Source of the DNA: Protoeuglena noctilucae
Lineage: Eukaryota
NCBI GenBank assembly: GCA_958009085.1
Contig: OY253670.1
Coordinates: forward strand, 1,178,001 to 1,242,000
Length of the DNA: 64,000 bases
Direction: 5' to 3'
The notes beneath the pieces are model-generated. The model ran no database searches and was not told the origin of the DNA. It worked only from the letters and a program-made list of their open reading frames with translations. This document shows, one piece after another, positions 1-64,000 of the stretch (its first letter is position 1; each line of letters opens with the position of its first letter). Both the position numbers and the translations under genes were made by a program.

Positions 1-913
1 GGCCGCCATGGTCTACCTCTCGGACCCCAAAAGCGAGCCCGATTGGCTCGTGAGCGCCAAGAACTCCACGGAGCTGGACCGCTGCCGGGACATCTCCTAC
101 CCCAACGTGACGGCTATCGAGCCCGACGGCGTCTACCTCTTCCGATACCAGCAGGCGCGTGGGCTGCGAGAACATTCTATCAGAACAGAAAACAGTGGCT
201 GCTTGCCGACTCTCTCCCTCTGGTCCACGCTCGCAGAGGCAGCTGTTCAAGGACAACGGGGACCACGAGAACCCCGCGGACCTCGTCGGGACCGTGTACG
301 AGTGAGCGATGCGCCGCGTGCCTGTCCTGACACCGTTCCTTGCCCTCCCCTCGCTGCAACACGCTCGCCGTGCCCGCACGCAGGTACATGCAGGTCAGCC
401 GGCTGGACAGCAGCAAGGTGTCCACGGTGTCGGACATCGACACGACGAGCCTCTGGCAGGGCTACATGCACAACTTGAACCAGTCGGATCCGCAATATTT
501 TGAGAGCTTTATCAACAGCACGTCCCGGTGTGGTGCCAAGGACAACTCCAACTGCGTTTCGTTGTTGGATTTGTACTTCCAGTACGACGGGGAGATGCAG
601 GTGGAGAGGTACAGCCTCGAGCAGGTGTACGGCACGTCGCAGGCCGTCTCGGATGCCATGGGTGAGTGCGGGGGTCACTGGGTGTCATTGCCCCACACAC
701 ACGGCCTGTTCCATGCGTCCGCTGCCCTTGGCGCAACTGAGGGGCCGCTCGTGCGTCTCCCCGCGTGCAGCCATCCTCAGCATGGGAGTCCAGTCGATCG
801 CCACGGCGGGCCTCGTGCTCTTCATCATCGTGCGCCTGCGCATGATGTACGTCGAGAAGCAGGCCGCGCGCACGGCTGCGCAGAGGGGCGGGCCGCCCAA
901 GGAGACCGCCTGA
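1..913 (+). CDS. 5'-truncated membrane protein with one C-terminal TM helix; weak ENaC/DEG-like pre-TM2 pattern
   Basis: Three introns (155-236 GC-AG, then two GT-AG) join the frames into ...YQQ|RQLFKDNG...LDLYFQYDGEMQVERYSLEQVY...AILSMGVQSIATAGLVLFIIVRLR...KETA*. Codon usage is GC3-rich. Confidence 0.6.
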
Positions 914-1067
914 ACCGGCCGGTGAATGTCAAGTGCAGGCATTCACCGCATGATTCTCAGCAGCAGTGCCTTGACTTGGGAAGCACAGACTAGGGTAGAG
1001 GCGTGATGCGCGTATGTGTAGTCCATTCAACAACACAACAGAGCCCGAGTTGATGGACTATGCTGAG

Positions 1068-2247
1068 TTAGTCCCCCTTGCCCTTGGCGGCGCCCCTCGG
1101 CCCACCCTTTCTCCCGGTCTCGTCCCGGAGAGCGAACTCATGCGGCTCGTGACTTCCCGTATCCTCGACGACAGCCGTGGTGAGGTAGCACGCCGACCAA
1201 AACAGGCACAGCTTTCCGATCACCCAGAGATCGCAGTAGTCGGCGAGCACGAGCAGAGGGGCCCAGACTGCGAGCGAGACACGCAGACGTCACTTGGGCG
1301 CCCAACAGCGCCCGACTGAGGTCTCCCATGCGGTGCGGTAGTGGACCGCCACATGAGCGAGGTCACTTGCACGAAGCGAGCAGGAGAAGGCAACCACGCA
1401 CCTGTCAGGACCGACCCCAGGTACTGGGCGTGCGAGACGTGGTTGAAGGGGAATCCCTCCACCCAGGGCACCTTCTCCCCGAAACGGCAGCCGTAATACG
1501 TCCCCGTCTCCCCGAGCTTCGCGAAGACGGCTGCGTTGAGCGTCTGGCCGTACGCCGCCATGCCCAGGCCCAGGACCCCGACAGCGACCCCCGCCAACCC
1601 GGGGAGCAGCCGTTGGGGCCCGAGGCGGCCGCGGAAGAGGGCCAGCCATGGATTGGGTCCCGGGAGAAACTGTCCTCGGCGGTAGACCCTGCGAAGCTTC
1701 GGCGCGATGCGGTAAAAACTTTGCTGGCTTGCCCGGGGACGCAGTTACGGCACCGGTGCAAGCGCGGCAGCGCACCCGGAGACCCACGGCCACGCCAGCT
1801 TGTCCGTATCAAGGTCATGAACCATGTAGAATGTGACGGCGGCGGCAAACTGGATCGCTGCGGCGCGGCGGGGAGGGAGGCAGTTCACATCCCGACGCGG
1901 GAAAGCCAGCCAAGGAGGCGCTTGATGTGCTGCAAGAAGCCCGCAGATGGTGGATGCACGACTATGTGTCCGATGGATGCCCCTGATGCGCCGGTCGATG
2001 CATCGGCTGGAGGGGGAAAAGGCCAGACCATTGGCTACGCACCTTTGAGGACGTGGGCCGCGCTGCTGAGGGCCTTGACAGCTGAGTTGTTTCTCCCAAA
2101 CACCCGCATCCAGACGTCGGGGCGGAGCCACACCAGGGCATAGAGGACGTGCGGGAGAGCGACGAGACCGCAGGCGGGTACGAGGCCGTACCAAGCGGGG
2201 ACCCAAGATAGAACCCCCGATGCCAGGGGCAGGTTTGGATGGACCAT
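1068..2247 (-). CDS. PLMT: Phospholipid N-methyltransferase (plant PLMT / PEMT family)
   Basis: Four exons. Motifs LPHVLYALVWLRP and GQTLNAAVFAKLGETGTYYGCRFGEKVPWVEGFPFNHVSHAQYLGSVLT match plant PLMT. Three GT-AG introns restore the frame to the TAA at 1068. Confidence 0.85.
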
Positions 2248-2634
2248 CGCGAGAAGTCCCGGCCCGTTTGCGCGGCGTCGGCGGGCGACAAGTGGGGGGA
2301 AAGCAGCGCAAAGACACGCCGGCGAGTTGGCGAGCTCAGTCCGGGAAACAGGGCGCTGGACAGGACACAGACATGGCAAGGCGCGCTGTCGAGGCTGTCG
2401 GGACGAGCCTGGCCGCCCAGACGTTCGGCATTTCCCGAGGTTGTCTGACGCCAGAGCGCCCTGACCTGCTGCCACGCCTGCTTCACTGTGGACGCGATGG
2501 GCAAACAGCGCCAGAACGGAACGCGCACTTGACGCGTGCAGGAGGTCTGGGCCGTCCGCTCGCACTCCCTGAGCGCGTCCTCGTCTGTTGCCTCCCGCCT
2601 GTGCCGCCGGCCCGCGCCAGGGACCCGGAACGAC

Positions 2635-5600
2635 ATGAAGGGCGCCTTCGCAGGCTCGAGCCTGCGGCTGGGGACGCAGGTCCTGTCCCAGCCGTCCACG
2701 GCGTCACGCTCCGTGACGGTGGCCGTGGCGACGCCCAACAAACCCCCCACGTCCTACCCGGCGCGGCGTTCCAAGGCGAGTGGGCGCACATGTGCGAGTC
2801 AAGGGGGCTGTGCTTGCCCCGCGAGGTCCCGCTCGCTCTCCGCGACGGGGTGATGGCCTTGCCGGCGCGTGTGATGAGCCCGGCCCGCGCTCGCCGGGTG
2901 TGTCCCTGCGGCGATCGCTGGGTACCCACGCGCGTTCTAGGCAGCAAGTTTGAGGTGGATGTGCGGGCTTGGGCCCTCGCCAGTCGCCGGCGCGCCTCGG
3001 CGGTCAGTCCCATGTTTTGTGCCTGCTGCGACGCCCCACGCCGCTCGCTTCGGATCCAGTTCGATGAACTTTGCCATGTATGGCTTGCGGATGGCCCTCC
3101 CGCGTCCCGGCGGACCGGCGGCGGGAGCGCCTGTCGTTGCCGACCCATGTGGGGCACGCAGGGCACCCCTGCATCTCATCGCCTGGCGTTTCTCGTCGAT
3201 TGAGCCCCGCTTGTGACTGGCGTCCCGACATCCCAGAGGGAGGACGGGGCCAGATGTTCTGCTCGGCGGGCATTTCCGGCCCGAGCCCGGCCCCCAGGCG
3301 CTTGCGGCCGCGCCGCGTGGCTGATGACGTGCTCTTCGTGCGCCCGCGCAGGTGGAGATCATCAAGCAGGAGTCGGACTTCCTCCGGCACCCGCTGATGG
3401 AGGAGCTCGTCACGGGCGACAACTTCGTCTCCGAGGAGGCCATGCAGCTGCTCAAGTTCCACGGCTCGTATCAGCAGGATGACCGGGACAAGCGCAACTA
3501 CGGGCTCGGCAAGTACTACCAGTTCATGATGCGCACCCGCCAGCCTGCGGGCGTGGTGTCCAACCAGCTCTACCTGACGATGGACGACCTCGCCGACCAG
3601 GTGCGGCGCGGAGGTCATGTCCATGCGCGCCGGGCGACGCGCCGGCCGGCGCGACCGGTGCCCCCGCTCCCTCCGCAGTTCGGCAACGGCACGCTGCGGC
3701 TGACCACGCGCCAGGCGTACCAGCTGCACGGCGTCCTGAAGCACGACCTCAAGACGGTCTTCTCCTCCGTCGTCAAGGCCATGGGCTCCACGCTCGGCGC
3801 CTGCGGCGACGTGAACCGCAACGTCATGGCCGCCCCGCCCGTCTACAAGGCCGACGCTGTCCACGCCCACTGCGCCCAGCTGGCCGAGGACATCGCCGAC
3901 CTCCTCGCGCCCCAGTCCGGCGCCTACTACGACGTCTGGCTCGACGGCGAGAAGTTCATGTCCGTGGGCCGGGAGAACCCTAAGGTGACGGACGATGGCC
4001 GCCGCTTGCCTAGTCCCATGGGGCAAGGTCTTCCGGCCCGGCAGAGTCGCGCGGGCTCAACCTCCGCTCCACTCTGCCTTGCAGGTGACCGAGGACAGGG
4101 CCTTCAACAAGTTCGGCACCAACTTCGAGGACTCCCCCGAGCCCATCTACGGGACGCAGTTCCTGCCGCGCAAGTTCAAGATCGCCGTGACGGTGCCGGG
4201 CGACAACTCGGTCGACCTCCTGACCAACGACCTGGGCGTCGTGGTGATCCCGGACGGGCGCGGCGGCGTGGCGGGTTACAACCTGGTGGTCGGGGGCGGC
4301 CTGGGCCGGACGCACCGCAACAACGACACCTTCCCGCGCCTGGCCGACGCGCTGGGCTTCGTGCACAAGGACGACATCTTCCACGCCGTCAAGGCCGTCG
4401 TGGCCACGCAGCGGGACTACGGCCGCCGTGACGACCGCCGCCAGTCGCGGCTTAAGTACCTGGTGGAGAGCTGGGGCATCGACAAGTTCCGGGCGGTGGC
4501 GGAGACGTACTTCGGGAAGAAGTTCGAGCCCTTCCGGCCCCTGCCACCGTGGGAGTTCAAGGACTACCTGGGCTGGGGCGAGGACGGGCAGGGCAAGTGG
4601 TGGTACGGGGTGTACGTGCAGAACGGCCGCATCAAGGGCGAGGCCAAGAAGGTGCTCCGGACCATCGTGGAGCGCTACGAGCTGCCCGTCATCATCACGC
4701 CCCACCAGAACCTCATCCTCACCAACATCGAGGGGGCCTGGAAGCAGGACATCGAGGCGTCCCTCACGGGCGCCGGCCTCGTGCCGCTCGACCAGTGGGA
4801 CCCCATCGAGGCCTCCTCCATGGCCTGCCCCGCCCTGCCCTTATGCGGCCTGGCCGTCACGGAGGCCGAGCGCACCCTCCCGGACATCAACAAGCGCATC
4901 CGCGCCCTCATGGAGGCGAGGGGCGCGCTGACGCGAGCCGCGCGACTGGGGCGCATTGCCTGACAGAGCACAGGCCGATCAACGCCTGTCGCCCGCGCTT
5001 CCTCTCCCGCAGAAGCTGGGCCTGAAGACGGACACGCTGGTCGTGCGCATGACGGGGTGCCCCAACGGCTGCGCGCGCCCCTACATGGCGGAGATGGGCT
5101 TCGTGGGGGACGGGCCGAACTCGTACCAGCTGTGGCTGGGCGGCGCGCCCAACCAGACCCGCCTGGCGGAGGTGTTTGAGGAGCGCATGAAGATCCAAGA
5201 CCTCGAGAGGGCCATCGAGCCCGCCCTGGCCTTCTGGTGAGGCCCGCGCGCGCGCCGGCGCGCTTTCGGTGCGACGGTTGATGCCCGTGTGCTGTTCGCT
5301 GCGCTGAGTGATTGCGAGAGGCCGCCGTGACCGCCGCGCCTCGGCACGCCGTCCCTGCGCAGGCGTGACCAGCGCCGGTCCGGGGAGGCTTTCGGGGACT
5401 TTGTGTCGCGCAAGGGCTTCGACGCCATCCGCCAGTTTGCGGCCTCCTACGCGTATGTCACCCCGGAGCCTGCGCGGCCCGTGAAGAAGGCGGCCCCTGC
5501 CGCCGAGGCGGCGCCCAAGCCGGCGGCTGCGGCGCCGGCGGCTGCGGCCGGGGCCAAGAAGGCCAACGGCAACGGCAACGGGCAGAGCGAGGTGGAGTTG

Positions 5601-5693
5601 CTTGCCGCGCTGAGCGCCAAGGCGGCGGCCAAGGGCATGACCCTGGAGGAGTACATCGCCAAGATCCTGGCCAAGGAGGCGTCGGGCGCGTAA
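2635..5693 (+). CDS. SIR: Plastid ferredoxin-dependent sulfite reductase
   Basis: Transit peptide [12 protein letters not shown]...ARRSK is joined by GC-AG intron 2776-3351 to [15 protein letters not shown]. Motifs [12 protein letters not shown] and LPRKFKIA; siroheme/4Fe-4S cysteines in [12 protein letters not shown] and [12 protein letters not shown]. Five introns. Confidence 0.96.
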
Positions 5694-6111
5694 CGGCCAT
5701 CGAGCGGCCTGGTCGCGCTTGCGCTTGCGTGTCCCACCGTTTGCAAGTACCGCATGGTCTGGCAGTGGCACCGCTGGCCGAGGGGACTCAGTGAATCATC
5801 GTGGGCCCAGCGTTCGCGTTGAAGTTGAGCTTGCCAGTTCCCCGAGCGCGCGTGCAAGGCCACAGTGATTGCGAGGTCGGAGGCTAGGAATGGGGGCGGT
5901 CCAGTACGCCCCTCCCGCGGTGGCGCCGCTGCTCGGCCACCCGGCGTTCTACTTCGCGAACTGTGCCATCTCCGGCACCCTGGATTTCGCGCGTTCGTGC
6001 CTCGGTCCCATTGTGCCGCGGTATACCAGCTTTTGACGCGACCTTCGCGGGGCCACAGCGAGACAGCGGCTACCGTTTGGGTTGCCCCGAGGGTGTCATT
6101 GATACAGCGAC

Positions 6112-7666
6112 ATGGGGGGACACGGAGGCCTGAACATTCTGCCGCAGAAGCGCTGGAACGTATGGCGACAGGACAACCGGTGAGGGCGGGCCACGTCAGC
6201 TCGACCGCCGGCTATTTCCCCGCCGTTGGTAGCGCGCCTCTGCCTCACTTTATTGAGAAGTGGGACTTCGACCTCGTTGTGGGCGCTGGATCATGGACGA
6301 GGTCGCCTTGCTTGTGCCAAGGGCCTTAGCTGTTACGCTCCCGTTGAGCGCGACCGCTGCAGTCGCCGCCCCGTCCTCGCAGAGAAAAGGTACTGCAGGA
6401 TGAGAAGAAACACGCGGAGGAGCAGGCGGCCATTCGCAAGGTGCGTGCTGCGCGGGGCGCCCACTTTAGGTCAAGCATGATGGTGACCAGTCGGAGTGCC
6501 CCCCGGTCGCATCAAGCACCGGGCCGTGACTTTCAATGCCATACGCTCTATCACTACTTCCGTTCGATCGATCCATGTTGCGCGTTGCGGCCCACGTGCC
6601 TCCAAACCACCGACATCCCCGCCCCGGTCCCCGGCCTGCAGAAGCAAGAGCAGGCCGAGCGGGAGTACCGGCGCAACAAGCTGCTCGCGCGCGTGCGCGG
6701 CGCGGAGGAGCTGCAGCGCGAGTCGGGGGGCCTCGTCCGCGTCGACGAGCAGGATGCCGAGCCATTGACGCGGGACGGGGACGATCGTGGCGACGGGAGG
6801 TTCGACCTGGGCCTGGGGAAGGAGCACATCAACCTGTTCGGGCTGTCGGACGCGCGGAACGGCCCGGACGAGGCCGTGGCGGAGGCCAAGCGCGAGGAGG
6901 CGCGCCGGAGGGGCCGCGAAGACCAGCGCACGTCCGACGCGCGGTTCGATGCGCAGTTCCGGCTGGGGCGCCAGCTGGGCCAGGACGAGCCGTGGTGGGT
7001 GGATGGCGGGATGGCGCTGCAGGCGCGGCGGGAGCTCGACGCCGCACGACGTGACGCCGAGGCACGGCAGAGGCAGGCGGCGTCTGCGTCGGGGGGACCC
7101 TTGGCCGTCGGGGCCGTGGCGGAGAGCGACCTGCGCATGGAGCGGGCTCGGCGCGAGCGCGAGGAGGCGCGGCGGGAGCGGTGAGTGCGGGGGGCTTGGG
7201 GCAGGTTGTGAGGGAGTCCGTCCCTAGCATTGGCCCCACGGGGTCGCTGTGTCGCCCGCGGTCGTCGCAGCGCTGATGTCTGACCCCGGCCGATCGCAGG
7301 GCTCTGCTGGCGTCACGCGGCATCCGCCCGGGGCGCGTGGGCGACGTGAGCGTGGCGCCAGGCGAGCGTTACCTGGAGGGGCGGAGTGCGGCCGGGGATG
7401 CCTGGGGCCAAGGAGGCAGGGAGGGTCGCGAGCGGGGTTCCAAGCGGCGGAGATCCCGGTCGCCGTCATGCTCGCCCAGCCATGACGGGTCGGGGAGGGG
7501 CCGTGGCGACGACCGCGATGACTGTGGCAGCCGGGGCGGGAAGAGGGAGAAACGGGACAAGGGAGAGAGGAGGCGAGAGAAGAGAGAGAAGAAGGACAAG
7601 AAGCAGAAGCGAGAGAAGAAGGAAAGGAGGGAGAGGAAAGATGTGAGGCGGAGTGAGGGTGGATGA
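6112..7666 (+). CDS. LENG1: LENG1-like protein with N-terminal CIR_N domain
   Basis: MGGHGGLNILPQKRWNVWRQDNR|EKVLQDEKK (CIR_N pattern), HINLF motif and K/R/E-rich tail. Three GT-AG introns. Confidence 0.8.
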
Positions 7667-7923
7667 GCAGGGGTGCCGATTACACCCTCCACCATCACCG
7701 CAAGGGAATCACACGCCGTTACCGGACGCCTTAGGTCTGCAAGCATCCATTCCTGCTGCGTCGCGCCCTCGCATGTTTTGTTAGGTCAAGCGTTCAAAAC
7801 ACCCAGCGCAAGCCGTTAGCACATGAGTCAGTGGCAAACCATGCTGCATCGAGGCGTCCTGCTCGCTGCACGGTTACGCCGTGACCGTGGCCCTCGTCCG
7901 CACCGCGTCACTGCGAGTCAGCG

Positions 7924-8689
7924 TCAGACGCCATCGAAGCGGTCCATGCGGTCGGCGGCCTCGTTGGCCTTGGTGATGGCACGGTAGAACAGGAAGCCCG
8001 AGGTGGGGAGGCCCGTAGCCGCGAAGAAGCCGAGGATGGGCAGCCAGAGGGGATTCTCGGGCGGGATGACGCCAAACAGCGCGTGCTGGGCGGTGATCTC
8101 AAACACTGCGAGCGGTGGGGCGGGGGCAGGGGCAGACGTCTGGTGATGCAGGCCCTCTGGGGAGGTTGCTGCAACCGACGCCGTGCAACGCACTCCTTCT
8201 CTTACCAGACCCGACTGCCGCAATCGCCACCAGCACGGATGCGATCAGGTAGACACCGAACGGGACGCCCTCTGCCTCCTGCAGGCACGCACGGCAGCCA
8301 AGGATGATACAGCTGCCGCAAAGATCCTGCGTCTCGTCGCAGATGCATCGCCGGCACGCCCTGTGACCTTCTTCTTGCCCTCGTTGCGTGCCCAGAGAGG
8401 CTCCGGCTCCTGCTGGTCCGGGACCGATGTGGATGGCTTCTCCGGCGCGTCTGCCGAGGGTCCTGCAGCCAGAGCGGGGAGCGAGGCTTTTTGGGCTCAT
8501 CTGGCACCGCTGATGGGCGAAATCCTCGCCAATCGCGCGCTCGCGGTTGCCACCGCTCGATAAGGCACCTTCAGCCCGCACACGGGCGATGGGGCGCGAG
8601 GATGCGCGCGCAGCGTGGGGTGCCCCGCTTCTGCTCCAAGCGGTTAAGGGGGATGCGACCGTCGAGCGGCCCAGGCAAGACGCCTGCAT
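7924..8689 (-). CDS. Conserved green-lineage 2-TM thylakoid protein (AT3G51510-like)
   Basis: Transit peptide ends in VRAE. Spliced core VPFGVYLIASVLVAIAAVG..FEITAQHALFGVIPPENPLWLPILGFFAATGLPTSGFLFYRAITKANEAADRMDRFDGV. Confidence 0.75.
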
Positions 8690-9462
8690 GGCAAGATCGT
8701 GTCCGCTTCGAGGGCCCTTTCCGGGGGATCCGCCTGGCCAATACCTCGCGCGGTGTCACGACGGCGCGGTGTCGAGCCAACAAGCTGAGATTTGCCGATT
8801 GGTTCGCGCTGGGTTGGGTCCGAGTCCATGAACACAGCATTGGCTGGCGCTGCACGCGGTTGCCAGCTGATAGGACGAGGTGCGAGAGGAGCACTGTCAG
8901 TTCCTGCTTCCCTCGCGTACCTGCACACTCATTGATCCGCATCTGCGCTCGCCCTGCTCATCTGTCCCACTTCTCTCAGAGAGAAGCTTTGAGGTGAGGC
9001 GAGCGCCGTGGACGGTGCGGCTGCCCCTGTGCTTGCTAAGAGGTCGTGGAGAGGATGCCGCTGTCGCGGCGGAGGTGTTTCTCAGCCGGGGGCGCTGCCA
9101 CTGCAGCGCTTCCGATGAACAGCGCCTTATGCTGCTCCCCGGCATGCGCGCGTTTCCATTATCCTGTTTGAATTCGTCGCAAGTAGGCAGCAACGGAATC
9201 GCGGGTTCTTTTCGCCCCACGCAGGACGAGGACGCCCCTCGCATGCAGTTCCCACCTGCGCTAGCGGTTCCGAAGCCATACGAGTTCGCCGCGGCCCGGG
9301 TCCCTCGTCTTGAGGCACAACAACGCGTATCGCGCAGGGGGTGCTGAAGGCGAGCTGCTGCAACCACCGCGCGGAGCGGGGTCGCAGGGCCGTTGCTCCT
9401 GTGCTTTTCGAGCTGGTCGGGAGGCCCTCAGCGCCGGCTCGTGTCGCCGCAGAGGTCCGAGG

Positions 9463-10010
9463 ATGGCGAAGGAGGAGTTTGAGTTGCCGAAGGACTTGGA
9501 CGAGTACTTCAAGATCGCCAAGGACCCTCTGGTCAAGTCGAGCAACATGGTGATGGAGATGAGGGACGAGGTGGTCGACATCATCGTCCAGTTCACCGAG
9601 GGCAAGTACGCCAACGACTACGAGAAGTCGTCAAACGTGAGTCGCTGCGCGGGGGCGGGCTCGAGGGCCGCAGGGAGCCCGTGGCGCGCGTCACTGTATG
9701 GCCCACCCTGTGATTCGCAGTTGATCAAGGAGAACCTGGACAAGAAGTTTGGCAGTTCATGGCACGTCGTGGTGGGCAAGCACTTCGCGTACGACATCAC
9801 GTGCGAGGCGCGGCACATGGTGCAGGTGGGCGGCCGAGACTGCCGAAGTCTGTGCTGATGTTACGCTGGGCCGCTGTCGCTCGAGCCTCGAGCTCACGAG
9901 CCTCGAACTGTGTCGGTGCACTTCAAGCAAGTATCGAAAATGTGGGATGACATCCGCCCCCGCAGGTCTTCACGGGTGGGCAGATGGCGTGCCTCGCATG
10001 GAAACACTAG
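9463..10010 (+). CDS. DNAL4: Axonemal dynein light chain 4 (LC8 family; Chlamydomonas LC10-like)
   Basis: PLVKSSNMVMEMRDEVVD...IKENLDKKFGSSWHVVVGKHFAYDIT...GGQMACLAWKH*. Two GT-AG introns. Confidence 0.88.
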
Positions 10011-10039
10011 TGCTAGCCCTGGCGTGTTCAATTCTCTGC

Positions 10040-11100
10040 TCATTCTCGCGGTCCCGAATTCCCTGGCATGGGCGATTCGGGGCTCCCTGGCGGCCTGGCC
10101 ATCTGGCGCAGGTACTGCGATGCCAGAACTGCCACCTCCTCTTCGTCCAGCGCATCGGCCTGCGCCCACGGGAGGCACAGAATGTGGAACGTGCCATCCC
10201 CGTCGCTACCGGCCCATGCCTCCATTCGCGCGCACAGCCCCACATGCACCACTCGCCAGGATGTCCGATCCGCACTTGACCCCTTGTGTGTGGTGGTTCG
10301 CCCGCTGCAGCTCCCCGGCCGACACCCCCAAGTACCCCACCGGCCTCCCGGGCGGTTCGGGGTCCCAAGCACGTTTCTCAGGGGAGCCCTGGAGGGGTGG
10401 TGACCTGCTAGTCTCCGTGGCTCCTGCTCGCTCCCACATCCCCGGCACGAACCGCGGCGCCGCTGCCGATGGGCCAGCACCTGCGAAGGCAGGGCACGGC
10501 GCTGGCGCGGTGAGGCCAGTGATGCATCGCAAAGACACGAAACAGAGAGGCGGCCTCCACATACGAGGGGTGCCAGCGTCCGGCAACGGGTCTTGTGTTG
10601 GGCTGCGGTCTCCCGGGCGCCCCTCCGTGCCGTCGCCCTGCGCGAGCATGCAGAGCGGGGAAAGGCGGGTGAGGTCCAAGCACTGGCCGGGGTCAGCAGG
10701 GACGACGGCCTCAGCACAAACTCACGTGGGCGCTCCCCGCGGCTAGCCGGTGCCCGGCAGCGCCGAAGCCCTGGGTGGTCTGCCGGAAATCGGACCGCAC
10801 GGCATGCAGCTGCATGACGCTCTGCGAAAGCTCGCTGTGGAGCTGCCACAGGGGCGAGTTGCTGAGGAAGCTCTCGCGGAACACCTGGAAGAAGCCAATC
10901 GCGCGCCCGGTGTAGTAGCCCAGACCCCTGCGGAGGTTGTCATCCACCGCGGTATCGGCTGTGACGGCCGAAACGGGCCCTGCGCTCGCCGCGGGTCGCG
11001 CTGGGACGCACCGGGAGAAGTGACGGACGTCTCCCTTGCTCACAGTCACGAACGCCACCAGGCCCACCACGCCCCACGTCGTCAGGTCGAAGAAGAACAT
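10040..11100 (-). CDS. Mitochondrial TatB-like protein (plant mtTatB family)
   Basis: N-terminal TM plus amphipathic helix (MFFFDLTTWGVVGLVAFVTVSKGDVRHFS..GYYTGRAIGFF). C-terminal VSAG...GSDIL|ADALDEEEVA motif, restored by GC-AG intron 10160-10256, resembles plant mtTatB. Confidence 0.7.
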
Positions 11101-11832
11101 GGGCAGGGACCGCCCGATGATGTAGTCGCTGAGGATGCTCGACTGCACGCTCCCTGCCCAACTCTGGAGAACGGGTGGCGCGCTCGGATGGACAGATGGT
11201 CCTTTCGTCGCTTCCACGATCGCACGCCTCTGCATGGCCCGAGACTCTCAAGCATTACTAAAATTCCCGCCCCGCCAGTGACGGGTGTGTCCACGTCTGG
11301 CCAGCCGCTTGGGTGTCGCGCTGCCGCCGCCACCGTCGTCTGTGTGCCGCAAAGACTGTCTTCTCGGCTCCAAAGCGCGTTCTTACCCAGCCTCGTGCGG
11401 TGCGACGGAGAACAGTACGCATCTCGCCACGCCTCCCCAGGTGCTCTCCCTGCCATCGCATGCGCTGGGATACGTTCGATCCCGCTTCTTTTCATCGCTG
11501 TCTGGCTGACACAGCGTCGCACCGCATCTTCGCGTCACGCAGGGGCCCCGTCAAGAATGCCACATGCGATGACGTTGGCGTGACCGTGACCGCGGCGCTC
11601 CCTGGACCGACGCCCTAGGCAAGGCTCACCAAAGGTCACTCTCTCATACGTTTGCAGCGGTGAGTGGTGCGAAGGCCTGTTTTGTTCCAGGGAGCCCGTC
11701 CGTGGTCGTTGCTGATCTTTGGTCCGCGCGCCGCCTCATGACGGATGCGGACCCGCGCATCCCGCAGTAGAACTCAGACACCTTCTCTCCAGTGCATGGG
11801 GCCCGGGGCCCGACGCACCGAGGGTCTCCACG

Positions 11833-13365
11833 ATGGTTGACGGCGGGCACGCGCCCACCATCCCGTCTGCCGTGGCTCTGATGGGCTTCCACCAGGCCAA
11901 CATCACGCGCCATAACGCGGAGGTGCTTCGGGCGTCGGTGGCTCAGCGCAGCGCGGGCCCCGCCGCTGCCCCGCCTCCCAGTGGGGTCCCCGTCTCAGCA
12001 GGGGTCAGCGACGCGACCCGCCAGCCGTCTTCTGCCAACCAGGTCCAGGTGCGCTGCCCGGCGACGCTGTTCGGGCTCGCGGCCATCCCGGCAGCCACCG
12101 CCGCTGCTGACGCCGGGTCACATAGCAGTGCTGCCATGCACGCAGGGCCGGGGCGAGAGTTCCAGTGGCCCGGGATCTGCAGGGCCAAGGAGCGCACAGG
12201 CGGCGTCTGTGAGAGTTATGACGGCAAGTGCACGCATCTACTGGCAGCTAAAACGGCCTGACGAACCCCCGGCCACTCATGCGCGCTAGCATGAGAGGAC
12301 CTTTCCGCCGTACCGCAGGCTCGGGCCCAGGCAGCCGCCCCGGTCGTCAGTGTCGGAGTGGAGGTGCACGGGAGTCGCGCGCTTTCGGCGCACGCGGTGA
12401 CGAGCTCTGCGCTGGGAACGGCCTCCAAGCTGCAGGGCCAAGAGAGCGCCCCCACCGTCCGGACGGACTTTGCCGCGCTGGCCAATTCGAGCGTCGGGGG
12501 CAACGGCCTCCCGCGGCCGTATGGCCGATTCCTCGCCACTCGGGAGGGGAACGGCCTTGCCGTGTGGGAGCGACTGCCGCCATATGAGGTGAATCTCATG
12601 GGGCGGGTGCTGCCATGCGTGGCCTCAGGGGTCAGCAAACCTCAGCCCCGTCTCACGCTGGTTCGTGCTCATTGCTCGCAGGTGCAGGCGCAGCTGCGGG
12701 CCTCGCAGAGTGGCTCGGGGCCGCCCTCCCCTGGCCGCAACATCTCGCGCATCAACATCGAGAAGGGCGCGCTTCTGCAGCGCAACCTGCAGCACGACGT
12801 CCTCGAAATCCCCAGCGCCTACGCTCCGGGGGGCCGCGACTTGCTGCTGGCGTGGCCGGAGGAGTTCAAAGGGACCGACATGTTTGCCTGGCGCCGGCCC
12901 GCCAGCGACGCCATCGGCAACCCCACCGTCTCGTACACGGAGGAGGCGCCCACGCGCATCCCGCCCCTCGGGGCGACCTTCCTCGTGCGGGTGAGGTCGA
13001 TGATTCAAGGGAGTGCCGCTCCACCCGCGGCCCCAACTGCGGCCGCGTGGTGCTCAACGCGGGTCCTTCGCCATTGCAGGTGCCCGATGAGATGCCGTCG
13101 TCCGTCAAGGTGGACGACAGCCGAGACTTTGAGAAGTCGTTCCTGCATCCGCTGGTGAGGAGCCACGCCGGTGCGCCTGCCGCCGGCACCGCTTGCTGAC
13201 ACCGAGTGCTGATACTGGGTTCCTCGCTCTTCCGCGCAGCGAGGGTTCACCAAGGGCTCAGTTCGCGGCGGTCGCCGCCTTCAGGAGGTCAAGGAAGCCC
13301 GGCCGCCGCCCGGAGTGCCCCCTCTCGCAAAGCACTTGGGTCCTGCCCCCCCCGTGGACAGCTAA
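11833..13365 (+). CDS. Uncharacterised protein
   Basis: Six exons join in frame (including GC-AG intron 12224-12318) to the TAA at 13363-13365. No family recognised; start is uncertain. Confidence 0.6.
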
Positions 13366-13446
13366 TTCTCGCTAGCGGGGCCCGCGGCAGAAATTAGCAC
13401 TTGAAGCTGCGGACCGAGCGGTTGTCCCGGGTGTATTGGGCGACAA

Positions 13447-14931
13447 ATGGGCGGCGGCAGCGGCAGGAAGCGAGGGAGAGGGGTGTACATCGCCGAAGAA
13501 GATCTGGAACCGGCAGAGGTTACTACGGACACGATTATACTTGCGGGCCAAGGGGCTAAGGAGGTGCGGCGGTGTCACTCGGTGAAAAGTGGAGCACGTG
13601 TGCTGCCGGCAGGGCTTGAGCCGGCAGGCGGCTTGCTGACGCGGCTTACTGATCCCTCCTATGTCTGCCTCTTCCTCTGTCTGCTCGCCTCCAGGATGGC
13701 GCAGTGGCCGAGGCTGTTGAGGCTGCTTGCTGAAAGCGAGCAAAGTTGTCACATGCTTTGCAGGGCGTGGGGAAGGCCCCGCGCGTTGCCGTCGACAATG
13801 GTAACAAGAAAGAGGATAAGAGCATCTCGGCGGCTGCCCCGCGGCGGAGGCATCGCCGAGGCGCGGACAGCAGCAGCACTTCGACAAGTTCGGGAGGCGG
13901 CTCCGCATCCTCGGGCGACGAGGAGGCCAGCAGCTCCCTCGCTACTAGCACCAGTTCAAGTTCAAGTTCGAGCTTCAGCTCCACGACGTCTTCATCCACC
14001 TCGTCGCAAGGGAGACAAGCGCCGCCGCCCGTCTCCCAGCCGGGGGTCGAGCGCCCAAACGGGGACGATGCTTCAGGCCAGGGCGACGTTGCTCAGCGCA
14101 AGCTGTACATTGGGGGCATGCCGTTCACGTGGGATGCTGGGAGGGTCAAGGAGGTGAGCGTCGGCCTGCTTGTCTGCGCCCCCAACCCTCAGCATGCCGT
14201 CGGTTCTCTCCGCAAAGAGAGTGGCACCTCTCCCTCCTCGCAGTATTGGGAGTTTTGTGGGCCGGTCGAGGAGGTGGATCTGATGACGTTCCCCGACACG
14301 GGGAGGTTCAGGGGCATCGCCATCGTCACGTTTCAGTCCCAGGCTGAGGCCGAGGAAGCCCTCAAGTACAACGGCGAGGACTGCGAGGGGAAGCGTTTGG
14401 TGGTCAAGCGATACAACAAGCCCGGCCAGGGGCCGGCTGCCACGACCCCGAAGAGGTGCCTTTCGGTGTGAGGCGGGGACGCCGCAAGTGCGGCTCCAAG
14501 TGCCCGTGTGCGAGTTCCCTTCCTCTGCCGTGGCGACCACAGGAAGTCTGCCGGGGGTCCTGCCAAGACGCCGGGGTACAACGTGGCCTACGTGGGGAAC
14601 CTGGCGTTCTCGGCGACCGAGCAGGACGTGACTGGGATTTTCACGGTGCGTGCCCGTGCGTGCATGCCGGTGGTGTCGCCACCGGCGACACTGACTAGCA
14701 CCCGCCCCCATGGCGTCATCTCTGACCTACGGCGCTATCTCTAAACGACAGGGTCAGGGTCTGGACGTGGAGAGGGTGCGCATGCACATGGACAAGGCTA
14801 CGGGCGAGTTCCGCGGCTTCGCGCACGTCCACTTCGGCTCCGAGGACGGCCTGGATGCCGCTGTGCAGCTAGATGGCACGGACTTTATGGGCCGGGAGCT
14901 CCGGGTCACGTACGCCAAGCCCCCTTCCTAG
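13447..14931 (+). CDS. Two-RRM RNA-binding protein, PHIP1/nucleolin-like
   Basis: RRM1 KLYIGGMPF...MTFPDTGRFRGIAIVTF and RRM2 YNVAYVGNLAF...DKATGEFRGFAHVHF. Ser-rich N-terminus; 5' exon structure is uncertain. Confidence 0.8.
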
Positions 14932-15374
14932 CGCCACTGCAGGCGACTGGCGTTGCACTGGCCCGAGCTGCCCGCGCGCTCTCATCGCGCCCGCGGGTTG
15001 CGTTCGCGCCGCAGACGCGACCTAGTCCCTCCCGACTCCCTGCGTTTCCGGCAGGTCACCGCTAGCACGGGCACCTTGCGCCTCCTTCGCCTGCTGCACC
15101 CGCGCGCCCACCGTGAGCAGGGCGCCTTGCGTCCCGCATCGAAATACCAAGCGATTTAAGAGCGCGCACGTCAACGCCGTGGCGCACGGGTCCCGGCCCG
15201 AGTGCAGCGGGAGTCTGTCCGGGACCGTCCCGCATTCCGCGCGGAGGGGGGCGTTTAGCCCCGGGTTGCGCTGGATTCTTCTCGGAGGCTAATCGAGGTT
15301 TCGTCAGGGGTCGCTCTCCACCCGCAACGACCCTCGAGGACGTGCACGTCCGCCCGGCGACCCCGACACTGGCC

Positions 15375-17173
15375 ATGGCCGCGCGGGAGCTCCAGGACCT
15401 CAGCGAGGTCGACATGCGCACCGAGTGGAGGCTCCGGGACTCGACGGACGACCGGGAGCTGGATGCCGTCTTCTGGCCGCCGGGTGAGCGACGCGGCGGG
15501 CCTCGACTGCTGCGCCCGCGCAACGGAATATGGCGGGCTTTGCGGGATGCCCTTGGCTCTTTTCACGGCCCCACAACCTGAACGAACACCATTACATGCG
15601 CTCTGATCGGTCCATGACCCTTTAAATTCCCGCAGGAAGCGACGGAGACAAGCAAATTGTCAAGGTGCAGCTGCTGCCCGCCGCTGCCCCGCCGCTGCCC
15701 GCGCGTTCCCGCGAGAGCCGCGCAATTGCAAGTGCTGCGACACTGAAACGCACGCCTCTCCGCATGCAGGTCTTTGCGAAGAGCGGCTCGAGCAAGAAGG
15801 AGGCCTTCATTCACTTCACGAACCAGCTCAGCACGAGCGTGCGGTGCGTGGCCTTGCGCAGCAATCTCACATGCACTGTCGAGGCGACGCTGTATTGATG
15901 CAAGACGCGCCCGGCTGGGTGCAGAGTGCGCTCCCACCCACCCAGCGGCGGGTCCCTCATACATGCTGGCGTCTGCCTCCTCTGCAGGTGCATCTGGATC
16001 GACTACAAGGGCGCTGAGGTGGTCTACAGCGTGCTGACGCCCGGCCAGAGTGCGCTGTACAAGACGTGGGTGGGCCACTTCTGGATCGTGCGCCGTACCG
16101 ACGACATGACCCGGGCGTGCTTCCAGTCCGACTGCCAGAACGCCCTGCAGGAGATCTGCGTGGGGAAGGAGGACAAGCAGACTCTGCAGATCGTCGACGC
16201 GCCGCAGGCGAGTGCCGCCCGGTGGGTCGACCCAGCGCACGCACCGATGCCGCAGCAGTCCCGGAGTGCGATTCCACAGCGCCGTCTGCGTCGCCTGCAG
16301 ATGCCGCCCTATTCCGAGCGCACGCACCACATGTTCCCGGAGTCGTTCAAGAGGGAAGTTCAGCAGCTGCTGCTGTGCTACCACCGCGCCCAGGCCGTCA
16401 GCGAGGTGAGCGTGCGTGCTGTGTGCGAGGGCGGCCTACAAGCCGCGGCCCTAACACGGCGAGGCCTGAGGTTCCCCGACAAGTTAAGGCTGTCATTTTC
16501 GATGTGCTCAACTCCCTTACCCATCTGTCGCCCCTTTGCAGGCCCTGGTGGATCAGGAGCACGCCATGCAGGCCGACGCCCTCCTCGCCACCCACAAGCG
16601 CAGCGGCACCAGCAACAGCCTCTCCTCTTCTGTCACGTTTAGCTCCGGGGAAAGCATGGACGTCGACTCCGTGTCGGTGAGCCCAGGCGTCACCAGCACC
16701 AGCACCGCACTCCATCGTCATGAGCAGTTCTGGCCTCATGCACGTGATGATCACAGGCTCTCCATCATGCGTTTGTCTTTGAGACTTGACTGCAGCATTG
16801 TAGTGCTGCGATGCATCGTGACTCTTCGCCAGCGTGGGCCTCTCTAGGGCACCACCCACCCCATCGCCCACCGCCTCCGTGTGCCCAGGAAGTGGAGGAG
16901 GCAGACGAGAGCGGGCTGATCATGTTTGCCTCGCTCCCGAAGGACATGGTTCTGGAGATGGTGGGCCAGCTCTGGGGCCTGCATATGCTGGATGTGGACC
17001 CGCTCATGCCCCGGCAGCACCGGGACCTGCACCCTATCGACTTGCCCGAGGGACTCGACAGCCTCGCACGCGCCAGCGGCGGGGAGGCGGTGCCGGCGCC
17101 CAGCCGCAGCGCCAGTCGCAGGGACTGCCTGCCCGCGGCTGGCCGCCTCATCGGCAGGTGCTTCTCGGCTTGA
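15375..17173 (+). CDS. VHL beta-domain protein
   Basis: SGSSKKEAFIHFTNQLSTSVR|CIWIDYKGAEVVYSVLTPGQSALYKTWVGHFWIVR aligns by eye with the pVHL beta domain. Followed by THHMFPESFKREVQQLLLC and FASLPKDMVLEMV segments. Confidence 0.8.
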
Positions 17174-17564
17174 GAGCCCCTTCACACCGCGCCACCTCGG
17201 TTTGAGGTGCTGGAGCTGCAGGCCATCAAGGCAGTTCACTGGCCCGCCTCGGGTGCTGGTCTTGCCCCACTTGCACACGGCCCTCTGCGTTCCCATGATG
17301 CATGAGATTCGAGCACAGACCTGCACCTTGCTCGCGTGAGGTCGCGTGCTACTCTTTTCGAGGGTGTGCTGTCTTTTCGCCAGCTCAAACAGTGTTTCAG
17401 CGCGGCTGCCGTGGCTGAGAAGCTTAGAGCAGCCGGCTCACGCAGACGACATGTGCTACCCAAACGCCGCAAACTCTCATGTGATGGCCCGGAGTTGAAG
17501 TTTGCTCGCCAGGCAAGACAGGGACCGCGTGACCGGGGAGGGCCCAGCGTGACGTGGCCCCGTT

Positions 17565-20500
17565 TCACGCGAGCCCTGCGCCGAGGTCTGGGCAGTCGGC
17601 CGCCCAGTTGCCGCTGCTGGTGCGCTGGCGGGGGTGCCGCTTCTTGGCCATCCGGGGGTCCGAGGGGTTGCCGAAGTACTTGCTGTAGTCGAACACCACC
17701 TGCAGGAGGGCCAGCGCGGTTGGCGTACTCGCGACCAGTGGCAAGGCAAAAGCAGGGTCCCGCCTGTAGCGGCGCTCTGGCCGCTGCAGGGGTGCTGCCG
17801 TGTCGCGTATGCAGTCGTGCGCGGAGCTCTCCTCACCTCGAGGTCACAAGTCGACCCTCCTGGGCACCGGAAGACGGTGTCCGGGTCGACCTTGCGTTGC
17901 TCGTGCAAAGTTTCTTTGAGGACGTACGAACGCGCCCACTGGGGCACGGGCTTCTTAAGCGCGCCCTCCTCGCTCTCCTCCGAGTCACTGGGCAAAGACG
18001 AGCCGGGCAGAGCGGTCAGCGTTGACGGGCATACGCGGACCCCCACATGCCACACGACGGTGTGGCGGCGACGCAGACGTGTGCTGCAGCAATCGGTCAA
18101 GAACAGCCGGCTCCGCACCTGTGGTACGGCGACATGGGGTACTCCTGCACCTCGTCCTCTGGCCGCACATCGCGTGCCGGGCCTGCCGCCTTGGGGGCGC
18201 CACCAGGCGCGGGGGCGAGGGCGGGCGCAGCAGGCTTCTCTGCCGGCGCTGCTTTGGCCGCGGCTGGGACCTCCGCCTGCGCAGGCACAGCCTTGTTTGC
18301 CTGAGCCGCCGACGGAGCCAAGCCACGTGCGGGTGGCGAGAGGACCGCGGGGCGGACCGGTGGCCCCACCGTGGCAAACGGCTTTTTGAATGGCATCCCC
18401 GGGCCCTTGCCCCCGGCCATGTTGCCACTGCAGTGATGGCGGGAAGACCCCTTGTCAGCGCTGCTGCAGCCGAGGCCCCTCCGTAGGTCTCAAAGGCCGT
18501 CCCAGGCCAACAGCCGCAACCCCATCACCTGACTGCTGCCAGCGGCTGCCTCGTCTTCGACGACGCCTCCTCTGCGGGGGCCTTGGTAACCCCAGGGCGG
18601 GTGGCCCCCGCACTCGGCCCCGGCCCTGCTGTGACCGCCCCCGCCCCCGCCTGTGCGCGGGGATTCGGCTTGTCCGCCTGCAGCGCTCCCTGCGTCTTCT
18701 TTGCATGCTTGCCCTGCTGCGTTTCCAACGGCCGTCGCTGATGTCCCTTCTGCAGGGCACAGCGAGCTGTGGTGCAATGGGTGCGCTTTCCACCACACAG
18801 CCTTGACAGACGAGCGAGGCCGCGCCGCCCTGTCACCTCCAGCCGCTCCTTAGTCTTCTCCGCCGCGCGCATGCCATTGGCCTTCGCCCCCTGCTTCTCT
18901 GCGAGCTGTCGCTTGGCTGCCATGGCTGCACCCGGTGCAGTCCCTGCCTGTGCAGAGGCCTTGGGGGCCCCAGGCGCAGCCGGCGGGGCGCCCGCCCCAG
19001 CCCTGCCCTCCGCGGCCTTCGGCTCCGGGCGGCCAGCGCCGTCCCGCGCGTCGCCGGCGCCAGGCGCAGGTCCCGCCGCCGCGGCTTGCGTGGCGGAGTC
19101 GGTGCCGGCAGGTGCCGGGGAAGCCTGGCTGCCAGGGCCCAGCGGAGACCGCTTCATCGCCGAGCGCGTGACGCGAGCAGAGGGCGCCTCCGCAGCCGCC
19201 TGGTGCTGCGGGGTGGCGGCCGCGGGTGCCGGTGCGGGTGCAGGTGTGGCCGAGGGCGTGGGCGTGGGCGCGTGTGATGCTGGGGCCCTCGTCTGAGACT
19301 GGGGCGGCGTGGCGGTGGGGGCCTGCGAGGAATCGACCTGCAAGGGTGAGGGAATGGCGGGACTTCCTATGCTGTGCTTTCAAATCTGTTCACATCAACC
19401 AGGCGCATACTGCAGCTTCACGTGGGACCCAAGGAGGTCGTCATGAGGTGTCGGGAGGTGACTTGGGAATCGAGATTTCGCACCTTGCGGAGTTGCGACG
19501 GCTTGATGGCGGGAGACGTGTCCTTGGCGTCCACCCACTGGCGGTCAGGCACCGGTGCGCGCGGCCCGTCAGTCCTGTGGCTCCCCGGGGCGGCCGGCAT
19601 GTCCAGCTCAGCGGCAGCCTGCAACGGCCAAGGGCAAGGGCTCACTTGACATGCTCCACCTGCCGTCGATGGGCCCATACGTTGCTCGGGACGTGGCAAT
19701 ACCACATTACGACAGCCAGCACCGATGCTCACCACGCCACGCTTCCTGGAGCCGCTCCCCGACGATTTCTGCGTCGACCCGCCAGGTCCGCGGCTGGACG
19801 TCGGCGTCTTGGCCAGCAGCGCGGCTGGCGGGGGCGGGGGCGGCATTGTGTCCACCTTTGCCGGGCCCGGAGCATCCGCCATCGCCACTGCTGTCGCGTT
19901 CGTGCTGCTCCCGGGGACGGTGCCCGACGCGGCCGCTTCGTTTGCGGGGCCCGCTGCCTGCGCTTCGAACGGACTCGGCCTCGCCGCGACGGCCCGGGGC
20001 CCGGGAGTGGGCGTGTCCTCGCCACAGGCGACGCCGACGTCGAACGTCACATCCGCGCCCTGCTCGCCGCCTTCGCGCTCCTCGGGCGCCTCCGCCGCGC
20101 TCCCCGGCACCTCCTGTGCCTCTCCCTGCCCCGCGTCAGCCGCGGCCGGCTCCCTTCCCTCCTCAGGCACAGGCACCTCTGCATGTGCCTTGGCGTCCCC
20201 ACCCTCGCCCGCCTCCTGCCCACCCTGCTCCGCCCCTTCCGGCGCCTCCTTGGCCTTTTTGCCGGCGCCTCGTGTCGTTTTCCTGCGGTGCAGCAATGCC
20301 ACAAGACGGATCGGTGCCAAGGCAGGGCCGGGGCCATGGCAGAATGCATGCCACAACACGACACTCACTGCTTCTTCCGTCCCCCTTTGGCTTGCTTGGG
20401 GGCCTTCTTCCCGCTCAGCCCGGCTTCCTCCGCAGCCCCGCTCGCGCCGACCTCGCCGCCCCTCGCCCGCATCGCATCCTGCCCATTATCCTCCCCTGCA

Positions 20501-21027
20501 GCGGGAGCGCCCTCCTGCGCTGCCTGCTCTTCCTCCTCGCCAGGCTCCTCCCCGCGAATGCCGTCCAACACAGACGCCCCGCGCTTGACGCCTCGACGCC
20601 CCGGGGGGTTCAGTGCGCCGGCGCCGTTCTTGAGGAGCTGCGGGCAGGGTGGCGCACCTGTTTGCCCGCCGCGTTTGAAGGTGGGGGGACCGGCAGCTTC
20701 CGCGCCTTCTCCAGAAGACACAAGCGTTTAATAGCATACGAGAGCAATAGCCACGGCGCCGGAGGCAGCGCGCGACATCCTCTCGACGTCGAGCTGCTGC
20801 CCGCTCCCCCCCGCGTCGCGGCGAACCCATACCTTGGTGTGCTCATCGTCGAGCTTCTTCTGCCTCGCCCGCAGCTCTTGCTTGCTGACAACGAGGCCGG
20901 AGGTTCGCTCCAGCAATGCTTTGCCAAGCGCGCCCAGCTCCGCGGCCTTGACCTGCAGCAGCTCGGCGATGGCGCGCTGGCCCTCCTCCCCTCCCCGTGA
21001 GAGCCCCTCAAACACTTTCTCGTCCAT
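17565..21027 (-). CDS. INCENP: INCENP-like chromosomal passenger protein
   Basis: C-terminal IN-box KPVPQWARSYVLKETLHEQRKVDPDTVF...DLE|VVFD...RQRTSSGNW. N-terminal helix and long low-complexity middle; internal exons are approximate. Confidence 0.82.
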
Positions 21028-21454
21028 GCCGCTCTCCACAGGCGCGGGGCGAGCACAGTGGGGACTCCACGCCAAGGCGCTTGCCGCAGCCGTTCGCAGT
21101 GAGAGACAAGGCAAGCAGCGCCCTACGTTCCTAAATCGATGTCGACAGGCCAGGTGGATGGCGCAATCGCGCGGAAGGATCGCCGTTCGCGGGCTGGCAC
21201 TGTCTGACCCCGCGCTCACAACGGAAGTCAGACTGGGCCCGAAGAGATCGCGACGTGCTTTGTGTGGGTCAATTTGTTATGGTCTGCTTATCTGATGTCG
21301 CTGCAACGTTTCAATGTCCGGGCAGGAGGCAGGACCAGGCTAGTCTGCAGCAGGGTGCTTTAGCATGAGCATGATGGACGGGGACACTTGGTGGTTACCA
21401 TGCACGTGACCCCGCCTTCTCCTCCCGCCATTTCACTGGAGAACCCGGACCATC

Positions 21455-22070
21455 TCAACTTGCCTGCGAACACAGGCCGGCGCATTGCTTTAATGCGTAT
21501 CTGTGCCCGCAAAGTCCTTGTGCACTTCCACATGCCACGTGCGCCCAGGTTGCCAGCTCACCTTAAACTTTCGGCCCCTCCACGCCCCCATACTCGCTAG
21601 CCTGGCCCGGTCCGCCTGCACCACCTTATCCAGCTCGCGCTCCACGAAGTAGTTTTGCTCCACGTACTGCTGCAGCTTCTTCACCTCTGCGAGGGTGCCA
21701 AGGAGGGCTGCTCGCTCGCAGCAGCTTAACCATTGTAGCGAGTGCTGAGGCTTTATCCCTGCACGGGTCCCAGGGGGTGCTCACTCGCTGGCCGACCCGT
21801 CGCAAAGCACCGCTCCTCGCCTGTTACTGATATCTCCGACAGCTTGAGTTCCTTGGAGTACCCCAGGCTCTCGCAGACCTGCGTAGAGGGCCGTGCAAGG
21901 GGTTGCCTCCGCTCTGCTCTCTCGCATCCTCGCGTGAGGCCGCCGTGCCTCCCTGCATGCCGTACCTGCAAGGAGAGCGTGGGACCCAGCCCTTTGACGC
22001 TCTGCAGCGCCATCCAGATCGTCTTGGCCACGGGGATACGACGGCCAAAGAGCACCACCGACTCCGACAT
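21455..22070 (-). CDS. RPS13: Nucleus-encoded mitochondrial-type ribosomal protein uS13
   Basis: VLFGRRIPVAKTIWMALQSVKGLGPTLSLQ|VCESLG...KLSEIS...FVERELDKVVQADRARLASMGAWRG fits bacterial-type S13. No plastid transit peptide. Three introns. Confidence 0.75.
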
Positions 22071-22527
22071 CCTGCTCCCCCACCGCTGGCCGCTGTTGCC
22101 ACGTTAGCCTTCCTCTCGTAACTGGGAACGTCCAGCCGTTCGCTGCTGCTCGACAGAGCGCGCAATCGTCCACAGCAGCGCACGCGGACAAGCACACCCG
22201 ATTTCCGGCGCTGTTCCCGCAACGGGCGCCACGAGGTTAGAGGTTTGCAGATGCTTGCAATTGAAGGCCGCGTAAGAGACGCCCAGGCCCCCGTTTCATT
22301 CATTCCTTCGCCACCGGCGTCAGGTGCGCCAGATGGATGATCGCGGGTTCGACGAGTGGCGGCGGGAGTTCGCGATCACGCATCACTCATCTTCCATGCG
22401 GCATGCGCCGAGTCTTTCTTTAGCAGCAGAGGCGCCTGTTGGGGTGGACGCGAGCGGTCACGTCTGGGCCTCTGCCCGACGAGGGCCTTTAAAGCCCCCC
22501 GCTGCTGTAAAGGCTTACGAGATTATC

Positions 22528-24818
22528 ATGTGGCGCTTTGTGGTGCTGGCAATCGGCATCTTGGCGGCGGGCGGCGCGGGGGTGCACGCGTGGAGCGTCT
22601 TCGGCTGGGGCGGGGAGCCGGACGTGGCTCACGTCGATGCCGCTCGTGACCTGCAATTGATGGCGGACGATGCCGAGATTGACCGCGGCAAAGGTGAGAC
22701 CCTGCATTGCTTCTCCACGCGCGCCCAGAGGCGTGCTGCGCACAGGTCACCTCGCCGCTGTGGTCTCGTCGCCCGCAGCGCTTTTGGAGCGTTACGCGCT
22801 GGTCGCGGAGCCTTCCTGCTGGAGCGATGCAGTGAATCGCGTCGAGAGCGCGTGCGCGACGATGACGGACGGCCAGCAGGCCTGGCTCGCGTTTGCTCTT
22901 CTTAACTGTCACCTCCGGAAGAGCGGCAGGTCGACCTATCCATGCAGGCGAGTCCAGCGTGCTTGCGGGTGTTCAACGCGCGCTTTTGCTTGGAAAGCGC
23001 GGGTCGCTCACCCTCGCACTCTCACCGCGCCCCTGCAGCGAGACGCTCCCTCTCGAGGTGTGCACGGGCAGCCTCAGCGAGCACAGCTTCCAGCTCTACA
23101 CCATCGTCTTCAACGAGGCGCGTGCCATATGCGCCTTCGTGCTGGCCAGGGACTTCAAGTCCGAGACGTCCCGCATGCTCGTGGCCCTCCATGCGGCCGC
23201 AACCGAGTCGGCGGGCAAGCTCCTGGACATGGAGGGGCGCATGCGGGGACTGGCGGAGGGGCAGGAGCGACTGGCGGAGCTGACGGCCGCGTCGGCGGCG
23301 GAGGTGGTGGCGCTGGGAGCGGCGGTGGACCGGGCGGGAGCCGCGGCGCATCAGGCGCAGGTGGCGGCCGAGGGGGCGCGGGCAGAGGCGGAGGCGGTGG
23401 TCGGGACGCTGACACACGCCGCGGGGGAGCTGCGGGTGCGGCAGGAGGAGGCGGCTGCCACGCTGGCGCAGCTGTCGCAGCAGGGGGACCGGCATGCGCG
23501 TGTCCTGGGGGCCATCCTGGGCCACGCGCACAACGCCGCCGACGCCGCCTTCTACGCCACTGCCGCTGCCGCGGTTTTGGCCGCCACCATGGCTGTCCCT
23601 CTTGCGGCCGTGCGGGGGCCTGCCATGGCCCTGCTTGCCGGGTGCTACCTGTCGGAGGTGAGGGCCTGTCGTGCCTGCCATGCGTCGTTGGCACAAGTGC
23701 GCGCATTTCCACCACCTGTGTTCGGTGCGTGTCTGTGCGTGGGACTGTCGAGCAAGGTGGCACCACCGGCAGTGTCTCAAGTCATCCGCCGCCTGCTCCC
23801 GCCATCGCAGCGGTACCTACTGGAGCGCTGTGGAGGCTGGCTGGCCATTGCACCGGACGGCTCGTCGCTGGGCATCCCCATTCCCTCCCTGGTGACTTGG
23901 GCCCTGCGCGCCACCGTCGGTCGGTCCGTCCCTGCCGTCGACGTCAAGTGGTCGGTGCGGGGCGTCGCGATGGCGTTCGCCGTGGCCCTCTTCCGCGCCG
24001 CTGCCAGGGCTGCCCATGGCTGGGACGGCCCGGGTGGCGCTCCAACCTCGGTGGCGGAGAGGCTGGGGATGCTGGAGAAGGAGCTCAGGGTGAGTTGCAC
24101 AGGGCGATGGGCGCGGCAAGCGAGAGACACGCTGCGGTGGGAGCTTTTGTGGGACTAGGAACGTGCTGTGATCATCGGCGTCCCCTCTGCAGAGGACCAG
24201 GGGCGAGGTCCGTCGGCTGAATGACCTCATGTCTCCGCTCGCGTCGCCACGGGGGTCGCCGTGGCCATCGGGGCAGCAGGCGGGGGCCGGCAGGGGGCGC
24301 GCGGAGGCGTTGCCCGGCGAGGCTCGCCGTCACGTGGCCCTGGAGATGGACGGGCAGGCATCGTCGTCGTCGTCGGAGGATGCCAGCGAGGTGAGGCATG
24401 CAGTCATGTTGAGTATGTTGACTTGCTGTCACGTGGTGACGGTGCACAAGGGCGATGTCCGTGCCGCCACAACATGTGGTCTCTATCTCAATCGCAGGGC
24501 TTTGGCTCGTCTGAGGCCGGGGAGGGCCCCGAGGTAAGCCTGGCGCATCTGGCGGCCCCTGACGGACACCGTCGCACTCGCGGAGAGGGCCAGCAGCTGG
24601 GCACGCCGGCATCCACGCGGAGTGGGGCTGTGAGGGGCACTCCGAAAAGCGGCAAGAGCTCCGGCGGACGAGCCGACGGCGCACACGAGCGCCTGACGAG
24701 CCCACGTGCCCGGCGGACGCCGAGGGGCGGGCGTGGGCGGGGCAAGGCAGGGGGAGCGCCGGAGACGGATGGTGGCGACACGACGCGGCACACGTCGCCG
24801 CTCCAGGGCAGGGCTTAG
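22528..24818 (+). CDS. GEX1: GEX1/KAR5/Brambleberry nuclear-fusion protein
   Basis: Signal peptide; Cys-rich domain CWSDAV...C...LAFALLNCHLRKSGRSTYPC|S...C...Y...F...IC; coiled coil; TM helices. GC-AG intron 22948-23038. Confidence 0.85.
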
Positions 24819-25114
24819 TGGCGCAAAGGAGGGTGCGGGGCAAGAGCTGCCGTGTCTGTTGCTGTCGAGCGCTGAATGGGTGGCCTGTAGAGATAGCTTT
24901 TTGGTGGGCCATCCCAGTCCAAGAACGGACAGTGTGACGCTAGATGAGCACGGTTGCTTTGATACCCACGCCGTTCACATGCGCGTGATAGTCCCAATCG
25001 AACGCCGGACGCCGTCAACGAATGCGATCTTCGCATGGCGGGCACCCGCACCGGGTAGCCTCGACGCCCTCGCTCTTCCTGCCAAGTGCTGGCGCCCGTC
25101 TGTCGCCGCCGCCG

Positions 25115-27862
25115 TCACGAGTGAAGCTCTCCAACCGCTTTGCGCAGTGGCCCGAACTCTTCCACCACAACACGCATGGCCTCCATGGCCCCACGCGCCC
25201 GGGTCTCCAGCGCAGCGATCTGCTTCTCCAAGGCCCGTGCCTTGCGCTCCGTCTCCGCCGCCCGCGTCCGCTCGGCATCCGCAGCCGCACGCTCGGCGTC
25301 CAGGCCACGCTGCAGCGCCCGGACCTGCGTGCGACGGGGCTCTCTGCCTGTACTGCTGGCGGAGCTGGGCAGCAACGCCGGCATGTGCCCTGCGCCAATC
25401 ACAGCCCGTCGACCGTCCCCGGTCCATGAGACCCACCTTGTCCCGCAGCTCCTCTCCCTCTTGCGCCGCACGGTCCCGCTCCCTCCCCGCCGCGTCCCGC
25501 TCGCGCCTGGCCGCGTCGCGCTCCTTCCTGGCCGCCTCCGCGTCCGCCGCCGCCCGCGAGGCCTCCGCCGCCCTCGCCTTAGCCTCCCTCCGCGCGTCCT
25601 CCGCCTTCTTTTCTAAGTCCCGCCGCGCCGCCTCGCTCGCCTGCAGCTGCCGGTCCCGCTCAGACAGCTCCCGGGCCAGACGGGCCGCCTGCGAACAGGC
25701 TCGTGCTTCAGCTCTCAAGGGTCTCTTCACACGCGACATCTGCTTAGGCAACGTCATCTCAGCTCGAAGGACGGGCCCGGAGTGGTGACTGCATCCCTCG
25801 TGTGGCAAGCCCATGGGGGCCCCAGTTCCCCTGCCATCTCGGGTGTCGCTGGCCTCACACCACGCTGCAGCCCGACTCTGCCAGTCCTCACCTCCTTCTC
25901 CAGGTCCCCCTCTTTCCTGCTCGCCGCCCCCAGTTCGCTCCGCATGGCGTCCAGCTCAGCGACCACCTGGGGGTCCAACCCCGTGAGGGACTTGCGCGGC
26001 AGCGCCGACGGCCGACCCCGCCCGGCGCTCTTCGGCCGGGTCGATGCGGCCGCCTGCGATGGGACGGGGGCGCCACGTCGGCACGTCGAGTGGGACACAG
26101 GACCGAGGCTGCACCGCACGGGCAAGGTGCTGCATTCACGCCCCTGCCACTGCACCTTCTCAGCCCCTGCTCCGTGGCTGTCCTCCGCCGCAGCGCCCTC
26201 GGGAGACCTCTCCGCTGTCCCTGCGGCCCCGAACCTCTCGAGGAGCCCCACCCCTCGGTACTGAAGGGACTCGCCCGCCCCGGCGCGTCCCGCCAACCCC
26301 ACCACCCCCGCCCCCGTGCCTCCCACGCTGGCCCCCGCGGCTGCAGTCACGCCCTGCGACGCTCCGAGACCCTTGCCCTCCTCCGCGTTCCCGGCCGTGT
26401 CCGCCCCACCGTCCGTGGCGCCCCGCGACAACCACGCGTCAATGGGTGTCATCTCCTTCTTCCCCACCCGCGCCTTGGCCGGGGGCGTCCGCCCCGCGTT
26501 GAGCACAGCAGACGGGGCGTGCGCGGGACCCGCGGACTCGACGCCCTCACCGCCAGCAACACCCTTCTGGGGGGCGGGACACAGCGCGGGTGTTGGTGAA
26601 GGCAGGCGACCCAACGGCGGCAGCCACGAGCACATCCACAGCGCATGTCACCGGTGCGGTGCCCGTCCCGATCGGCTTCCTTCGGGGCGGCGCAGCCTTG
26701 CGAGGGTCCTTCCCCGCGTCCGGTCGCCCCGTGCGGTTGACCTCCCGCAGCGGCCGGCGGTCGTCGTCAGCGTCCGCCGGGGCGTCACTGTCGCCTAACT
26801 CGGCCTGGAGACGCTGCGTGGCGCGTGGCAGAGGGGTTGCTTGGTGAGCAGCGCGCATGGTAAGTCACATACTGAAGGCCACCTGACGGCACCTCAAAGT
26901 GCCACCCCACCTCGTAGTAGGACTTGCCGCCCCAGGCAGCGTGCAGGCGCTCCCGCAGCGTCCGCGTGTCCTCCTCGCGGCCGGCTGGCCCGGGTGTCCC
27001 GGAGGCCCCCGGCAGCAGGGCGTCCGCCGCCATGCTCAGCCCCTCCGTCAGAGACCGGATGCGGGCCACCTCCTCGTCCACGCCCGCCCGCGGGCCCAGC
27101 GTCTGTCGCCGCGCCGGCCTTCGCCCGCGCCCCGCCTCCTCCTCCTCGTCCCTCGGAGCAACCCCAGGTGCAATCGTCTGCCGCCGCGCCACCCGGCCCT
27201 TCACCGCCGTGGGCACGTAGTCGTCCTCCTCGCCCGACTCCCCGGCCTCCCTCTTCCGCGACTGCGCGGCGGGCGTGTCGATGCCCTCCAGAGCCTCCTG
27301 CGCGAGAGGGACAGCACCCGTGCGTCAGGGAATGACGATGCCACAGAGGGAGCGCAGCGAGAGCTGCGGCCGGGCCTCGCCTCGATGTCCCCGGCAAACC
27401 AGTCCCCGAATCGCTGCACGCCGATCGTCTTCCGCCGCTGCTTGCGCGCCCGTGGGGACACGGACGAGACGCCCGCCCCGCAGTCCTCCGTTCCGAGCTG
27501 CCCCTCGCGGACGTCTTCGACATCGCCGCCCGCCGGGCGAGCCTTGCTCGCATCCCCCGCGTCTCCCTTGCGCTTGGGGATCTTCAGGCTGCTCCCCCAG
27601 CCGTCCACGCCCACTTGAGAGAGGCCCTGCTGACAACGGGGCCCGGGCGCGCGTCTGGATCCCGACGAGCTCGCAGCCGATCACGAGGAACACAATTAGA
27701 TCGATGCTTATCAGGGAGACGTGCGTGGCGCTGCTTGCGCGGCGCAGGGGTCGCAGGAGCGTCGGGTCCGGACGCTACCGCCGTGAGGCAGCTCGCCTTG
27801 GCCATCTTGCTGGGAGTCACTGCACCCGGAATCTTCACGCCGTAGTCCTTCTCCTTGCGCAT
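25115..27862 (-). CDS. Uncharacterised low-complexity protein with C-terminal coiled coil
   Basis: Spliced exons (GC-AG intron 27298-27380) lead to an E/R/A-rich heptad region ending AMRVVVEEFGPLRKAVGELHS*. Start is uncertain. Confidence 0.55.
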
Positions 27863-28220
27863 GGCGGCACGCGACCTCGCCAGCGGGGCGGCGGGCAGGG
27901 GCCCGAAACGTATGAATGGGCCCGGAGCGTGCCCGGCCGACAGGAGGCTATAACCGCCTCACCGTGGGTTGCGATTGCCCCGTTCGAACCGTTCGGCAGC
28001 GAGTCGTGTTCCATTAAATGCTCCCACCGCTGTCAGGCAGGGCGGTCCCGGGTCCGACAGTCCGACCAGCCAGGTGCTTCGGCGGGGGTGCGATGGCGAC
28101 AATCTCATTCGTTTGCTTGGCAGAAAGCAGTGCGCCGTCGCCAGCGTACGCAGGACCAAGGAGAGGCCGCGTTTTCCCCGCTCGCGGATAGCCGGCCGGT
28201 AGATCTTCCGGCGCGGCAGG

Positions 28221-29833
28221 ATGGTTCGGAGGAAGAAGAGGAAGGAAGAGGAGGACCGCAAGCCCTTCTGCTACTACTGCGACCGGTGCGGAGCTTCCAG
28301 ACGCGCTTCCTGCGAGCGAGCCGCGCGAGCGGTCGCAGGACTGCGCTCGCCAACTGCATTTGGCTGGTAGCATCCCGCTGGGGCGCCGGGGAGCCTCAGG
28401 AGACGCGCAGGCCCTCCTTCTTGCCTCTGCAGGGAGTTCGTGGACGAGCAGGTGCTGCTCACGCACCAGAAGAGCCGGCATTTCAAGTGCGAGGTGTGCA
28501 ACAAGAAGCTGCATTCGGCGGGCGGGTTGCGGGTTCACTGCAAAAATGTCCACCAGGCGAGTGCGCGCCCTCGGCCGCCCCTGCGCCGGCCCCGGGCGTC
28601 CGCCGTCCCTCGTACGGGTTTGTTGATTGCCAAACTCCCGATCTCGCCCAGCTCCGTCGCAGATGGACGTGGTCTCGGTCCCCGCGTCCATCATCGGGCG
28701 CGACTCGATCTACGTCGAGGTGGTGGGCATGAACGGCATCCCAGGTGACGCGCGAGCGCTGCATCGGCTGCTGTAGGTGCCGTGCCACGCGCCGGAGAAA
28801 CGACGAGGCGATTGCGTGCCCTGGGCGCAGACGCTGTGCTGCGGGAGCACTACGAGGGAGAGGCCGCCCCCTCCGCCAAGGTGACGAGCCGTGATCGGCG
28901 TCGGCGACCCCGCGATACGCAGCTGTAGTGAACCCCGCTCACCCCAGCCCCTCGGCCCCGTCGGATGCAGAAGCAGGCCACGGGGAACGAGCCTGCCGGC
29001 ATGGCCGACCCCGCCGTGGCAGCAGCCGCAGCCGCAGCCGCCGCCGCCGCTGCGGCTGCGGCCCCGTACGGCTACGCGGGGTATCCTCCCTACGCCCCCC
29101 CGGGTTACTACCCACCGGCTGCCCCGGGTGGCTACGCGCCACCGCCCCCCTACGGTGGTTACAGGCCCCCGCCCCCGCAAGGGTACGCGGCCCCCCCGCC
29201 GTACGCCCCGCCGGCGTCGCGGCCCCTCTTCGCGGCTGGCGCGCCCCCGCCCGCGCGGCCCCCGCCGCCGTCCTCGTACGGCCCCCCGCCAACCAGCTAC
29301 GCGCCCCCGCCGACCAGCTACGCGCCCCCGCCGCAACCCGTCTCGTCGGCGCCGCCGCCGGCTCAGACCTACTCGGCGCAGCCGCAGACGACCTACTCGG
29401 CGCCCGCGCAGTCCTACTCGACCCAGCCGCCGGCCACCTACGGAGCCCCGGCACAGAACTACGCCCCCCCGCCGGCAAGTGGCCCGCCGCCTGCCACGGG
29501 GTACGCCCCTCAAGTGCCGCCGGCCGTGGGCGCGACCCCACCCGCAGGGCCTCCGCCACCCGGCGGCGCCGCGCCGCGTCCTCCCCCGGCGGGGCCCCCC
29601 CCGGCGTCATACACACCCTACGCGCCCCCGCCCACGTCCACCGCACCCCCTCCGGCGTCCTACTCACACCCTACGCGCCCCCGCCCACGTCCACCGCACC
29701 CCCTCCGGCGTCCTACTCGTCCTGGAACGCCTCTCCACCGGCTGGCGGGCCCTACGGCGGACCGCCGCACCCTCCGGCTCCCGCTGGCAACGCGGTACCC
29801 ACTTCCGCTCCCCCTGGCGCGGGCTACCCGTGA
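28221..29833 (+). CDS. ZNF207: BuGZ/ZNF207/SUF4-family zinc-finger protein; tail frameshifted by a 53-bp duplication
   Basis: KPFCYYCDR|EFVDEQVLLTHQKSRHFKCEVCNKKLHSAGGLRVHCKNVHQ|...GRDSIYVEVVGMNGIP, followed by a P/Y/A-rich tail. Confidence 0.9.
29613..29718. repeat. Exact 53-bp tandem duplication within coding sequence
   Basis: acaccctacgcgcccccgcccacgtccaccgcaccccctccggcgtcctactc occurs at 29613-29665 and again at 29666-29718. Confidence 0.95.
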
Positions 29834-30668
29834 GGGGGCGGCAAGCAGGTGCGCCGATGACAGGACTGTGGTTTGAGCGGCCTGGTGCTCGAGTCGAGGT
29901 GCGCGGGGTCTGGCGGGGCTCGTGAGTGGGGACAGCGACTCTCGAGGTGGGCAATCTGGGGTGCGGGGTGGACGGCCGAGGTGGGGTGGGGTGGTTTGGA
30001 TCGGATTGGGAGGGCGGCGAGGTGCGGCAGAGCTGCAGATGAGGCCGGTGGGCCTTGGCGTGTCGTGCCGTGGAGTTCAAGGAGAGGTGGGCTGGGTGGG
30101 TGCACAATGGTGGCTGTAGCGGGGTTTGGCAGAGCGCGGGTGGGTGGCGGGCAAGAGGAGTGGGAGGGCTGTCGCAACTTACGAAGGCAAGGACCCTCGA
30201 GTGGCCAGTTGACACGTCGAATAGACGGCCTTAGACCCAGACTTGTGCCTCTGAAGAGTGCTGCGGTAGCGCATCCCAGGTGTGGGGCGGTTGCAGGGTG
30301 GGAACGAGCGCTAGGTGAGGCCCGGTGAGGTCCACTGGATTGCATCGCTGCGCCAGAGCGTGTGAAGGTGACAGGTTGTTGAAGCGTCGTCGCCGGCACT
30401 CAGCATTCAAGTCTAGTCTGTAGGCACGTCCCCTGCGTGGGATACTGTCCCACTTGTAGAGGGGTCGAACGAAAGTTGCAAGATGATGAAATGGACTACA
30501 GAGGCAGCACTCGTGGCGCCTTGCCACACCAAGCCGCCTGTGACGCTCCTCCCTTGCTGCGCGTCATCTGCGGCACGTAGTGTGTTGAAACGCATGAGAG
30601 ATGCATAGCCAGACGCGCAGAGGGCGCACCGCGGCGGAAGGGCACACACACCCACCCCGCCCAGCCCC

Positions 30669-31101
30669 CTACTCGTCCGATCCCGCGCCCTGGACGTTCA
30701 GCCCGGCCTTCTTGACCTCCTCTGCGAGCAGAGTCGAGGGTGACGCAGCGTGGCGGCAGAAAGGAGCGTTTGGCGCGCGAGGCTGGGCGGGCCGGGCACC
30801 TCGCCACGCGCACCACGCTGGCTCGCGCTCTGCGGGGTTCGGCGGGCCGCGCCAGGCGCTCACCGTAGTACTGGCGCGCCTGCCGATCGCGGACGGCGTA
30901 CTGGTGGACCGTCTGCTCCCGGAAGAGGGTGAAGTACTTGCTCGTCTCCGCGAAGAAGAAGCCCCACACCAGCGCCATGGCCGGGTACATGTAAGGCCGC
31001 CGCGTCCAGGGCTCAAAGCGCATCTTCTTTGCCCAGGCCTCCGTCAACACCCCGAAGGTCGCGCCCAGCGTCCCCGCACTGAAGTTGTCGTAGAGCCCCA
31101 T
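30669..31101 (-). CDS. Mitochondrial complex I subunit B14.5b/NDUFC2-like
   Basis: Small 2-TM protein MGLYDNFSAGTLGATFGVLTEAWAKKMRFEPWTRRPYMYPAMALVWG resembles plant B14.5b. One intron. Confidence 0.65.
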
Positions 31102-31663
31102 GTCTCCCGCCCGTGCAACAGCAGGGCAGCGCCCGTCGAGTCCCCAGGCGCGCCCGCCTGAACCTGCCATGCCGCGGGGCGGGCCGCGGCACCGCAGAGA
31201 AGCGTCCCAGGTCCCGTCCGACTGCTTGAAACCGCGGACGCCCCGGCGCACAGGGGCTCCGTCTTCGGCGTGGCGGCGCCCCCGTCGCGGCCCTCTTCGT
31301 CAAGTTTATACCGGGAGGTGTGAGAAGGTGACAGGGCGGCACGCGCGTGGCGGGGGACGAGGAGGCGGCAGGCTCGGCAGCGGTGTCGCGCCTGGGCCGG
31401 CTCGCTGCCCAGAGTGGCATCGCGATGATGGGGTGGTCGCGTCGGCTTGCCCAGCCCGGCTGCTCGTCGCGCCCGCTTGGGTCCCGCGCCGGTGCTGGCC
31501 CCGGAGATGGGCACGGACGCCTCGCGCGATGCTCCGGGACACCTCCGCTTACTAGTTCGAGCGGTGCGGCGCCTGGGAGCGCTGGGACGCGACGCGCGAC
31601 GCGAGCGACCCCCGCCGCGCTCGCAGGGTACGGAAGGGACCCTGCTGTGGATGGTGGAGGACC

Positions 31664-32367
31664 ATGGTGCTTAAGTGAGTTCGCGCGGAGGGACCTGGCG
31701 CGCTGCCTGGCCCTGGATGCGACGCGGGGCCGGCCAGTCGGGCGGAGGGTCGGGGGGGCCTCCGCCTGCCCCGGACGCGCGTGCCGCGGTGTCTTTCGCG
31801 CGTCATTTGACTTGACGGGTCTCAGGGCAGGCGCGCGGGCGCGGCTGGGGCCCTGACGGGTGCCACGGCCTGCCCGAGCTCGCAGGACGAGCAAGTGCCG
31901 GTTCTCCGGCCTCAAGATCTACCCGGGCCACGGCATTCTGTGCGTCCGCAACGACGGCCATGTGTACCTGTTCCTGAACGGGAAGGTGAACTCGCTCTTC
32001 CACCAGAAGAAGAAGCCCGCCAAGCTCGCCTGGACGGCCATGTACCGCCGCGCTCACCGCAAGGACCAGACCGAGCTGACGACGAGGCGCAAGCGGGTCA
32101 AGACGAACGCCCGCGCCACCCGCACCTTCACCTCCATGGGCGGGGACGTCATCAAGGCGCACCGGTGCGGCCGGCTGCCCGCCGCGACCGCCGCCGCCGC
32201 CGCCTCGCCGCCCCGGAGCGCGTCGTCACGGTGCCCTTCTCTTGACACGCTCGCGGACGCGCGCCCGCCGCCGCAGGTCGAAGACGCAGGACGAGAAGAA
32301 GGCCAGCCGCGAGGCGGCCGTCCGGGAGATCAAGCAGCGCAAGGCCAAGTCTGCCGGCCGCAAGTGA
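31664..32367 (+). CDS. RPL24: 60S ribosomal protein eL24
   Basis: MVLK|TSKCRFSGLKIYPGHG...YLFLNGK...KPAKLAWTAMYRRAHRKD. Two GT-AG introns. Confidence 0.95.
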
Positions 32368-32661
32368 ATCCGTCGAGCCGGCTGCGGTAGCGACTCGCTT
32401 GCGCGGCAGGCACCCGCGGACCTGCCAGCGAGCATGGGAGTCGACGCGGCCAGCATGAGGGACTCTGCTTGAAAGCCTCTTGTTACACTCTAACGGTGGC
32501 TCCTCGCGAGCCACCATGGTATCGAGCACACGCTCGCTAGACGGCCCACCCAGGCACCGCATAGCACCACAGTGCTCGCGGCCACGACCCTATCAGCACC
32601 ATGGCAGCTGCGGGAAGCTGGGTCACTGCACCACCCATACACCTCTTGCACTACAGTACTG

Positions 32662-34817
32662 TCATCGATGCACCTCCGTGGCCATCATGCGCTTCCACTG
32701 CTCGCGGTCTGCGGGCTGCACCAAGCCGTCCTCCACCATCATCAGTTGGTACAGGGGCTTGACGAGGCTGTACACGGGGCGCTTGATCAGGCGCTTCCAC
32801 CCGTGCCTGCGAGTCAGCGCGGCGAGGGGCGGGTCAGCCCGACGCGAGGTGCCCCCTAGGGGATGACGTCGACAGGCCACCCATGGGTGATATCACTGCC
32901 AGCAGAACCACACCTGTTCTGCAGAGCCTCGACCATGACGCGGGTCGGGACGACCGGATCGAGAAGCAAGAGGTTGTAGCTCTCGCCCCACGTGCCGATG
33001 TGCTTCTCGATGCCCACGATGGTCCGGGAGTGGCCCTCGTGCTGGAAGTACAGCGGAGGGCGCGACGTGACTGTCACGGGGCTGGGCGACAGCGCCCCGA
33101 ACGCGCCCTGGCCCGCGTTGGCGTCCTGCGAGCAGTGGGAGGCTCCTCTGAACGCTGCCCACGTGACCGTCCCGTGGCAAGTGCGAGGATGGCCAGCCAG
33201 CGCACGACGCTGTGCTCGCTGCACCCATCGCTCCACCGCCATGCGCTTGTCGCGCTTGCCACCAGCAAAGGGGAGGGAATGAAGATAGAACTGCCAGCTG
33301 ACCCCCCTCACCGGAGGCGCGCCGTGGGCGAAGTAGTCCCACACCCATCGGATCAACGCCTGGTGCCTGTGCTCCTTCCGCTCGATCCTCCTCTTGTCCC
33401 GCAGCAACGACTCCTCCCGCGGCCGCTTCTTCGCCGCACCATCGCCCTCGTCACCGGTTGAGTTCCCGCCAGAGTCGCCCGCGTCGCCCTTCTTGCCTAA
33501 GAAGTCGATGATGTGCGCACGCACTCCGAACGCCCGCAGGACCGTCGCGGCGTCCGTCGACCCGATCCATTTCCTGCATTGTAACAGCGCTGGCCTGGCC
33601 TCAAGCACCAGCACGGCTTGGCCCACGCTGTGAGCAAACGAGCGTCTGTGCGCTCACCCGACTTCGCCCGCGTGCCCCGCCTCCGTCGCCACGGCCTGCA
33701 CCCTACCGTCCAACTGCCGGCAGCCCTCCAGGTCGTATCCCTGGCGCCACGCCCACTCCAGCCACAGCTGCAAGCTCGCCACGTCCGGAGGCGCACCCAG
33801 CCCCGCGAACAGCGCCTGGCGGTATTCACCACCCCGGCGCAGCAGGTGCCACGTCGTCATCTGCAGGTTGCGCCACCCGCAGCCCCAGCCCATGTCGGTC
33901 CGCGCGCTGCAAATGTGCTGCGCACTCGCACAAAGGTAGGCCCGCCCCCAAATCCCGGGCTGCGACTCCAGGCACTGCTTCAGCGCCGGGACGACGCCAT
34001 CCGAGGGCAGCGACGGGTCCACCCAGCACGGTCTCTGCTGAGCACGCGGCCACGCTTTCGGTCCCACGCAACGCAGCCAGGCCGCAGCCACCACGCGGCT
34101 CGCCCCGGCCACAAAGACGGACCTGCACGGACTTGATGACGCCGACGTCACTGGAGTCCAAGAGCCGTGTCCTGGCCACCGCCTCGTCCGCCCCCTCCCC
34201 GTGGTCCCAGGCCGACGGAGCTGCCAGGGGACACTGGGCCGCCCAGTGGCCAGGCTTCCCGCACCGATAGCATCGGCCGGTCCTGCGCTTTGGCGCCGCG
34301 GGCGCGCTGTCCGAAGGGACCCACGTGGTGCCCGCTTCAGTTGCAGCGTCCTCACGCTCGAATGCCAGCTGCAGGAGAGGGTTACGAGGGACGCCCTGGC
34401 GCACTTGGCGCAGAAGTCGTAGCATATATGGGCCAGGCGCTGAAACGCGCTCGCAGTTCGACGAAAACATTGGTAATGATTGCGGTCGTGCCGCAGGCGG
34501 CCCCACTTCAGCTCATGTGCTGCACCGCGACGCACAAGCAGGGACAGAGGGCTCACCTGGTGCTGGAGCTCGTGCGTCCCCGCCTCCGACGTCAGGACGA
34601 GTTCGCTGCACAGCGAGCACGGAAAGTACACCCCCTCGCCGGCGCCCTCATCTAGGGGCCCGGAGGTCGAGTGCGGCAGGACCTGGCTGACCACTGCTAC
34701 ACATCGGCCAGAATCGCTGGTCTCGGGGTCCGACGTGAGATCAATCACGGCCTGCGATCGGCCATCTGCGCTGCCTGGGGGAAGCGGCGCCGGGACGGGC
34801 CGAACTCGACGCTTCAT
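32662..34817 (-). CDS. ZUP1: ZUP1/ZUFSP (Mug105-like) peptidase C78 deubiquitinase with zinc fingers
   Basis: DMGWGCGWRNLQM (catalytic Cys), WIGSTD, PPLYFQHEGHSRTIVGIE and LLLLDP. N-terminal CxxC..H..H finger and CCHC knuckle. Start is uncertain. Confidence 0.88.
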
Positions 34818-35214
34818 CGCATCTCCCTGAACGCGTAGGCTGCAGGTCGGATCGGAGCGCTCGGCAGGCGTCATCCTGCAGTGCCGTTGCCCATCCACAG
34901 CATGGGGGAGTCAATGCTGGCCTGCTAATGATACACTCGCTGCCTAGAGCTCATATGGGAACATAGCACGTGTTAAGGAACGAAATACTGGGATCCCCTC
35001 AGGTCTCAACAGCTCAAACAGGCCCAAAACTGGCGGTGCCAGTGCAGGTGGTGCCCTGGTGATATCGACGGGTCCATGGGTCCGCGGAGCATTCCCATCG
35101 CTTTGTCTGCGATGACCTTGACAGCGTGGTGGTCCTAGCTTGCGCCAGACAGCTCATGCAACAGTCCCCCAAGCTCAGCGCCTGACCCGGCGGGCCGCTC
35201 GCTTCATCGAGGCG

Positions 35215-38200
35215 ATGGTCAGCGCCAAACATCATAACGTGGAAGGGGGTGGCGTGGGCATCTCGTCCGCCCTGGCTGAGGGCGCGGTCGCGATTCCCTC
35301 CCAAGCAGGCATGTGTCGCTCATTTGCGGCCACTTCCGCTGCGATATCGCCGCCCAACCGTGCTGACCAAGACCATTGCTTTCTCATTAGCGACAGGGCT
35401 TCCCTGCCTAGCATGTTGGGGCTCGCACGCGGTCCCACGCGACCCGACTCTGGACCTGTCCTCCCGCAGACCCCCTGAGCCCCGAACAAGTGAAGAAGCG
35501 CGCCCAGGATGTTACCGCGGAGGACATCCGAAACGCCTGCAAACGGCTGGGCATCGACCCGGTCTACGACGCGGGCCTGGACTACATCGTGGACGAGTTC
35601 CTCGCCGTGCAGCTCCCGAGGGTGCGCGCGGCGCCGGCGGGGCTGGCTTCAGGGTCTCTTGATGTGTACTAATCGCGCACGGTCGTGCGTAAGCTGTCTT
35701 TTCAGCGGGGCCCCGAGTCGCATGCACGCATGAGCCACGCCCGCCCTCTCGGTGCCCCCAGGGATGGCAGCGCTTCAAGGACCCCAACGGTCGCGAGTAT
35801 TACTACAACAAGACCACCAAGGTCACCCAGTGGCAGCATCCGCTGGAGGAGTACTACCGCTCAGTGGTCTTCATGCAAAAGGTGGGCAAGCTCGCACGCC
35901 TCAGTCCCTCATGTGCGGGCGACTTGAGAATGGCCTTGCGAAACCACACCTGCCTCTCGACACCTCTGAAGCTGTCCACGGCGCTTACAAAGCCCCTCAT
36001 CGCCACCCGTACTGTCCCTGTTTGCTTCCCCTCAGGAAGGGTCCAAGATGCTCCTGGAGGCCGCAGCCCGCAACCCTCCCTCTCCCCTCGAGGCTCGTGA
36101 CATGGCCATCTACCTGGGCATCGACCTCGCCAAGGAGCCCTTCCTGGTCGACGTTGCCAAGGTGACACACGGCCACACCTCACTTGATCACTGCATCGCC
36201 CTCGCCTGCCAAGGTGACACACTGACGCCCTCACTTGATTACTCCATCACCCTCGCCTTCCATGGTGCCATCCTTCACCCGAGAAGTCTTCAGAGAGACC
36301 CGCTCGCTGTGTCCCGCGATCTCGTTGTCCCGCTCACCGCCCCCCCCAGGCCGCGGTCAACGCCCCCCTGCCTCCCCACTGGGAGGAGTACGAGGACAAC
36401 GACGGCACGTCCCGCTTCTTCAACACCGAGAGCAAGCAGGAGACCACGACGCACCCGCTCGACGGCTACTTCCTCGAGCTCAGCAAGCGCGTGCGGCTGC
36501 AGAAGAACATGGAGGGCCGGCGGGGCTCGTCGGTGGCCAAGTGGTACCGATTCCACGAGTGCGCGTCCCTGCCCGACGCCGGCCACGCGCCGTACCCCTG
36601 GGGCGAGTTCGTGGACCTGACGCAGGGCCGCGTGTACTACTTCAACTACCAGACGAACGAGGTGTCCTGGCACCACCCGGGGCCGCTCGTGCGGCAGCAG
36701 ATCCGAGAGGCCGCGGCCGCTTGCATCCAGGCGAGAGGGGGCTGGGAGCTGGGGACAGTCGTGGGCGAGTGGGACACTGGGAGGTGGACTGTGGTGGGCG
36801 ATTGTACTATGGCACTGTTGACGGCCGTACGGGTGACATGGGTGCATGGACATGAGACATGAGACGGAGAGGACGTGACTCGCATGGGACTGTGACTGCG
36901 ACTGTGACTGTGACTAACCCCGTCACTGTCCCCCCAGGCGGCGTTTAAGGGGTTCCGGTACCGCAAGGCCCGCAAGCTGGCGGGGCAGCTGTGGAAGGTG
37001 GAGGCGACGGAGGACGCAGTGAAGAAGGCCAAGGAAGCGAAAGGGAAGGAGGCGAGAAAGCGGATCAAGGAGAGCGAGGGGCAGCGGAAGGCGGCGGCGG
37101 CCACGGAGATCCAACGACGGTGGCGGGGGCACGTGGCGCGGCGGGACCTGCGCAGCCGCAGGCGGCGGGCAGCGGCCGTGCGGCTGCAGTGCTGGTGGCG
37201 CGGGGTGCTGGCGCGGCGGGCGACGGCCTGGCTGAGCGCCAACGCCGTCCCGGTCCTGTCGGTCCCGCCCCCCAAGTATGCCCTCGGCCCCATGCCCCTC
37301 CACCGCCACCCGGCCGCCCCCGCCCGCCTCGCCGCCGTCGTCCGCGCGGCCTTGGCGCCCGTCGAGGCCTTCCTGGCCGACTGCGGGTGAGCGTGGAGAG
37401 TGGAAGGGTGGCGGGGTTAGGGTGACACTTTTAGCTGCTTCACCCAAAGTGTGACATGCAACCGCACGCACCACTCGCACCTGCCTTGCACCAACACCCG
37501 CCCTTGGCATGCACCCACACCCGCCGCCTCTCCCAACACACGTCCCCTTCCCACTTCGCCCCCAGCAAGCCCCTGGACCTGCCCAAGCCCGAGTCGGGAG
37601 TGGCGATCCTCCCCAGAAGCCGCATGCCTCCGTACCGCGTGACCTTGGGCGCAGCGGATGTGAGCGCAAAGGCGGCGCCCGAGGCTGTGATAGTGCCTTT
37701 GGAGGGACAGGAGGGGCAGCTGGCGGGGGCAAGGAGGCAGGGCAGCGTGGTCGTTAGCGCGAGGGAGGGGGCGGGGGAGGCGGCACGCGAGGGAGGGGCG
37801 GAGGGTGCGGGCACAGAGGGAGCGGGTGTGGAGTGTACAGAGGGTGCGGGTGCGGAGGGTGCGGGTGGCGAGGCGGGGGAGGGCGCAGAGTCCCCCAACC
37901 GTGGCCCGTCAGAGCCGGAGCGGTCCTCGTCTGCGGCCGAGGGGGCGCGTGGGTTCCGCGGGGAGGTGGCCAGAAAGCACGCGGAGGCGAGGAGGCAGGA
38001 GCTGGCTGAAGCGAGGAAGGCGCAGGTGAGGCGTGGGCGGGGCTGAGTACGCGTGCACTGTGACGCAGCGGGGTCAGGTGAGGCGGCGTTGAGGGGTATA
38101 TTTCTGTCTGCTTGGTGCTGGACTGAGTAGCGGCACTCGGCACTGCATTGCACTGCGCTTCTACACTGCGTTGCATAGCTGGCCCTCGCCTTGGTGTCTG

Positions 38201-39239
38201 TCACATACGCTACCCTGTCCCACCTCGTTCCTTATCCCTTTGTCGACCTGTCTGCCCTCAGGAGGACCAGGAGGCGCCTCTCCGGGCCATGAGCGACCAG
38301 ATGTCCCACCTCCCGTCCCTGCGGACCTTCGACCTGGGTGCCAGTGCCGGTGCCAGTGCGGGTGCCAGTGGCGCAGGAAGCGCCGCGGCAGACGGAGCCC
38401 CGCCCCCGCCCCCGCCGCCGCCCGATGCTCCTGCCACCGATGGCCTCGGTGAAGCTGCGGACCCTGCGCCTGGGGAGGACCGCGCGGCAGGGAAGCCGAC
38501 CCCAGGGGCTGCGGAGGATGGGGCTGATGGGGCGGATAAGGCCACTGAGGCTGATCAAGTCGATGAGGGCGTGGCCGCTGTGGGGGAGAATCGCTCTGAG
38601 GGCCTCGAGGCAGCAGCCACGTCTGCGGCGGCAGAGAGGGCAGAGACAGCAGAGTGTGCGGAAAGGGAGGGGGAGGCCTCCATGCCAGCCTTGGAGAGTG
38701 CGGGTGGCGAGGGCGAGGGTGAGGGCGGCGATGAGCGGGGGAGTGGGGTGGGCGAGGGCGGTGTGGCGTTGGAGAGCGGGGGTGGCGAGGACAGGCCTCA
38801 TGAAGGTGGTGAGGGTGGGGAGGTTGCTAAGGACGATGAGCAAGCAGACCGGCAGTCCCCGTCGTCGCCGGAGCGTGCGGCGGAGGGAGATGGTGACAGC
38901 AGCCCAGCGCCGCACCCAACAGCCCTGCGGGGGAGCGGGAGCGAGGGTGCAGGGAGGGCCGAGGGCGGGTCGGTGGGGTCCTCCCATGGGCCGGAGGCGG
39001 GCCCGCGGTGGCGCGAGGGTAGCGAGGTGCGCCGGGACTGGCGCCCCGAGGAGGGCGACGGGCGGCCGGGGTGGGCCGACTCCGATGACGAGGGCGAGGC
39101 GGTGGCGAGGGGCCGGCCGATGGCTCTGGAGGACGTGCTGGGGGAGGGGCTGCCGAGAGAGGAGGGTGGGGAGCTGGGGGACGTGGAGGCGGAGGCGGAG
39201 AGGCTCATGGAGGAGCACAGGAGGGCGGGGAAGAAGTAG
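35215..39239 (+). CDS. WW-domain/IQ-motif protein with tandem CEP164-like N-terminal modules
   Basis: Two LGID...LP.xW...HPL modules, a third WW (WGEF...YYFNYQTNEVSWHHP), IQ motifs IQ|AAFKGFRYRK, IQRRWRGHVARR and LQCWWRGVLARR, and an acidic tail. Confidence 0.75.
36155..36267. repeat. Imperfect ~52-bp intronic tandem repeat that includes the 5' splice site
   Basis: tgccaaggtgacacac...ctcacttgat...ccctcgcc at 36155 and 36207, with a partial third unit at 36258. Confidence 0.85.
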
Positions 39240-39531
39240 AGGGTGGTGGGGGTGGGGAGGGGTGAGGGTAGGGGTGTACGATGATTGCAGTGGGTGGGGT
39301 GGATGCATGGGGCACGCATAGAGCATAGAACATAGCAGAGTTTCGTAGATCCATTAGACGCGCTTTCAAATCGATGCAGACATGCAGCCGAGCGTGACAT
39401 GCGCCGGCACAGCGGTGGTCGCCGTGCTAGACACCTCAAGCGCTCCCCCGGCCTTTGCTTTCTAAGCAAGACACAGCCGCTCCACGCAGCACCATTTCAT
39501 TTCAACAATCTCGCCCCTCCCAGCCCAACCT

Positions 39532-42500
39532 TCACTCCCCCCTTGCCTTCTTCCCACCCTGCCCCTCCCCGTTGGCATCCTCCGCCCCATCCGCACCCCG
39601 CCCCCGCTTTCCAGCCCCGCCAGACCCCTCCCCCTCCGCCCCATCCGCCCCCGCCTCCGCTGCCCCATTCCCACCACCACCCTGCGCCCCACCCTGCACC
39701 GCACCGCCTCCATCGCCCGCCCCCGGCCCAGCCACACCCTCGGCCACCTCCCCAGGGCCACCCTGCACAGCCATCTGCCCACCCTGCACCATCCCACCAT
39801 GCGCCGACATCTGCCCTCCCTGCACCATCCCACCCTGCACCATCCCCTGCCCTCCCTGCATCACCCCACCCTGCATGGCCATCTGCCCCCAGGCATTGGC
39901 CGCCGCCATGGCCGCGAATGTCTGCCCGTAGTTCTCCGTCTCCCACTGCGACTGCAGACCACTGACGATGCCCTGCAGCTGCACCAGGTTGCCCACCGAC
40001 ACGACGTCGCTCTCCGGAGGCGCCTGGTCCTGCGAGGGGTGAGGGAGAGATGCGGGAGATGGTACGGATGACGGTGGATAGCATTGCTTTCCACTGTGAG
40101 AGACGAGGCCACATGCAAGGATCTAAGGAGCACAGAGCCGTAGCGGACCAACCCTGTCCACACCCTCGCCTGCAAACCCCTAAACAACCGCCTCATACCC
40201 TACCTGCACCCACCCTGCCACCCCATCTCTCCCCTCCTGGAACTATCCGCACCCTCATCGCACTCGTCTCGCCCCTCACCTGCATCCTGACGCCCTCCTT
40301 CTCTGGCCAGTCCTCGGCCCACGCCTCGTTGCGCACCAGCCGCAGCTCCCTCGGCCCCCTCATGAGCTGCTCGAACGCCGGCCGCAGCTCATTGCAGTTC
40401 GCGAACAGGTCGGCCCTGCCCACGATGTACAGGCCGAGGCGCGCGCGTGACAGCGCCACCACCAACCGCCGCACGTCACGCAGGTGCCCCACCGTCTTGG
40501 ACCGGACCAGCGACAGGATGACGTAGTCGTTCTGCTGGCCCTGGTACTTGTCCACCGTCACCACCTGGGGGTGGTTCGACAGGGGAGAGGGGTGTCTTAA
40601 AGAGGAGGTCAGGAGAGCGTCGTCGTGTGTCATGGGTGGAGTGCGGAAGCTGTTCAGTAACCAACCCATATCGCACCCGCATGAGCGCAGTGCCCTGCCA
40701 TCTGCCCAATTGCCGTCACTACACCCCAGTCACTCTGCACCCCACATCCCGCACCTTGTGTGGCCTGCCGTAGGCGGGGTGGTTGGCGCACCGCCTCTCC
40801 ACCACATCCCGTATCAGCGCGCGCTGCCCGTTGTAGGTGGTGAGGATGGAGATGCGCTTGGCGGGGTATCCCAGCAGCCGCATGTACATGTACAGGGCCA
40901 CGGCATACTCGGCCTCTCCCAGGTTCTGCAAGGCAGGGTGGGTAGGCGGTGGGTGATGATGAGTGATGAGAGAGTGGATGATAGACATGGGTGATGGGGG
41001 ATGATGTGTCATGTGTGATTGGTGGGCGAAGGGGTGCCAAAGCAGCAGCACAGGGAGTGGCCTCTCCGTGCAGCTTCCGCCAAAGACAGTGCGACGGAAA
41101 GGTGCTGGTCCACTGCAACCATCGCAAAGGATGGGACAGCACTCCATAGCACACCCCGCGCCTCTCTCCCAACACACCCACACACCTGGAAGAAGTAGGG
41201 CATGGGCTCGGTCTCCCCCACCCCATCCACGTCGGGCACATTGATGAGCTGGTGGGTGAGGGCGAGGCCGGGGTTGGCGGCGGTGAACCAGGGCAGGGTG
41301 GAGACGTGGTCGAGGTTGCGCAGGGTGCGGTATCGCCAGGTGTAGAGGTCGGCGATGGCGGGGCGGGAGCGGCCCTGGGCGTCGAGCTGGAGGTAGGGCA
41401 CCCCCAGGCGCACGAAGCGGGTGAAGAGGGACTGGTCCATGCGGGCGTACTTCTGTGTGTGTGTGGGAGAGAGGGTTGCGGTGGGAGGTGAGGAGAGTGG
41501 GAATTGCATGTGACAGGTAGGCAGAGATACATTGGTGGGTTGCACAGGGCGTGTGGGTCAGGAATACATAAGTGTGATCATGTGACGACACGCATCGGCA
41601 CGCCATCGACACTTATCACCACCCCTCACCTGGATGGCCATGTTCTGCACCACGGGCGGCAGCTGGTTGTGGTCCCCGATCAGCACGACTCTCTTCAGCC
41701 GGGACTTGCCCTCCTGGCTGGGCTGCAGGAGCATGGGAATGAATGTCTCCACCTCCAGCACCTGGGAATGGGGGGTGGTGAGGTGAGGTGAGGTGAGGTG
41801 AGGTGAGGTGAGGTGAGGTGTACCGGGAGTGGTGCATTGAGGGAGGTGAGGTGGGGGACGGTGAGGGGTGTGCAGCATGTGTACGCTGTTATGGTGCGTG
41901 GGAGGGTTGGGGCACTGCCACCCTCCCTCACCTACACAGCCCACCCAACATTTTTCACCACCCCGACCCCGCACTGCCACCAAACCTCACCTCACCCCCA
42001 CTGCCCCACCCCATCTCACCTGCGCTGCCTCCTCCATAATCAAATCGTCATACTGCAGACCCATTTACATCACACCCCCCCACCCCCTCGCCTGCGCCGC
42101 TTCCTCCATGATCAGGTTGTCGTACTGCAGCCCCATGCGGATGAAGTCGTGGCGCTTCAGGGCCGCGTGGGTGCACGTCATGGCCACGATCTTGGCCTGC
42201 TTGGTGGTCAAGTAGTTGACGCGGTCGCGCTGGCTCTTGAGCAGCTCGAACGGTCGCGTCTCCTCCAGTTCCTGGAACATGGCGCGCAAGTGACGGAAGC
42301 AACGCTGGGGTGGGTTGGGGGAGGGGGTGATGAGGGTAAGGGTAGGGGCTGACTGGGTGGGTGGGTGTGAGGGAGTAATGAGGTGGGGCCGATGGGCAGC
42401 GAATGGGACGCAGTACTAAGAACGGCGTTCGACTTGTTGACCCACCATGTGTTCATCCGCTCTTGCACCCACCCGTACCACCCACACCCCACCGCTCTTA

Positions 42501-45500
42501 CTCCCACCCCACTCCGCAAATCATCCTCACCTCTGCCGCCCTCATGTCCTCCTCGTGGCTCGTCCCCGGGAACAGCGGCTGCGGCGCGTCCTCAAAGTAC
42601 TTCCCAAAGGGGAACAAGTCACGCACGTAACCGCTATACCCATCCGCCCCATCTGCACCACCACCACTTCCCTTCCCCGCCGCCCCCTCCCCCCGCGCCC
42701 TCTTGCACGCGTGGGTGAACTTCTCCCACCGCGCGAGGACGTGCAGCAGCCAGAAGTGCCCCGCCGTCTCACAGGAGTACGCCATGTCGATTGGCGCCCC
42801 CAGCGCGGCCGCCAGCCGTTCCACCTGCCCCAGCAGCTCCAGCCGCCGCGCGAGCATCGCGTTGACCCGGCCCGCCCGGCTGAAGTCGAGATCCGTGTCC
42901 AGCTCCTCCTCGCCCATGCCCAAGCGCAGCAGGTACCTGGCGGGGACGTCCCTCTCCACGATCTTCTGGAAGAGATCATTCAGGGCCTGGTTGGAGTGGG
43001 CGACCAGCAGCGTGCGCTCCGTCGGGCACGTGTGGTAGAGGCAGTTGATGATCTGGGTCGCCGTGTCGGTCTTGCCGGTCCCGGGGGGGCCCACCACCAC
43101 CGTCAGGCCCGGCTGCACCCCGGACCGAATCACCTCCACCTGTGAGGGGTGGCAAGGGTGGTTTACACGAGTCGTGGGAATGCTATGATAGCGGTGATGA
43201 TGATGCATGTGAATGGCATTCATCTTGTACTGAAGCCATACATACGAAGACGCGCACCCACAACCACCCGGCAACACCACGCACCCACCACACCCCTGCC
43301 ACACACCCCCTGTGATGTTACACACCCCCACCCCACCCCCGCTGAGCTCGCCTGCATGGGCGTGAACCGCACCGGGTTCCTGCGCACGTGGTCTTGCGGG
43401 TAAGGCCCCGGGTCGGGGGGGCGGTAGGCCTCCACCACAATCTGAGGCGCGGGGCCGTCCCCGATGGGCCCTCCCGCGATGTCCTCCCCCACCACCGCCG
43501 GGTTGGGCCCGTCGCTCTCCGGGAATGTGATGCGGTACGGCGGGCGGGGCAGGGCGTCGACGTCCGCACCCGCAACCACACCCTGGGCCGCGCCGGGCGC
43601 TTGGTTTGAGAACGTGACGTGATATCCCGGGAACGAGTCGATAACGTGCTTTGCGTCCAGGAAGGTGTCCACGAAGTCCACGGTGCGCACGCGGCCCTCC
43701 ATGTGGCGGTAAGAGGCAGCGCCTGGGTCGCCGTAGCTGGGGGCGAGGGGGGTGGGTGGGGTGAGATGAGGGGGTGGGGTGCGTGGCGCGGGGTGGCATG
43801 GGTGAGGTGGGGCGGGTGAGGGGGGTGAGGGGGGTGGGGTGGTGGGGTGGGTGAGGGGGGTGAGGAGGGTGAGGTGGGAAAGGTGGGGTGAATGAGATGG
43901 GGTGAGGAGGGTGGCGTGGGTGAGGAGGGTGAGGAGGGTGGGGTTGGTGAGGTGGGTGGCAGTGTTGAGTCAGCTGCGTCTGGTTCGCAGCATCCGCTAC
44001 CAGCAATCCACAACGCCGCCCTGCCCCTCACCCCAGGAAGATATCGTGGAGCCAGGCGGGCAGCACGCACTCCTCGTTCATCAGGTCCCGGATGCTACGC
44101 AGCACGGACGCCCAGTTGTTCTCCTTCGCGTGCCTCCGGACGAGGAGGTTGAAGGTGGAGTAGACGTCCTCTGCGCCCTGCTCGGCAACCCTGGGAGTGG
44201 TGAGGGCGGGGTGCTGGTGAGGTTGGGGTGGTGTAGGGGTGGCAGATGCGGTCGTGAGGCGGAGAGGCAGTGAGATAGCCACTCATCTGGTACTGCACTG
44301 ACAGCCACTGCACAGACAGCCACTGCACAACCAGCCACTGCAGACATATTCACTCGCCTGTCCACGTCCATCTGGTACTGCGCCGTGTCGAGCTGCACGG
44401 TGATGGACCGCAGCGTGCCCACGGGCGGCTTGCGCTCGTCAGGCCGCACGCGCCCGGTGAAGTCGTTCATCAGGTTGCCCGCCTCGTCGCGCACCTCCAC
44501 CACCTCGCAGCCCCGCACCGCCGCCAGCCCCAGCTGCTGCGCCCGGGCGAGCAGCTCCGCCACGTCCGACTGGGTCCGCCTCGCCGCCTCCGCCGCCAAT
44601 GCCAGCTCCTGGGCCCTCGCGGCAGACGGCACGCGAACGGACAGGAGGAACATCGTCTCGAACTGCCGCATCTCGTGGTCCCACTCCCGCTTGATCTCCG
44701 GCCTGCGGGAGGGAGGAGGAAGAAAGCAGGGCTCAGGGGGGCGCGAGCGGCTGTCTTAGGGTGCCTGTGCCCACTGCACCATCTGCGATCCACAATCGGG
44801 ACCCCACCAGGGGCCAGCAACAGCGGCCAGCGTCAACTGCAGGCTGTTCATCCACCCCATCCACCCGCTCGCCTGAACGCTCCCAGGTCGACCTTGACGA
44901 CCGCGATGACCGAGGAGGGCTTGTTCTCTCCCACGGCCGGGCGGGCGACCTCGGTGATGGCGAAGTGGCGCAGGGGGCAGGCCATGCGCGCCCACCCCGT
45001 GAACCCCGTGCGGCCGCTGGGGTCCCTCTGGGGCCTCATGCGCGCCAGGGCGTCCATGATATCGTCCCGTATCTCGTACGTCGACTCCAACCGGAAGAGC
45101 TGAAAGTTGCGGAGGAGGTAGTCGTGGTAGCTGAGGAACTGCAGGTTGAGCTTGGGGAGCGCCAGGCACGTCTCGCCCGTCCAGTGGGTGGACGGGACCT
45201 GCTTCTCGTCGAACAGCACCGCCTCGGTGGGGTAGAGGGGCATCTGGTTGACCTGCTCTCTGTGAGGAGTGGGATTGGTGGGAGTGGGGTGGGTGCAGGC
45301 ATAAACGCAGGTGGGTTTGCGGGCAGAAGTTGCACTGGGCGGCACGTGGGCGACAGCTGCGACTGCACATCTGACACCGCAACTGCACATGTGACCCCGA
45401 GCCAAGCATGAGACGACAGCCAGCGCACGGGCCCACGACCAGCTCTCTGTTAACCCCGCCTCACTTGCGGGACGGCTTGTGCTCGAAGTGCCACAGGAGC

Positions 45501-47359
45501 ACTTCTCTGAGGAAATCGGCATCCGCGGCGTCCGGGTCGTCCTGGGAGAGGAGCCGCAGCTGGCGGCACGCGACGCGGGCGAGCTCGGCGGCCGGGAGGG
45601 GCGCGAGGTGGCGGGAGAGGGACTGGCGCGACGCGACGGCGCCGCAGTTGGCGAGGGCGAGGTCCTTGAGGGCCGGGATGTGGTAGAAGGCCAGGCGCTG
45701 GAACTGGCTAATGCGGTCGTAATGGTCCTGCACGCCCTCCTCCTCGGTCCTCGTCTCGCCTGCACGAAGCGGAAGGCGACGCAGCGATCGAGCGATCGAA
45801 TGGCGATGTGCACAGAGACGGCGTTGGCGGGGAAACCGACGGCGGCGACCGAGCGGCGATGTGCACACTGGGCGAGGCACTGGTGCCGAAAAGCAAGCGC
45901 GGGATCGCGCGGGGCTTCTCTCACCGGTGTGGTCGTCGATGTCGAACGCCAGGTAGAACTGCAGGAGGTCGGTGAGCTGCACGAAGAGCTCGCCGTCCGA
46001 CTGGGCGTACAGGCCGGCGCGCTTGCACCGCACCAGCACCGCCCGGTCCTCCATGAGCGCGTGGACGAAGCGGCGCGTGGGCAGCTGGCTCAGCAGATCG
46101 ATCGCGAGCTCCAGGAACCGCTCGCAGTAGCGCACGAGCCCCGCGCGCTGGGACCCCGCGCCGCCCTTCGTATCCGCCTCCGCCTCCGCCTCCGCGCCGT
46201 CCCCGTCCTCCGCCGGGGGCGCCTCGCTCGCCTTGCGCAGCGTGCCGAAGAAGTCCGAAAGGAGCCCCGGCAGGAACGTGGCCTCTAGGCGGTCCCAAAG
46301 GGCCACGTGCGTTTTGTTGTCCTTGGCTGCCTTGGCCTCCTTCTTGAGCAGCTTGGACCAGATCTTCGACAGCTGCGGCCGGCGGTGGAGCTCCAGCTGC
46401 AGGCGGCCGGGGGACTGCGGGCAGGGCAGGGGCGGGGAGGCGGCTGGTACCGTGCGGGGGCGGTGTGAGGGCGGCACGTGGGCCTAGGGCCCTGGTCTCA
46501 CGAGGTGGTGCCACAGGGGCAGGGAGACGAGCTTGAGTGCGCAGGGCCGGACGAGCTCGCTCTCCAGGCTCTGGAAGGCCACCACCAGGAACTGCAGGTG
46601 CTGCACGCGCTCAAACAGCGCCAGGGGGCGGTCGGGGTCGTCCCGCAGGCGCAGGACGCTCGAGAAGAAAGCCGGGAAAGCGTCGGCGTTCGCGACCTGC
46701 ATGGACTCCCAGGGAGAGACGCCCTCGCGGAACTTCTCGTTGCAGAGCGTGACGATGGACAGAACGTGCTCCGGGGACGCGTCCGGCGTGAAGTGCGGCC
46801 AGAGGTAGCGCTCCAGGTACTGGGACACCTCCAGGAGCATCACGCGCTTGCGGCGAGGCAGGTAACTGCTGCCGGCCTTCTGCGGAGAGGGAGGCTGCCA
46901 GGAGGTCACGCTGCCGGAGGTGCAGTCGCACACCTCCGCGAATCTGGAGGCACCGAAAGCGACCGGAAGCGTCCGCACAAGCCCCGTGCACCGCGAGCGG
47001 CCCTCACGTGTGGCGTAAGCTCCTCCCGGTAGATCTTCTGCACCAGTCCGTCGTCCAGTGCCGTTTCTGCCTTCCCCCGCCACTTCTCTTGGGCGATCTT
47101 CGTCAGCGGGTCGCGCTCGATCTCCTCCAGCGTCAGACGATACTTGCTGTACTGGCTACCGGCCCCCGCGCCCGTCGACGCCTCGATCTTCGGCTTTCCG
47201 CCGAAGTCGTCGTCGTCGCCACCCCGGCGCCGGCGGGGACCCCCGCCGCCCCTGTTGGGCTGGCCGGCGAACTGCGGGAGAGAAGCGTGAATACACAGGC
47301 TGAGGCGGTCAGACGTTTGAGCTCATGGCGCGCTGCCCGGGGAGGCCTTTCCCTACCAT
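39532..47359 (-). CDS. AQR: Aquarius (IBP160) intron-binding spliceosomal SF1 helicase
   Basis: [78 protein letters not shown] and [11 protein letters not shown]. About 15 introns, four of them GC-AG. Confidence 0.96.
41778..41820. repeat. (GTGAG)n microsatellite, read as (CTCAC)n on the AQR sense strand, just before an acceptor
   Basis: About 8.5 perfect pentamer units. Confidence 0.95.
42020..42136 (-). repeat. Diverged duplication of the last 45 nt of an AQR exon plus its donor site
   Basis: Copy 1 at 42136-42092 ([15 protein letters not shown]) and copy 2 at 42064-42020 ([15 protein letters not shown]); 37 of 45 nt identical; period 72 nt. Confidence 0.95.
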
Positions 47360-48093
47360 GGGGTGCCGGCCCCCAACTGTCGCTGTCTGCGAAGGCGATG
47401 CCTCCCACGCTCAGCAGCGCGTTGCGGAGCTGCGAAAGCGGGCGGAACATTACTCACCTGCGGGCGCACCATTCCCAATCGACTAGACGGACGCCCTCTG
47501 CGCCGGGCGTGGGCCGGCGGGGCCCCAGACGCGATGGAGGGACGCTAGCGATGGCACGGAGAGCACAGGCGGCAAACAATGCGCTGGTCTGATAAAAGTC
47601 CCGCCGCGCGCTCGCGGAGGGCCGAGAGCGGCCTGACTTTGGCCTTGGACGGCAGATGACGTGCCTGTCGTGGCGTCAAGCCCGTTCCAACGAGTTCATG
47701 CTGCTGATCGGCGACATCTTGTGGCTGCAGAGAAGTCCCGGGCCGGGAAACTGAGCGGGCGGGCTGGGCCATCTGGCGGGGGCGCGTCAGATGGGCCCCA
47801 TCGAGTCAAGGACGCCCTTCCGTAGCCAATGTCCACGCGGTGTAGCAAGTGGTTTGCGACGTCTCGAATGCAGGAGTTGGAGAAGCGCTTAAAGGCTTGG
47901 ATCTCAACGGCAGACAAAGTCCTTGAGCTCCGGCAGTTATTTAGTCGTGAGGACGCTCCCGCTGCATCTAGTCACACGTACGCAGGGTGCGGTGAACCAG
48001 ATCCAGGGGAGGAGGCCCTGCCTGCGGTGGCTTGGGGCGCGGCATCGTTTCCGGGTCCCCCGCCGGGGCTGAGGACCGGGGCGCGGGCGGAAG

Positions 48094-49417
48094 ATGTTTC
48101 GCAACCAGGTGCGTCATGATAGCTTGCGCAGGGGCCGTTAGGTGGCCGCGGGAGCAGCCGGCGCTGAAGTAGGCGCAGCGAAGTTGCCTGCATCGCGCGA
48201 GTCGCTTTCTGTCGCCGTCCGTCGGACAGGGGCCCATGCAAGCCTTGCCAGGGGTCAACGGAGGATCTAGATCTCGCGATAGGCTGCCGGAATTCCAGAT
48301 CGTCACCGCGATGGGCCACAAGCTCCTTGCTCGCAGTATGACACGGAGGTGAACACCTGGAGCCCCCAGGGGCGCCTCCACCAGGTGGAGTACGCGATGG
48401 AGGCTGTCAAGCAGGGATCGACGTGCGTGGGGCTCCGGAGCGACAAGCACGCGGTGCTCGTGGCCCTGAACGTGAGTGCAGCGCGACGGAGGGGCACCAG
48501 GGACCCACGCGCGCGCGGTCCCGACGGCGCGTTCTCCTCTTTGCTTGCAGAGGTCCCCCGCGGAACTGTCTTCGACCTACCGCAAGGTGCACGAGATCGA
48601 CCGGCACCTTGGCATCGCCGTGGCGGGCCTGGTCGCTGATGGCCGGATCCTCTCCCGCTTCATGCGAAACGAGACCATCAACCACAAGTTCGTCTTCGAG
48701 TCGCCCATGCCCGTGGGCCGCCTCGTGCGCCAGGTGGGCGAGAGGACGCAGCCGGGCTCGCTGGCGCCCCGTTTCTCGATCCACAGGCATGGTCGCATGG
48801 CCGGCCCGTGCTTTCGTACCCTCAGGTGGCGGACAAGCACCAGGAGTGCACGATGCGATCGTGGACGCGTCCCTACGGCGCGGGCCTCCTGGTCGCCGGG
48901 TACGACTCCAAAGGGCCCCACATCTTCCAGGTCCGAGGATGGCGGGTGTTCTTTGTTCCCAAGAACAAAGCCAGCGCCACTTTTCAAGCATTCCCCGACC
49001 CCGTGCCTGTCCCTGACGACCCCGCAGACCCAGCCTGATGCCAACTTCTTCGAGTGGCACGCGATTGCGATCGGGGCCCGGTCCCAGGCGGCCAAGACGT
49101 ACCTGGAGAAGAACTTTGAGTCCTTCGCGGGTCTGTCGTTAGACGACCTCATCGTCCACGGCCTGAAGGCCATTCAGGGGTCGGTGGCCGACGGGGAGCT
49201 CACCGCGGGGTCGTGCACGGTGGCCTGGGTCGGCGAGGGCCAGGACTTCACCATCGCCGAGGGGCCCAAGCTGGAGCCGTTCATCGCGCGAGTGCGGCAG
49301 GGGGAGCGGGAGGGCGCGGCGGCGGGGGAGGGCCAGGCGGAGGGGGGCGCGGCGGGGCAGGGCCCGGCTGCAGCGGAGGGTGGCGCCGACGAAGGGCAGC
49401 GCATGGACACAGACTGA
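48094..49417 (+). CDS. PSMA1: 20S proteasome subunit alpha type-1 (alpha6)
   Basis: [46 protein letters not shown] and [15 protein letters not shown]. Four introns. Confidence 0.96.
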
Positions 49418-49480
49418 CATGCCACAACTAGAGCATTCTTGGCGCGCGCCACTCTCGGTCCGTAGGATGCATGCTGGGTG

Positions 49481-50287
49481 TCAGCCGCGCCTATGGAGCA
49501 CGTGCTTGGTGAGCTTGAAGGGCTTGTTGCCGTCTTCGCAGAGCAGGTAGTGGTAGACCTCGCACGCATCCCCCTCGACATTCAGGACCGCGAACCTGGA
49601 AAGCAAGGCACGTCTTGCCCGTGTAACACTGGGCAGCCTCATGCAGGGCACTGCAGGCAGCCTCGCGCAGTGAGGGCGCGCACCCGGGATGCACGGATGA
49701 CCCGTCGTTTCCCAGCGAAGCGCACGCGGACCCCGGGCAGAGGACGCGGTTGTCGCCCTCGTCGAGGATCGAGAACTCCTCCTGATTGCCGCAAATGAGC
49801 AGCTGCGAGGAGGGGCGAGCTGTCGTTCGTGCCAGGACGCGCGAGCTCGCGCCGCTGCTCCACCGCAGGCCACTCACGTCCACCTTCATCTCGTTCTGCG
49901 CTTTCTTCAGGGCGCCCTTGTCGCCCCAAGGCACGATTTGGTGCCCGTGCAGGATGCCCACCGCCCAGTTCCCAATTTTCTTCGTGGCGGAGGGGTGGTA
50001 GGCGCCTGGAGGGTCGAAGTCGCCTTGTACGCACGTGACGTCGCTGCAGAGCGACCGGAGGAAAACCAGGACCTCGGGGCTGCACAGGTTCCCCGTGCAC
50101 AGCACCTGCTCGACCTTCCCGGGGCCCACGAGAGCCTTCACATTCTGCAAGCAGCGGGAACTTGGTGTCCTGCAACTGCTGCGCTGCACGTGACGTCGAG
50201 CACTTGGCGCTCGCGGCCACCCACGTCCGAAATCGACTGCGCCTTCTGCGGGACGAAGATGTCCCCGATGCAGAGCGCCAGGACCAT
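49481..50287 (-). CDS. VPS29: VPS29 retromer subunit (divergent)
   Basis: MVLALCIGD, PGKVEQVLCTGNLC, VQGDFD, HGHQIVPWGD and PGSA. Three introns. Confidence 0.85.
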
Positions 50288-50585
50288 GGCGCGCGGCAGA
50301 CGATGACCTCCGTATGCACCTGCGTGGATATATCGTCGCCCAGCGTGAGAAATCTCGATAAACGCGGTTCCTCCCGCCACGTCTGACCGTGTGGTCAAAC
50401 CCACCCGCCGTTCGCAGGGGCCAGGGTGCGTCGTGATCGCCATTCCCGTGACAGAGATCGTAGGCAGTTGCGACGGCTCGTGGAGCTAGAGCTGCCTTTT
50501 GGGAAGATTCGTGCCTGATAGGCCTGAGCGCAGTGCCATGACCGTCCCGCACTCGCGTATCATCAGGGGCTCTTAGGCGCGAAGG

Positions 50586-53500
50586 ATGGCGGAGTTGCAG
50601 GTGCACAGGAGGAGCACCAGCGACGTGCGGGACCCTCTGAACCGCCTGCGGGCCCAAGTGCTCGAGGAGAGCGGAGCTCCGGACGAGCTGGTCCATGCCT
50701 CCACTCGCCCCCTCAACGACGGCCTGGGGCGGCCGTCTTTGGCCGACCCCCGCGGTTCCACCGCGTCTACTTCCGTCACCCCCCTGTGAGCGGCTCGGTA
50801 CCTGCGCACATGCGCGACCGGGCCCCGCCACATGAGTGTCATAGTTGCTGTGATCTCCTCGCGGTGCGATCCGGCCACCTTGCCTCCCGCTCGCGCAGGG
50901 ACGGGGGCCCCCCGGCAGTCCCCCCGGTGCGCTCCGTGCTGAAGAGGTCCGGCTCGGAGGCGGGGGCTAGGCTGAGGAGCGGAAGTCACGAGCGTGAGTT
51001 CGGCTGGCTGAGCCTTGCCGGCAAGAAGCGCGCGGGCAGGCCAGCAAACATTTGCGGCATCTCCCCCCCTTGCAGCCGTTATGGACGGGCGGCGGGCGAA
51101 TGGCGCGCACACGATTCCAAGTCAAGGTTCGCGCGGCTCCGCGGCCTGGCCGGCTGCCCCCCAGGTGTCCGAGCCGGGCGACATGAGCACCGGCACGGGC
51201 ACGGCCGCACCCAAGGTGGGCTTCCGCCGCTCCCCGCCCCGGCCGCGCTGTGGTCTTGCTTTCTTGCATCTCATCTGGTTCAGGCATGCTTGCTTCAAGC
51301 GGCCGCAACGCGCCTCTCGCAGGTCACGGGCCGCCTGCTGTCGTGGTCGCTCCTCACGCGCGGCCGCGCGGTCGCCGGAGCGGGCGCGGCGCAAGAAGGG
51401 GCTCTCGCGGGTTCGTCTTTCGTGCCCGCCGCGTCCTCCCCGCCGCGCGCCGCGTCGCTCGTGGCGCTGTCGCAACCGTCCCGCCTTGCCGTGGTTCCCC
51501 TGGAGGAGGATTCCGAGGGAGAGCGGCAGGCGCTGCGGGGCGCCGACGCGGCCGCGCAGCAGAGAAGGACGGGCGCGAAACCGCAGCGGCAGTCCCACCC
51601 CGGCGAGTCCTCCACGTCGGGCGTTGCGACGCGCTGGGCCTCGGCCCGCCTCTCCAACCGCACCGCCCCGTCCGCGCCGTCCGTGCCCTCCGGGACAGCC
51701 ACGGCCGCGGCGGACCCTCCCCCCACCAAGCTCCCCGAGGCCTACTCCTCCGGCGACCGTTGGTTCGAGTCGGCGTCCGGCCGGGGCCCCTTCAGCCTCT
51801 CGGCCCTGGCCGCGCACGTCGCCTACAGCTGGCCCTGGATCTCCGTCGTCTTCGTGGCGCAGCTCTACACCCTCGCCGTCCTCCCCGTCTGGTCTTGCTG
51901 GGCCGTGCGGGGCCTGTACCACCGGTGGGTCCTCCTGGGCGCCATTGAGAACTTCGCCATGGCCGCCGTGTTCTTCGTCGATGCCCTCCTGCACACCCTG
52001 GCGCGCGGGGTCGAAAGCGTCGATGGCCGCGTCTCCGTCAGGAACCGCATCGTGCTCCTCGCCATGGACTACGTGGTCCCGGCCGTCTTCGTCCTCAATG
52101 GCATCGTGCCCTACTTCAACCGTGGCCTCTTCCTCGCCCACCACAACGCGGTGCGTGCTCCGCTGCTCCCCGCCAGCTGATCTCAGACCGGATGCTGAGC
52201 GTCGACACCCCAGCGCCCGTCAGGTGCCCCCGCGCATGCCGGCTCACGCGCACACACCGCCCCTGACCCGCACCCGCAGTCGCACCAGGTGGCGCTGACC
52301 GTCTACTACGGCCGCGACCAGACCTCCTTCCCCCGCATCTTCACTCTCTTCGAGATGCTCCTCAAGCTCTCCTTCCTCAAATGGCCCCGCATCATCGTCA
52401 CCGCCCTCGTGGCCTGGTCCCGGCGGTCCCCGCGCAGGCGCCACGCCGCGCTCGCGGCCTCCGACCAGTCGCGGCCCTCCGTGCTCGCCCGAGAAGTCAA
52501 CCAGCTCTCCCTCATCCTCGTGCTCGCCTTCGCCATCCTCACCGTCGGCATCTCGGACCAGGCCGACATCGAGGCCACCTACGTCAACGAGCTCTTCCTC
52601 GTGAGTGCCGCCGATGACCGGCGCGACGCGCGGCCGGGCCACCGCCCTCGCCTGTCACCCCGCCTTGGTTGCGCGGCCACCCCGCCTCGGCATGCCCGGC
52701 CCGCCTTTTGCTTGCAGTTCATCAGCGACGTGCAGACGATCGTGACGCTGATGATGTGCACGACCCCGGACGCGTTCGGGCAGGTGGTGAAGGCGCTTGG
52801 GAGCGACGAGCCGAAGATCTACCCCAACGCGCAGCCGGGGGGCGGCAGCGTCATCCTCAGCACCGAGTGCCCCGGCCGGGCGTTCGAGATGCCCGTCCCC
52901 AGCGTCTCCACGCTCCCCCAGCGCGTGCTGCTCTTCTGGCACGACTACACGCACGGCTGCGTCGCGTCGCTCGACGTGTCCCACTGGGCCGACAACCTGG
53001 CCAACCAAATTTACGTGGAGCGCACCGTCTGGCTCGGGCTCACCTTGGGACTCGCCGCGGTCGTCTTCTTCACCCACCACGTCGTCCTCGTCCGGCCCCT
53101 CGAGGCCCTCCTCTCACGCATCGTCGCCACCGGTGCGCCGCGCAGCGCGGGATGCGCGTGGCATGTACGGGTGCCTTGCCTCGCTTGCCCCAGCAGTCTC
53201 GCGGCCGGGCATGGGATGGGCAGTCTCCCAACACACAGAGCACCGCAGTGGACACTATCTCTAAGCAGGCTCGTTGCTGGCTCGTTCGTGACCAAGCGCC
53301 CCGTGCACCGTGCCGCCCGCAGCGCGATACCTGGAGCAGGACGGGACGCTTCTGGACGTGAACCACGACCTTCCCGAGTTCCGGGAGGCCTTTGCTTCCC
53401 CCGACGACATGTTTGCGGTCGGGGCCCGCAAGCCCGAGGCGCGCAGGCTGACGATCGAGCAGGCGGTGGAGCGGGTGGCCAACCTCACGGCGCACATCAT

Positions 53501-55873
53501 TCGCGCCAGCTGGCAGCCGGGCGGCGCGGGTCTCCGGGCGATCCTCCGCGACGTGCGGCGCCGCAAGTACGACCCCATCTTCAAGGAGGTGGTGGCCGCA
53601 TTCGTGTCGAACAAGGGCGGCCTCGCCCAGGGGAGCTTCTTTATGTCGCCCCGGTCCCGACGCACCTCGGGCATCACGCGGTTCGCCATGGAGGCCGCAG
53701 CTGCACCCAGCCGGGGCGTCAGCATGTGCAGGTGGGCTGTTCTGTCAGCATGTGCTGTTCTGTCAGCATGTGCAGGTGGGGCCGTTGCATCCACTGCGGC
53801 CGCTCTGCAGGGGCGGGTGCTGAGTAGAAAGCTCGCAACGTCGCTCTTGTCTCCGCGCCGCTCCCGCAGCCAGGACTCCGCCAAGATGACGCGCAGCCGC
53901 ATCCTCGAGGGCGGCAGCCACGCCAACTCCACGGCCCGGGGCCTGCCGGGGATTGACCTCGCCGACCTGACGCAGGAGATGCCGGGGATGGGCATTGCAG
54001 TGGGGCAGCACCTGCAGGAGGTCCTGGCGCGGCTCGGGGAGTGGGACTGGAACGTGCTCCAGCTGGACTACTCGGCCCTGGCGCCCGTGTGCGTCGTGGT
54101 GAGGGGCGGGGCGGGGCGGGGTGGGGCAAGAGAGCGATGTGCAGGGCGCTGCAGCGCGGGGGTGGAATGGCAGTGTGTATCCCATCCGTCGCCACACACC
54201 CCACGCGTCACAGCGCGTCGCTGTCGCCATCTGCCTCCCACATCTGACGCGCCGCGCATCCAATACGCACTGTGCCCCTTGCCCCCTCGCAGATGTTCCG
54301 CATCGCCCGGCTGTCCCACCTGTGCGAGCCCGGCACCCTGGAGGCCTTCGTGGACGCGGTGCTGGACACCTACAACTCTGTCCCGTACCACAACGCCTGG
54401 CACGCCGTGGACTGCCTGCACTCGATGATGGTCCTCTTAAGCACCTCCCCCGCCTTCTGCCGTCAGCTCTCCGTCCTCGACCGCTTCGCCCTCATGGTGG
54501 CCGCCCTGACGCACGACGTGGGGCACCTGGGCGTCAACAACGCCTTCTTAGTGGCCAACCGGGACCACCTGGCCCTCATGTACAACGACACGGCCGTGCA
54601 GGAGTCCATGCACTGCGCTTTGGTTTTCCAGATCGCCCTGCAGAGGGACGGGTGCAACATCTTCGCCAAGCTCAAGGACGCGGAGTTCGCCAGGCGAGTG
54701 GGGTAGCAGAGAGGGGCGGGTGGATGGGGGCAATGAGAGCGGGGTCTTGCTAAGTGATGATGCTATCTAAGCGGTCGCAGTCGGCATGCTCGCCTTCGCT
54801 TTCACGCACTCGCATGCTCCCTGATGCCGCCTGACAACACCCCGCCAGTTTTGTCCCGCAGTGTCCGCGCGTCCATCCTGTCGTGCATCCTGGCCACCGA
54901 CATGGCCCGACACTTCCCCCTCATCACCCAGCTCCGCCTGCTGGCCACCCGGGACCCCCCCAGCTCCGGCACCTCGTCTACCATGGGCGACACCGCGACC
55001 GACCCCCCGGCCCTGGGCTCCACGGCTCCCAACAGCAAACGCCAGCCTCCGTCGCCCCCCGGGGCGGGCGTCCTGGGGCGGTCCCCAATGAGCCCGGAGG
55101 ACCGGGTGCTGCTGATGAATGCGTCGCTGTACGCCGTGGACGTGGCCAAGTGCGGGAAGAAGGAGGAGCTCGCCCGGCTGTGGGGCGGGCGGCTGATCGA
55201 GGAGTTCTGGGCGCAAGGTGAGTGATGGGGCTGGGAGAGGGAGGGGATGGGGTGGGGAGTGGTCGGGGCAGAGGTGCACGCGAGGGGTATGTGCGTATGA
55301 AACCGGAGACGCTCTCTGCTGCTGATGGCATGCCACGTTGGCAGTGGTGGCTGCCAACGTGTCGCCTGCGAGTGCCTGCATTTATGCAGTCAACCTGACC
55401 CGGCACCTCCTGGCCCGCAGGGGACCGGGAGCGCGCGCAGGGCCGCACCCCCAACCGCGTCTTCGACCGCACGGCGTCGTCAGCGGCAGAGTCGCTGCTG
55501 GGCTACTGCGAGGTCATCGCGCTGCCCATCCTGGGCGCCGTGCACGACCTCATCGGCTCCCCCGCCACCACCATGATGGCCAAGGGCACCCTGCAGGCCT
55601 TCGTCATGTGGACCAAGGAGCAGCATGCCGCGCTGCGGGCCACCCTCCACGCCGTCCTGCACGAGCGGACCGAGGAGGACGGGCCTGATGCCCAGCGAAC
55701 GCCGCTCCCCGTCTGGGGCACCGAGGGGGCCTCGTCGCGCGGCGCGCCGGTGCCCGCGCCCCACCCGAGGGCCTCGGCGGACCTTCCCCAGAGCACCGCG
55801 GCAGACGACGGCGGCATCGCCCCCGCGCAGTCGCTGCCCGTCTCGGGCGTGGCCCCGCTGGCGCGGCGCGCGG
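50586..55873 (+). CDS. Multi-TM class I cyclic-nucleotide phosphodiesterase (3' end runs into the gap)
   Basis: PYHNAWHAVD, HDVGHLGVNNAFL, YND..VQESMH, LATDMARHF and EEFWAQ|GDRE. About 6 hydrophobic segments lie upstream. 5' exons are uncertain. Confidence 0.88.
53718..53780. repeat. Short duplication of an exon end plus donor in the PDE gene
   Basis: gtcagcatgtgcaggtggg at 53718-53736 and 53762-53780, with a partial copy at 53744-53755. Confidence 0.85.
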
Positions 55874-56073
55874 NNNNNNNNNNNNNNNNNNNNNNNNNNN
55901 NNNNNNNNNNNNNNNNNNNNNNNNNNNNNNNNNNNNNNNNNNNNNNNNNNNNNNNNNNNNNNNNNNNNNNNNNNNNNNNNNNNNNNNNNNNNNNNNNNNN
56001 NNNNNNNNNNNNNNNNNNNNNNNNNNNNNNNNNNNNNNNNNNNNNNNNNNNNNNNNNNNNNNNNNNNNNNNNN
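55874..56073. other. Assembly gap (200 N)
   Basis: Run of N that hides the 3' ends of two convergent genes. Confidence 1.
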
Positions 56074-57280
56074 AAGCCGTTCGGCTTAGGGGCGTCCCCG
56101 GCACGCAGCGGAGCTCGCCGCCTGCACTGGGCCCGCACCTGGGCCCGTGCTCTGGGCCAAACATGTCCAGGAACTCCCGCTCCTCCGCCAACTCCTGCCG
56201 CCGCGCGGCGCGGACGGCCTCTGGGATCCACGGCGAGTTCCAAATTCATATATCTGCCAACCGTGCCCGCGTGCGGCGGGTGCTTGTAACGGCGCAGGCG
56301 CAGGCGCTCACCCGAGAAGGCCGTCTGCCGCGTGACGGGGTCCACGTACCCCGACAGCCTCGTCGACAGCGCCCGCCTGGTGTGCGTGAGCGCCGACTGC
56401 GTGGCGCGATCCAGCGCTCGCTCCTTCTCTGCTCGGGTTAGCACCGTGGTCGTGTTCCACCCGCCCCCAAAGGCGAGCTTGGTGAAGGTGATGGACCGGG
56501 ACTGCGGCGCCCCCAGCGTCCCCTCTGCTTCCTGCTCGAACCTGCGATTGCAACACCGGGGTCTCTGAACTCGCTGGGCCTGCACGGCGCCGCAAAGGGC
56601 CCCGCATGCAACCTTCGCACGGCCGGCCCGCGCACCTCTCATTCGACCGGAAGGTCTGCTTGTGGTCTTTGGAGCGCGGGTGGAACGACTCGACGTCCGT
56701 GTTCCACTGGCGCCAATGCGACCACCGGGTCGTGAACTTGTTGGGGTCGATGTGCACCGACTGGCTCCACTTGGGCGGGTGCAGGCCCAGGAAGTCCGGC
56801 GCGTGCTGCGGGAGAAGGCCGGGGGTGAGATTTTGTCAATACATACGTTCGAGAAAACCGGATCACGGGCAGCTCAGGAAGTCAGGGGCTCGGCACGCCC
56901 CAGAGTGGCCGCTGCGCCGCGCACCTTCTCGAGTACGTCTTGCCGGACCCTCCGGACCGCCTCCGGCATCTCCGGCAACACCCGCTCGTTTCGCTCATAA
57001 TCCAGACGTCCTGCGTGTGGAACAAAACGGGGGAAGCGATCTCGCGGCGCCGACCGGCCGCCCGACATGTGCGGCGGGTTCTTGGGATCTGGGGACTTCG
57101 ACAAATACCATACCGACATCTGCGCCAGGCACCTGTGTAGCGCAGAGCTCGGCCCGGCTCAGCGGACGCGTTCTTAAGCAGGCTTTGGGACACATTCGTG
57201 CCGTTCGTGCCATGCAAGAGGCCTCCCCGGGTCGGGGACATCGGGGACGACGCCGCGGACGTCAGAAAGTCCTGCGCCAT
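56074..57280 (-). CDS. Uncharacterised protein (3' end in the gap)
   Basis: In-frame splicing gives MAQDFLT...RYTG|RLDYERNERVLPEMPEAVRRVRQDVLEK|HAPDFLGLHPPKWSQSVHIDP...; no family recognised. Confidence 0.6.
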
Positions 57281-57631
57281 CGGGCCTTCGCAGCGTTCAT
57301 GCGCCGCGAAGGCGCCGAGCGGTCCTGCGGGCGACCTGCCTCGTGTAGACGTTACCCCAACCTGGCCTGGCCCCCGCAAACGCTGCCTTGGCTCTCTGTC
57401 TGTCCTACACGCGACAATGTTGCATGTCCTGGCCCGGGCATCTCTCCTCCAGGGCAAATGCCATGTGTGTCACTGCAACACATGTCTGGCAACAAGGGAA
57501 CCGGCAGATTGACCTTCGCCCAGCCAACTTGCGACCTGTGCGTGCGTAGGCCGCGGCGGGCAGTGCCGTGCGGTGCGGTGTTCTGCCGGATCGCGCCGTA
57601 GCGAACACGCACACGCGTGATCTGTGCGCGG

Positions 57632-59493
57632 ATGTCTTCCACACGCACGGCGGCCGGCTTCTACAGCCCACCCAAACCACGGGAGACCAAGGACCCGGCA
57701 CCAGCGCCGCCGAAGCCTACAGCTGCGCATGCGATGGAGACCACACAGCCTCCCGCACCAAGGCCGGCCCAGGTGGGCCTGGACTCGTGTGGTTGTTGCG
57801 ATGCGTGCATGCTGCGTCGAGTGACATGATTGCGCCGAATCATCGTCGCCAGCTAACAATGATAACGCAGGATGCGACACCGCCGCGGAGCACAGAGAAG
57901 CTTTTGGCTGACCTGGAGAGGAATTTCGAGCTAGTGGGGACCGTGGAGCGCCTCACCCTGGAGAACGCCACGGCGCGCGAGACGATCAGGGCCTTGCAAG
58001 CGAAGGTGACGATTTACACCGCCCCCAGTGGTTTGCCGCTGGATCTCTCCTGTCGCCTACGTGTGCAGATGCATGCATGTCGTGGGTGTGCTGCGCGGCT
58101 GTCCATCGCGGGCGGATCGGGGCCAGGATTCGTTGCCCCCTGCAGCTGGAGCGTGCGGAGGAGACGGCGAACGAGCTGAGGGCCCAGAAGCGCGCTCTCT
58201 CGGATGAGAACGTCGCGTTACAGGGGCGGGTGTCGCGCCTGGAGGAAGACGTGGCCATGCTGCGCAGGCGGCTCGGCGGAGCCACCGGCGACGCTGCGCC
58301 AGCCACGGCGGCTCCGGCGGAGCGCGCGCGCGATCCCCCACCGCGACAGGCGCAGGACATCTCGCTCCAAGATATCATCCAGCTGCTGTCGGGCCGGCTG
58401 GGCGGGGAGGCCGTCGTCCGCGCCCCGGCAGTGGCCCGCATGCTGGCCGCAGCGTCGGGAAAAGCCGATCCGGCAGAGGCAGAGGCGCCGAGCGAAGGAG
58501 CGGGCGTGGACCCGAACGACGACGCCGTGCGGAGCCCCGTGCGCGAGTATGCGCGCGCTCTGCAGCGCGCCAGTGACCTGGGAGAGATTTTGCAAGCGGG
58601 GGCCTCAGCAGAGGGCGCCGTGCGACACCTCAGGTGGGGTGTGACCCCATGCTCTAAACAGCCCGATGGAGTCGCCAGCTGTGTTCGTGCCGCCCAAACC
58701 CACGCTTGGCTCACACCCTGTGCACCGATTGTGCCCCCAGTGAAACTTCCATCCTCCGGCACTACGGCTTGCTGGGGGAGGACGCCGCCCCTAGGCCGCC
58801 TGCATTGCCGGAGCCGCACGCCTGGGAGGAACCCGAGGGGGAGGTCGACCCCCTGCTGGCCCGCGCACGCGCTTTGGTCCGGAGCCTTCACCTGGCGGAC
58901 GAGCCCACGGGTGCCGGCCCGTCCTCCGCGGCAGTCGCGCCTCCGCCCGGCGTGCCGCTGTACGGGTCCGCGCTGGGCGTTTCGGGCGCGACGCCCGCCA
59001 CCGTGTTCGGCCGGCGGGCGGCGGAGGAGGACGCGGCACGGCGCCGCCTCGAGTTCTCCACGTGGGGCGCGGGGACGGACCTTTCGTCCGTGGGACCGGA
59101 CGCGCAGCCCTACGCCCGGGACGGCGACTACGCGAATTTGATACGTGAGGTCCGGGAGGCCGCCAGCCGTGCGCAGGAGGCGGCGCTGGGATACTCTGGT
59201 GAGAGCTGAGCTAGCGATGGTCACTGGGGGGCGCTTTGCAGACGAGGGGCGGTTGGTACCGATCGCTGCGCCTGTCCCCGCACGCAGCCAGCCACTCGCA
59301 CGTGGCTTCGCCGGCAAAGCCGTCCCCGCCTGCGACGCGGGCGCCCACGGCGTCCGTCGATCCCAGTCGAGTCAGGGGTAACAACCCCTACTTGTACCCC
59401 GGTGGCTTTGCCGGTCGCGGGGGGCACGGCCACCCCTCGGTGTCGTTTGCGCCTGATGGCTCGCTGCTCTCCCCGTCAGGGGGGCGCTTGTGA
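57632..59493 (+). CDS. Uncharacterised coiled-coil protein
   Basis: Five exons join in frame. Heptad region LERNFELVGTVERLTLENATARETIRALQAK|LERAEETANELRAQK. Confidence 0.65.
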
Positions 59494-59594
59494 CGACGCA
59501 CATGCAGGCACGCTTCAGACGACAGCCGCCGCTCAGTTTTGGTCAGGACGCAACCGTCGGCGTAGACGTTTAAGCTCGCAGAGGGCGATGGGCG

Positions 59595-60420
59595 TCACGA
59601 AGGTGCCGGACTAGCGCAGGACGGCGGGTCGGGCATCAACGAGGTTTTCGCTCGCTTGCATGATTCCTCCTTGTGCCACAGAGCACTGTGCCGACCGCGC
59701 CGCTTCCTTGCCCCGACCTCCATCCCTGCAGCAGCGCCCGTGGCGCCTGGCACGAAGAGTCCGTCCCTGGGCTCCAGCTCCTCTATGGCCCAACGCGGCC
59801 CCTCGGCGATCGGGGCGTCCACGAAGCTCTCCGTGCACTCCAAGTCGTCCTCTCTCTGCCCTGAATCTCCCGCCGCACTCGCGAGGCGCATCGTCTCGGG
59901 GCACCGGGCGAGGGGCGCAGGCTGGGCCTGGACCACAGAGATGCAGGAGCCAAAGCCGGCTTCGCTGGGCCGTGAGGTGCCGACTGCGAGGAGGGGATGA
60001 GGACAGGGATAGGGTTACGGCTGGCAAGGACCTTTGTCGTCATTCGTGCACCTCCCCATGCCCACCCTCACCGCCCCATCGACGCCAGGTGCGGCTCGAG
60101 ACCCCGGCGTCGCTCATGGAGGCGCAGCACTCGACGGGTGCTCGGGGTGGGATGGAGAATTGGCGCACCGTGCCCTCCTCTGTGTTTGTTGCAAGGCTCT
60201 GGGCGGCCACGGGCTCGCCCGTCCTGCAGCTGGCGAAAAGCACGGGATGTTCGGGCGCCAGAGGGCAGCTCTCACAAGAATCAAGTCCCGAAGTCACCCA
60301 CATATGCGCCCCGGTGTGGTGTGACAGGCGCGCACACCTGATCGGCTGGTTTGCGCGCTGCAGGGCCGTATCGCTGACCAACTGCATTGCTTCAGCTAAC
60401 AATATCAACGATAGTGGCAT
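59595..60420 (-). CDS. Putative small uncharacterised protein
   Basis: Two GT-AG introns join three frames (QPIR|TGEPV...RRWG|VGTSRP...EDDLECTESFVD). Both ends are uncertain. Confidence 0.4.
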
Positions 60421-60794
60421 TCGTCCCTGCGACCGACCCCCCCTGTGGCCGCATCCGACGCGGCCGGCGGCAAGGCTGGGTGCTCGAACCGACCCCGTCG
60501 AAGACCGGAAGTGGGATTTGAGCGCTCGAGCAAGTAGGATTGTGTCGGAGATGAATGACTGGATACCTGGACAAGGCAGCACACACTGGACGCGGATGAT
60601 CCGACGGCAGTCCGACCACCTGTCCCAGCCTGACAGGTGTCCCGTGCCCCGTACTGGGCGGGAAAGCCAAGATGGACCAAGATGGATGCCCCTCCGAAAG
60701 GGGGGGCCCAGAAAAAAAAGCCAACGTGCCCTGCATCAACACTTGCCCCATCGCTTGCCCGATCGCGTCGTCTTCGACTTCAAATCAGCCACTC

Positions 60795-62127
60795 TCAGGC
60801 CAGGAACACCTTTCCCTTGCGCGCCGGCTGCTGCGAGTGCGCGATGGCCTCCGCCCACTGATCGAGAGAGTACTTGGCCCCGACGAAGGCCTCCGGCTTG
60901 ATGACCTTGGTCTCGATCAGCGACATGACCTCCTGGAAGACCTTCTCTCGCCTCGCAGCGTCCATCGCCTCCAGGTAGGGCACGAGCCAGAAGCCCCGGG
61001 TGCCGGTCTGTGCGAAGAGGGCCTGGGCGGCGTCCATCTTGGCCTCCATGCCGCTCATGAGGCCGTACATGAACACCGTGCCGTTCGTGCCCAGCGCCCG
61101 CTGCAGCTGCGCCGTGGCGTCGCCCGCGACCGCGTCGAACCCAGCGACGCATCCCCGGCCCCCGGTGGCCTCCTGGGCCGCGGCAGTGACGTCCGCCGAC
61201 TGCTCAACCACCAGGTCGGCGCCCAAGGCCTTGAGGTCGGCGACCAGGTCGGGACGGGCCTCGCGGACCACGTTGATGGTGTGGATGCCGCGGTGCTTGC
61301 ACAGCGAGATCATCTGCCGGCCCAGCGTCGACCCCGCCGCGTCCTGGATGACCCAGTCGCCCGCCTTGGCGCCCGACAGCTCCAGCATGCCGTACACCGT
61401 CACCGGGTTGACGAGGAACTGCGCGGCGGCCTCGTCAGACACCGACGCGGGGACCCGGATGAGGTCGCCTTCGGGGAAAGGGACGTACTCGGCCCAGGTG
61501 CCCTTGCCACGGGCCGCGGGGAAGCCGGCCGTGGCCACCCGGTCGCCCTTGGTGAACCTGCGGGCACCGTCGGGATGGCATGGCATGTGTGGCCAGTGGC
61601 ATGCCAGCGGGGGCTCTGCTCGGCAAGGCGTAGGCGCAGGGCAGCAGGGCACATTGCAGGGTGGCCTGTCTAAGGCGGCCTGCGGAGCCTGCTCTCACGC
61701 ACCGAGCGCTCTTGCTCTCCTCGACGACGCCGACGCCCTCGAGGCCCGGGATGGCCGGGAGCGGGGACTGGAAGCCGGGATAGACGCCCAGGATGGAGAA
61801 GACGTCTGCGGGGTTCACGGGCCGCAACGTCATCTTGACCAGGACCTCGCCCTCCCCGATCGTCGGCACGGGCACCTCCTCCGCCTTCGTGCCCTCCATC
61901 CCCTTCTCGTGGACCCTGCGGGGCGAGAATCGGGACACGTTTCGAGAAATCCTTGGCACAAGACTTACATCATCGTAACGCTTCTCGATGCGTCGGCATC
62001 CGGGTCTTGATGAGGCCACTGGAAACACTGGAAGCCATAAACGGTGCAACGAGAGGCGGCCGCGAGCCAACGAGAGCGTTCTGCGCTCAACAGCCAGCGG
62101 ATGGCAGCCGCACCTGACGGCCTTCAT
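60795..62127 (-). CDS. NADPH-dependent MDR oxidoreductase (enoyl reductase MECR/ETR-like)
   Basis: MKAV|RVHEKG...PVNPADV...YP...PGLEGVGVV, GTWAEY, NPVTVYGML and QDAAGSTLG. Two introns. Confidence 0.88.
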
Positions 62128-62434
62128 TTCCTCTCTCAAGCTGTTCTCGGACAAAAGCGACGTTCTCCCAGGACGTCGTGCGTCGATGCCAATGTATGCT
62201 GCTGCGCGATCCAGACCCCAGGCCCTTCTGCGGGCTGGTACACTCGCCAGTGCACGATGGTGCCAGTGTTTGGCGAGCGGGACCAAACCGGGCGCTGGAT
62301 CCGCGGCGCAGCACAGAGACATCTGCCCGCGATCGTGCGGAGCAACAGCGTGGAAGGCGGGCCCAGGGGAGTTGAGACTCGACACACAGGGGCAGGCGGA
62401 GCAGGTCGCCGCGGGCGAGGGTGCTGCCCCGACG

Positions 62435-64000
62435 ATGGCGCCCGAGGTTGACACGACCAGGCTCGCGCCGGAGCCCAGAGCCGGGTCCGCGCTCCCGGCC
62501 GAGCCTCCCAAGGGAGCGGAGGAATGCAACGTGTGCGTGGCTGTCCACGTGCGGCCTCTCATCCACGAGGAGATTATTCAGGAATGCAAGGAGACGATAT
62601 CGGTCACCCCGAACTCCCCTCAGGTGCGAATAATTGCGCCCGCTTTCGGACCCCTGGACCCCCACGCATTTTGAAAGCCACGGCTCGACACCCCGCCCAT
62701 CGCTTTCCAAGCCCGATCCTGTCGCTCGAGTGTACGGTTTCCTGTTCATCGCCCCGCTTCGTCCCCTTGGCGCCCCACCCGGCGCTGAGGGGCGGCCCAG
62801 GTCAGGACGTTGTCGTGGGCCGGACCCGCCGCGCCCATCCGCGCTTCTCGTCCCCCCGCAGGTCACGCTGTCGTCACTTCATCAGTTCACCTTTGACTAC
62901 GTGTACGGCGGGGACCACGGCCGGCCACCTTCGGAGCTCTACGGGCAATGCGTGAAGCCGCTCGTCGAGGGACTCTTCCGCGGCTATAACGCCACTGTGC
63001 TGGCCTACGGGTACGGGGCGGTGCATAAAAAATGATGTGCTTGCATGTGCTGTACTGCAAAGGAAGCCGCGTTGTCCTCCACCCTGCCAAAGCAACCCTG
63101 GGATGCCACCCTGCCCGTCTTTCGCCCTGGGCGCAGCCAGACGGGATCCGGAAAGACTTACACGATGGGCAGCGCCTTCACTCCTGGCGGCCCCAGGTGC
63201 GGCGTCATCCCCGAGGCCATGACGACGCTCTTTGAGATTTGCCGGTACGTCCCTCCAGCAACAAGACGCAGCAACAGACACACCCCTTACCGACCCGCTC
63301 GCTCACGCTCACGTGCGTAAACCATGCGCCCTGGCCCCTGCACACCCGCATGCACCCATCGCCCCTGACCCTCGCCCTTAGCGCCGCACCTACCCCCGCC
63401 ACTCCTTACCCCCTCTGCCCCACCTTTGCAGCCGCGAGTCGGACATGTATGACTTTTCCATCAGCGCATCGTTCGTGGAGATCTATCGGGAGGACATCCG
63501 GGACCTGCTGGCCCCCGCGGCCCCCCCCGTGAGCGTGCGGGAGCTGCCCGGGGGTGGCGTGTGCCTGGCTGGGGCCACCGAGCAGCCCGTGGGCAGCATG
63601 GAGGACATGGCGCAGCTCATCGAACGGGGCACGCTGTGCCGCGCCACGTCGGCGACGGGCATGAACAAACGCTCCTCGCGGTCCCACGCCATCTTCACCA
63701 TCTCGCTGGAGAAGCGCCGCAGGGACACAAGCGGGCCGTCACCCTCGGGGCCCGCCGCGTCCGACGACAGCGGTGGCGCGGGCCTGGGCCACGCGGTCGA
63801 GTCCCCCCGGGATGCAACCGCGGCGGAGGACGAGGTGGGAGAGGCCGACTACGTGTGCGCCAAGGTGAGCTTGCGGGGGGCGAGGGAAGAGGGATGCGGG
63901 ACTTGGCTCACGGCTCCTGGGTCCTCGCTCTGTTGTTTCCCACTTCACCTTAGCACCGCTACCCGCCGCGTCACCCCATCGCCCACCCCGTCACCCCACC
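62435..64000 (+). CDS. Kinesin-4 (KIF4/FRA1-like), 3'-truncated
   Basis: VAVHVRPLI, FTFDYVYG, GYNATVLAYG|QTGSGKTYTMG and MNKRSSRSHAIFTI. Confidence 0.9.

Follow-up and report, generated by a model that had tools for sequence, protein, structure and literature searches.

The Aquarius gene and its introns

The window analyzed here, 64,000 nucleotides of contig OY253670.1 of Protoeuglena noctilucae, carries on its − strand a gene encoding Aquarius, the intron-binding protein and SF1 helicase. The gene had been named in an earlier note from the sequence, and the name stands: single exons match the Pfam families Aquarius_N_2nd (E 1.2e-13) and AAA_11 (E 9.9e-11 and 4.5e-08), residues 1-1327 of protein P0002 (1509 aa) align collinearly by tblastn along 46840-40307 of the − strand, and named Aquarius proteins are among the database matches of the gene. 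No RNA families were found in the window with Rfam. Two exons are of concern here, both on the − strand and both represented in RNA contigs of runs X9 and X10. The first (42092..42304, 213 nt) starts with RCFRHL, shares 89% identity with P0002 by tblastn, and is joined at its 5′ side at 42304/42531 in RNA contigs. The second (41630..41761, 132 nt) encodes VLEVETF...NMAIQ and gives the AAA_11 match with E 4.5e-08.

Eleven introns were mapped in the gene, 4 of which (4/11) begin with GC donors, all CAG/GCGAG; RNA contigs confirm two of them. The remark in the earlier note that this is a GC-AG-rich genome is thus valid for the Aquarius gene. Thanaraj and Clark reportedly showed in 2001 that GC donors have full consensus at the remaining donor positions, as is the case for all four GC donors found here. 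One GC-AG intron (43140..43351, − strand, CAG/GCGAGC) served as a positive control. It is removed at the joint 43138/43351 in both X9 and X10, and a shift by 1, inside the stated 4-nt ambiguity of that joint, gives CT..GC on the + strand. A G-run motif is the sole sequence common to the GC-donor introns at 43351 and 42091. Many GC donors are also present in Micromonas pusilla CCMP1545, a marine green alga in which they make up 25.6% of donors (van Baren et al. 2016, PMC4815162). The two cases share a marine, GC-rich, green algal setting, short introns, and a strongly conserved donor-proximal sequence. They differ in that the 11 Aquarius introns, when compared with one another, have no common introner-like element and give low-complexity matches only.

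A duplicated exon end and its splicing

The last 45 nt of the 213-nt exon (copy 1, 42092..42136, − strand) encode the helicase motif II region, as the earlier note had recognized, and are carried without a mismatch by the spliced RNA contigs. Copy 1 is followed by a 27-nt spacer (42065..42091, − strand) that runs from the used GC donor (CAG/GCGAGG) to an in-frame TAA (42067-42065); eight codons (ARGWGGVM) precede this stop, which closes an open reading frame spanning 42065..42415. Directly after the TAA comes the ATG of copy 2 (42020..42064, − strand), an intronic duplicate of the exon end, and next to it, from 42019, a consensus-like GT donor (CAG/GTGAGA, 42014..42019, − strand) at which RNA depth is 0 and no use was seen. 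The locus reads as two head-to-tail units with a period of 72, each consisting of an exon end and a donor, of which the upstream donor is used in RNA contigs. The copies differ at 8/45 bases (7 silent changes and 1 N>D; 7 transitions; 6 GC>AT), with 0 indels. All of these elements were found on re-reading of the sequence to be exactly as first described. The repeat search with a 7-nt seed returned the pair as a family of 66 nt with 77% identity and a spacing of 72. Tandem Repeats Finder, which gave only (GGTGA)n, and a search with a 10-nt seed both missed it.

In a scan for pairs of 45-nt segments, 45-400 apart and agreeing at 35 or more positions, the 64-kb window yielded 10 rows, this pair included, and each of 10 block shuffles yielded 0; the pair exceeds chance. 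At the peptide level (cutoff, 13/15 residues at a distance of 45-600 nt), no other local duplicate in the 64 kb has low nucleotide identity. The window seems to derive from a metagenome sample, silent differences are typical of alleles, and a false tandem made by the collapse of two haplotypes or strains would look like this. However, a Logan contig of DNA run X4 (14,166 nt; depth, about 93) spans 41828-43500 and both copies without a single substitution or gap, and its depth over the copies equals that of the neighboring sequence. The copies have no 31-mer in common, so k-mer assembly is unambiguous here, and the RNA contigs match both flanks perfectly. Independent DNA support comes from this one run, which belongs to another study. 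We give almost no credence to a false tandem; the duplication is not an assembly artifact.

In RNA contigs of runs X9 (1337 nt) and X10 (924 nt), copy 1 is joined directly to the next exon (42092/41761) with 0 mismatches. The junction is read from pieces 41630-41760 and 42091-42304, which lie at adjacent record positions (X9 record 16, X10 record 1); the cut carries a 1-nt G ambiguity and has a repeat (41765-41827) nearby. The intron so removed (41762..42091, − strand, 330 nt, GCGAGG...TCCCAG) contains the spacer, copy 2, and the GT donor. It starts with GC, ends with AG, and has its junction in RNA, and we class it as a U2-type GC-AG intron. That the normal message is made with the GC donor at 42091 is borne out by these two spliced contigs, which come from two runs. 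The proposed use of the GT donor at 42019 gained no such backing: 0/2 junction-spanning contigs carry a GT-donor junction, RNA depth over 41801-42073 is 0 in all 3 RNA runs, and copy 2 is in no RNA contig. This evidence consists of assembled contigs from one metatranscriptome study at a depth of 7-18, from which rare forms drop out. Absence of copy 2 from contigs is not proof of its permanent absence from RNA, and a minor isoform may exist.

On sequence, the unused donor is no poorer than the used one, and the fit of CAG/GTGAGA to the local donor consensus equals or exceeds that of CAG/GCGAGG. Folding predicts the GT donor to be more base paired (mean P(unpaired), 0.18-0.44) than the GC donor (0.37-0.69); this lower predicted accessibility is too weak to build on. 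The TAA lies upstream of at least 4 further introns, which makes it a premature stop in the sense of nonsense-mediated decay (NMD). A 72-nt GC-AG intron in register with the repeat, for which position 36 offers the sole AG/GY pairing, was considered and rejected, as the RNA carries the GCG of copy 1 and not the GCA of copy 2. Among the features of a recursive splice site, CAG/GTGAGA is present and a UUGAU lies 20 nt upstream, but several competing AGs lie between, and a C-rich tract like that of the other introns is absent.

The intron holds further repeats on the − strand. A donor-like module, AGGTGAGGTTTGGTGGCAGTGC (41971..41992; repeat family at 86%), recurs 59 nt further on (41912..41933), where folding places it at the apex of a predicted intron hairpin; the module has 2 matches in the window versus 0 in 100 shuffles. 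The predicted fold of the intron (minimum free energy, −187.8 kcal/mol; z, −2.26; 2/100 shuffles equally stable) gives a hairpin signal too weak to build on. The C-rich 3′ part contains a (CACCT)n microsatellite (41777..41820; GGTGA x8.8 on the + strand). Reads and contigs break at this microsatellite. In the neighboring gene on the + strand, a 51- to 52-nt tandem repeat duplicates that gene's own donor (AAG/GTGACA), and by our own reading of the frames only the first of its donors keeps the frame.

Differences between the copies and comparison with relatives

The bias toward silent differences, pointed out in the earlier note, is nominally significant. In simulations under 8 mutation spectra, the probability of 8 differences with no more than 1 amino acid change and no stop was 0-0.009 when only copy 2 mutated and 0-0.036 when copy 1 also took silent changes. 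Of the 27 G/C sites, 14 are of the silent type, and these take all 6/6 GC>AT changes (P 0.010); between the copies pS is 7/8.3 sites versus a pN of 1/36.7 sites. Neutral decay had been offered as an alternative; the direction of the changes fits it, and their restriction to silent sites is not fully explained by it. Under plain neutrality of copy 2, 8 differences with at most one replacement and no stop would be unlikely.

Other properties of copy 2 count against a coding role. At the position changed from N to D, 90 of 94 homologs have N, 3 have T, 1 has S, and none has D. Copy 2 uses six codons that are rare in the Aquarius gene, where GGT occurs 4 times versus 18 for GGG, TAT 2 versus 16 for TAC, TTG 4 versus 33 for CTG, ATT 2 versus 13 for ATC, and GCA 2 versus 21 for GCG. 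Its third positions are G/C in 10/15 cases, near the intron composition of 0.55-0.62 and well below the GC3 of 0.917 for Aquarius. At the differing sites the codons of the nearest relative found are also G/C-ending.

The comparison with relatives covered 80 metagenome loci, among which L001 and L002 rank highest, with 91% identity in the 213-nt exon. The intron is absent at this site in these two and in 77 others (79/80 run straight on; one ends too early), and a repeat of the exon end further downstream is seen in none of the 80 loci (local scores of at most 11). The set contained no close relative with the intron by which to date or polarize the 8 changes. Related Aquarius transcripts with 86-95% identity are present in the same RNA samples, as X10 and X11 records with other letters. 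The protein database has no entry of this organism that starts with copy 2 and no entry for an antisense open reading frame spanning both copies; the near-identical entries are unspliced genomic ORF calls only, and the database holds no spliced protein of the organism in either isoform.

Origin and meaning of the intronic copy

We put at roughly 0.7 the probability that the pair stems from a tandem duplication of about 72 bp and that the downstream copy is an intronic, nonfunctional leftover rather than a regulatory switch. Its observed basis is the duplication itself, its presence in an independent DNA run, the use of the GC donor, and the lack of copy 2 in RNA contigs. The duplication, probably of a slippage type, would have copied the last 45 bases of the exon, the 5′ splice site, and the first intron bases. 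With the upstream donor (now CAG/GCGAGG) in use, copy 2, CAG/GTGAGA, and the TAA would go out with the 330-nt intron; because that donor is used, the whole downstream unit is removed in one GC-AG intron and the protein is unchanged. Copy 2 would then be a noncoding remnant, presumably without function, drifting toward an intron-like base composition, in an intron whose G-rich 5′ half may be prone to local duplications. The GC donors in 4/11 introns, the donor-like modules 59 nt apart, the duplicated donor of the neighboring gene, the N>D replacement at a residue that is never D in homologs, and the rare codons and near-intronic third positions of copy 2 speak for this reading. Against it, competition would be expected from a consensus GT donor 72 nt past a GC donor, and the silent bias and the 0 indels in 45 bases also weigh on that side.

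Such an origin has precedents. Gao and Lynch are said to have described in 2009 internal tandem duplications that span an exon-intron boundary and leave one copy in an intron. A route by which one of two tandem copies becomes intronic is on record (Lehmann et al. 2010, PMC2891723; PMC3443670). With PMC2891723, the likenesses are a head-to-tail duplicate of coding sequence and a splice signal, one copy intronic and the frame preserved, and NMD invoked as a safety net against mis-spliced forms; the Aquarius intron differs in that it pre-existed and was only lengthened by 72 nt, and in that it is the 5′ splice site that was duplicated, the GC being used and the GT unused. In the Rogers model, as reviewed in PMC3443670, an AGGT proto-splice site that is duplicated in tandem gives rise to a new intron. 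The Aquarius junction is a perfect proto-splice site (CAG/GT) with an upstream exon-end duplicate inside the intron, as in that model, in which, however, the duplicated segment makes up the whole intron and the copied exon end sits directly at the acceptor. A new intron of the Rogers type was rejected for Aquarius, whose intron is 330 nt long with a period of 72 and whose copy lies 258 nt from the acceptor with its own donor. Mutually exclusive, tandemly duplicated exons are well known and likewise consist of near-identical coding segments in tandem that differ mainly at silent sites. They were rejected here, as copy 1 is continuous with its own exon, copy 2 has no in-register acceptor, and only the outer pair of splice sites gives the observed mRNA.

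Genes for splicing factors are known for unproductive splicing coupled to NMD, and the locus resembles such cases in that use of an alternative donor would add an in-frame stop and in that the gene belongs to the splicing machinery. On this account the GT donor competes with a weaker GC donor, its use would insert 72 nt with the in-frame TAA and yield an NMD target, and donor choice would tune the output of Aquarius. The match of CAG/GTGAGA to the donor consensus, at least equal to that of its rival, the position of the stop at least 4 introns before the end of the gene, and the gene's product, a spliceosome helicase, all agree with this, and a minor form could escape contig data. Any GT-spliced transcript would indeed be expected to stop at the TAA and become an NMD substrate. 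Against such regulation stand the 0/2 spanning contigs and the zero RNA depth over copy 2 in 3 runs; a decoy donor needs no preserved reading frame, so the silent bias is left unexplained; conservation is unsupported, as L001 and L002 lack the intron and 79/80 loci run on; and a similar duplicated donor is found in an unrelated neighboring gene. Unlike a conserved poison exon, the Aquarius element is a recent-looking duplicate with no conservation or RNA use seen. We consider this regulation unlikely. More broadly, the intronic copy might have been kept either by competition between GC and GT donors that sets Aquarius output or by coding constraint on the second frame, a proposal to which we likewise attach little weight. 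In the competition version the GC donor is productive, the GT donor 72 nt downstream leads to the stop and NMD, and the spliceosome may treat the two almost alike. Either version, if true, would explain the near-total silence of the differences.

Purifying selection on a translated copy 2 would account for 7/8 silent changes (nominal P 0-0.036 and 0.010), and the ATG immediately after the stop and the 45 bases without an indel are in keeping with it. Translation would need either reinitiation at the TAA-ATG of a message spliced at the GT donor or an internal transcript, and would give a C-terminal helicase fragment. Eukaryotic ribosomes reinitiate very inefficiently once they have translated an ORF of about 1000 codons, and a fragment that begins with motif II would be without the ATP-binding half. 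Copy 2 also has no RNA cover, a residue (D) seen in 0/94 homologs, codons atypical for the gene, and a T at −3 of its ATG, and no protein begins with it in a database that is without any spliced protein of the organism; we regard its translation as very improbable. Somewhat less remote, though still improbable, is an origin of copy 2 other than from copy 1 in place, either as a patch from a diverged functional Aquarius (a paralog, strain, or other species) or as the fossil of an older state of the exon with lower GC3. Either would give a silent bias without any present function. The ratio of pS to pN resembles that of two functional sequences, the AT-ending codons of copy 2 are unlike the usage of the gene, and the same samples contain related Aquarius transcripts with 86-95% identity. 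On the other side, the exact head-to-tail register, including the donor, is as expected from a simple tandem duplication, the nearest relative is G/C-ending at these sites, and the D residue is in no homolog.

The duplicated exon end of Aquarius is thus most likely a structural remnant of an ordinary kind, although one statistical oddity, the silent bias, is left without an explanation. It is a natural duplicated 5′ splice site in which the upstream GC donor, and not the downstream consensus GT, makes the message in RNA, and it illustrates how far algae rich in GC donors can stray from the usual preference for GT in their choice of donor. If use of the GT donor proved to be regulated, the locus would represent an autoregulatory switch, simple and of recent birth, in one of the core helicases of the spliceosome. 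The case also illustrates that small duplications can lengthen introns without harm to an essential gene.

Aquarius gene and its introns

P0002, an Aquarius protein of 1509 residues called as a single ORF in a marine assembly, is collinear with the minus strand of the window from 46840 to 40307. The translated exons match the Pfam families Aquarius_N_2nd and AAA_11, and the named matches in a protein database search are Aquarius of green algae and plants. G+C content across the window is 63 to 72%, and its DNA is also present in marine metagenomes and in runs that bear the label of one organism. Eleven Aquarius introns were mapped (40590 to 46501, minus strand), 7 with GT donors and 4 with GC donors; the latter, at 44872, 44357, 43351, and 42091, all read CAG/GCGAG, and those at 43351 and 42091 were confirmed by spliced RNA contigs. 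GC donors usually make up 1 to 2% in green plants, by comparison with which 4 of 11 is a high share, and the remark in an earlier note that the genome is rich in GC-AG introns holds for this gene. GC donors are abundant in the marine green alga Micromonas pusilla CCMP1545 (25.6%) and reach 46% where the intron contains a full copy from one introner family (PMC4815162). Comparison of the 11 Aquarius introns revealed no introner-like repeat common to them.

The introns have a G-rich start and a C-rich end, and the halves are able to pair as long hairpins; for the intron at 41762 to 42091, the predicted fold (MFE, −187.8 kcal/mol) is hardly better than those of shuffles (z, −2.26). A (CACCT)n microsatellite, at which assemblies break, lies directly upstream of its acceptor. 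The G-run motif GGGGGTGGGG.GGGGGTGTG.TAA follows closely on the GC donor both at 43351 and at 42091 (43318 to 43340 and 42065 to 42086, minus strand); it may be an intron-start element that these two introns have in common, or it may reflect composition alone.

Duplicated exon end and donor choice

Copy 1, the end of an Aquarius exon (42136 to 42092, minus strand), reads ATG GGG CTG CAG TAC GAC AAC CTG ATC ATG GAG GAA GCG GCG CAG and is followed by GCGAGG, with the GC donor at 42091. Eight in-frame codons lead to an in-frame TAA (42067 to 42065), directly after which copy 2 (42064 to 42020, minus strand) reads ATG GGT CTG CAG TAT GAC GAT TTG ATT ATG GAG GAG GCA GCG CAG, then GTGAGA, with the GT donor at 42019. 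Comparison of the 45-mers shows 8 differences, of which 7 are silent and 1 is N>D; 7 of the changes are transitions, and 6 are GC>AT. Rereading the minus strand confirmed the observation in the earlier note, with all its coordinates and difference counts. A repeat search returned the pair as 66 nt with 77% identity and a period of 72. Given two small gaps, similarity extends about 25 nt into the G-rich stretch past each donor; because this stretch also resembles the start of another Aquarius intron, it says little on the extent of the duplication.

A near-repeat scan of the whole window (45-nt windows, at least 35 matches, distance 45 to 400) returned 10 rows, as against 0 for 10 block-shuffled sequences, and in a peptide-level scan the pair was the sole local duplicate in the 64 kb with protein alike but DNA diverged. 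Near-exact tandem repeats at 29270 to 29720 (periods 53 and 21) and 39757 to 39890 (36/72 nt) are C-rich, low in complexity, and apparently coding. It is extremely improbable that the duplication is an artefact: in one DNA run (X4), from a study independent of that behind the possible source run, a 14,166-nt contig matches 41828 to 43500 with 0 differences and a depth equal to that of its neighbours, so the locus is real rather than a misassembly or collapsed haplotype. No 31-mer is common to both copies, and k-mer assembly therefore cannot have created the tandem. The single assembly gap in the window, of 200 N, lies far away at 55874 to 56073.

Assembled contigs from three metatranscriptome runs and the DNA run were compared with 40800 to 43500. 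In two samples of a single study, contigs of 1337 nt (X9, depth 17.7) and 924 nt (X10, depth 6.7) run from 42304 to 42091 and then from 41760 to 41630 at adjacent record positions, with 0 mismatches. The cut is ambiguous by one base (G on either side); placed at 42092/41761, it removes a 330-nt GC-AG intron. This joint was read from alignment pieces, being absent from the joint table owing to (GGTGA)n at 41765 to 41827. Splicing of three GT-AG introns, and of the GC-AG intron 43351 to 43140, is likewise seen in these contigs. The interpretation in the earlier note is thus partly supported: the joint argues for the GC donor as the source of the full-length message, and the GT donor, said to give an NMD target or a split message, appears in use in no RNA contig of the 3 runs, where depth over 41801 to 42073, including copy 2, is 0 throughout, these modest-depth contigs showing presence, not absence. 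A regulated GC/GT donor switch with NMD is unlikely. Both donors carry the full local consensus except at position +2. In the predicted fold, pairing is somewhat stronger at the GT donor (mean probability of being unpaired, 0.18 to 0.44 versus 0.37 to 0.69 for the GC donor), a weak ground for the GC donor winning.

Silent bias and relatives

The silent bias is the one feature that a leftover of duplication does not fully account for. Simulations introduced 8 differences into copy 1, with eight mutation spectra used in turn, and at most one amino-acid change with no stop resulted in 0 to 0.9% of trials when only copy 2 mutated and in 0 to 3.6% when copy 1 also took silent changes. Of the 27 G/C sites, 14 are of the silent type, and all six GC>AT changes are found at these (P = 0.010). 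Translation of copy 2 as a second ORF, which would explain this bias, is very unlikely. The N>D site is the N of YDN, where 94 homologues have N 90 times, T 3 times, S once, and D never; the third positions of copy 2 are G/C in 10 of 15 codons, like introns (0.55 to 0.62) and unlike Aquarius exons (0.917); and copy 2 holds six codons rare in Aquarius. The lone candidate for its entry into the protein by in-register splicing was ruled out, the RNA having GCG of copy 1, not GCA of copy 2. Together, these points argue against a coding role. With 15 codons to go by, the bias does not prove function. It may stem from chance, from a patch of functional but diverged sequence, or from an older state of the codons that the intron has preserved; an origin of copy 2 from such a diverged source or fossil is quite unlikely overall.

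The two closest of the related metagenome loci found (91% identity in this exon) are without an intron here and at the next two positions. Their Aquarius genes (2900 to 3700 in each) are about 70% identical overall and intronless at at least three intron positions of the window gene; with the single ORF of P0002, this means that intron load differs greatly between the two lineages. Among 80 related metagenome loci, 79 continue directly from ...Q to [IVM]LE/D... and 1 ends too early; a downstream copy of the exon end is absent from all 80. Two short database ORFs from other green algae pass MEEAGQ into unrelated sequence whose first residue is V, a sign that they may have an intron at the equivalent site. 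Some X10 contigs match the conserved parts 41406 to 41455, 42156 to 42202, and 42960 to 43000 at 86 to 95% identity and then diverge, so these samples also hold relatives whose exon structures differ.

Probable origin by tandem duplication across a donor

We consider it probable (about 0.7) that copy 2 is left over from a tandem duplication of the exon end and donor, the downstream unit of which is spliced out together with the intron. The same intron holds two further donor-like modules (AGGTGAGG...GGTGGCAGTGC) spaced 59 nt apart. In a neighbouring WW-domain gene (36155 to 36275, plus strand), an exon end with its donor, TGCCAAG/GTGACACAC, forms a tandem repeat whose period is about 51 to 52 nt: the donor AAG/GTGACA at 36162 recurs 52 nt on and, more diverged, as TTCCATG/GTGCCA about 51 nt further. 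From the reading frames, only the first donor would be in frame with the acceptor at 36349/36350. The Rogers model of intron birth was a misfit, since the exon-end copy is 258 nt away from the acceptor. Gao and Lynch (2009) reportedly surveyed tandem duplication with intronization broadly. The Aquarius duplication agrees with a route described in two papers, in which one copy is intronized after tandem duplication, with NMD as a backstop (PMC2891723, PMC3443670).

The Aquarius and WW-domain cases indicate that short tandem duplications spanning a 5′ splice site recur in this genome stretch; so long as splicing takes place at the upstream donor, they do no harm.
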